From NCBI GenBank assembly GCA_977017645.1, contig OZ360249.1:33852001-33916000 (forward strand): DNA of 64,000 nucleotides. The letters are read 5' to 3'. The stretch is from Torpedo marmorata (lineage: Eukaryota). Positions 1 through 64,000 of this stretch are shown here, piece by piece (within the stretch, counting starts at the first letter, position 1; every line of letters begins with the position of its first letter). The notes below the pieces were generated by a model, which ran no database searches, had not been told where the DNA came from, and was given only the letters and a program-made list of their open reading frames with translations. Both the position numbers and the translations under genes were made by a program.

Positions 1-931
1 TGAAAATCTGACTTGACCTGTGGGCTCAGCCATATATTGGATAAATTAATTGGGCTGTTTAAATTGAACAATGGTACCCATTGACCAAAGCTTTCTTGTG
101 GTCTCTCATTGGACAATTTTTTGCTGAGAGCATCTTTTAATCAAGTCAACCAGCATTTGAACAGCTTAGCTTTCAAAATTATGTTCCTGTGTCTGAGATA
201 TTGTGTCAATCTCAATTCATGATTGATTGCTCTTTAGAACAGAGTTAAGGCTATTTAGCAAGATCTCCTACTTCCCAACTGAGATGGTTGACAGCTGTAC
301 AACATCCAGAAGGTTTGTAAAAAGGCATCTGCTGTACATCAAAATGTTTACATGCACTGTAGACATTGCTGCTAAATATTTACTCCAACAAGCAAGGTGT
401 AGGATAAGAGTATATACTGAGGGAAAGTCTCTGTAATCTGGGCACAAATTTTGCCCAATTTTTTTTTTTGTGAAGTGTAAGTTTTTCTTCTCAAGTTTCC
501 AGTTTTGCATATCACGAATACTAAACTTGCCATGAGCTGCAACAATCAGATAACAGTTTGAAATGAAATTGTTTTTAAAATGTTGTTTATCAGGACAGTT
601 TGGAGCAGTTTGATTAATACTAGTGGAAGATGTATATGATAGAAATGAGGTGCTTTAGTGAGAGTGTCAGTCACCAAATTTTAAATAATTGAAAAATGCT
701 TTTTAAAAAGTCACGCATTTTAGATTTGTGCACAGTGGTCAGCATGAAATTTAGATTGATATTCAAGCAAGTTAAAAATTCAGTTTTTAGAGTACGTTTT
801 AAGTTGCAGAGAAGGCTGGAGAGAGAAAAAAGGATGGTCTGTTCTAGGTTTGAATCAAGAAGAACTAAATTACCTGGGTGGTATGGTGCTGGCTGGGAGA
901 GTGTTGTAAATTCTTTGTTAATCACAGATAA

Positions 932-1768
932 CTTAACTAGATTTGAATGTAAGAATAGATGAAAATCACTGGAAAGAATTATGTAAATTAAGTATGACGA
1001 AGATTATTAATGTTAGATATAGACTAGTACAATATAATTTTTTTCATCAATTATATTTAACACTTAAAAAATTAAAGAAATTTAATCCGACATTATCAGG
1101 TTTATGTTTTAGATGTAATAAAGAGGAAGGTTCCTTTGTACATTCTACATGGTTTTGTCCAAAAGTTTATGATTTTTGGTTGAAAGTTAAAAATTTTTTA
1201 GATAAAGTATTTAAGATTACATTTCCAATGGATCCTATGATATTTTTGTTTGGAGATATTAGAAAGTTTAGCATTAAGAAGAAATTAAATATGTATCAAG
1301 TAGAATTTTTACGAATTGCTTTAGCTGTTTCAAAAAAATGCATTGCTATTACTTGGAAATCTGATTTAGATTTAGGATTAGAAAGATGGCATGCAGAACT
1401 TCGTTCGTGTATACCACTTGAAAAAATTACCTATAATTTACGTAATAAATATCATTTTTTCTTAAAAATTTGGAGCCCATATATGAGAGCTGTGTGTTTA
1501 AGGATTTGATGATCTTTGGATATCAGATCTACTGGCATGCTTGACCTCCACAATAGAATTAGTTTATAGATGGCATTCCCCTTACTCTATCCTTTTCTTT
1601 CTTTCTTTTTTCTATTTTCACTTTTTTTATTTTTTATATTTTTATTAGATTAGTGGGGTTGGGGAGGGAGAGAGGGTGAAAATGTATCACATGTATTTTG
1701 ATAATTTTATATTTTATCTTATGTATTTTGTGATTTTAAAAATTTAAATAAAATATTTTTTTTTTAAA
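932..1768 (+). mobile_element. 5'-truncated L1-clade LINE (ORF2 C-terminus 943-1509, 3'UTR, tail) with 12-bp TSD
   Basis: The ORF has the CCHC/zf-RVT motif CFRC-x8-H-x4-C. The 3'UTR has T-rich then G-rich tracts and AATAAA. Direct repeat AATCACAGATAA at 920-931 and 1769-1780. Confidence 0.92.
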
Positions 1769-1994
1769 AATCACAGATAATTTGTCTGGATGAGATTAAG
1801 GTGAATGAAAACTGAGGCAAAAACAATAAAGACTGATATAAGCCTACTCCACAACAATCTAATTCTTCCCGACCTCACACCAATAGCCCTCTATTTTTCT
1901 TACATCCATGTGCCTATCTAAGTCTTTTAAATGTTCTTACAGTACCACCCTCCACCACCAACCCCAGCAATACATTCCAAGCATTGATACTGGA

Positions 1995-2420
1995 AATGTG
2001 CCGGCTGTGTCCAGGAAAGAGGAAGCCTTAGTGGAGGAGAAATTCAGAGATGTTGTGGACGTAAACAGAAAAGGATTGGATATGAGAAGAAAGATAGAGT
2101 CAAAGTAGGAAGAAACAAATTTTGGGTGACAAGATCAGGCTGAATAAATGGATCTATCTGGACAGTCTTGCTTGAAAGTTTTGAGGAGGAGATAGAAGTG
2201 AGCTAGACAGGATTGGGTGTCTAAGAGGATGGATACTTTGAAAATGTCATACAGTGACTATCTGGATGACAATGGCAGCATGTTCATTGTCCAGGGGGAG
2301 GTATGAGGAGGTGTCAAACAGTTGTCTTTCAGCTCACACAAGGTAGAGGTAGGTTCACTGAAAAACTACAGCATTGCCTTATGAGCAGGATTGTTAATAA
2401 TGTTGGTAAAAAGTGCTGCA
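1995..2420 (-). mobile_element. Old degenerate Penelope-like RT fragment
   Basis: Aligns by eye to the minus-strand PLE RT at about 33780-33930 (e.g. gatagagtcaaagtagga vs gatggagtcaaggtaaga). No ORF remains. Confidence 0.6.
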
Positions 2421-2427
2421 AGTTATT

Positions 2428-2654
2428 TTTTAGAGATACAGCATGATAACAGGCCCTTCTGGCCTTTGCACCTGTGCCACCCAAATACTCCAAATTAACC
2501 TACAAACCCCGTACATTTTTGGAGGGTGGAAGGAAACTGGAGCACCCAGAGGAAAAACACGCAGACACAGGGAAAACAGACTGCACCATATTTGAACACA
2601 GGTCACTGGAGCTGTAATAGCGTTGCACTAACCGCTTCGCTAACCGTGCCACCC
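2428..2654 (-). mobile_element. tRNA-derived V-SINE (HE1-like)
   Basis: Reverse complement gives the tRNA-like head (ggcacggttagcg), the V-domain core gtgtctgcgtg...gggtgctccagtttccttcca and a CR1-like tail. Confidence 0.85.
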
Positions 2655-3153
2655 TAGTGGGTTTGACCAAATAACGACATTTAACAATGAGTACGTTTAG
2701 AGAGGGTAAGAATCCAGAAGGGTCGGGAACTTTGAAGAATGGAGAATGGCTCCACAATCCAAGAAGAATTAAGCACTTAATGACATCATTAGGTGGATGA
2801 TTGATGCCACACCATGATGTACTATAAAATGGACCAATTTCCCAGTGGATGCGATTTCACCTGGAAATGATCACCAGCACTAACTCGAGTAAATTGCTTC
2901 TGAGCATGATTTCTGCAAGAAAACAGTAATCATGGATCTATTTTCCAGGGTTAGAACCTGCCTTTTTTGTTATGGGTGGGCATCATTAGCAAAGCCAACA
3001 CTTGTAATGCATCCCAAAATACCCTCAGGAGGGAAATGATCCCCACTATCTTGAATTCCTGTGCAGTTTAATTTGAAGCAAAATCAGGAAAACTGACAAG
3101 AACAACAGGTTTTTTTTCCCCTATATTAATGAACTAGATAACAAATGCATAGT

Positions 3154-3457
3154 AGTAAAATATGAAAGACTGCAGATACTGTAATTGAAGTAAAAACACA
3201 ATGCTGGAGAAACTCAGCATGTCAAACAGCGTACTTTATATAGCAAAGATAAAGATACATAACCAACATTTCCATCTTGAAACTTTCATCAAGATATGAG
3301 CAAAATGTGAGCAGGCGCCCGAACAAAATAGTGGGGGAGGGAGGGGCAGGGGGAGGAGCACAGTCCCACAAGCAGGAGGTAATAGGTGGGTAAGGGATGG
3401 AGAGCACACCAGCAAACAAAGGGAGGGGGGCGTGGCTCTGTGAATGGAGAGGGAAGG
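3154..3457 (-). mobile_element. Penelope-like pLTR fragment with degenerate hammerhead; 9-bp TSD
   Basis: Same module as 14100-14290. ATGCATAGT is repeated at 3145-3153 and 3458-3466. Confidence 0.85.
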
Positions 3458-3939
3458 ATGCATAGTGTTATGGTCGCCATTAGCAACACCATTCCAATAT
3501 ATTTAATTGAGTTGAAATTCCCAAAATTATGGTGAGATTTGAAAATAATGTGCTTGAGTATAAATGAAGACCTTTGGATTATGAATCCAATCAGTACATT
3601 GTACTTACATCTCTGACAATAAACTCATGTTGACATGGACATAGCGAATGTGCTACTGCGTCCCTAACTTGGAGAGATATGCTAGAAGAGCAGAGTTCAC
3701 AATGACATAGTGAACCAAAGAAGATAGGAGAGGCAGAGTGAGGCCACCAAGTGATTTCCTGATGGGAAGGAGCAAGGATTAAGGACCGGAAGTTAAACTG
3801 TTCTGGTAATTGACCATCAGAAAGCTCGCATGGTATTTTTATTGTTCTGATGCTTGAGTTTTTCTTCAATTGCTGAGGGGTATATGGAGTTCGGGTGGCT
3901 CAGTATTTGTTTGTATTTGGATAATGAGGAAGAGGCTTA

Positions 3940-4720
3940 AAAAGGAAAGAAAAGCATGTTTACAGTTCCTTCAGCTGGGCACATCTACGAGCAAGTGTCC
4001 AAGAGACATGGAATTCACAAACTGAGGAGATCTTGACAGAGAGGTGTTCCCTGCTTCAGTCTGACCTGCCAATGAACTCTACTTCAGGCACAGGGCTGAC
4101 ATTCACTGTTAAGATCACAACAACTATGATTTCTTGTGCCTTAGGCTCATTCCTAGCTACCACAGAGAACATTATCAACATCAGTCAATCTTCAGTGCAC
4201 AGATATATCACACAGATCGCTGCTGACTTATACACCAAGGAAAACATCTCCGTTACCTCATCTATCTAAAATGAATGGCAGAATGAGAAGACAAAGCAAT
4301 TTTTCTGATCTCAGAATTTCTTAGTGACCAGGTTTTAATTTCTGTCATCGTTTTTACAGTCAAGGCCTTCATAAGCGGTAGGAGATTTATTCTGCTCATG
4401 GACAAGTGATCTGTAATACTGGATCAATCAGTATGATTGCTTCCTGGATATTAATATCATTCAAGCATTTTAAGCCAATTCTTTCTCGGAAGAGAAGGTA
4501 GACTGAAGAGGTATAAATGGATGGCAAAGGATGACCTCTTCAATACCAGCTCACAATGCAACAGCCCATAACACAATGTAGTCACCAGCAGAATTACTGA
4601 GAATATTTCGAGTATTATGAAGCAGTGTTTCAGGTGTTTGGACATCAAGGAACATTACAGTATACACAGTTGATGAATGATTCACATCTCTGCCACTCAT
4701 CGTGGACTATCTATGGAAGA
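3940..4720 (+). pseudogene. Decayed PIF/Harbinger (HARBI1-like) transposase
   Basis: Peptide remnants ALGSF...ISQSSVHRYITQIAADL (ORF 4033-4269) and MKQCFRCLD near 4620-4645 resemble Harbinger DDE transposases. Multiple stops and frameshifts. Confidence 0.7.
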
Positions 4721-4894
4721 AGAAATTGAAGTTCGCGCCCAGAAGATCATGAAAGACCCCAAAAAATACTGCGTTGTTGTGGAAATGATCATGAGTTAGG
4801 CTCATCGTAGCTGAGACCACTGCCTGTGAGGCTGGTCAGTTCAGCATATTAACAGTCCCATCCCAAGAGTATAGAACCTTGTTGAAAACCATTT

Positions 4895-5215
4895 GGAGAA
4901 CTGTATGGAACTTTGGTTTCTATTCATGTGCATGTTCTCACCATGGAAATAATGCAAGGAAAGTTTATTAGACTGATCATTGAGATGGCAGGATTGATGC
5001 ATGTGGGTAGATTGGGTTGATCAGGCTTTATTTGTTGGAGTTTCGAAGAATGAGCTAGAATCTCATAGAGACTGACAAATGCAGGCCGACTAGATTCAAG
5101 GAGAATGTTCTCAATGGCTGAGGATTTCAGAACCAGGGTCACAATGCAGTGTGCCACTTAGAATGAATACCAGAAGAAATTTCTTCATCCAGAGCACGGT
5201 GAACCTATGGAACAC
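4895..5215 (+). mobile_element. Degenerate CR1 LINE 3' fragment
   Basis: Resembles the CR1 ORF2 end also seen at 6670-7040 (agggtcaca..., ttcttcatccagag...gtgaacctatggaa). Followed by a SINE remnant to about 5335. Confidence 0.65.
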
Positions 5216-6204
5216 CCAGGGGAAACCCACACAATCAAAGGGAGAACATGCAAGCTTCACATGGACACTACCCATGGTCAGGTCTGAACACATAACGCTG
5301 GAGATATGAGGAGCAGCTCTTCTAGTGATACCACCCTTGACAACCCCCCCAAGACATGGCTGAAACCTACCAACCTAATGTGGACCATTGGTTTAAGTTA
5401 TACAGCTGGGTAACAGTCCAATGCAGCATTTACCAGCAAAGTCATCTGCAAAAGAGAAATCCTTGTATTTTACAACCTTGTGCTATGCTTTAAATTCTAG
5501 AATCACAAAGTCACTTCAAAGAGAAAGATTACAAAAATCAGATCAGATTTAATCTAATAATTTGCAGAATGTGCGAATCTAATAATTTGTGGAATGTGAG
5601 ATCCATCAATAAAGGAAGTGAAGTAGAAGTAAATTAATTGGATGACAGCCTGTAAAAGGTAATGATTACATTCTGGCACATCTCCTCAGTAGAACTATGA
5701 TGAAATCACACTGGTTATTTATCAGGTAATAAATGCAATCTTCTGAGAATGGTGATTCCTTTTTAGATGGATAAATGATTAAAATCAGAGAATATGAAGT
5801 ATTTCAAAGTATGACAAACCCTGGGAGAATTTTTGCACAGTTGAAAATAAGTATGCTGTACTTTTTGCCCCATCAGAGTACAGTAACAAATGTCTTCAAA
5901 GGAGGCAAGCAACAGCATGGCAATGATTCTGACTAGATCAGCTGTCTCTTTTGTGTTGAATTTGGAACCAATATAGAACTCACCCAGTTAAAAGGAACGT
6001 ACTGGCATCCTTGACATTCTGGATTGGTGTTGAATTCCCATGAACCACGGGATCATGAAGACCCCTTGCAAAGTTCAAATGCCCCTTCCAAAATCATTAA
6101 TTGTTGTTTATAGCAAAACAGTTTGATAAGCAGATTAATGGGAGAGAAATTATCTCCGAGGTCAATGGAATCACATATGTGGAAATGTGTGCAATTTTTA
6201 AAAA

Positions 6205-6433
6205 AGATTTAAACATACAGCACTGTAACAGGCTAATTCAGCCCTATAAGTCTGTGCTGCCCAATTTACACCCCATTAACCTACACCACGGTACATTTTT
6301 GAAGGGTGGGAGGAAGCCGTAGACCCCGGGGAAAACCCACGCAGACACGGGGAGAACATACAAACTCCTATCAGACAGCGCGGGATTCGAACCCATGTCC
6401 GGTCCCGATCGCTGGCGCTGTAAAGGCGTTGCA
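6205..6433 (-). mobile_element. V-SINE (HE1-like), 5'-clipped
   Basis: Near-identical in reverse to the copy at 15371-15625. Confidence 0.88.
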
Positions 6434-6669
6434 TGATTAAAGAGGGATACATCTCCCTGGAAACGAATGTGGCATCCACATTGTTTATGACATACAAAAT
6501 CAATGTCTGTAGAATTATAGAATCATAGAAATTTGCAACACAGAAGGAAATATGGCCCATCGTTTTCTTGCTAGGTTAAAGTGGACTTTGTTGATTGCAC
6601 TTCCTTGCACTTGACCCACAGCCTGCCTATTATGGCTTTTCACATACCACAAATATCCTTCCAATATGA

Positions 6670-7040
6670 TCACAAGATCAAAAGATATATGAGCAGATGT
6701 AGACCTATTGGCCTATCGAGTCTGCTCCGCCATTCTATCATGAGCTGATCCATCCTCCCACTCAGCCCCACTCCTTGGCCTTCTTCCTATAACCCTTGAT
6801 GCCCTGACTAATTAAATACCTGTCAATCTCTGCCTTAAATACACCCAATGACCTCGCTTCCACAGCCGCCTGTGGCAACAAGTTCCACAGACTCCCAGCC
6901 CTCTGGATAAATATTTTTTTCTGCTTCTCAGTTTTAAATTGACACTCTTTCATCCTGAAGTTGTGCCCTCTTATCCTAGACTCCCCTACCATGGGATACA
7001 ACCTTGCCACATCTACTCTGTCCATGCCTTTCAACATTCA
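6670..7040 (-). mobile_element. CR1 (HER1-like) LINE 3' end
   Basis: ORF 6762-7037 reads SRIRGHNFRM...FIQRAGSLWNLLPQAAVEARSLGVFKAEIDRYL, a typical CR1 ORF2 C-terminus, followed by a CR1 3' hairpin and tail. Confidence 0.88.
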
Positions 7041-7764
7041 ATGTGAAGATCATATTACACTCATCCCATACTGTCCTGTGTACTCTGAGAAATATAATCT
7101 TTGCACCGCCAGACAATGGGCCAGAGCTCAGTGTCAGGAAAAGTCCACTTGATTTGGTCCATAGAGATTTAGAACACAATAAGAAACATCATGTTCATTC
7201 TGGGTGAAAAATATCAATTTAAGCTCTAAATATAATTTTTTGCTCCTTTGACTAACACAAACAAGTTTTTCCTATTCGCTTTACCCAGGCTTCTCATAAT
7301 GATCTACATCCCAATCATATCTTCCTTTGGTTTCGTTTGTTCCAAAGACAAACAAATCTAGACAAGGCACCTGGCCCTTGTTGAGAAACAGTATTGCAAT
7401 TAGATTGCCTTCTCTCTTGAAAATGATGATAATTGTAGCAGCTCTGAGGTCTCCTGGTGCGTTCTCTTCTTCTCAGACATGGGACCCCCATGAGGTTGTA
7501 AATTTGTGTCTAAAATTACACCTCACCAAGTTTTAAAACTTCAGGTGGGACTTCATCTGCTCTTGAGATCTTATTAATTTCAGTTGCTATATTCCCTTTT
7601 CAATTTCTTGGTGGTGAGATTGTAATAGACAACTTGCTGTGGGATGGAGTCAAGGAGACTTAAGTCAAGTACCTGACCAGGTGTATTCCAGAATTACATT
7701 GCTAGTGCCCAGCAGAAAACTTTTAATTTTGTTAGCCACATGTGAGGTAAAGTCACAACAATAG

Positions 7765-8390
7765 TTATTCTCCAGAAGAATGGAGGATAGCAAATGTTGT
7801 ACCTTTATTTAAGAAGAGCAAGCAACGACAGGCTGGGGAACCTTACATCAGTGGAGGGAATGTTGTTCGAAGGGATTCAGAGAGACAGAAATTATGTCTC
7901 ATGAATTTGAGATTTTTGAAGAGGTGACTAAGAGGATTGACAAGGATAGGATGGTAGATGTCTACAAAGACTTTCACAAGGTTCCTCATGGTAAGCTTGT
8001 CTTAAAGTTGTAACACATGGGATCCAGGGTGAACCAGCCATTTGGATGCAAACTTGGCAATAGGTGGTAGTGGAGGTTTTTTTTTTCTGATTAGAGGTCT
8101 GTGACCAAAGGTGCGGCACAGGGATTGGTGCTGGGTCTTTTGTTGTTGTCATATATATTAATAATTTGGATGATAATGTGGGCAGAATGATTGCAAGTTT
8201 GCAGATGACACCAAAATTGGTGATCTTGTGGAGAGTGAGGAAGGTTGTCAAAGGCTGCAACAGAATATTAAATCAAATGGGAAAATAAGGGAATGATTAA
8301 TGGAATTTAACTCTGACATGTGTGAAGTAATGTATTTTAGGAAGTTAAACCAGGACAGGACATACACAATTGATGACTATCCTGGGGATA
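7765..8390 (+). mobile_element. Degenerate CR1 RT fragment
   Basis: Coding remnants gactttcacaaggttcctcatgg (DKVPH-like) and aagtttgcagatgacaccaaaattgg (KFADDTKIG). Confidence 0.8.
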
Positions 8391-9009
8391 GTTGATGAGA
8401 TTGCATGAGGTCGTGTGCTTGTCTCTCGAGCAAAACAAACTGTTTTCTTTGAGAAAACCATAGTCCAAGCAATTTGGTCAGGTGGATGACTCTTTTTGAG
8501 TTAGCCTTCTCTCCTTTCCTTGCCCATCATTCCATTCCAGACGAATGCATCTTCTCCAAACCTTCGGGCAGTTTTTCTGTGGGACAATGACACTGCTGCC
8601 GTTTCCAGAGCTTGGTGCAGTGGCAAACTGCAGTACTGAGGTGGGAAAGAGAAACACTGTTGGATACATCTGGGTGTGCCTGACATTCCAATCCACTTCT
8701 TGTGTGACCTATGAGTCCATTGGTGGTTGTGGACTTAATGAGCACAGGAGCCAGATCTGACCACCAACTTTATACCAACCATGGCTGTGATCCCATTCTC
8801 ATGAGTGGGGTCACTGACCTTCAGTAACAGGTACATTAGATTAAATTTGTAGTTATTCCCCTCAATATATATTTTAATTTGTTTAATTTTTTTCATGTTG
8901 TAATTGTTATTTTTATTTTGAATGTTAATTTTTTTTAATTACATTGGTTTATGCAGTTTTAAATGGATGTTAGTGACACTATGAATGGGTTTTGATAATG
9001 TTGAGCTCT

Positions 9010-10000
9010 CGGCCAGCATGGTTAGCATAGCAATTAGCATAGCGCTGTTACAGTGCCAGTGACCTGGGTTCGAATCCGGTGTTGTCTGTATGTAGTTTGT
9101 ACATTCTCACCATGTCTGCATGGGTTTCCTCTGGGTGCTCCTGTTTCAGATTTCAGATTTCAGATTTATTGTCAGAGTACATACTTGACATCACATACAA
9201 CCCTGAGATTCCTTTATCCTGCGGGCGTGGCAGAATTACCACTAATTGCTAGTGCAAAAAATAAACTGTACACAGTGTAAAATGTGTAAGCAATCAAAGA
9301 ACTGTAAACAGATAATGAATGTAAATAAACTGACTGTGCAATACAGAGAGAACAAAAAGAAAATCAATAAAGTGCACAAGTAAGAGTCCTTAAATGAGTC
9401 TCTGAGTGAGTTTGTCGTTGAGGTGTCTGATGGTGGAGGGGTAGCAGCTGTTCCTGAACCTGGTGGTGCGAGTCTTGTGGCACCTATACCTCTTTCCTGA
9501 CGGCAGCAGCGAGAACAGAGCGTGAGCTGGGTGGTGTGGATCCTTGATGATTGTGCTGCTCTCTGACGGCAGCGTTCCCTGTAGATGTACTCAATAGTGG
9601 GAGGGTTTTACCTGTGATGTCCTGGGCTGTGTCCACTACCTTTTGGAGGGCTTTACGCTCAGGGGTATTGGTGTTCCCATACCAGACCATGATGCAGCCG
9701 GTCAGCACACTTTCTACCACACATCTGTAGAAATTTGCCAGGGTTTCTGATGTCAAACCAAACCTCCGCAAACTCCTGAGGAAGTAGAGGCGCTGACGTG
9801 CTTTCTTCACGATGCATTGGTGTGTTGGGTCCAGGAAAGATCCTCCGAGGTAGTGAGTTCCAAGAACTTAAATTTGCTCACCTTTCTTCGCACCCTTCAA
9901 AACGTACAGGGGTTGTAGGTCAAATGGGTGTAATTGGGCGGCACGGGCTCGTGGGCCGGAAGGGCCTGTTACTGTGCTATATGTTTAAATTTAAAATTTA
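9010..10000 (+). mobile_element. V-SINE split by a Rex1-like LINE insertion
   Basis: The SINE head and core at 9010-9148 resume at about 9882 (tttcttcgcacccttcaaaacgtacagg) and run to an A/T tail. Confidence 0.85.
9145..9881 (-). mobile_element. Rex1/Babar-like LINE 3' fragment (family B, TCTGAAA-repeat tail)
   Basis: ORF 9484-9810 reads KKARQRLYFLRSLRRFG...FYRCVVESVLTGCIMVWYG. Short tandem tail (tttcaga)n at 9144-9165. Confidence 0.88.
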
Positions 10001-10549
10001 AAATAAAAAAAACGTAAATTGAATTTAATTTTTAAAAATGTTTAAAAATGTAGGCGATCTGGCTGGTCCTGAGGGCAAGATCTCAGCTTTTGACCATGTG
10101 GGCTGCTCTGCCTTAAATAAGTTCTGTAGATCAGCAGCATCTCATGTGGATCACCATGGAAGCAACAGTAGATGGATGAAGCTGAGCTACCAGCATAGGG
10201 GGCAAAGATTTCTTGTTAAGCATGATCCAGTCCATTGTCACTAAAAAATTGAGGCTCTGTATCTCTTGGTTCAAACCATTTAGAAATACAATTCAAAGGT
10301 TATATTCTGTTGTTGGGTATGTGGGAGTGGTGAAGATGGCTGTACACCACCAGACACATCAGAATCAGAATCAGAATTTATTGTCATGAACAAGTCATGA
10401 AATTCCACTGATTTGAGTAATTGCACCATGTCTCTTAACTCGCTCTCTCATTACTTTTGTAACCAATACTCTGCAACATCAAAGGATTGTTTTTAATACA
10501 ATGCACTCTCAAAGAGCTCCACTCCTGGCTTGGCCAACTTTCATACTTC

Positions 10550-10700
10550 AACACATAGATGATGTGGCCAATTATTTGCTTGTAGTTTGTGGGAGCTTAC
10601 TTTGCATAAGCTGAGTGCCAACATTCCATTATTAGATCAGTGCCTAGACGTCAGAAGTATTCAATTGGCTAAGATATATTTTGGTGCCATCTACAAATTT
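10550..10700 (+). mobile_element. Deu-domain SINE 3' remnant (SacSINE1/AmnSINE1-like)
   Basis: gtttgtgggagcttactttgcataagctgagtgcc...agtattcaattggct resembles the Deu-SINE 3' region. Heavily diverged. Confidence 0.5.
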
Positions 10701-12349
10701 GATAGGTTAAATAAAAGAATAAGATTTACCTTTTATAAAAAGGCATTGTTTTTTTTGTGTGTGTCGAAACTGTTGGTGTTAGCATACTGCTTTATGACGG
10801 GAGGGGATAGATGAGGTTCTGCTTAATTTACACTTCTTAATTTGCAACAGCAGGTCACTGAACTGTGAGCAAAGCAGGAACTCAGCTGATGTCCCTGGGC
10901 GGGAATGTTCTGACCTGTTTTAACACTCAGACTGCTGCTCTATCAGATCAAATACTATGCATAGGACAGAAAGCTGATTTGGGAACTTTGTCCTATAATA
11001 GTTTTGGGGAAAAGCCAATACAATATTTTCTGTGTCTTTTAAAAAAAATTATGACAATAAACACACAGAGATTGTTCTGCAATTGAGATATATGCTGTTC
11101 TGTGTAAAGATCTATGGAGAGATGAGGATATCATCTTTCAGTAAGCTGTAGCTTGCATTAGTGATGACATAGAGAGCATCGAAGCAGGCCCTTCAACTCA
11201 GAAGCCCATGCAGAATATCAAGCACCATGTTTACACTAATCCTACCCCTAATACATTTTATTATTTTCATATTCCCATCAACTCCAGCCTCCTCCATCCA
11301 GATTCCTCCACTCTCCAACACGAGGGTCAATTTACAGTGGCCAATTCACCTACCACTCGTAAATCAGTCCAGCCCATATTTTTGGAAGTTGTATGAATCA
11401 GAGAAGAACGTTGCCAAGATCACGATTGATTAAATAAACAGGCAAAACTTCAATAGGTGGAATTTGAGGTGGGAAAATAGGTGATCATTTATTCTGGAAG
11501 TGAAGGAGATCAATAACTTCCCAAATGGTGAGTAATTGTGGAGGAACTTCGAGATCCAAGGACCCAAATCATTAAAACCTCGTGGTCAGGTTCAAACAAT
11601 TACGAAAAATAATGGCTTCCATCACAAATGTGAAAAGCTCTGGCTTGAAAGAAAACAATTTGAAAAGAACTACAGAATTAATTCCTTTCCAGACAACTGG
11701 AAGCCCACAGTTTGATACGGATGTGCATGCGGTGTATCAGCTGGTGATGCAGTGGAGTAAATAGGCAGATTGAGATAACATGACATTTCACATATCTAAC
11801 AAAATGACACTAGGCATGTAGAGTGGAACATTTTTCTTAAGCAATGGGCAATCTGAATTGAATCCAAATGTTTAAAATTAACTTCATTTGTCCAATACAG
11901 ATTAATTTGCATTTTAAATTGAGAATTTATCCTTTTCATTGATTTTCTCATACTTTAATTCATTCAGATCTGCTTGCAACATTACCATATCCTTCAGCTT
12001 TTTCACATCTTTATTTTACCTCCTGTATAGTACATCTGTTGTTTGTTTTCACTGATTTCCTTTGTAGTTCATTTTCAGTTCCCTGACTACATTTTCCGTT
12101 GTTGTTATTGCACGACTGAATATTATAAATTTGGCAGTCAAACAGAATGATGATAGGAGGCCACAGCAATTCTTTTTGATTAATTTATTCACTTCGTCGC
12201 TGGAAAGATGCTATTACCCATGTGTTAGGTTTGCAAATGCATGTTTAAAAGAATTATTAGAGGCAAAGGTGTATTTACTGTTCATTAATGTCAATTCAGG
12301 TTGGATCAAGCAATCAATGTTTAAGACAGCAATCTTCAAATATCACAGG

Positions 12350-12980
12350 GTCATAGAATCCTAGAATCATGGAGCAATGAGGCAGGCCCTTCAGTCCACT
12401 GAGTTCATGCTATCTGCAAGCACCCATCCATGCTCTGATAGCACATAAGGACTGCTTACTATTGTAAGTCACTTTTTGTGCACTAGAATTACCGTGAATA
12501 TTTATTATAATATCTATCTTATGTAATTATTGTCTCTTTTAATTCAATTAAGTTCACTATTAGAGTTTTTTTTACAAGTACCTTGCATTTTTCCTCTCTG
12601 TATTGCAGTCAGTTTGTTTACATTTCTTTATTTGTTTACATGTGTAAGTAGTAATTCTGCTTTGCCAGCAGGATGTGATGTCATGTATGAACTCTGACAA
12701 TAAATCTGAATAAATCCGAATCATATGTACATTGTACATTTTATATGACAATAAACTCGTTGTAATTTGCTTAACCTGCACTGATCCCATTTTATTCTAT
12801 CCACGTTGCCATCAGCTCCCACCAGATTCTACCACTCCCCTACACATGAGGGTCAATTTACAATGGCCAATTAACTTTTCAACTCGTATGTCTTTGGGAT
12901 GTGGGAGTTCCCAGAAGAAACCCATGTGGGAACAGGGAGAACATGCAAAATTCCACACAGTTGTAATAACAGTGCCTCCC
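12350..12980. mobile_element. Nested cluster: minus-strand V-SINE interrupted by two + strand Rex1-like 3' tails
   Basis: SINE pieces at 12350-12435 and 12780-12980. LINE tails end in gacaataaatctgaa (about 12710) and gacaataaact (about 12757). Confidence 0.6.
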
Positions 12981-13676
12981 CTATTGTGCTTGAATCTTTA
13001 TTTGTGGAAAACGATCTTGCTCAGAAAGGATACTGAGGGGTGGAGATAAATGAAATAATGATAATTCTAAAGTCCTCAAGCTTCATTCTAAGTTAACAGT
13101 TATTTTAATATGAGGAAAGGAAGATCGTGCTCTCCTCACGCTTTTCCTTCATATTTATCTTTATATTCTCTGGTGTCGGGATGGTACAGATGAAACTTCA
13201 GAGCCTAGATTCTTTCTTCACTTAGTGGGAACATATGAAAGGGCAGTTGAAGTGGCGCTGTGGAAAGAAAGTCAGGATAAAAGCAGGAATTGCCAAAACA
13301 TTTGACATATCAGGTGGCATCTGTGGAGACAGAAACAGAGGTAATGTTTGGGTTGGTGACCTTTCATCAAAAGTGGAAGGAACTAGAAAGTTGCTCTGTG
13401 TGCTGTTCCTGATTTTTTATATTCTGCTTTAGATTATTGCTGTGTCCAAGTTTTTGAATCTAATGAATTATTTGCATCTGTATTCATCCCATGATTTTTT
13501 TCCATATTTAAACATTCGTTAAAAAATCAAAGCTTTTACATAGGGTTGCATGTGGCTCCTGAGGCCGATTCCATAAGAACATAAGAAAGTAGGAACAGGA
13601 GTAGGCCAACCGGCCCATCGAGCCTGCTCCGCCATTCAATAAGATCATGGCTGATCTGATCAATCACCTAACTCCA

Positions 13677-14292
13677 TCCGGTGCTCCCTTTGTGGCAACT
13701 TATTTACTGCATCCGGTGCTCCCTTTGTGGCTTTCTCTACATCGGAGAGACCGGTCGTAGATTGGGAGACCGCTTTGCTGAGCACCTCCTCTCCGTCCGC
13801 AACAACAACGACCTCCCAGTAGCCAACCATTTCAATTCCGGGTCACACTCCCACACTCACATGTCTGTCCATGGCCTTATGTACTATCCCACCCAGACTA
13901 CCCGCAAATTGGAGGAACAACATCTCATATTCCGTCTCGGCACTCTCCAGCCAGATGGCATTAAAATTAACTTTTCTGCTTTCCACTAAACCTGCTTGTC
14001 GTTTCCTTCCCCTCCCCCTCACCTGTCCTTCCTGTTTTTTTCCACCCACCCAGCCATCCCTCCTCCCCCTCTTTGCTGCTGTCCCCTCCCTCCTTTCTCC
14101 ACCTATCATCTCCTGCCTTTGCCACCCCCCCCCCTTCCCCCCTCACTCTTTTGTTCGGATGCCTGCCGGCATTTTCTCATACTTTGATGAAGGGCTCAAG
14201 CCCGAAACGTCGGTTATGTATTTCTAGCTTTGCTACAATAAAGACACTGTTTGACCTGCTGAGTTTCTCCAGCATTTGTGTGCTTTTTACCG
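13677..14292 (+). mobile_element. Penelope-like element 3' fragment: GIY-YIG endonuclease (13681-13989) plus pLTR
   Basis: LIYCIRCSLCGFLYIGETGRRLGDRFAEH...VANHF...EQHLIFRLGTLQPDGIKINF. AACTCCA is repeated at 13670-13676 and 14293-14299. Confidence 0.92.
14178..14218 (+). ncRNA. Minimal type I hammerhead ribozyme motif (U3 core variant)
   Basis: catact-TTGATGA-a-gggc-tcaa-gccc-GAAA-C-GTC-ggttatg. Perfect 4-bp stem II, palindromic ACGT in place of stem III, predicted cleavage after 14211. Confidence 0.75.
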
Positions 14293-14919
14293 AACTCCAC
14301 CTACCTGCCCTTTCCCCATATCCCCTAATTCATTTTTAATGTAAAAATCTATCCAACTGAACCTTAAATATGTTCAATGAAGCAGCCTCAACTGCTTCCC
14401 TGGGTAGAGAATTCCACAAATTCACCACTCTTAGGGAAAAAACTGTTTTTCCTCATCTCTGTCCTAAATCTACTCCCCTGAATCTTGAGGCTGTGTCCCC
14501 TAGTTTTGGTCTCACCCGCCAGTGAAAAAAACCTTCCTACCTCTATCCTATCCATCCCCTTCATAATTCTATGTTTCTATAAGATCTCCTCTCATTCTTC
14601 TGAACTCGAGCGAGTATAATTCCAGACGATTTAATCTTTCATCACAAGTCAACCCCTTCATCTCAGGGATCAACCTAGTAAACCTCAAAGCACAAGAAAC
14701 TTTGTCCAATATATTTTCTGTTTTATCCATATTTGCAGATTAATGCTACGGATAGAACCTCTTCCAATAGTCTTGCTTCATTCAGAGACAAAAACTTAAT
14801 CAGAATCCTGAGAGCCTTGCACAACCAGTAACGTACCCAGTAACATAGGCCAAAAGTAGAAACCTGTTGTATTTGGATGCAGTGTTTCATGATCTGTAAC
14901 TAATCATGTACTTCTATTC

Positions 14920-15675
14920 AAATGTCACTTGTAGTTGTAATGTCACATCTCTTTCTTGAGCAGTTGCTTGTGATCAAGGATGACTTCCTTCCTTCCTGTT
15001 TTGTGGTTAATGTGGTGGCTGATGAGGCCACTGTGTGAATAGCAAACCCTTCCAATGATTGAGCAAGTGATCCCTGAAGGAGGCGGGTTTGCGACGCAAT
15101 GCACTCTCTCTGTCCCTCATGCACGTGCTCCCAATACCCACTCGTTTCAAGATTTTCATACAGTCATGAATACTCCTTCTTTGCTTTGAGCAGTCATAGG
15201 TTGGAAATTCTCAGGTGCAAATGGGGGTGTTACATTTTGTCAGGGGGATGAAAACATGCCCTTGAATCTTTATCTCTATACACTTAGTAATCTTCCTGTG
15301 ACAGAATGAGGCATAGAAGCAACGAGGCCTGCCCAATTCAGCTGATTGAGAATAACTCGTGCCTCAATGGGCGGCATGGTTGGTGTAGCGGTTAGCGCAA
15401 CGCCTTTACAGCGCCAGCGATCGGGACCGGACCTGGGTTCGAATCCCGCGCTGTCTGTAAGGAGTTTATATGTTCTCCCCGTGTATGCGTGGGTTTTCTC
15501 CGGGGGCTCCGGTTTCCTCCCGCCCTTCAAAATGTACCGGGGGTGTAGGTTAATGGGGTGTAAATTGGGCGGCATGTAGTCGTAGGGCCGAAATGGCCTG
15601 TTACAGTGCTGTATGTCTAAAAAAAAATGGTGGGAATATTAGCCTGAGAGAGGACATTGACATTGGTTCACGTTT
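14920..15675 (-). mobile_element. Degenerate RTE-clade LINE 3' fragment, split by a SINE
   Basis: Minus frame IEARVILNQLNWAGLVASMP resembles the RTE motif QLRWAGHV.RMP. Confidence 0.6.
15371..15625 (+). mobile_element. Full-length V-SINE (HE1-like)
   Basis: A-box-like tggtgtagcgg, B-box ggttcgaatcc, V core and A tail. Short repeat AATGG at 15366-15370 and 15626-15630. Confidence 0.9.
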
Positions 15676-15678
15676 CTG

Positions 15679-16028
15679 AATCAGAATCAGAATAAGAATC
15701 AGAATTTATTGTCATGAACAAGTCACAAAATTTTTTGTTTTGCAGCAGCATCACCTGTAAACATTTATATAAACAACCTTACAAAATAAATAGAAATGGT
15801 GCACAAAACGTCAAAGTAAGGCAGTGTCTTTGGTTCATTGTTCATTCAGGAATCTGATGGCAGAGGGGAAGAAGCTGTCCTTGTGCCGCTGAGTGCTCGT
15901 CTTCAGGCTCCTGTACCTTTATCCCGATGATAGCAGAGTAAAGAGGACATGGCCTGGGTGGTGGGGCTCTTTGAGAATGGAGGCTGCTTTATTAAGACAC
16001 CGCCTCTTGTAGATGTCCTCGATGAAGT
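15679..16028 (-). mobile_element. Rex1/Babar-like LINE 3' end (family A, ATTCTG-repeat tail)
   Basis: Matches 39058-39400. (aatcag)n tail. Confidence 0.85.
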
Positions 16029-16464
16029 GTACATGTAATGTACACCAATACATCAACACCATACATTAGCATCTCCATAAGAAGGCTAAATATGAACTGA
16101 TTCTCGTTCCAGCTGGCTGACCCATTGAGTCTCTCACCCATTTTCTGTTTTTTTTTCATTTCCGACTTCCAGAATCTGCAGCTTATTTCTTTTTCACCTG
16201 TAGTTAGGCCATATTTATAAAACCACCCTTTGATGGTGTGGGGCTGCTTTCACCTGAACCAAGTACACCTGTTGATAATGAATTGAAATATCTTTTTCTG
16301 CTTCTTTTTCACTCCAAAGTTTTTAAATTTATATTAAAAAAAAAAAAAATTTAGACATACAGCACCATAATAGGCCCTTTCGGCCCACGAGCCCGTGCCG
16401 CCCAATTACACCCAATTAAAGTTGAGTTGGATTTTTTTTTCCCACACAAATCTAGAGTAATAGT

Positions 16465-16590
16465 GACACAAACAACTGCAGATGATGGAATCTGGAGCAA
16501 AAACTACGCAGTTGGAGTAACTCAATGGGTGAGGCAGCATCTGTGGAGGGAGGCAGTCAACATTTTGGGTTGAGACCCTTCATCTCTACT
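16465..16590 (-). mobile_element. Short Penelope-derived pLTR (second family) with degenerate hammerhead
   Basis: Minus strand gatgaagggtctcaacccaaaatgttgac, followed by the gatgctgcc...gagttactcca hairpin module and ctgcag. Confidence 0.65.
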
Positions 16591-16679
16591 GATCTATAAT
16601 TATTACATTCAAAGTTCCTTTAAAGCTATTACGACAAAACTACAAAATGGTGGTATTATCATTTTGTTTATTGATTAAT

Positions 16680-17830
16680 CATTCTTGCTTGCAGACTCTT
16701 TAAGGTGGCATACAATGTATTTTCCTTGAGCTGATCCGAGCATTTATGATGGAGTATGTTGAAATCACCTTCTCTGGTCATTTCCTTCCCAAGCTCTCCT
16801 CTATGTAGCAATGTATTTAGCAGCAAGCGGATCATTCCCTTCCTCCTTCTGGATAGGCTGAAATTGACAGTATATATATTTAAATCATAACCTTACAGAG
16901 CCCTTTTTTAAGCAGATATTATGCAAATTATTCAAATTGGCCTGCTAACAAAGCATGCCTTTGTTGTTTTAGTTGTAATGCTTATGTGATCTGTGCAGAC
17001 AGCCGTTAAGCAAATGAAGATGGAGCTAACAACGTCAGAAAAGGGATCAGACTGTTCCAGCTGACACTACCCTAATCTTCTAGGACCCATTAAAATGCAG
17101 TTTGAAAGCATTACCTACAATAACATCCTTGAATATCACTGGTTTTATTTGCAGTATCAAGCATTTCATTTCATGCACCATTAATGACGAGATCAGAGTT
17201 TCAAACCAGCTAAACATTTCAACAACTACCTGGACTAAATAGACAATTAACTTCTTAGACAAAACGGCCAATTAACCGCAAAGGTAAGGCTGTCACCCTC
17301 CACTCAAATTAAATTTCTTTGCTAACGGCAGTTTATCTCAGCCCAACCATTAAGGGTATTTAGACAACCACAAGAGTGTGCTGAGCAGAATTAGAAGGAA
17401 ATAGAATTAAAAGGGAAAAAAAAGGAGAGACTGAAATTTGCCAATGCACGCGGTTCTGGCTTCTTTTCCTTTAGTCTGCACTTTTAGTGTTCTGTGGGAA
17501 GCAAAAGACTTTAATCATTATACGAAGCCCTCATCATTACTCAAACTAATGACCTGATTGAAAACAAATGGGGAATAAAAACATTGCCGTTTTTTTAAAC
17601 AATGTATATATACAAAGGAATTTACTTTTTTAAAAGTATTGCTCTGCAACAAAGTAATGATATGTCACCAGCAACCTCTTTTGATTTCATATTGCGCCCT
17701 GCTTTTACCAAATGCAAAATAACTGCGCAATTCCCACAATCCACCCTTTGAGTTGAAATATCGCAAATAGCCTTTCTTCATCGTGCAGCTGAATTAAAAC
17801 AAATAGCGACAGGAAATACTAACAAGAACC
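16680..17830. promoter_or_regulatory. Repeat-free block, candidate conserved non-coding enhancer
   Basis: No recognisable repeat for over 1 kb. Dense TAAT/ATTA and ACAAT motifs, an octamer ATGCAAAT at 16921, and several retained CpGs. Confidence 0.4.
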
Positions 17831-18119
17831 ATGTTAAGTCAATATTTGTTGAAACTTTTGTCCTTGCAAATGCAATAGCCACCCAATGTGTTTGCTTTCT
17901 GTAGTTTGCAGGATGGATGTAATCCCCATTTACAATGTTCACAAATTGTGCTCAGGAGGTTATCCAGAAAGGGGAAAAGAAAATGGGAAAATAATGCTGG
18001 ATGAGGTTAAAACTAGTAGTAAATTAAATCATCACCCATTCGTTCAGCATTTAATGAGGTGAAACTAGGAACCATGGTTGAACTTACATGGCTCAAGTTC
18101 ACTTTCCTGTCTCTTGATT

Positions 18120-18990
18120 CTTATACGGATTAGAAATGTATTTTTCTGAGCCTGAAATACATCCCATGACTGGGCCTCCACAGTCTCTGGCAAGAAGTTC
18201 CAAGGACTTAAACCCTCTGAGAAAATAAATATTTCCTCTCTCAGTCTTGAATGGATGTTCCTTTACTCGGAGATTGTGCCCTCTACTTGTGACGCTCGCA
18301 TGAGAGGAAACATCCTCTCCACGGTTTCCCTATCAAATCCCCATGAAAATCTTCAAATAGCCCCTCCATACACACGATCACCCCACTGAATTTTCTCAGA
18401 AAGCCTCCAATGAAATTGTATTTTTCATGAAATTGAGAGACCAACACTGGTCAAAATACCTCAGGTGTGTTCTCACTTGAACAGTTGCAGTAAAACTTCA
18501 CAAATTCTATGCGTTAACACCCTTGAAATAAAGGACAGTTCCATGAGCGTTCCCCATTATTGCTCTTCTTGGGTGCTACCTTTATGTGCTCCTCCAAATG
18601 GACCTCCAAATCCATTTCTGCTGCAGCTTTCTGCATTTTTTTTCATTTAAATAAAACTCTGTTCTTTTATTCCTCCGTCCAAGAGTAAAACTTCACGGTT
18701 CCCTACATTGTACTCCATTTTTCAATGTTTTGCCTCCTCGCCTAACGTGTCACTCTCTCTGTAAACTACTTGTATCCTCCACACATCTTGCCTTCCCGCT
18801 TATTTTCATATCATCTGCAAATTTGGCAACCATACATTCATTTCTTTTCTCCAAAGTCATTAGCACATATTATGAACAGTTACAATCCCAGTTTTGATCC
18901 CTGTGGCAGCCCACTAGTCACAAGTTGCCAATCTGAAAATCACCCCCCTTATATGTACTCACTGCTTTCCGTTTGTTAGCCAATCCTGTT
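18120..18990 (-). mobile_element. Degenerate CR1 RT fragment
   Basis: Reverse complement contains ccaaatttgcagatgatatga (KFADD) and agtgggctgccacagggatc (SGLPQGS). Confidence 0.75.
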
Positions 18991-20269
18991 GTAGACATAA
19001 TTCAGGCATAATCATATAACAGAGACAAAACATTATACATACTCTAATTATATTTTATTGATTAAATGGGAGAGTTAGAAGACCAAATGAATTCGACTTG
19101 GCCAAGTAGCTGTTTGCAGCTATTCAATTTTCTTTTTTTTATGAGGACTCATATAAAGCATATATTTAATATTTTGTTACAGAAGGGTTCACATTACAGA
19201 ATGTGGTGAAAATAGAGAAGAACAAAAATCTTGCTCAATGGGCACTGTTGACAGGGCCATGATATATTGGCCATCTCCATTTAGTGTTGAGGTGCAATGG
19301 TGAGCCAACTTCTTGAACCATCATAGCCTGTAAACTTGAAATAATCGCACAATGGTTTTGGGAGGGTGGGGGGGGGGGGGTTGCAGAATTCTGAGACATT
19401 GGTGATGAAGGAACACCAATGTACCTCGAGGTCAGAATGGTATGGAGGCTTGGAGGTTAATATTTAACCACTCACCTTTAACTTTTGATGAGAATGTAAG
19501 AAATATAAGAACGTGGACCTCAAGCCTGTGCCACTGTTCGGTAGGGTCATGACTGATCCTTTATCTCAGTGCCACTTTCCTCCACTAACCGCACCACTAC
19601 TGATTCCCTTAATGTCCAACAATCTATCAAACTCTTGAACATTCTGAATGGTCTGAATTCTTGAAAGATGGTCCAAGAAGAGTATAAAAGTAACATTAGA
19701 CCCTTTCACAGAAACCATTTGGTGGTGTTACCACTTTACAATGAACGCTGACCTTTGTAAGTATTATGATTGATAGTTTGAAGAAAGTGAAAAAAGCAAC
19801 AAGTTCAGATATCAAGTGGTCAGCTGGATTTAGAAATGGTGCATTTTCACTGATACAAAGAGTATCAAAGACTACCCAAAGAATTCACTGCATTTTCCAT
19901 TTCTGAACTGACCAGATAACACATTTCTTTTATTATCAATCAGAGTCAAACATTCTCAGGTATAAGATGGATGAGATGAAAAGTGAAAGCTTTTTTTAAT
20001 AATCATAATGGAATGGCCATTAACCTTCCCAAATGCACCTGTCATCATGTCAGTTTAATCTTTTAGTTACCTTCCAAATCAGTTCATATTTTTGTTTTTA
20101 TCAGAACAACCAATTTTGTGAAAATTAGGCAGTTTGTGATAAAAACAGTTTTATTGTTTGATTTGAGGTTGCTCACATTCCGTTCACTTTAAAAAGCTGT
20201 AGTAATCCATTAGAATGTGCTGGATTTGTAGCCAGGTCTTGGAAATGAATGGCTAATTGAATGATGAAG

Positions 20270-20600
20270 TAGAATCATAGAAAGAGGAGCTCAGAAACAG
20301 GCTTTTCCACCCATTGAGTTAGCACCAACCATCAAACACCCATCTATACTAATCCCGCCTTACACCCTCCATCAATTTCTCCCAGATCTGACCATGTATC
20401 TGCAAACTAGGGGCAATTTAAGACAGCAACTTCACCTCCTAACCTGCAGTTGTTTGGGATGTGGGAGGAAACCAGAGCACCTGGACAAAGGCCACACAGT
20501 CATGGACCGAACATGCAAACTCCACACAGACAGCACAGAGAGATCGAGAATGAACCTGGGGTACTGCAACTGTGTGGCAGTAGCTCTCCCTGCTGCGACC
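20270..20600 (-). mobile_element. Older V-SINE
   Basis: ggatgtgggaggaaaccagagcacc...acatgcaaactccacacagacag is the V-domain in reverse. Confidence 0.75.
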
Positions 20601-20784
20601 CAAAAAAATAACTGACACACTCTTCTGGCAAATGTGTATGATAAGAATCATGGATCCTGATGGGACAGGCATCACAAGGGTCAGCCTTGTCACCTGGAAG
20701 AAGGTAGCCCTGACAAGGTATTCCCTTTGACTCTGTGCACTGCTGCTCACCTTCCTCCCACATCATGGTGGTATTTTTGTGTAG

Positions 20785-21190
20785 AGCCAACGGCGAGCAG
20801 CAGCAATCATCAAGGATCCACACCGCACAGCACACGCTGCTACCATCCGGAAAGAAGTATAGGTGCCACAAGACTCACACCACCAGGTTCAGGAACAGCT
20901 GGTCCCCCTCCACCATCAGACTCTTCAACAACAAACTCAATAAGGGACTCATTTAAAGACTCTTACTTTTGCACTTTATTGATTTTTTTTCTCTCTTATA
21001 TTGCACAGTCAGTTTGTTTACATTTATTTATTTGTTTACATGTGTACATTGTGTACAGTTTTTTTTTGCACTACCAATAAGTGGTAATTCTGCCTTGCCC
21101 ACAGGAAAAAGAATCTCAGGGTTGTATGTGATGTCATGTATGTACTCTGACAGTAAATCTGAAACCTGAAATCTGAAATCTAAAATCTAT
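20785..21190 (+). mobile_element. Rex1/Babar-like LINE 3' end (family B)
   Basis: LLPSGKKYRCHKTHTTRFRNSW remnant. 3'UTR matches 9145-9500 in reverse, with an (aaatctg)n tail. Confidence 0.85.
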
Positions 21191-21538
21191 TAAGTTGATG
21201 CCTGAGGGAAATGACAGGCATACTTCTGAGTATGCTGGGGGAATAGGGAGTTAAGGAGGAACGGCATGGTTGAGGGAAATGGTGTTGGAAAATGCAGGAG
21301 AACAATATTTCTGTCATAGTCCAAGTCAAAAGGAAGACTCAATGAGCAAAATCTGAAAATAAATACTTGATATGAAGTTGGTAATGAAAAGAAATGGGAT
21401 GGTTCAAATAATTCAAATTCTTTTCATCATGAACGAAGTGAATGGGTGTACACTTGTTCTTAATTTATACTCTACCTTCCCCAGAATGGCTTAAAAGCAG
21501 GAAATTTCCAGCCGCAGAAGCACCAGGATGATCTAGAG

Positions 21539-21912
21539 CAGTGGCTTTCAAACTGCCCCCCTAAACTCACATTCCACCTTAAGCAATCCCAATGCCATAA
21601 GTGCTCTGTGATTAGTAAGGGATTGCTTAAGGTGGTATGTGAGTGGAAAGAAAAAGTTTGAAAACCACTGTTTTAATCGTACCTAATTTACTCGTTATGT
21701 GCACGGTTTCATAACTCCAAAGGAAATGCGCCAATGACAATTTTTCTCAAGCAAAATATTTCAGTAACAATTGGGTCAAGAGCAGTGGTTCTCAACCTTT
21801 CCTTCCCACTCACATACCACCTTCAGCAATCCCTTACTAATCACAGAACACTTATGGCATAGGGATTGCTGAAGGTGGAATGTGAGTTTCAGGGGCAGTT
21901 TGAAAACCACTG
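21539..21912. mobile_element. Composite hAT (Charlie-like) MITE, copy 1
   Basis: Ends are CAGTGGCTTTCAAAC and GTTTGAAAACCACTG. Two inverted palindromic units of about 130 bp flank a spacer. Flanks ATCTAGAG and ACCTAGGG match 6/8. Confidence 0.88.
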
Positions 21913-23059
21913 ACCTAGGGCATTGTGCTAAGGAACCTAATTTTTAAGGAATTTACGCAGTAAATGTTCCACATAGTTCTGCTGTTACAGGTTCAGTTGC
22001 AGGGATACATTTTCACCAAGCCATACCAATTAATATTTTAGAATGAGTTCCCTTCATTGGAACCTGGGAAGATAAGAAAACAAACACATTTTCGGTGGCA
22101 GTGACAAGAAAAAGGTGGAGAAAACAAGTACAATGTCTGTGCTAGGGTGGAGAGCAAAAGGAACTGAATAGTATAAGTGGTGAGTGGTGCTGGATGAGCG
22201 GAGGTAGTGAAGGCTCATCAATTACAGATGATCTGCCTGGAAGAGATGTAAGTAGATGGGAACATGAAGAGGACAAAGCAGAGAGAGAAAAATAAACACT
22301 CAGGAAATGTGAGAAACAGAATGTGCATTGCTGTAAATATGAAATAAAAATTGGCTCTGTTCATCTCTCTCTGCAGATGCTGTCTGACCCTTGAGCATTT
22401 CCATCATTTTCTGCTTTTATATCACATGCCAACATAGGTAATAAAATTGCTCCCCAGCTGTTTCTTGAAAGTAGCAGAATTATATTTGTATATAATCTAA
22501 TGAATACAGTAGAACTTACATCATGCTCAAGCCCACTTTTTAAAAAATACAAGGTGCATCAAATATATTTGCAATATTTGTTCTTAATTCTGTGGTTTGG
22601 AATTTGAGATCAAAATAACAGCAAAACTGTCGACACAACCTGTGTATCACTCAGTTATAATATCTGCACCATTCACTTGGGATTTGCAGGGTCACTCCCA
22701 TCATCACCCTGATCTCCAGAGCCTGATTCTTGCTCTGACCATCCCTCTCTCAATCCCTCTACCCCAAACCTTTGGCTCTCCTCCCCATTAACAATCAGCC
22801 CTGAACTTAGCTGATGCTTTGTGTGTTTCGGTCTGATGTAACGCATAATCTGCAGTGTCTTCTCATGTGAAGCCAATTCTCTAATGCACCAGCCTGTGCT
22901 ACTATCCAATTTCCAAGTAGTAGACCCTTGAACAAGATGCAGTGACTTTTAACTATGCTTGTTGTGCCAAGAAAATCATGGCCAAATATTACTTAAAAGT
23001 TCAACAGAAAAAATATTGTTTATAATATTCAGCTTCGATGTTATTTCTTTGTGTGACAC

Positions 23060-23332
23060 AGAAGTGTGGAAAGAAGAGCTGCTGCCTCATTGCTCCAGTG
23101 ACCTTAGATACAGTTCTGTCTGTGTGGAGTTTCTATGTTTTCTTCATGGCAGTGTGGGATTCCCCTGGGTGCTCTGGATTTCTCCCAGATCACACAGTGG
23201 GTTGGTAAGTTAACTGGCCTGTAAATTTCCTCCAGTGTGTAAGTGAGTTACAATCAGAAAATTGATGTGAATGTGTGGAGCATTAAATGGGATTTGTGTA
23301 AATGTGTGCTTGATGCTCAAAGCAGATTTGAT
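23060..23332 (+). mobile_element. Older V-SINE, with the hAT MITE inserted in its tail
   Basis: ctgtctgtgtggagtttctatgttttc...gggtgctctggatttctccca core. Confidence 0.65.
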
Positions 23333-23706
23333 GGGTTTACAAACTGCCCCCCTAAACTCACATTCCACCTTAAGCAATCCCTATGCCATAAGTGCTCTGT
23401 GATTAGTAAGGGAGATTGCTTAAGGTGGTATGTGAGTGGAAAGAAAAAGTTTGAAAACCACTGTTTTAATCGTACCTAATTGACTCGTTATGTGCACGGT
23501 TTCATAACTCCAAAGGAAATGGGCCAATGACAATTTTTCTCAAGCAAAATATTTCAGTAACAATTGGGTCTAGAGCAGTGGTTCTCAACCTTCCCTTCCC
23601 ACTCACATACCACCTTAAGCAATCCTTTACTAATCACAGAACACTTATGGCATAGGGATTGCTTAAGGTGGAATGTGAGTTTAGGGGGGCAGTTTGAAAA
23701 CCACTG
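23333..23706. mobile_element. Composite hAT MITE, copy 2
   Basis: Near-identical to 21539-21912 including the spacer. Left TIR eroded. Confidence 0.88.
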
Positions 23707-23800
23707 TGCTATCTGATTCAATGTGAACAGTCTATGAGAAAACATATATTTTTCAATTGTTCTTGATTACCGTGCAAAATATTTATATACTTACTATGTA

Positions 23801-24152
23801 CAGTAGAAGTCCTAAAACCCAGAATGCTTGGGGATTGGGTCAGTCTGGATTTTTGGATTTTTTAGATTCTCGGGCAGTACTTTTAAAATTCAAATTTAAG
23901 AAGAATAAAGAAGATATGAACAGATAATTTTGATAGTTTATTAACAAAACATTTTTTATAAAAAATACAAAGTACAATAAAATAAATAAATATTTATTCA
24001 TTCCTTTCCCCAACTTCTGTGCATCTGTGGTGCTTACGCATGCATGCACGCACACAAAAGCCCGCTAAATTAAAAAAGTTTGAGAGTTTTCGTAAAGTCC
24101 GGATTCTCAGGTGGTCTTAATTTCTGGCATCCGGATTTTTGAACTTTTAATG
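23801..24152. mobile_element. Tc1/mariner (Tigger-like) MITE
   Basis: TA|CAGTAGAAGTCCTAAAACCCAGA ... TCCGGATTTTTGAACTTTTAATG|TA, an imperfect TIR flanked by TA. Confidence 0.65.
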
Positions 24153-24324
24153 TATTATGATTTTTGGTTTGTTTTCTGATCTGCACTCTGTGACACTTCT
24201 TCACTGCCAACAACTGCTCAACCAGGTACATGACACTATTACTGCTGGACATCAGTGATCCTGTTGAACTGAGACCTAACAGCAACCAAGAGGGAAAGTT
24301 CACACGACAGAGATCGCTGATGAT

Positions 24325-24375
24325 GGGGGGGGGGGCAGGGAAGGGGGCAGGGGAGGGGGCGGGGGGAGGGGGGGT
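24325..24375 (+). repeat. G-run tract (G-quadruplex-prone)
   Basis: Seven runs of 3-11 G separated by 1-2 nt. Confidence 0.7.
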
Positions 24376-25624
24376 CAGTGATGTTGCAAAGTCAGGTTCA
24401 TTATTTGGAACCAAAATATTTTCTATCAGACAATGCTGCTTTATGTTATCCTGAAACTAATTACTTGCATTATCAAATGAAATGCTTTCTAAGCAAGCTC
24501 AAAATGAACACATTTATAGTCTTGGTACTAAACTCTCAGTCAGTACAATGGGACTGAACCTATGTGATTCGGTTTATTCCTTGACTTTCATGTTATCAAA
24601 ATGATGATAGCATTTTGTATCCAAGCCTCAAAGGTGATAGACATCTGACAATGAGCCATTATCAAACATTAGAATTCTTCTGTATTTGTTCCAGATGTCA
24701 TTTTCCTAATCTTAACAAAATCTATTGTAAAAGATAATGGAATGAAATTCATTCAATTCACTCCTCCCCCTGATCCCTTAGCAAAGCTGCACATCAGTGA
24801 TTCAATAGACATATACAGAAATCAGCACTCCGTGAAGTAATTTTATTCTATTGCTTGAAATTGTCACTACCCTTCACAACACTTAATTAATTAAAAGAAA
24901 TCTCCTCTAGTTTGAGTGATGAAGAATTCTGTGGTGGTTACAATGAACTTGACCTGTAATGCAGATACAGACACCAGCAACTCTATATGGTGGGATGATG
25001 TGTTAGTTCTGTAGCTGGTGGAATATGGGTGACAGTTTTAAATTGACCTCTTAGGGAGCTGCTGTGTGACCTCCAGAAAGATTGGCCACTTGATAGGATG
25101 ATTCCTGCTGTGCATTTGACTCCTGCAGCACTCTAAGCATCATAATCTTGCTCACGTCCCTTTGCCATTATGAAAGTCAGTTGGGTTTTAATAACGGGGG
25201 AATAGTCTGAAAAAAACATCATGACAGTGATCCCCCTCCCTTCACCCAGACGCAAGTATAAAGCAAGAAACAAGCTTTCCCCACTTCGACTGAAGGCACA
25301 GATTGATACTTGTCTTCTGTGTGCTGTGGAGTCAAAATTCATTATGTAAAAACTGTGCTAGAGAGAAATGGTAGAAACACTTAACCTTTACAGGCACTTA
25401 CACAGTCACATGGGACAAATAGACATAAGTGGCCAGTTTTTCCATTAAATAATTTTTGTGCTGTTTTACCCTTTTCCTGAAATGACAATTCTTAGTTCAC
25501 TTACTGGAAATCTCCTAATGCAACATGCTTGTACTCCATGACTGAATGCAGACTGGCCATTTCTGAATAAATTGATGGTAAGGAATATTAAGTCACACAC
25601 ATTAGAGTAACTCTCTCACTAAGT

Positions 25625-25872
25625 AAAACACGAAAGTCTGCAGACACCGTGGTTGAAGTAAAAACACAATGCTGAAGAAACTCAGCAGGTCAAACAGTAT
25701 ATGATATAGCAAAGATAAAGATACATAACTGACGTTTTGGGCTTGAGCCTTGATGACCTTGATGAAGGACCTTGATCTAGGGCTCAAGCCCAAAACATTG
25801 GTTATATATCTTTATCTTTACTATTAAAGTACACTGATTGATCTGCTGAGTTTCTCCAGCATTGTATTTTAA
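25625..25872. mobile_element. Inverted doublet of Penelope pLTRs with 10-bp TSD
   Basis: A minus pLTR then a plus pLTR meet at the hammerhead. CTCACTAAGT at 25615-25624 and 25873-25882. Confidence 0.85.
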
Positions 25873-25882
25873 CTCACTAAGT

Positions 25883-26090
25883 CAAATGATTCTGTGTCCG
25901 CGTCGCTCACGAGAGATTTTAGCACAAAATCTGGACAGAGATGAATGGAAGGTAGTATCTTTTGGATGGGATTTTGAACTGAGCCTTCTCTTATGGATAT
26001 GAAGCATTCCTGTTGCATTTTATTGTTAAAGACTACAATTTTACCCCCTGTTCTTGAGTTTATTGACAATTAAACCAATATTTCTGGAAG
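25883..26090 (+). mobile_element. Deu-domain SINE remnant (host of the pLTR doublet)
   Basis: agagattttagcacaaaatctgga...ggaaggtagtatcttttggatggga...gaactgag...ccaatattt resembles the Deu central domain. Confidence 0.55.
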
Positions 26091-26411
26091 GTATTTCATA
26101 TTTCCTTTTAACATAGAAGAAGGACATTTTGGCCTATCGGATTGATGCCAGCTCATCGAGCAATCCCATTCCCTCACTAATTTTTTCACTAAACTTTTTT
26201 TTCCACATTCCCATCAACTCCTCCTGTTGCCAGTGTATAACTAATTACGAATAAAGAGGTCAGCATCTCCTTTAAGATAGAAAGTCAATTTGGTTGCAAT
26301 ACACCAGCCTAGACTGAGCAATAGTGTATAAACAAAGGACCAATCCCCATTTAAACCCTGAATGCTGCCTATAAACTCAAAGAAAGGGAACAATATTCTC
26401 AGGGGCTAAAT

Positions 26412-37510: not shown

Positions 37511-39057
37511 CAAATATCAAGTGAGTATAAATTTTGGAAAGACAAATTTGGGAGAATTGAATTCTTGAGTGCCTTCACGGGATTGTAATGAGCCTGAGTG
37601 ACCTAAGCAGAATTCAAGGCTGTCTCTGAACATTTATGACCAGCTGAAAGTGAACTGGTGAGTCATTAAAAAGGCCCAAGGAACTTTCTCACAGTGATCC
37701 AGTACTCTGTCCAAGGCGTCCTGTCATAACGTGGTCTATGAACAGCAAGAGGATTGCCCTGCAGAGCCTCTGATTTGGATTTTAACTCAAGCCTGGGGAG
37801 TGTTTGCCATTAGGCCAGCCAGGTGGTACTGGAAGAAGACCAAAAAAAATCATTTACCAGGCCCATGGGTCAGTAAATGCTGGTGCACTGTGTTATGGAA
37901 TTTTTAAACATCCATTGCCTTGGGTTTTACACTTTTCCCTGATTGCTGCTTCAACATCTCTGAGTGGAACAGACCATTTCTTGCTGACTTTGGTAGCAGT
38001 CTTCTTCATTTCTATCTCCTCCTATCAAGAAAAATCATTCTTGATATTTGTTTCAAGGAGGAGAGTATTGAGTTGAACTCTGCCAGGCCTTAGAAGACTG
38101 AATACATTGTGCTTTGGACCTCAAATCCATAGCTCCCATCCAGAGTTATAATCCACCCCAATAACCAGAGGAACCTCATTCTACTCGTGCTTAACATCCT
38201 GCTAATAACAAGAAAATGCCTTTAATAGACCTATTTTTGGCATGTATAATAGTTCTACTGGAATGCTATTTTCAGTGCCAGTGGAGAAATTCCATCCTTC
38301 CACATTCCTGTGGAATTCTCCACTCCCTCTTGGGTCACGTTACTTGCCATTTGCTAACCTCCTGATAGTTTGACATCTAGTACTGGGGTACAGCAAATGG
38401 CTGATAAAGTTGAATGTTTATCAGTGGTCACGTTGAAGCAGTGAATCTCTTTCTGCCCAAAGAAATAAGAGCCATGGGAATGAACAAGTCAGGGAATCTA
38501 ATCTAACTTTCTAATAATATAAAGACTTAAAACTAGTAAATATATGCCTGTCACAGGAACCCAGTCAGTTTGATGAACTTTAACTTTATTTCCTCACACA
38601 GCACTTAAAATACTATGGTCCTGTCTTAGCTCAGATTGATCTGGATCACTATAGTTTGGCTTTGAGACAAGTTAACTCACAATTGGTTCTTGTAAGGTGG
38701 ACAGTTTGGAAACTCCCCATCTGATACGGCTCAGTTAGATTTCACTTCGAAGATAAAACAGCAACTTCAGCTCTTTGTAGAACACTAGGCAGCTTCTTAA
38801 ATGTGCATTGTACTAATGCTGTAGATATTTGGGCTTAACCTCCTCTTTCAGACATACAGGCCCCTTCAAAACTATAAATTGATTCAGCTGATTAGCATAC
38901 TGTGCATTCTCTGGCTGCTGTTTGTAGAGAAAACAATCAGGACAAATGTACTCCAAATGAGACTGAATAATTCTCAGAGTGCATACATGATGCACAAAAG
39001 TGATATGAGATAATTATTACTTCTGGTATCCTCACTCCCAATCTAAAGAACTGACTA

Positions 39058-40356
39058 TAGAATCAGAATTTATTGTCATGAACAAGTCATGAAATTCGGC
39101 GTTTTGCGGCAGCATCATAGTGCAAACATTCATATTATAACCATCTTACGACATTACTATAAAAAATATATATAAATAATAGTGCACGAAAAGTAAGGCA
39201 GTGTCTTTGGTTCAGTGATTATTCAGGAATCTGATGGCAGCGGGGAAGAAGCTGACTTTGTGCCGTTGAGTGCTCGTCTTTAGACTCCTGTACCTTTTTC
39301 CCGATGGTAGAAGAGTGAAGAGGGCATGGCCTCGGTGGTGGGGGTCTTTGAGGACAGAGGGGGCTTTTTTAAGACACCGCCTCTTGTAGAGGTCCTCGAT
39401 GGAGTGAAGTTTGTTGCCTGTGATGTCACAGGCCGAGTTAACAACCCTCTGGAGTTTGTTCTTGTCCTGAGATTTGGCGGCTCCATACCAGGCAGTGATG
39501 CAACCAGCCAGAATGCTCTCCACAGTACACCTGTAGAAGTTTACAAGAGTCTTCGATGACATACCGGATCTCCTTAGACAGCTCACAAAGTATAGCCACT
39601 GGCGAGCCTTCTTTGTGATTGTATCAACGTGGAGGCTCCAGGACAGATCCTCAGAGATGTTGACACCCAGGAATTTGAAGTTCTTGACCCTCTCCACTAC
39701 TGAGCCCTCAATGAGGACTGGGTCGTGTTCCCCTGACTTCCTCCTGAAGTCCACAATCATCTCCTTGGTTTTGCTGACGTTGAGCACAAGGTTGTTGTCA
39801 TTACACCGTTCAACGAGCTGATCTATCTCCCTCCTGTATGCTTCCTCATTGCCGTTTGTGATTCTGCCAACAACTGTGGTGTCATCGGCAAACTTGTAGA
39901 TGGCATTGGAATTGTGCCTGGCAACACAGTCATGGGTGTATAACGAGTAGAGCAGTGGGCTAAGCACGCATCCTTGGGGTGCGCCTGTGTTGATAATCAG
40001 TGAGGAGGAGATGTTGTTTCCAATTCGTACTGACTGTGGTCTTCCGATGAGAAAGTCAAGGATCCAGTTGCAGAGAGGGGTACAGAGGCCTATAGTTTGT
40101 AGCTTCTTGACCAGCACTGAGGGAATAATGGTATTGAAGGCCAAGCTGTCGACGATGAAGAGCAGCCGTATGTATGAATTGCTGTTTCGAGGTGATCCAG
40201 AGCTGAGTGGAGAGCCAGCGATATTGCATCTGCTGTGGAGCAATTATGACGATAGGCGAATTGTAGTGGGTCCAGATCTTTGCTTAGGTATGTGTTAATT
40301 CTGGCCATGACCAGCCTCTCAAAGCATTTAATCACAGTAGAAGTTAGTGCTACTGG
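39058..40356 (-). mobile_element. Rex1/Babar LINE, 5'-truncated RT (ORF 39212-40243) plus 3'UTR
   Basis: [55 protein letters not shown] and [13 protein letters not shown]. Frameshift to the upstream part 40090-40335. Confidence 0.93.
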
Positions 40357-40849
40357 GCTCTGTATAACACTAGAGCAATTGGGGCCTTAATGAACCCGGT
40401 ATTGGTCAGAAGTGAGACGTATACTTGGATCAGTTGTACTTGTCTGTCTTTTGTCCTGTCAGTTTACAGAGTGACACCAGAGGCTGTAACCTGAATATGT
40501 CTGTTTATACCTCCCAATCCAATCGCAGACTGCTGTCCAATCTGAGTGCGGTAGGTACATCCCTGAATTAATCACGGAGTAAATCAAGAATGTCAAATGT
40601 AAACGTATTCATTGTTCTGCATGCTTTTTTGGGGGGTTGGCTCTCTTACTACATTTTAATTCCCCATCTTCACAAAGGCTGCAAGGGAAAACCATCCCTG
40701 AGGGGATGCAGCTGGGCAAACAGCCACTAGGAGGTGCACAAGTACAATTCCCTGCGGGGATGGACCCAGTCTGGCGTTTGTGACCACTTTTTTTTCTCTC
40801 TGGGAGTCAAGTGCAAATACGACCTCGCACAGTGTAGGATTATTTTAAT

Positions 40850-41078
40850 TTTTTAATTTAATTTAAATTCAGACATACAGGACGGTAACAGGCCCTTCCG
40901 GCCCACGAGCCCCTGCCACCCAATTGACCTACAACTCCTGTACGTTTTGAACGGTGGGAGGAAACCCAGGCAGACACGGGGAGAACGTACAAACTCCTTA
41001 CAAACAGTGCCAGATTCAAAACATGATTGCTGGCGCTGTAACAGCGTTGCACTAACCGCTATGCCAACCGTGCCACCC
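40850..41078 (-). mobile_element. V-SINE (HE1-like)
   Basis: Reverse copy of the 15371-15625 family, with a small core deletion. Confidence 0.85.
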
Positions 41079-41289
41079 GAGAGCATCTTAGGCATCGCTT
41101 GTTGCATTGTGCAGAGCGATTTGAAGGAAAACATGAATGATTTTCCTTAGTGAGGCTCACTCTTGAGAATATTCTCCCCATTTTAATAAAAAACAATGCC
41201 ACTTCTCATTGGTAGGGAGAGATATACTTTGGGGGAGAGAGAGAGTGAGAGAGAGAGAAGGGGGGGGGGGTGGAATAGACTTGATCAGA

Positions 41290-44000
41290 GAACACCTGGT
41301 AGATTATAAGCAAGAAACCAGCAACAGGCTGTATCTTTTTGTTGACATCACTGCAAATGATTTATGACATTTTTTTCGTATTCTTCCAAAGTCTGAATGC
41401 TTTCTGTCCGGTAAAATTACACCAGCTGCTATACTCCAAGGATAGCTGGTAATATTGATGCCTCCTCTCTCCGGACTGAGGGAGAGAGTTTGAGTAGTCC
41501 CAACTCCTGGTACTGCATTACTCTTCAGCGGCCTTTTGCCGGGAGTCAATGACGAGCGAGGAATATAAATGGCCTTTATTGTGATGCCTCTTACAGATAA
41601 AGAGCTCCCGCCGGTCCTCAGTCTGAAGGTGAATGTGTTCCTCGGAGGAAGTATTGAGAACACCTCGCCAGCAAGGTGGACAACATTCTCCAATATCGTG
41701 CATTTGCTCGGAAGTGTTAAAGCGCCTTCGGAAAACTGCCTGTTTAACTTCAATAGAAATTTAAAAAATCGACGGCTGAAGTTCACCAGAGACCGTTTCA
41801 CTTGAAGTTTCTTGACACTTCCGCACAGAGGGGCTGGAATCAGGAATACCGTGTGAACAAAATATTGCAGCAATTTAGTTGCAAACAAAATTATTTTAAC
41901 ACATTACCGAGGGCATGTTACAAAACTTTAAATCTAAAGTACATAAATGGTATTCAAAGAAAGGTTTCACAAACTGCTTTTAATGAGATGCCTAATTTAT
42001 GTCATATAAATAAAAATTTCATTGCTGTCGGAAAAGTGCCGGCAATTCATTTATCTAAGACTAAATAATGCGCTGTCGTGGGTGTTATGCCCAACTGCAT
42101 TCGAACGTAATTGCTTGCAGTAAGATTGAATGTTTAAACTTTATTCTTAGTTTCAATTAATCAACCACAGTTTAATTTAAAACAAAATAGATTTGCAAGG
42201 GGTTGCACAATAGTAAAATAGAAAATTCAGAGTTGAGAATGAACTAGTGCGGGGAAATAAATCTTTTACTTCTTTAACAGCATAAGCAGTGGTCGGCAGC
42301 ATGACAGCTGTCTACATATGCCCTGGAACTTAAACGGACATTTCAAAGACNNNNNNNNNNNNNNNNNNNNNNNNNNNNNNNNNNNNNNNNNNNNNNNNNN
42401 NNNNNNNNNNNNNNNNNNNNNNNNNNNNNNNNNNNNNNNNNNNNNNNNNNNNNNNNNNNNNNNNNNNNNNNNNNNNNNNNNNNNNNNNNNNNNNNNNNNN
42501 NNNNNNNNNNNNTGGTCTTTACCAACTCCGTTGCAAACTTGATTTCATTGCCTGTCCCTCCTTAAACTGAATGATCTTCTGATGTTAACGTGCAAGTAAA
42601 GACAATAATCTGATCAGTATCTTTGCAGCTGAGATTTGCATCGTAAACCTTATGATTTTCTGCTGTCTCGCACAACCGCTTTCATCACATTTAAATTCGT
42701 TTTGAAGGACTATTATAATTTCACCTCAGAGCTGCCGTAATTGTTGTAAGGCATAATTATCTTTTTTTTCAAAATCATTTTGTCTCTTTTTTTAATCCAC
42801 CCTCTGTTGTTTCATTCTTCAGGGGCAGTGCTTCTTTCATACAGCTGCTAGGTTTTTTTTCTCCATTGAAATGTCTTTAATCCTTGCAAGAGACAGCGAA
42901 CCTTCTCCTCCCCTTCGATATCCATTTTAATACCCCCCCCCCAACCCAATCACTCCGCTTCCCCCTTGCCCCGTATTGCTGCCTATAAACCAGAATTTCA
43001 TCTTTCACCGCTTTTCTAATGCTCCAAAGAATATCGTTCAGAGCAAATTCATTCAGGGTGGCGAGAGGCCAGGGGAACTTTGGGTCCAGTGTCTTGTACA
43101 AGGTAGGTGGGGGCATTCTGATACCTATTCTCCGGGGGTGGGGGCAGTTTCCCCAACTTAGGGGCGTTCTTACTGTCCAAATTGCTGATGCAGAGAATAA
43201 GACGCTGGCTAAATCGTTCCCGAAACACCCCCCCCCCCCAGCATTGTTTAAAAACACAAGACTGAGAAGGGTTACAGCGGAGCTGCCGGGGACCCCAGAC
43301 ACTAACCCCAACCCCCAGTTCTCCCTCCGCAGCCTGGCACCATCGCCTCATTGTTCGCACCTTTGGTCCACAATAGCAGCCAATTTGTTAGGATATTTTA
43401 CAGGTCAGGGGCTGTTGGAGGATGCTGAAGCGGCAGAGTCTGGGAGAAAATGAAGCTGTATTTGCTCTGCGAATTACATGTCTCCCGCACTTTATGGTCT
43501 TAGCGCTGCACGTTCCCTTTTGCATGCCTGGTGTGTGCGGAATCGCCACAGATCCAGTTAACGGAGGTTAATAGATTGATTTCAGTGACACGGATCATAA
43601 TGAACAGTAAATTGTTTTATCTCTTAAGTCTTATTTGGTCAGCCAGGAAAACATATGAGGTAATATGGTTCAGAGTAAATGGACCATATAATAGATCTCC
43701 TGCTAAACCATAAAGACATGGGTGACAGCTCCGCAATGATTAATGAAAATAATAAAGTTCCTGAAATTGAAATTTTTCTAATTTTTTTTTTCCACCAAAA
43801 CATCAGCAGGGATGATTTGTGGCAAGTGGAGAGAGACTTCTGCAATAACTGGGTTAGAATTTGTTCAGAGCTCCCATAATCAATTCCTTACTGATTTCAA
43901 CCAAGCAAAAATAAAACATTTTACTCCAAACACCTTCATCACTTGCGGCCCAGCTGACGTGCAGAGGTGGTGGGCTAAAGTTTACATCCCCCATCTCTTC
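41290..44000. promoter_or_regulatory. Repeat-free, CpG-retaining block: candidate CpG island, promoter or enhancer
   Basis: CpG is visibly more frequent than in flanking unique DNA (41400-41850 and 42880-43560). Preceded by a (GA)n and poly-G tract. No recognisable repeat or protein. Confidence 0.45.
42351..42512. other. Assembly gap
   Basis: Run of N. Confidence 1.
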
Positions 44001-45496
44001 CTGACCACCCACCCCCTCCCCTTTTTTACCAAACATCTGACGAGACTTCCCTGAATTTTGGGCCTCTTTGTTCGCCTTGGTTGTGGGGATTTGCTTACAC
44101 TGGCACACACTGTTGAGACTGGTCAAGGCTTTTATACTGTGTTTGTTAGGTTTTATCATCATATCCCTATCTTCTTCTTTGAGCAGCATCAGCGTGTTAT
44201 GAGTCCAGGGGGGTTTAATGTTGTTATTTTTGTCTTCAAACCAAAGGTAAATGAAAGGGTGACAGGATCCACATATGTTAAAGGAATTTGGTTTCCAAGT
44301 TTATGGTTGGACATTAATAACTCTCAAAGAGATGTTATCGTTCTTTTAACTGACACAGATGGGCTGTGATTGAACATGCATAAATTTTGTCATCAAATCC
44401 ATGCACTTTATTTCTTTCAATAACCCCTCCACCTGGCCAAAATAAATGCAATTTCGAAGAAATCTATCCTCTCTGGGAGAGTACGGGGTGTGGTGTTCTG
44501 CAAATCAAACTGTGGATTCTAAAGATACATATTTTTGGTATATTTTAATCTACTGTTTGCAGTCATAGTTGTTAAATAAACCTCACTTTGCAGATTGAAC
44601 TCATTTCGACTGTCACAAGCAGAAGGCGACTGTTATTGTTGGGGCCAGTTCCATTCTCTCTGAATACCCTAAGTTCTTGTGAATCTAATACATTGATTTG
44701 TCTGACCTAGCCAATGGGTTATAGCACAGAATATTTGTGTTAATTCATCTATAGCCCCATGTTCACAATGTCCTATTTTCCAACTTGTATTCTTAATAGT
44801 CGGCTGTGTACGACAACTTCAATAGAACAACCTTCCTTCGCCATGGAGCTCAAATATTGACCCATTTTTTCCTGACACTTTAAGCTACTCGTGCAGTTAT
44901 TACCAGTGGGAATTAAGACAACACTACCAAAATGGCATTCTTTTATTATAATAATTTACTTTTATTTCCACATTGGGCCTAACTAGGCCAATTGATATCA
45001 TATCATCATTGAACATTATAGCCCACGATGTCCTTATTTTTCTGCATGACAAGGTTATAATGCACATATCCTTGAATTTCTTTATCATGTAGCTTATCAA
45101 AAAATCGTTTCAATATATTGATTTATGTAGGGTACATTTCCTTTCACTTTTTTCCAACGTACTATTTCATAGTTCTCTGAATTGAACTGTATGGGCCATT
45201 GAACAATCCATGCTCATTAATTTTGTAGTTTGCTGCATTCTTTGTTCACCAGACAACCCTTAACTTTCTCTTCAATTGATGTTGAAGAAAATTAAAAGAT
45301 AGAATAGATAGCATAGATTATTCTTTGGAGGAAAGAAAGTTAGAATTGTTTTTTGTCAGCATGTGCATTGAGCAACACTTCTTGAAGGTCAAACACTAAT
45401 TCAGCTTTCACTCAGAAATTATCACATGAGATTTTATTATTTTCACATTCTTGCACTATCAGAGGTGGGAAAGAATGAGTTCTGATACTATTCTAG

Positions 45497-45700
45497 AATT
45501 GCTGGAGTTACTCAGCAGGTCAGACAACATCCATGGGAGAAATGGTCAGTTGACATTTTGGGTCTGAAACCTTTATTAAGATAAGGGGTCCAGACCCGAA
45601 ATGTTGATGGGTCATTGCTACCCATAGATTCTCTCTGACCCATTGAGTCCCTCCGTAAAATTCTTTCTTTGCTCAAGATTCCAGCATCTTCAGTCTTGGT
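45497..45700. mobile_element. Older inverted pLTR doublet turning at the hammerhead
   Basis: gacattttgggtctgaaacctt and aggggtccagacccgaaatgttga form the inverted centre, flanked by inverted ctcagcaggtcag-type modules. Confidence 0.7.
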
Positions 45701-45814
45701 GCTTCTTTGATACTATCCTGTCTATTTCACAGCTGTTCTGATTAGTTCACACCGCCTCCAGTCTCAGCACAATACAACCTCTTCCAGCCTTGCCCACTTT
45801 GGTGGGTTCTGACC

Positions 45815-46170
45815 AATTCAGAGTTCATAGTTCAAATTTATTGTCAAAATACATACATGACATCACATACAACCCTGAGATTCTTTTTCCTGTGGGCCAG
45901 GCAGAATTTCTACTTATCGGTAACTGTAAACTGTACTCAATAAGAAATATGTATACAAAGAGAGAAATGTAAACAAACTGACTGTGTAAATACAGAAAAA
46001 ATATTCAGTAATAAATATATTTATTATAATTAATATATATAATGTGCAAAGTAAGAGTCCTTAAGTAAGTCTCTGACTGAGTCTGTTGTTTAGGAGTCTG
46101 ACGGTTGAGGGGTAGCAACTGGTGATATGAGTTGCTGGTGGTACGAGTCCACTGAACCTGGTGTTACGAA
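45815..46170 (-). mobile_element. Rex1-like LINE 3' end (family B)
   Basis: Matches 9165-9480. Confidence 0.8.
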
Positions 46171-46737
46171 TCCACTTTCATCCAGCAATACTGATTCTTA
46201 ACAGTGGCATCTGCGACCTGATGTGAAATGCTAAGAAAATGACAGAGGGATAGAAACACTGAATGTTATCTTAAAATACTGGTAGCAGTTATGAATAAAT
46301 AGACAAAGGCAAAATACCAGATGCAGGTAATCAGAATAAAAAATATTGGAATAAGGAGATCAAGTATCTTCTGGAAAGAAAGAAACAGAATTAATGTTCC
46401 AGGAAGAATGTGCATTATATCGAACAGATCAGCAATTTTGTGCCAGTGAATGAACATTTTTTTGAAAATAACAGGTCAAAAACAATGTGAAGTATGAACA
46501 GGGTTAAATTTTCTTTGGAAGGAGCACAGAGAAACAATGGGTCGAATGGGGCAATGAATACCTTTTTGCCACTTGAATTAATGGAAATTCCTTCCTTCAG
46601 GTGGATATAAAGTGAGCACAGATGTAAGTCCAGTAATATTTCTCAGTTAAACATTTGAATCCATCCATATAATTGCTTTGTACATGATATGAATGGTGGA
46701 ACAGATTTGAAGGGCTAAATGAACTATTTATTATCCA

Positions 46738-46845
46738 CTTTGATGAAGGGCTCAAGTCCGAAACGTCGGTTATGTATTTCTACCTTTGCTACATAAAAGA
46801 CACTGTTTGACCTGCTGAAGTTTCTCCAGCATTTGTGTTTTTTAC
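46738..46845 (+). mobile_element. 108-bp solo Penelope pLTR starting at the hammerhead core; 10-bp TSD
   Basis: TTATTATCCA at 46728-46737 and 46846-46855. The insert begins ctttgatgaagggctcaagtccgaaacgtcgg. Confidence 0.9.
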
Positions 46846-47945
46846 TTATTATCCAGTATCACTGTGAACTGCCGAAGTTCGCTGTTCTGTGGCCAGGACA
46901 AGTGCAACCTTTGATTCTCTCTTGGAACATGCGATGATTTTGAGCTCCCACTTATGATTCACAATATTTTTCTGCTGTCTATGTTTTGGCACACTGTTAA
47001 ATTGATTATTTGGTCTCTACAGCTGTTTAATTTAGGTATCGACTAATTTTACTTTACAATTCAATTTATTAGTAACCATGTTGCTATTTAGGAAATAACT
47101 GAAATAAATGGAGCTCATTTTTATGGACTGATTACCAGCCATATTTGGATACATGGATTGTGAAATATTTCTCTGTTAAACATTTGAATTTTGAAACATT
47201 TCACCCAGCACTATACAATTAGGATAAATATTTTCCATGATTAAAAAATGTGGTTTGAGGCACAGAAAATTATTATCTGGGAATAATGTGATTTGGAGTT
47301 GTGTATATTTGTAGTTGATTGCAAATTGAATAATTATTACCCAAGTAATTTTTAACTGAACACATAAAATTGTCACTTCTCACATTAATGTGTTTCTATT
47401 GAAAACGTAGATTTTGTGAGGCAAGATTAGTGTTGGCAAAGAGAATAAAGTGCTTTTTACAAAACAGTTGGTTGACAGGATAATTCTACTAGTTTGAAGA
47501 TCCATAACTTATGAATAATGAAGGCCTAATATGAGTATCTTATAAGGATGTACCTATTAGATGATAATCTCCACAATTAACTATCAGCTGTCCTGCATTC
47601 TCCTTACTCTATTACTAATTCATTTAGACTGGGAAATATATTGGCATTTGAATCGTGCAGTTTAGCTGAAAAACATATGGAATTATTTATATTATCATTG
47701 TTCAGCCAATTAAAATATTTTTATCCACACTTCTGAGGTAAGCATGCCAGTCACCAACAATTAGTAAAGTCGTAAATGATTGGATACAGGAATAAGAAGA
47801 TATGGAATGAAAAATGGAAATTCACGAATCCTATGGAAAAAAATTAGGTTTGGCTACTGATAGGAGTAAATGCCATCCACTTACATTATAAGCGTGCTAC
47901 ATATCATTGCACATGGAAATACTTAGATCAGTAATGCATTTAAGA

Positions 47946-48507
47946 AGTAAATCACGAAAATCTGTAGACACCGTGGTTGAAGTAAAAAACACAAAATGCT
48001 GGAGAAGCTCAGCAGGTCAAAGAGTCTCCTTTATGTAGCAAAGGTAGAAATACATAACCAACGTTTCGGGCTTGAGCCCTTCATCAAGGTATGAGAGAAT
48101 GCCGGCAGGCATCCGAACAAAAGGGTAGGTGGGGTGGCAAAGGCAGGAGATGATAGGTGGATGAAGGGAGGGAGGAGACAGCAGCAATGAGGGGGAAGAG
48201 GGATGGCTGGGTGGGTAAGGGGGAAGGGAGGGGAGAACTGGAAAGACAGGAAAGGGGAGGGGAAAGAAAAGGCGAGCAAGTTTAGCAGAAAGCAGAGAAA
48301 TCAATGTTAATGCCATTTGACTGGAGAGTGCCCAGACGGAAGATAAGGTGTTGTTCCTCCAATCTGCGGGTGGTCAGGGTGGGATAGTGCAAAAGGCCAT
48401 GGACAGACATGTGAGTCTGGGAGTGTGACTCAGAATTAAAATGGTTGGCTATTGGGAGGTCGCTGTGGTTGCGGACGGAGAGGAGGTGCTTAGTGAAGCG
48501 ATCTCCC
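47946..48507 (-). mobile_element. Penelope-like 3' fragment (GIY-YIG C-terminal half plus pLTR with hammerhead at 48053-48093)
   Basis: LGDRFTKHLLSVRN...IANHF...EEQHLIFRLGTLQSNGINIDF. Hammerhead cataccTTGATGAagggctcaagcccGAAAcGTTggttatg. Confidence 0.9.
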
Positions 48508-49049
48508 AATGCACTTATCATGGTAATGCACTTATCATGGTTATAAGACCCAAAGCTTAGTCTTTCAATACAGCACATCAATTTCTTCTAATTTTCTGTA
48601 ACTTAATACAGAGACCAGTTGAGCAGAAAGTGCATCATATTCTGACCTGGAATTTTAAAAGGTTGTATGCTCTAAGAAGATCAGAAAATATATAAAAATA
48701 ACAACACAGTTACAATGTGTGACTTTCATTTAATAAATTGTTGCTGAATTCAATAAAAAATGAAATTTAATTTGAAGTCTGTCAGCTCTGACCTGCTTAA
48801 CTGAAGCAAATCTTTTGTAGCTGCAAAGCAGATCAATAGAACTGCTGGAATGTTACTTTCGCTTATTTAAACCTTCACAAATCTACAAATTTTGGTATTG
48901 ACCTGAATGAATGGGCATTTAGGGCCTTATCACAATATAATGTGTTGGATGTAAATAATGTACATTATGGATTATGACCAGGTAAATTCTTTTAATGATG
49001 AGGGAGAGAGTAAACAGAGCGATACTGACCTGCTCAGCAGATATTGTCA

Positions 49050-50690
49050 GTAGGGAAAATGCCAAAATCTATATTAAGGGAAGTGAAATCGCTTACCAAA
49101 CAATAATAAGACTGATCTATTGGAGTTCATTGAGATTGCACCTAAAGAAGTTGAATGGCAGAACAGCATGAGGGGTTTACTCCTTCTTCTATTTTCTTGT
49201 GTTCCTGAATGGATGGGGGAATATTGTGTCGTGTTGTGCTTTTGCATTGATGTGAATGTGGTATATTTGGATTTTCTGACCGCTTTCATTCAGATTCCTC
49301 ATAATAGTTGTGAGTAAGGTTAAAGGACTTGGAAGTGTAGGTTAAGTCTAGTATGGATTGATAGCACTGGACAACAATTGTTTTTCAAACGTTTTGCTAC
49401 CTGAAAGAAAATTGGGGATTATGATAGACAAATTCAAGCTGAACACAAAGATAATTTCAGATTTGCTGTATCACGTAGGAAGTTTGTGAAACATTAAATT
49501 AACTTTTATTGAATTTAGCATGTTTAATCGCATAATGTACCTCTGAGCCAAGCTCTCAGGTTGACTGCACATGTTGCACAACAAATGTGAGGAGCCCAGG
49601 GTTTGTCTTGGTCACCAATTTTACAACTAAAGTAGAGCTCATAGGCTTTCTTAATAAGGCAGTCATGCTGCGTCTTTGAGCCTTAAGCGTAAACTCGCCA
49701 AAAATGCAGCGCAGCTGTTGTGACATTGACAAGTCATTTCTGCTGTATTGAATCTTCCTGAAGAAAATAAATGATATTGTTAAGTAGACTCACTATGCTA
49801 TTGCCTGAAGAACATGTGTTCAATCTATATCAATGTAATGCACAGCATCTGTACATGTGAGCTGCTTTTATGGCCTGTCTGCATCTATCCTGACTAAGCA
49901 TGCCCAGGCCTAAGACCATATTTGCATAGCACTTTCACTGAGTGCATGCTCAGGCATGGTTGGACTGATCAAAACAGCCTGCTTTGTGGGCAATATACTA
50001 GTGGACTTAAAATATGACAGGAAATCACAAAATAAGTTATATCTAAAAAACAGTACGTGATAGGAACATTTTAAGGTGATTTTCGGGGTCAGCAGCCCAA
50101 ATTATATTAAATACACCCAAAAGTGTTCAGGAAGCAAAATATTCGTTGTCCAGTGTAGTTGGTTAGAAAACAAAAAAACAAAACAAGAATAAACAGGTCC
50201 TTCTCGGGTCAGCAGAAATGTGACCAAGGTTCAAGGTTATTTTTATAGTCATGTAATAAGAGAGAAAATGTGATATTACATGAAATTTCCTTTAGTCTAC
50301 CGTAAGGCAAAGATTCACTATCAGCAGAATTTGCCCAGCGCCCCTTACAGCCAGAGAAGGAGAAGCAAAAGAGAGTCCCCCCAGAGTCACTGTATGTCCA
50401 CGGCTCCACCTCCAACGCTCATGCAGCCTCCACAGCCACACAGCCTTCAGCCCAAATCTTAATTCATGTGGTGGTGAATATTTTGAATTGTCTCCCTCAG
50501 ATGTCTGCAGAGGCTCAGACCATATTCAAAACAGAGATCAATTGATTTCTAGATATTATAGGAATCAAGGGATATGCAGAGAAGGCAGCAAAATGGAGTT
50601 GTTAGAAGACCAGCCATGATATTGTTAATTGATGAAGCACTCTGGGGGCTGAAAGCCTAACTTCTACTCTTATTTCTTATGTTATGATGT
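49050..50690 (+). mobile_element. Degenerate CR1 LINE interrupted by two insertions
   Basis: DVNVVYLDFLTAFIQIPH remnant. tggattgatag|ttggttagaaaac rejoins across 49365-50158. CR1 3' end at 50460-50690. Confidence 0.7.
49365..50155. mobile_element. Non-autonomous Chapaev3-like (CMC) DNA transposon with 3-bp TSD
   Basis: TAG|CACTGGACAAC ... GTTGTCCAGTG|TAG. Subterminal inverted motif ttttgctacctga and tcaggaagcaaaa. Confidence 0.8.
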
Positions 50691-51892
50691 CATTGAATTC
50701 CAGTCTTGACAAAAAAACGTAGAATGTAATTCATAAGCAGAAATGATAACTAATTTAAAAAGCTTACCAAACTATTTCTCCAGATGCATAACGATAATCA
50801 AATATGATCAAAATATATATTCATTTTCCATATGTTTTTATGAAGGAAAAGGAAAGTGTGTCTAATCTTTGAAGTGTGTTTCATCAGTTTTCCAAGACTA
50901 ACAAGCTCTACCAGTTATATGTTTCCACTCATTGGCTATTTCTAATCAAATATTAATATTACCCTTGAATTAAATTCTATACTCTGTAAAACTACTAATC
51001 TTCTTCTCTTGCATTCAGCAGGTGACAGTGGACTGTGGTTTAAAATGATAAAACCATGATGATGTGAGAATTTTCTTACTGTAACTTAAAGGCAAAGTTG
51101 ATGGACATCTTCCCCTGGAAGAAAATATGCCAAGATATCAAGTGGATGAGTATTGCAACTCAAGAGATAAATAAGCATAGGCATTAGCATAAGCTTAACA
51201 TTGATATGGTTTTTAAAGAGGAGAACAAGCTCTTGTTTGCAGAGAACTGTGTGTTAAAACAACAACAAAAATAGCTGTGTTGCATTACAATTGTGGCAAC
51301 TCCAACAACTGCCAGTTAGTAATTGTTATGCTTGCAGGCAAAATTATGAAATATTTTCAGTGAACATGATAAGATTGTGGTAGAGATGGTAGTTTAAGTG
51401 AGGTAGTTAACCTTCCAGAAGAAAAGAGAAAAAAAAACCATTTAAGCTCATTACTCTGCTATTGAAAACTCATCCCGTCTAACATCCACTTATAGCCTTT
51501 TTTAATGGAATTGATTCCATTATCTTTCATGCATGTTGTTCCAAACATTCATCCTTCCTTCAGTCAAAACTTTTACTTTTACATCCTTAGTTGCATTCAT
51601 TCACCCATTCACTCCAGAATCCTTTGCCCGTCATTCTTCTAGAATATATATCTGAGAAAATAAGAATGCTAACTTAAAGATTAAAATAGAAACATAAACA
51701 CATGAGAAACAGAAGCTGGAGTAACCATGAAGCTCCTCATGACTGCTCTGACATTCAATAAGATCGTCGCTGATCTGTTACTTCAGCAACACATACCCAC
51801 ATGAATCCCTTAACGTCCAAAGGTCTATCAATCTTTGATGTTAATCTAGTCAGAGATTTAACCTCCTTGGAGGTGAACAAGAAACTGGGGTC

Positions 51893-53271
51893 TTGTGCAA
51901 TACACAAAATTCAGAATGTAGAAACTCAGCAGGTCACGCAGCATCCATAGGAAGAAAAAGGCAATTAACGTTTTGGGCCTGAACCCTTCATCGGAATGTG
52001 GTAAAACAGTTAGATTCCTGAAAAAAAGGGGGACAGGGGGGAGAAGGAGAGGAGTGGAGGGGAGGGGGGGGGAAGGGTAGGAGCACAGGCTAACAGGAAA
52101 TATGTGGAGTGAAACACTAAAATCTGCAGACACTGTGGTTGACTTAAAAACACAATGCTGGAGAATCTCAGCAGGTCAAACAGCGCACTTTATATAGCAA
52201 AGGTAAAGATACATAACCAAGGTTTTGGGCGTGAGCCCTTCATCAAGGTATTTGCAAAATGTACGCAGGTGCCTGAATAAAATTGTAGGGGGAGGGGCAG
52301 GAGAAGAGCACAGGTCCACAGGCAAGAGGTAATAGCTAGATAAGGGAGGGAGGGCACAAGATAAAATAGGGGGAGTGTGTATAGCTCTGAATGGATACAG
52401 GTGGGAGAGAGGAGGAGAAATAAGCTGAGAAGTAACAGGGGAAGAGGGCAGAAGGGTTGGAAGGCTAGCTCTTAGAAGAATAGGAGAAGGAAGTATGCCA
52501 CCAAAGACTCCATAAATTTCTACAAGTGTACCGTGGAGAGCTTTCTGACTGGTTGCATCACTGTCTGGTATGGAGGTGCCAATGCGCAGGACAGAAAAAG
52601 GCTACAGAGGGTTGTAAACTTGGCCTATGCCATCATGGGCATCAGTCTTCACTCCATCAAGGACATCTTTAAGAGACAGTGCCACAAGAAAGTAGTCCCT
52701 ATTATCAAGGATCCTCACCACCCAGGCTATGCCCTTTTCTCACTGCTACCATCAGGAAGAAGGTAGAGCCTGAAGACGCACCCCCAACATCACAAAAACA
52801 GCTTCTTCCCCCCGCCATAAGATTTTTGTACGGACAATTAACCTATAGACACTACCTCACTTTTTTCTCTAGTTGCACTAATTATTTATTTTTAAATATT
52901 GTATTTACGGAACTGTAATTTATTGTAAAACCGCTGCCGCAAAACACAAATTTTGTAACATATGTTCATGACAACAAATCTGATTCTGAATTCTGAAGGG
53001 AAGGGGATTGGGAGCTGGAGGAAAGGAGGAAGAATGGTTGGGAAATATCCCCATTGCAAGAATGAAGATACATAACCAACATTTCGGACTTGAGCCCTTC
53101 TTTGAAGTTTGGGCGCCTGCCTAAATTTTACTCATACCTTGATGAAGGGCTTAAGCCCGAAACATTGGTTATGTACCTTTGCTATATAAAATACACTATT
53201 TGACGTGCTGAGTTTCTCCAGCATTGTGTTTTTACTTCAATCGCGGTGTCTGCAGACTTTCGTGTTTTACT
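51893..53271. mobile_element. Nest of Penelope pLTRs (two families, four degenerate hammerheads)
   Basis: Minus pLTRs at 51893-52108 and 52108-52490. Inverted pair at 53065-53271 with a plus hammerhead at 53133-53173. Confidence 0.8.
52494..52995 (+). mobile_element. Rex1-like LINE 3' end inserted in the pLTR nest
   Basis: ORF 52533-52766 reads ESFLTGCITVWYGGANAQDRKRLQRVV...LLPSGRR. (attctg)n tail. Confidence 0.88.
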
Positions 53272-54433
53272 CCTATTCACGTCAGATACATCTGTTGGAG
53301 GGAGTGGAATGCACTCCATTTATCGAGTGTATATTCTTCCATGGATTTGAGATCAGTCGCTCTCTCAACAGTTCAGGTGCAATCTCATCAGGCCCTGCAT
53401 AATTGGGATATGCTGCATTTACTCTTGTACTCAAATCTTCTTGAAATAACAGTTAAAATACCATTTGTCATCCTGTTTAACTTGCTGTCTCAGCACATTA
53501 AAACATTCAGTGAATCACATCCATCTACAAGTTCTAAACATTTAAAAAACCTTTAAAAAACTCACAGGTTTGTCAAACATGACTTTATTTTCATTCGTCC
53601 ACATTCAGTCTGCCCACGCCCATTGTTATTTTCCGTAAGCCATGTTAACAATTTTTTGATAGTTTTGGTGATTTTCCTGCTCCTGTCAGGCTATTTTGTT
53701 ATTCCCATTTTTTCTCTTTCTTTCTTAGTTGTATTATCTTGAGCCTCGACAATTAAAAATGATATGAAGCAAGTCAATATGAGTTATAAAGAGTCAAAAT
53801 AAATAAATGTAGACTTCATGATGAGTTTAGGCATTAATAATAAGTCAACAAAACTGTTCAAGTTTTGGACTATGATGCTATAATAGGGGAGAGACTCTGG
53901 AATGTACAATTGTTCAAATAAAGTCTTTTGGCTTTTTCTGTTTCTGCACTCTTTACTGCCAATACAATAAGCTATACAGCTTTGAGATTATTGAACTGTA
54001 TGGATAATAATCGTTCATTGACACACAGCCATTTTTCACAAAATATCAAACTCATCCAATAGTTGACTAATTCTGGTCTAATCATATGTATTGTCTTCAT
54101 TGGGGCTTCCAAGCTCATGTCACACATGAAGGTTCTTCACCTGCTTTCACAGCTTGATTAATTTGTATTTCAGTTTTTGCTAATATCCCAGAGTTATTTT
54201 TATTTATCTTCAAGAACCAAGTTCAGCCCTCAATGTTGTGCCGACCTATATATACCTACCAAAATAACTAAACCATACCTACCTCAAAACCCTCTATTTT
54301 TCTTTCATCCATGTGCCTGTCTGAGAGTCTCTTGAAAGCCCTGAATGTTTCAGTCTCCACCACCACCCCTGGCAAGGCATTCCAGGCACCCACAACTCTC
54401 TACTGATCTTGTTGTCTGCTTTGATAAATTATC

Positions 54434-54707
54434 TTTTAAATCACACAATACACAGTTTAAAACGCAAATTTCTCAAATTACATGTGATACATTTTCACCC
54501 CCCCCTCCCTCCCACCCTCCCCTCCCTAACCCTCCTGAAAAGAAAGAAAGAAGAAGAAAAGGATAGAGTAAGGAGAATGTCAATCTAAAAAGAACAACTA
54601 TAAACTGATCTTATTGTGGTGGTTTATGTTTTAGATGTAATAAAGAGGAAGGTTCTTTTGTACATTCTACATGGTTTTGTCCAAAAGTTTATGATTTTTG
54701 GTTGAGA
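54434..54707. mobile_element. Short L1 insertion with 5' inversion
   Basis: 54434-54619 is the reverse complement of the L1 3'UTR. 54620-54704 is a sense copy of 1099-1183. Confidence 0.82.
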
Positions 54708-54896
54708 GTACCAAGGTCTTAATGCACACAAGAATGGATATCTGATCATGTGGGGAGCAAATGAAAATGCCTAAGGAGATGAGAAGAAAGTTCTCATTGC
54801 ATCGGTGACATATACAAACAGTCAATTCAATGATAGATGTGCACTTCAGAATTACCTGGTTTTAAAGCATATTTGTGTATGTGTGTACAGTATATA

Positions 54897-55810
54897 CCAT
54901 ATATTTCGGCGTATGTCGAGTCTTGAAACCCTCAAAAATCTCTCAAAAAATGGGGGTTGACTTATACGCCAGATATACTTTTGAGACCTTAAAATCAGCT
55001 CAAAAACTACTCCACGCTGATTCGGCGTATAAGTCGACCCTTAAAACCCCGATTCTGCGTATAAGTCGACCCATGAAAAACCGATTCGGCGTATAGGTCG
55101 ATGCTGGAAGCACCTCCCCACCGCCGGCGCCGCCACTTTCGACACCTCCCCACCGCCGGGCGCCGCCATAAACCACCCAGACATTCTACAATTGTAGAGC
55201 CCGAGGTCCCCGCTCCTACCCGGGAGCCTGAGGTCGCCACTCCTGCTCGGGAGAACGAGGTCGCCGCTCCTGCCCGGGAGAATGAGGTCGCCGCTACTAC
55301 CCGGGAGAACGAGCTCCCTGCACCTGCTCGGGAAAACGAGTCCCCGCACCTACTCGGGAGAATGACTTTGCCGCTCCTGCCCGGGAAAACGAGGTCCCCG
55401 CACCTGCTCGGGAGCCGACACGTACCGTGGTTCCTGCACCGAGCACACTTGGGCAGCGAGGCGACTTCTTCAATGAGGACAGCACCGCACCCGATGTGGA
55501 GAATGGAGTTGCCCGTCGCCGACTCTGGCTGCAGCTGAAGCTGAAGACTGGGACCCAGCTCCGTTTGGCATCTTCCCGGCCAGTAGCAAAGGTTTTTTGT
55601 ACTTTTTTTTTTACTTACTTGCTTAATTTACAGCTTTGTTACTTGGCGATTGGGGTGTTGTAACAAATTTTGGGTTGTTGCTGGGAGGCCTGGACAGCCT
55701 GAAAATTGGGGGTCAACTTATACGCCGGATATACAATAAAACCATTAAAATTAGGCTGAAAAAGGGGGGTCGACTAATCTGCGAGTCGACTTATACGCCA
55801 AAATATACAG
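54897..55810. mobile_element. Tc2/pogo-like non-autonomous element with internal VNTR
   Basis: TA|CCATATATTTCGGCGTAT ... ATACGCCAAAATATACAG|TA, with repeated subterminal gtcgacttatacgc motifs. Confidence 0.8.
55203..55416 (+). repeat. 27-bp GC-rich minisatellite, about 8 copies
   Basis: Unit gaggtcgccgctcctgcccgggagaac with variants. Confidence 0.9.
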
Positions 55811-55996
55811 TATATATATACACACACATACACACATATTATATATATATATATATATATATATAGAGTTTAGGTAAGGTTGATCTTCACTATAAAATAG
55901 TGCTCAACACGTAATGTGGAGCTAAATAAATAAGAGTGGAAAGATCCACGAAACAAGCTTGTCGGGCACATGTGAGTAGTGTGCTTTTCTGTTTAC

Positions 55997-56087
<91 letters not shown>

Positions 56088-56410
56088 CAGGTTGTACCTC
56101 TTTAATCCGGCGACGTTGGGACCTGGCCATTGCCGGACCACAGAAAATGCCGGAAAACAGAAATTGACCCCTAAGGGAACCCCCTATGTAAACATATCAA
56201 AGGTAGAACAAAGCTTAAAACAGGAAATAATACTGTGGGGCGGCACGGTTAGCATAGCAGTTAGCGCAACGCCTTTACAGCGACAGCGATCAGGACCGGG
56301 GTTCGAGTCCTGCGCTGTCTGTAAGGAGTTTGTACTAACATCGGCAGATTCAAACGTGCCGGACCATGCGAGTTGCCAGACAACAGAGCACCGGATAAGA
56401 GAGGTACAAC

Positions 56411-56413
<3 letters not shown>
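56088..56413. mobile_element. Tigger-like MITE inside (TA)n, containing a V-SINE 5' half (56237-56335)
   Basis: TA|CAGGTTGTACCTCT ... AGAGGTACAACCTG|TA, with (TA)n microsatellite on both sides. Confidence 0.85.
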
Positions 56414-56448
<35 letters not shown>

Positions 56449-56628
56449 GAGGAGAGTAGGAGTACATAATCAAGAAGAAAAAAAAATCACTATATGACAT
56501 CATATGATATAACATATTGCATTACACCACAATTAACAAATATGTTCTCAACTCCTCAAACTGAAATCTTCAAGAAAAAAGATTTTTTTTTATTATATAG
56601 AACTGCACCTAATCTAAAAAAACAAAAA

Positions 56629-57323
56629 CATTATCAGGTTTATGTTTTAGATGTAATAGAGAGGAAGGTTCTTTTGTACATTCTACATGGCTTTGTCCAA
56701 AGATATATGATTTTTGGTTGAAAGTTAAAAAGTTTTTAGACAAAGTATTAAGAATTACACTCCCAATGGATCCTATGATATTTTTATTTGGAGATATTAA
56801 AAGAATTAGTACTAAGATGAAATTAAATATGTATCAGATAGAATTTTTGAGAATTGCTTTAGCTGTTTCTAAGAAATGTATTGCTATTACTTGGAAATCT
56901 GATGTAGACTTAGGGTTAGAAAGGTGGCATGCGGAGCTTCGTTCATGTATACCACTTGAAAAAATTACTTACAATTTACGTAATAAATATCATTTCTTTT
57001 TGAAAACATGGAGCCCATATATAAAAATGGTTGGTTTAAGGATTTGATGATCTCTGGATATCAGATCTGACTTGTGACCCTATTTTCCACAATAAAATTA
57101 GTTTATAGTTGTTCTTTTTTTTCAGATTGACATTCTCCTTATATCTTTTTCTTTTCTCTTTTTCTTTTCTATTTTATAGATTAGTAGGGGTGGGAGGGTT
57201 AGGGTGGGGAGGGAGGTTGGGGGGGGGGAGAAAATATATCACATGTATTTTGATAATTTTGCATTTTATACAGTGTATTGTGTGATTTAAAAATTTAAAT
57301 AAAATATTTTAAAAAAACAACAA
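56629..57323 (+). mobile_element. 5'-truncated L1 of the same family as 932-1768
   Basis: ORF 56718-57047 is nearly identical to the C-terminal half of 943-1509. AATAAA and an A-rich tail follow. Confidence 0.92.
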
Positions 57324-57339
57324 AAAAAAACAAAAAGAA

Positions 57340-58348
57340 AAAAAAAAGACAGGGCAGCCTATCCTGAGAATTTATTAATAAAAATTAATCGTCTGGTCTT
57401 CACCAACAAAGAGAAAGAAAATAAAATTAAATATAGTCCAGAAGGGAAAATAATTATACTAACTATGTCATGTGGAAATAATTTATAAAAGGTCGCCAAG
57501 TCTCTTCAAATTTAACAGAAATATCAAATGTACGACTCCTAACTTTCTCTGAACTTAAACATGACATAATTTGAGAGAACCATTGAGTCAAAGTAGGTGG
57601 ATTAAAATTTTTCCATTTAAATAAAATAGCTCTTCTAGCCAACAATGTAGAAAAGGCTACAACCCGATGTGTGGAAGTGGGAACTCGTCCCACTTCTGAA
57701 ACTATAATTCCAAAACGAGCAATCAATGGGTTAGGTTGCAAACTAATATCCAGTATAGCTGACAAAGCCTTAAAAATATCTATCCAATACCTCTCCAACA
57801 TAGGGCATGACCAAAACATATGAGTTAGAGAAGCCACTTCTGATTTACATCTATTTACAAATAGGACTAACGTTAGAAAAAATACAGGCCAATTTGTCTT
57901 TCGAAATATGAGCCCAATGAACCACTTTAAACTGAATCAAAGAATGACGAGTACATATTGAAGAGGTATTAACCAATCCAAAAATCTTCTCCCATGATTC
58001 CTCTGGAAGATGTAACTGAAGTTCCTCTTCCCAGGCCCTGTTAATTTTGTCATTAGAATTTGATTGCAATCTTAATAACATTATAAATATTACCTATTAA
58101 ACCCTTATGAGAAGGGTTCAAATGAAAAAAGTATCAATCAAATCTGGTTGGTACAATGTTGGAAAGTTAGGCAGTAAAGTATTCAGAAAATTTCTAATTT
58201 GGAAGTATCTAAAAAAAATGTGACTTAGGCATATTTTATTTATTGGATAATTGTTCAAAAGACATTAAGCTACCATCTATAAACAACTCTGAAAAAGAGA
58301 CGATTCCTTTAACTTTCCAAAAAGAGAAGGCTTGATCAATTATAGGTG
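57340..58348 (-). mobile_element. Second L1 family, ORF2 C-terminal region running into the gap
   Basis: AWEEEL...HSLIQFKVVHWAH...C..C...ASLTHMFWSCP...ARRAILFKWK...ETWRPFINYF (ORFs 57851-58081 and 57463-57837). Confidence 0.88.
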
Positions 58349-58574
58349 NNNNNNNNNNNNNNNNNNNNNNNNNNNNNNNNNNNNNNNNNNNNNNNNNNNN
58401 NNNNNNNNNNNNNNNNNNNNNNNNNNNNNNNNNNNNNNNNNNNNNNNNNNNNNNNNNNNNNNNNNNNNNNNNNNNNNNNNNNNNNNNNNNNNNNNNNNNN
58501 NNNNNNNNNNNNNNNNNNNNNNNNNNNNNNNNNNNNNNNNNNNNNNNNNNNNNNNNNNNNNNNNNNNNNNNNNN
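58349..58574. other. Assembly gap
   Basis: Run of N. Confidence 1.
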
Positions 58575-59199
58575 ACATATTGAGATTTTTTTTTAATTCA
58601 GGCCTAAACGTGGTTAATAATGCATTTTTTTCCTGCCACACTTTGTACATTTCTTGATACCATGTTAGTTTGCAACTATAGATATTTGGGAGTGATTATG
58701 GGGTGGGGTGGGGTGAATTGGTGGCTATAAAGATGTGAATATCCATCCTCATTACGAGTTTTCAACTGGGTGCTGATAATTGTCAATAATATTTAATAGA
58801 AGTGCAAGCTTGTGAAATATTGAAAATAAGTAATAGGGATTCATACAAATTACCCTCAGACAGAATATTCTGGTAAGACTGAACAAGTCTGGCAGCAGTT
58901 GAGAAGAAATATTGATAGTTTAACGTGCTTCGTTGGTTAGTTAAAAGCACACAGTAAGGTAGACATGAGACTGGTCATGTTCCATACAGTGGATTAAGTC
59001 ATATTGGCTTGAATGGTTAGATTTGGCAACCCACATATATTGGGAGATCATATCTAAGGGTAGATTTATTGAACACATTTAAGACTGATTTCAAAGCCAA
59101 AACAAAGCTCTTGATCAGTTCATTAAATTCTGCCCAGATATTTTCTCTGTATTTAGAAAGCTACGTTAATTAACTCATGGTGTTAATCTTGACTCAATT

Positions 59200-59470
59200 G
59201 TTAACATGTTCATTTCTATGTCAAAGATTGAGGTTCAAATTCAACTCCAGATATCTGAGCAGGTAAGGTACTATAGGATGTCCATGTCAGCAGTAAACAA
59301 AGCTGACCTACTCTTTCAGGTTTTTTTTTAAAACTCACACAACACTATTTTACAAAATGCATGCCTAAACCATCGAGTCAAAAACACCGTTCACCCAATT
59401 TCACTCAAAAACAAATTATCTGGTCAGTATCGATGTGTGGATTTGCTGCCAAATTTCCTAACTTACATTT
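59200..59470 (+). mobile_element. Deu-domain SINE remnant
   Basis: ggttcaaattcaactccagatatctgagca head and aaaaacaaattatctggtca 3' motif. Confidence 0.5.
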
Positions 59471-60944
59471 CCAACTGTGCTCCATCAAAATAGAAATAGA
59501 CTAAAACACTCAATAGGTCAAGCAGCATCTGTGGATTGAAGGACACAGCTTATTCGTTGACGTCTTTCAACAGAACTGTACTTCATTTGAAGCGTATGGA
59601 CGTTAATGGGTCATGAAAGATAGATTGGCAGAGCAGATGGGAGGACTGTAGTGACAGCAGGTGCAGACTTTAAGTCAGCTCCAACATTCTCAGCTACTCA
59701 ATTATGCCTGCCAAGAGACAGCAATATCTATTGCCCACATGCATGTCTAAGATATACATTTTGCTCAATAATGAACCAGAAATACTTACTAAAATAACCA
59801 AATATTCATACACATTTTGTGATTGACCTATAAATTGTCCTTCAAATGGGATCCACCATGAAACATATCATTCTAGGAAATTCAAGAAACTTGTGAGTCC
59901 AGTGGGAAGTGTACTCAGCACAGCTGGAATTGATCAGGACAAAGCTAAATTTCATGTTGGATTTATGATTGACTATCCTTGCTTAACTATATGCATGGAG
60001 ATGGACAATTTTACAGTATATTTTTGGCCAAAGCAGATCGACATCATTAAACAAGGGTTTGATGTGGAACACAAACTTTGTAAGTATATCAAAACTAATG
60101 GGAACAAATCCTTGCTTTTAGGAACTCAGTCATTTGAAATGAAGAGCATTGACATGAGCCCCAGCATCACAAATTATCACGGCCTAAATTTGTCCCATTG
60201 AGCCCTTTCTTTTGACCTAGTGAAAAACTGTTACAATTCTGAAAGAGACCAATTTTTACAAATCAAAGCTGTAATGCACTGTAATGACAGTCTCTAGCTA
60301 TTGAAGAGTAATCCTTCCATATTAGAATCTTTTCACAATAATAATGTAACAGGGAGAAAATTTGGTCACATTTTTATCAATTTGTAATTGATCAGTCAGA
60401 TTGCATCTATGGAAGGCCTTAGCAGCCATTTCTAAGTATGTGGATTAATTCATGAATCCTGTAAAATAGAGATTCATCCTACAATGCACCAGCAAACTAC
60501 CATCAGAGCCAGGTTATTCATGTTAACATATTAAGTAAGTTTTATATGAATGTCAGAGATGTAAGGTTGAGAGTGCATTTGCTCCATTACTGGTAGGGTT
60601 TGTCATCTAAAGGAAAGCCTCATTTAATAATTGTGTTGGTCATGCTTCCATGATTGTTTAGGGTTTAGTGAAGTCATGATTCGACTTCTAATTTATGCAA
60701 AGATGGGTACTAGATACATTGATATATGAGCTAGGATTCTCGACCAGAAATCTAGTATCTTTGAACAATGATCTGCAATTATGAATTCAATTCCCACAAT
60801 CACATTTGGGGAATTCTAATGCAATTGATTAAGTAAATATGGACAGAAAGCTGACATCAATAATTGTGACCATGAAACTTCATTCTTGTTGAGAAAACGT
60901 AACTCGTTTATAAATATGCTTATCTGACCCACTCCAGAAGCAAG

Positions 60945-61232
60945 GTGCAACACACAAAATGCTGGAAGAACTCAGCAGGTCAGGCAGCATCCATGGAAGG
61001 CAATAGATAGTCAACATTTCGAACCTTAACCCTTCATCTGGAAGTAAGGTAATGTATTTGACTTTTGTTTGCCATCCCTGATTTGGTTTTTTAAATTTAG
61101 GCATACAGCACGATAACAGGCTATTTCAATCCACGAGTCCATGCCGCCCAATTTGCTCCCAATTAACCTACACCCCTGGTACTTTTTGAATGGTGGGAGG
61201 AAACCGGAGCCCCTGGGAAAAACCCACATATA
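60945..61232 (-). mobile_element. Short Penelope pLTR (60945-61045) followed by a V-SINE 3' half (61088-61232)
   Basis: tgctggaagaactcagcaggtcaggcagcatcc...cccttcatc, then a SINE tail and core in reverse. Confidence 0.75.
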
Positions 61233-61986
61233 CTTGGTTCGAAGGCAACAAGCATAGATATATTCCCTCACTGTGGTGTTTATTGTATCTTTGTTTAGTA
61301 CATGGTACAACCGCTCAGCTTCCCAAAATGCCTGATTATACATTTGTGATTCCCCACAGTAGCCACTGTCTCTGACATGAATAATAACTATAATTAGAAA
61401 TGGATTGCATCTCCTAGCACTTTCAACACAGAGGTGCCTTGAAGAGGAACAGAAGTTCTCTTGAGCTGATTTTACAAATGGCAGCAAGAGTGCACATGAT
61501 CCCCAAACTGCGTAGGGAACTCCGAGTAGATTGTGTTTATAATGGGAAGAGTTCAATATTTTCTGTTTATGCTCTTTGTTTAAGAACATTACAAACAGGT
61601 GCAGGATTAGGGGAGATAGTCCTTCAGGTCTGAACTGCCAATACGTTTGTGGTTAATCCTATGTCTCTTTGAGTTTCCCATCTATTTCCCCTGATAACTT
61701 TCGTTTACAGAGATCTATCATACTCAGACATGAATCCATCGACCTTTGGGATTCAGAATTACCAAGACTTGTAACCCTTCTGAGGAAAGGCTATGCAGAG
61801 TATATTACTAAGTGCAATGTCACACGATCAGCACCTGGAACAGCTCGTGAGTTGAGAGTGGACATTGCCATCAATGAGCATGCCATTCAGAGTTTCTGAG
61901 ATTGGATGAGTTATGTAGCACTTTGCTCTACAGTCCTGAGGAATCTGAATTAAGAGAGGATCTGGCACATGGGATTTATACAGAGG

Positions 61987-62784
61987 CAGTGGCATAGCTA
62001 GAGGGGGAGCTGCTACCCCTGAGCACATTCTTCAAAAGTGGTGCCTTTTCCAACAGTTCCCTTGTGCGATAAAAGTCGAACCTCATTTGTTTTTTATTGG
62101 TTTTTTTTTTTTTTACTTTATCGCATGGTCTTGGAAGAACTTTCTGGATTCATTCATTACTTTATTCGACCAACCTCCCGGTGTTTTGAACTGTGTGCTC
62201 AGTCTCCTGTGATGTGCTGGTGGCCGCTGGCATCTGGGGAACCAAAACAAACCGTGACATCATCACGTCCTCTCTGACGCTGGATGGTCCCGTGGAACTT
62301 CATCTTTTTCATGTCACAAGACACAACCCCAGATATATGTAAGTTTCATACATAATGACACTATTACTGAAACGTGAAATTAATGAACGTAGAATACAAT
62401 TATGTATATTATAGCTAGGTAATGAAATATTTTGTGTAATGTAAGAGAAATGAGCGTGCGTTTACAAGCCAAAACACATCGGTACCTGTAGCCTAGCCAA
62501 TGCACTTTTCTTGCTCTCCTATCGTGGGTGCAATCATCATTCCCCTGACTTTTGGTACTGCAGTCTTAGATTTTTTTTTCTGATAAGGAATGCCAAGAAG
62601 AAAAACACTAAGAAGAATAAACTATCTGGGTGGGACAGAAAGAAGATGAAAGAAGTTGCAAATCGAGAAAAAAAATCGCCAAAATGTCAGAGATTGGACA
62701 CCTAATTAAAATTATTTGGTATGTGTTGTGGTGCCTTTTTTATGTGCTCGCTCCCCCTAACTTTAGAAGCTGGCTACGCCCCTG
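61987..62784. mobile_element. Non-autonomous hAT-like element
   Basis: TIR CAGTGGCATAGCTAG and CTGGCTACGCCCCTG. Flanks TACAGAGG and CAGAGAGG match 6/8. It appears to interrupt a CR1 tail. Confidence 0.6.
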
Positions 62785-62880
62785 CAGAGAGGTATGATGA
62801 TCAGCATGGACATGGTGGCCTGAAGGGTCTGTTTCTATGCTGTACAACTCTATAACTTTACGCACAAATACTCTGCTGGA

Positions 62881-63067
62881 GGCCCCCACTGATCAATGCA
62901 GTGAGTTTCAGATTCAGGTTTCAGATTTATTGTCAGAGTACATACATGACATCACATACAGCCCGCAGGAAAAAGGAATCTCAGGGGTGTATGTGACGTC
63001 ATGTATGTACTCTGACAATAAATCTGAAATCTGAATCTGAAACTCACTGCATTGATCAGTGGGGGCC
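62881..63067. repeat. 187-bp palindrome built from a Rex1-like tail plus flanking DNA
   Basis: 84-bp arms at 62881-62964 and 62984-63067 with 3 mismatches and a 19-nt loop. Confidence 0.95.
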
Positions 63068-63499
63068 ATCATATGTCAGGATTTCGTGTTGGAACTCCTC
63101 ATCGAGACTGATGCTGATCGACCCGCTGAGTTCCTCCAGCAGATTTTCTTTGCTCCAGATTCTAGCATCTGCAACCTGTTGCATCTCTATGATCTCATTG
63201 ACAACGCAGGCTTGAAGGGGCAAATAAACTCCTCTTGCTTTTGCTGCCTAAATGTTAACAATTAGAATGACTTCAGAATTCCATTATGGCGCTTCAAGAA
63301 TTTGAATTATTTTTTTTAAAACATAGGTCAATAAAAGTTTGTGGCTTGTTGTGAGAGCACAACTGGCCTTTTTCTCAAGTTGGAGACTGAAATTTGCTGC
63401 CTTTATATTTTGGCTTACATGAGACTACAAACTGTACACGTGATTTTAAATTTTATTAATTTAAATTTAATGTTTTTTTTTTAATTATTAAAATGTTTA

Positions 63500-63742
63500 A
63501 ATTTTATTATTATCATGGTAAAAGTCGATTCCAGCCATTTAAACCCATGCAGCACAATTACACACAAATTAACCTACAACCCCATACGTTTTGAATGGTG
63601 GGAGGAAACAAGAACACCTGGAGGAAACCCACGCAGGTCACGGGGAGAACGTACAAACTCCTTACAGACAGCATAGGATTTGAACCCGGGTCACTGGCGC
63701 TGTAATAGCGTCGCACCAACCACTACGCTAACCGTGCCGCCT
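63500..63742 (-). mobile_element. V-SINE (HE1-like)
   Basis: Ends ...ctacgctaaccgtgccgcc, with the V core in reverse. Confidence 0.85.
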
Positions 63743-64000
63743 TCAACTTCCCTTGAAAGAAGCTAAACCTGCATGAGATTTCCTTAATGTATTCTCCAAT
63801 TTCAGGAGGAGGTCACAACTAGTTTCTCACTACATCGACGAATAGGCAACAACTGCCAGCCTTGGCAGCATTGCCTGCATCTCATGCATAAATAGAAAGT
63901 ACTGCTGAATCCCAATGGCAAAAACTCTCATGTAATGGATCTGGTGATGGTGCATCATTTCCTGATTCTCTGCTGAAATACTAGTCTGGACTCTAATTTA

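Follow-up and report, generated by a model that had tools for sequence, protein, structure and literature searches.

Minimal hammerhead ribozymes of Penelope-like elements (PLEs) are the closest described systems. As given by Cervera 2014, these are type I hammerheads in the pLTR with an unpaired base after A9, a G10.1-C11.1 pair and GAAA; positions 15.2-16.2 form a palindrome, loop III is absent, a full element has two hammerheads, and most lie in truncated, dispersed copies. The motif analysed here resembles them in all of these respects. It differs from the published consensus CUGANGA in that U3 faces G8, a form that dominates the genome, and every minimal-hammerhead feature tested was present except C3 and the Watson-Crick 3-8 pair. 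A compensated U3-A8 variant is discussed in the text of Cervera 2014, whose Fig. S3 has 56 rows, none from a cartilaginous fish. A precedent for U3·G8 is found in 1 of the 56, Saccoglossus kowalevskii (1), which the accessible text leaves without comment. Like the motif here, the Saccoglossus hammerhead reads UUGANGA with G8, is associated with a PLE and stands for a consensus family, but its stems and host are different. No paper on U3·G8 or on shark or ray PLE hammerheads turned up in a search of the accessible literature, and the accessible portions of PMC7229834, PMC6765202, PMC9608096 and bioRxiv 10.64898/2026.07.22.740005 held nothing on a U3·G8 core.

The PAc hammerhead, from a Poseidon element of Anolis carolinensis, is reported to be assisted by protein, and insertion in vitro is reported to proceed without it (Frangieh et al. 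2024, PMC11167929). As in PAc, the hammerhead here lies in a pLTR upstream of an internal start of reverse transcription, uncut RNA would be the insertion template, and the cut site does not stand out by its ends: no RNA ends were seen there in PAc, and genomic 5′ ends have no peak there in the present family. PAc has a canonical C3-G8 core, belongs to the Poseidon clade and has its ORF start inside stem II (PMC11167929), whereas in the present element the ORF begins 150 nt downstream of the cut site and the linker zinc finger is a mark of the Neptune type. Neptune-clade EN+ PLEs, as described in Craig et al. 2021 (PMC8557442), share with the present element a single ORF with RT and C-terminal GIY-YIG domains, a CX2-5CxxC linker, CCHH in the EN, partial tandems, an inverted truncated partner and a tail; the hammerhead core variant sets the present element apart from that description.

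The host element and its motifs in the window

The earlier note on the window (the whole stretch of 64,000 nucleotides that was analysed) had placed the motifs in a Penelope family. RT and GIY-YIG similarity and the anatomy of the window copies (Table 1) agreed with this placement, and from protein motifs and anatomy alone the host is assigned as a very abundant Neptune-type EN+ PLE. The genomic copy L126 has a 1,164-aa frame from the start codon with YIDD and a GIY-YIG-type motif, in a single ORF with GIY-YIG at the C terminus. A linker zinc finger, C-x4-C-x2-C, precedes the EN and matches CX2-5CxxC, and the CCHH of the EN is provided by two Cys in the GIY-YIG core and two His further on. The hammerhead lies about 200 nt 3′ of the stop codon. 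The closest named proteins were from rays and sharks (elasmobranchs), with 56-75% identity, which points to a cartilaginous fish as the host.

When the genome was searched with an in-frame piece, 100 matches were scored: the self-match and 99 at 94-96% identity. Several of 20 loci inspected were partial tandems in which each pLTR has its own hammerhead, at a spacing of 3.6-4.8 kb, and direct repeats ended 105-145 nt after U4 in 10/10 tandem copies examined. The pLTRs from partial tandems, the inverted 5′-truncated partner and the tail that mark such elements were all present. The N-terminal part of the ORF (L076:2251-5889, L121, L125, L126) has a variable number of ~19-residue Ala/Pro-rich repeats, which accounts for the range of unit lengths. 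The longer window copy has a one-base frameshift 3′ of the RT thumb. A frameshift at 22/25 sites of one match set was dismissed as query bias at a C run, being seen at 0/22 in other loci. A non-LTR retrozyme, with non-coding short tandem units that each contain a hammerhead, was also rejected, as the copies in the window are scattered and represent the 3′ end of an element that codes for protein.

Table 1. Coordinates of the features of the window discussed in the text
Feature	Position	Strand	Remarks
5′-truncated Penelope-like copy: end of EN coding region and pLTR	13698-14290	+	95% to L126; holds the 14178-14218 hammerhead
Open frame with GIY-YIG endonuclease fragment	13672-13989	+	Pfam PF01541, E 2.6e-4, just below curated cut-off
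Minimal type I hammerhead motif	14178-14218	+	U3 (14184) opposite G8 (14189)
Conserved pLTR box 3′ of hammerhead	14253-14274	+	common to older families; hammerhead-independent anchor
Longer 5′-truncated copy: RT, linker, EN, pLTR, tail	32074-33931	-	94.7% to L126
Open frame with RT domain	32730-33884	-	Pfam RVT_1, E 7.2e-6, below curated cut-off
Hammerhead copy	32184-32224	-	U3 at 32218
Inverted 5′-truncated partner, internal deletion	33931-34486	+	with 32074-33931, a classic PLE inverted insertion
Hammerhead copy	34368-34408	+	U3 at 34374
14-bp direct repeat flanking inverted insertion	32066-32079 (left), 34477-34490 (right)	+	read as target-site duplication
Short copy, 5′-truncated inside stem I	46737-46847	+	U3 at 46740
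Older U3 copy	47943-48510	-	85% to L126; hammerhead 48053-48093, GUU triplet, U3 at 48087
Decayed U3 copy (82%)	53107-53267	+	U3 at 53139
Decayed U3 copy (75%)	52112-52375	-	T at position 3, about 52246
Decayed U3 copy (73%)	3158-3430	-	U3 at 3292
Fold-back, two pLTR ends joined at hammerhead	25621-25870	.	flanking 8-bp direct repeat; T at position 3
Decayed copy, older related family	about 51960-52000	-	C at position 3, short form without inserted T

In the first intact motif, stem I is formed by 14178-14183 (CATACT) and 14212-14218 (GGTTATG) with a bulge at 14214, and the core TTGATGA is followed by an unpaired A and stem II, GGGC-TCAA-GCCC (14192-14203). GAAA, CG and TC stand 3′ of stem II, and the predicted cut falls at 14211/14212. 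Stem III had been read as shrunk to the palindrome ACGT, correctly so at 14207-14210. The five intact and four decayed copies listed in the earlier note were all present with T at position 3; its statement that every copy has T holds within the U3 lineage but not for the older relative with C. The recurrence is not due to chance: exact matches to a 28-mer of the motif numbered 68,421 genome-wide (6.2 Gb), and its reversed control had 0. Hammerhead models were absent from all 18 matches of an Rfam scan of the window at E<=5, and contexts of 131-141 nt, when folded, neither reached a significant z-score nor returned the hammerhead fold.

Inverted insertions carry long flanking direct repeats, of 14 bp and 8 bp in the two window examples. 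Many short fold-backs, L010 and L172 among them, join at or near the hammerhead; the centre of another, from an older related family (30942-31117), is the start-codon region (30999-31038 matches L126) and not the hammerhead. The window also holds unrelated non-LTR RT fragments at 39212-40243 (-) and 937-1509 (+) (RVT_1 E 3.6e-18, zf-RVT) and tandem repeats at 27662-28061 and 55179-55440 with periods of 50 nt and 27 nt, the 27-nt array sitting inside overlapping open frames.

Position 3 in amplified copies and its probable origin

With loop II and N7 left free, exact matches genome-wide numbered 92,379 for U3 and 1,982 for C3. A strict CUGANGA search, as had been foreseen, misses the motif and would recover about 2% (1,982/94,361), so that CUGANGA descriptors overlook about 98% of this motif class in this genome. 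In the young family, defined by the same 27 bases downstream, 1,225/69,646 copies had a base other than U at position 3; among the first 100 non-U matches listed, counted by eye, 50 had A, 28 C and 22 G. C3 is thus present in about 0.5% of the young family and is rarer than A among non-U, which indicates mutation noise. Decay of C3 copies to U3 was rejected on the same rarity of C and because position 3 is in no CpG.

A sample independent of the hammerhead was obtained by picking copies by the downstream box only (227 matches; 49 unclassified were dropped and 178 classified). Among those reaching stem I, U3 was found in 70/70 copies of subfamily group Y, 23/24 of M and 15/16 of P/Q/R (108/110 in total), and position 3 was mixed among 10 box-picked copies of O2/A1. 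G8 was present in 70/70, 22/24 and 15/16 of the Y, M and P/Q/R copies, respectively, and the U3-A8 variant described for Cercyon PLEs (Perreault 2011, PMC3088659) was therefore rejected. No U3-A8 subfamily was seen in 464 kb, where one A8 copy is a CpG-decayed N7=C copy. T was the base at position 3 of the hammerheads after long ORFs across the 40 loci examined; at two loci there was no hammerhead among the matches listed.

The U3/C3 counts and the box-picked sample thus bear out the contention that U3 is a family state and not decay, and the youngest long-ORF copies carry U3 rather than the C3 that would have spoken against it. The description of the core as fixed at UUGAUGA was overstated, however: several U3 subfamilies, including the youngest-looking, have N7=A, and the fixed part is UUGANGA.

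The family was also present in contigs of five differently labelled organisms, among which N7, 2.1 and 11.1 vary; no position 3 variants were found among the rows listed, at a 10% or a 2% threshold. This suggests that the U3 lineage is older than the split of the five, if the labels denote distinct species. In one organism (run X4, compared over L126:3700-4050), N7=C made up about 45% of depth compared with a minor share here, which points to the expansion of a different U3 subfamily in that organism.

An age series was built from 314 copies (47 unclassified), many of them pattern-picked, with classes set by flank and age taken as non-CpG divergence. C3 was the state of A1 (15%) and O2 (12-13%, with a few U3 copies), and all remaining classes had U3: Q (12%), Rr (7%), P2 (7%), M (6%), P1 (5%), Y3 (5%), and Y2 and Y1 (1.3%). 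The tabulation of position 3 against element age that had been proposed therefore gave C3 in the older subfamilies (12-15%) and U3 in every younger one. In a tree of the non-ribozyme flanks, A1/O2 stood apart from all other classes (99/98), as did M/Y (100/100), and little else was resolved. Canonical C3, U3·G8 and still weaker forms thus follow one another in a dated series within one lineage, with more than 90,000 exact copies, in which cleavage rate could be measured against amplification success with natural sequences; it is a good natural test of the role of Penelope hammerheads.

The C3 forms read ...AT(A/T)CC followed by TGA, and the U3 forms read ...AT(A/T)CC-T followed by TGA and are one base longer. 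C3 classes comprised 13 short, 0 long and 13 unscored copies, and U3 classes 122 long, 5 short and 34 unscored. The probable source of U3 is a single one-base T insertion and not C-to-U substitution; after the insertion, we infer, the old C3 became C2.1 in stem I, pairing with G1.1. Insertion of a C followed by C3U was rejected, as an amplified long-C3 form is absent: long forms with C3 numbered 84 genome-wide (with an N7 mix as in U3 families) and 13/508 in the oldest N7=C class, a level expected from back mutation. A register in which C3 is kept and U inserted after it fits the older CC-U-UGA forms but not the youngest ACU-U-UGA, and is disfavoured because the youngest forms would then have A opposite G1.1. 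The motif would then be a natural example of register slip, and not substitution, exchanging a core base of a ribozyme, an origin we regard as likely.

The last C3 family, O2 (e.g. L321, L322, L324), has a GUU triplet and a single core-adjacent stem I pair in the C3 register, and its hammerhead may have worked poorly even before the appearance of U3. For A1 and O2-C3, folding of class majorities predicted a core strand that pairs across the cut site, a state more stable than the open form by about 5 kcal/mol. The predicted gap was 0-0.9 in O2-U3, Q, P, Rr, M and Y1 and 4.1 in Y2/Y3, the exception being the largest and most abundant subfamily.

Loss of the predicted ancestral misfold in the first U3 subfamilies is what would be expected if U3·G8 were near neutral, with dimeric or protein-bound molecules cutting about as well as C3 forms and a better stem I offsetting the wobble. 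Retention of U3 through nine subfamilies and in the five differently labelled organisms, and the U3·G8 family of Saccoglossus, point the same way. The return of the predicted misfold in the most abundant subfamily does not, nor does a mutational scan in which a C-G to G-C swap alone is reported to rescue the 3-8 pair (PMC9901934), and near neutrality is considered quite unlikely.

Constancy of the core and changes in the stems

Changes were counted on the majorities of nine U3 subfamilies placed on an assumed subfamily tree. The 11 core sites (position 3 and ten conserved) had 0 changes, while N7 changed three times, loop II once, 11.1 once (G·U in Y1) and position 17 twice (C/U). The flanks of the same repeat had 39 changes in 60 ungapped columns (0.65 per column) and 28 gapped columns; the Poisson probability of such core constancy was 0.0008 at the flank rate and 0.04 at the conserved-box rate. 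U4 G5 A6 N7 G8 A9, G12 A13 A14, A15.1-U16.1 and the NUH triplet were invariant in the nine majorities, with N7 free. Helices I and II were paired in 85% and 98% of cells, and the unpaired base after A9, G10.1-C11.1 and palindromic helix III were present, 10.1-11.1 being G·U in Y1.

The earlier note had looked to stem II for covariation. No subfamily-level double change was found there within the U3 lineage (in older C3 families, among matches listed, the fourth pair is U·G or U-A); covariation was found in stem I instead. Among 49 distinct real copies, pair 2.3 was A-U in 29 and U-A in 13, and pair 2.6 was C-G in 20, U-A in 16 and unpaired in 13. The switches at 2.3 and 2.6 exceeded all 500 shuffles and all slid controls, whereas the number of pairs with double changes was not above shuffles (168/500). 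These compensatory changes amount to only two events on the assumed tree, and the copy tree resolved no more than two relevant branches.

Because the other core bases are constant, N7 is free and stem I has double changes, the hammerhead fold appears to have been under selection after U3 arose. The pattern used to select most P/Q/R copies presupposes the core, and only 16 were chosen independently of it. Counting against selection, Y adds U2.1·G1.1 and Y1 adds G10.1·U11.1, which looks like erosion, so that Y1 has three wobbles around the core (2.1-1.1, 3-8 and 10.1-11.1). Y1 (L122, L124, L126, L127, L129) is young and common among long-ORF copies, with N7=A and C11.1U; its 5′ and 3′ repeats can be nearly identical, with as few as 1 difference in 415 bases (L122).

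If the ribozyme had broken in one master element and hitchhiked as a dead relic, its conservation would be due to chance and ascertainment. The motif is indeed short, with few independent changes, many older copies were pattern-picked, and C-to-U changes have accrued progressively at 2.1 and 11.1. Such a relic would hardly keep 11 core sites unchanged beside flanks with 0.65 changes per column and many indels; moreover, the sample picked independently of the hammerhead gave the same majorities, and stem I gained pairs after U3 arose. We consider a dead relic very improbable.

The predicted cut site, the copied template and a possible role

The 3′ ends of the insertions lie about 110 nt past the predicted cut, which places the cut site within the copied RNA. 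A copy starting at G1.1 should carry foreign sequence at position 17. The base before G1.1 (position 17) was a purine in 289 and a pyrimidine in 65,295 of 65,584 copies; 30 purine copies inspected comprised 14 point mutations and 16 truncations or junctions, none of them full length. No peak of 5′ ends was found at the cut site, where about 0.5% of young copies begin (doubled for pyrimidine flanks) against a background of about 0.3% per position, itself from a small sample (17/84 copies over about 70 nt). In copies that join the pLTR to the ORF, the upstream hammerhead was intact in 12/13, and the 5′ repeat reached 53-1,500 nt upstream of U4 in 10/10 tandems. Because copies span the cut site, upstream hammerheads are intact and tandems extend upstream, the templates would have been uncut, or religated, when copied. 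These figures cover the U3 family, and canonical C3 elements are expected to read through too; since the canonical anole element does so, read-through alone is no proof of attenuation.

The missing peak of 5′ ends would also be expected if the motif no longer cuts and its fold is kept as a structural signal, for protein binding or for folding of the template near the start of reverse transcription. Loss of the 3-8 Watson-Crick pair and the three wobbles of the youngest subfamily favour such a signal, as do the low activity, reported in qualitative terms, of single mutants in the CUGA region (PMC9901934), the dispensability of PAc cleavage for insertion in vitro (PMC11167929) and the amplification of Naiads without canonical hammerheads. 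Yet the changes all fall where a working ribozyme can bear them (N7, loop II, C17/U17, G-C to G·U), and G8, G12 and U16.1 stayed fixed although G12 and ACGT, as CpG hot spots, do decay in single copies. A purely structural role is accordingly judged unlikely, if deserving of serious attention.

We lean, with no great assurance, towards a slow, conditional ribozyme with U opposite G8 in all young subfamilies, a core probably created by insertion. Cutting would require either pairing with a second copy, through dimers formed at ACGU as put forward after Cervera 2014, or help from the protein of the element. The inserted U would have taken position 3 and pushed the old C3 into stem I opposite G1.1, repairing stem I and removing the predicted misfold at the cost of the C3-G8 pair; a reduced rate is suggested by the CUGA-region mutants described in PMC9901934. 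Lower cutting could be tolerated, as reverse transcription would begin some 110 nt 3′ of the cut site and would depend on RNA left uncut. If tandem transcripts are still cut to some extent, this would release an mRNA whose 5′ end lies 150 nt ahead of the start codon, and on this proposal the catalytic bases stay fixed because of that cutting.

A bolder form of the slow-ribozyme reading is offered tentatively, as we think it rather doubtful: the register shift rebuilt the motif, exchanging C3-G8 for a repaired stem I and yielding a low-rate or protein-gated switch, and this damped form may have displaced the canonical one in a group of rays or sharks, uncut RNA being the template.

Short head-to-tail arrays of hammerhead units with 36-76 nt spacing were also observed (L225; G000 C2:245852958-245853141; G000 C1:5814638-5814711); arrays so spaced would permit dimer folding in cis.
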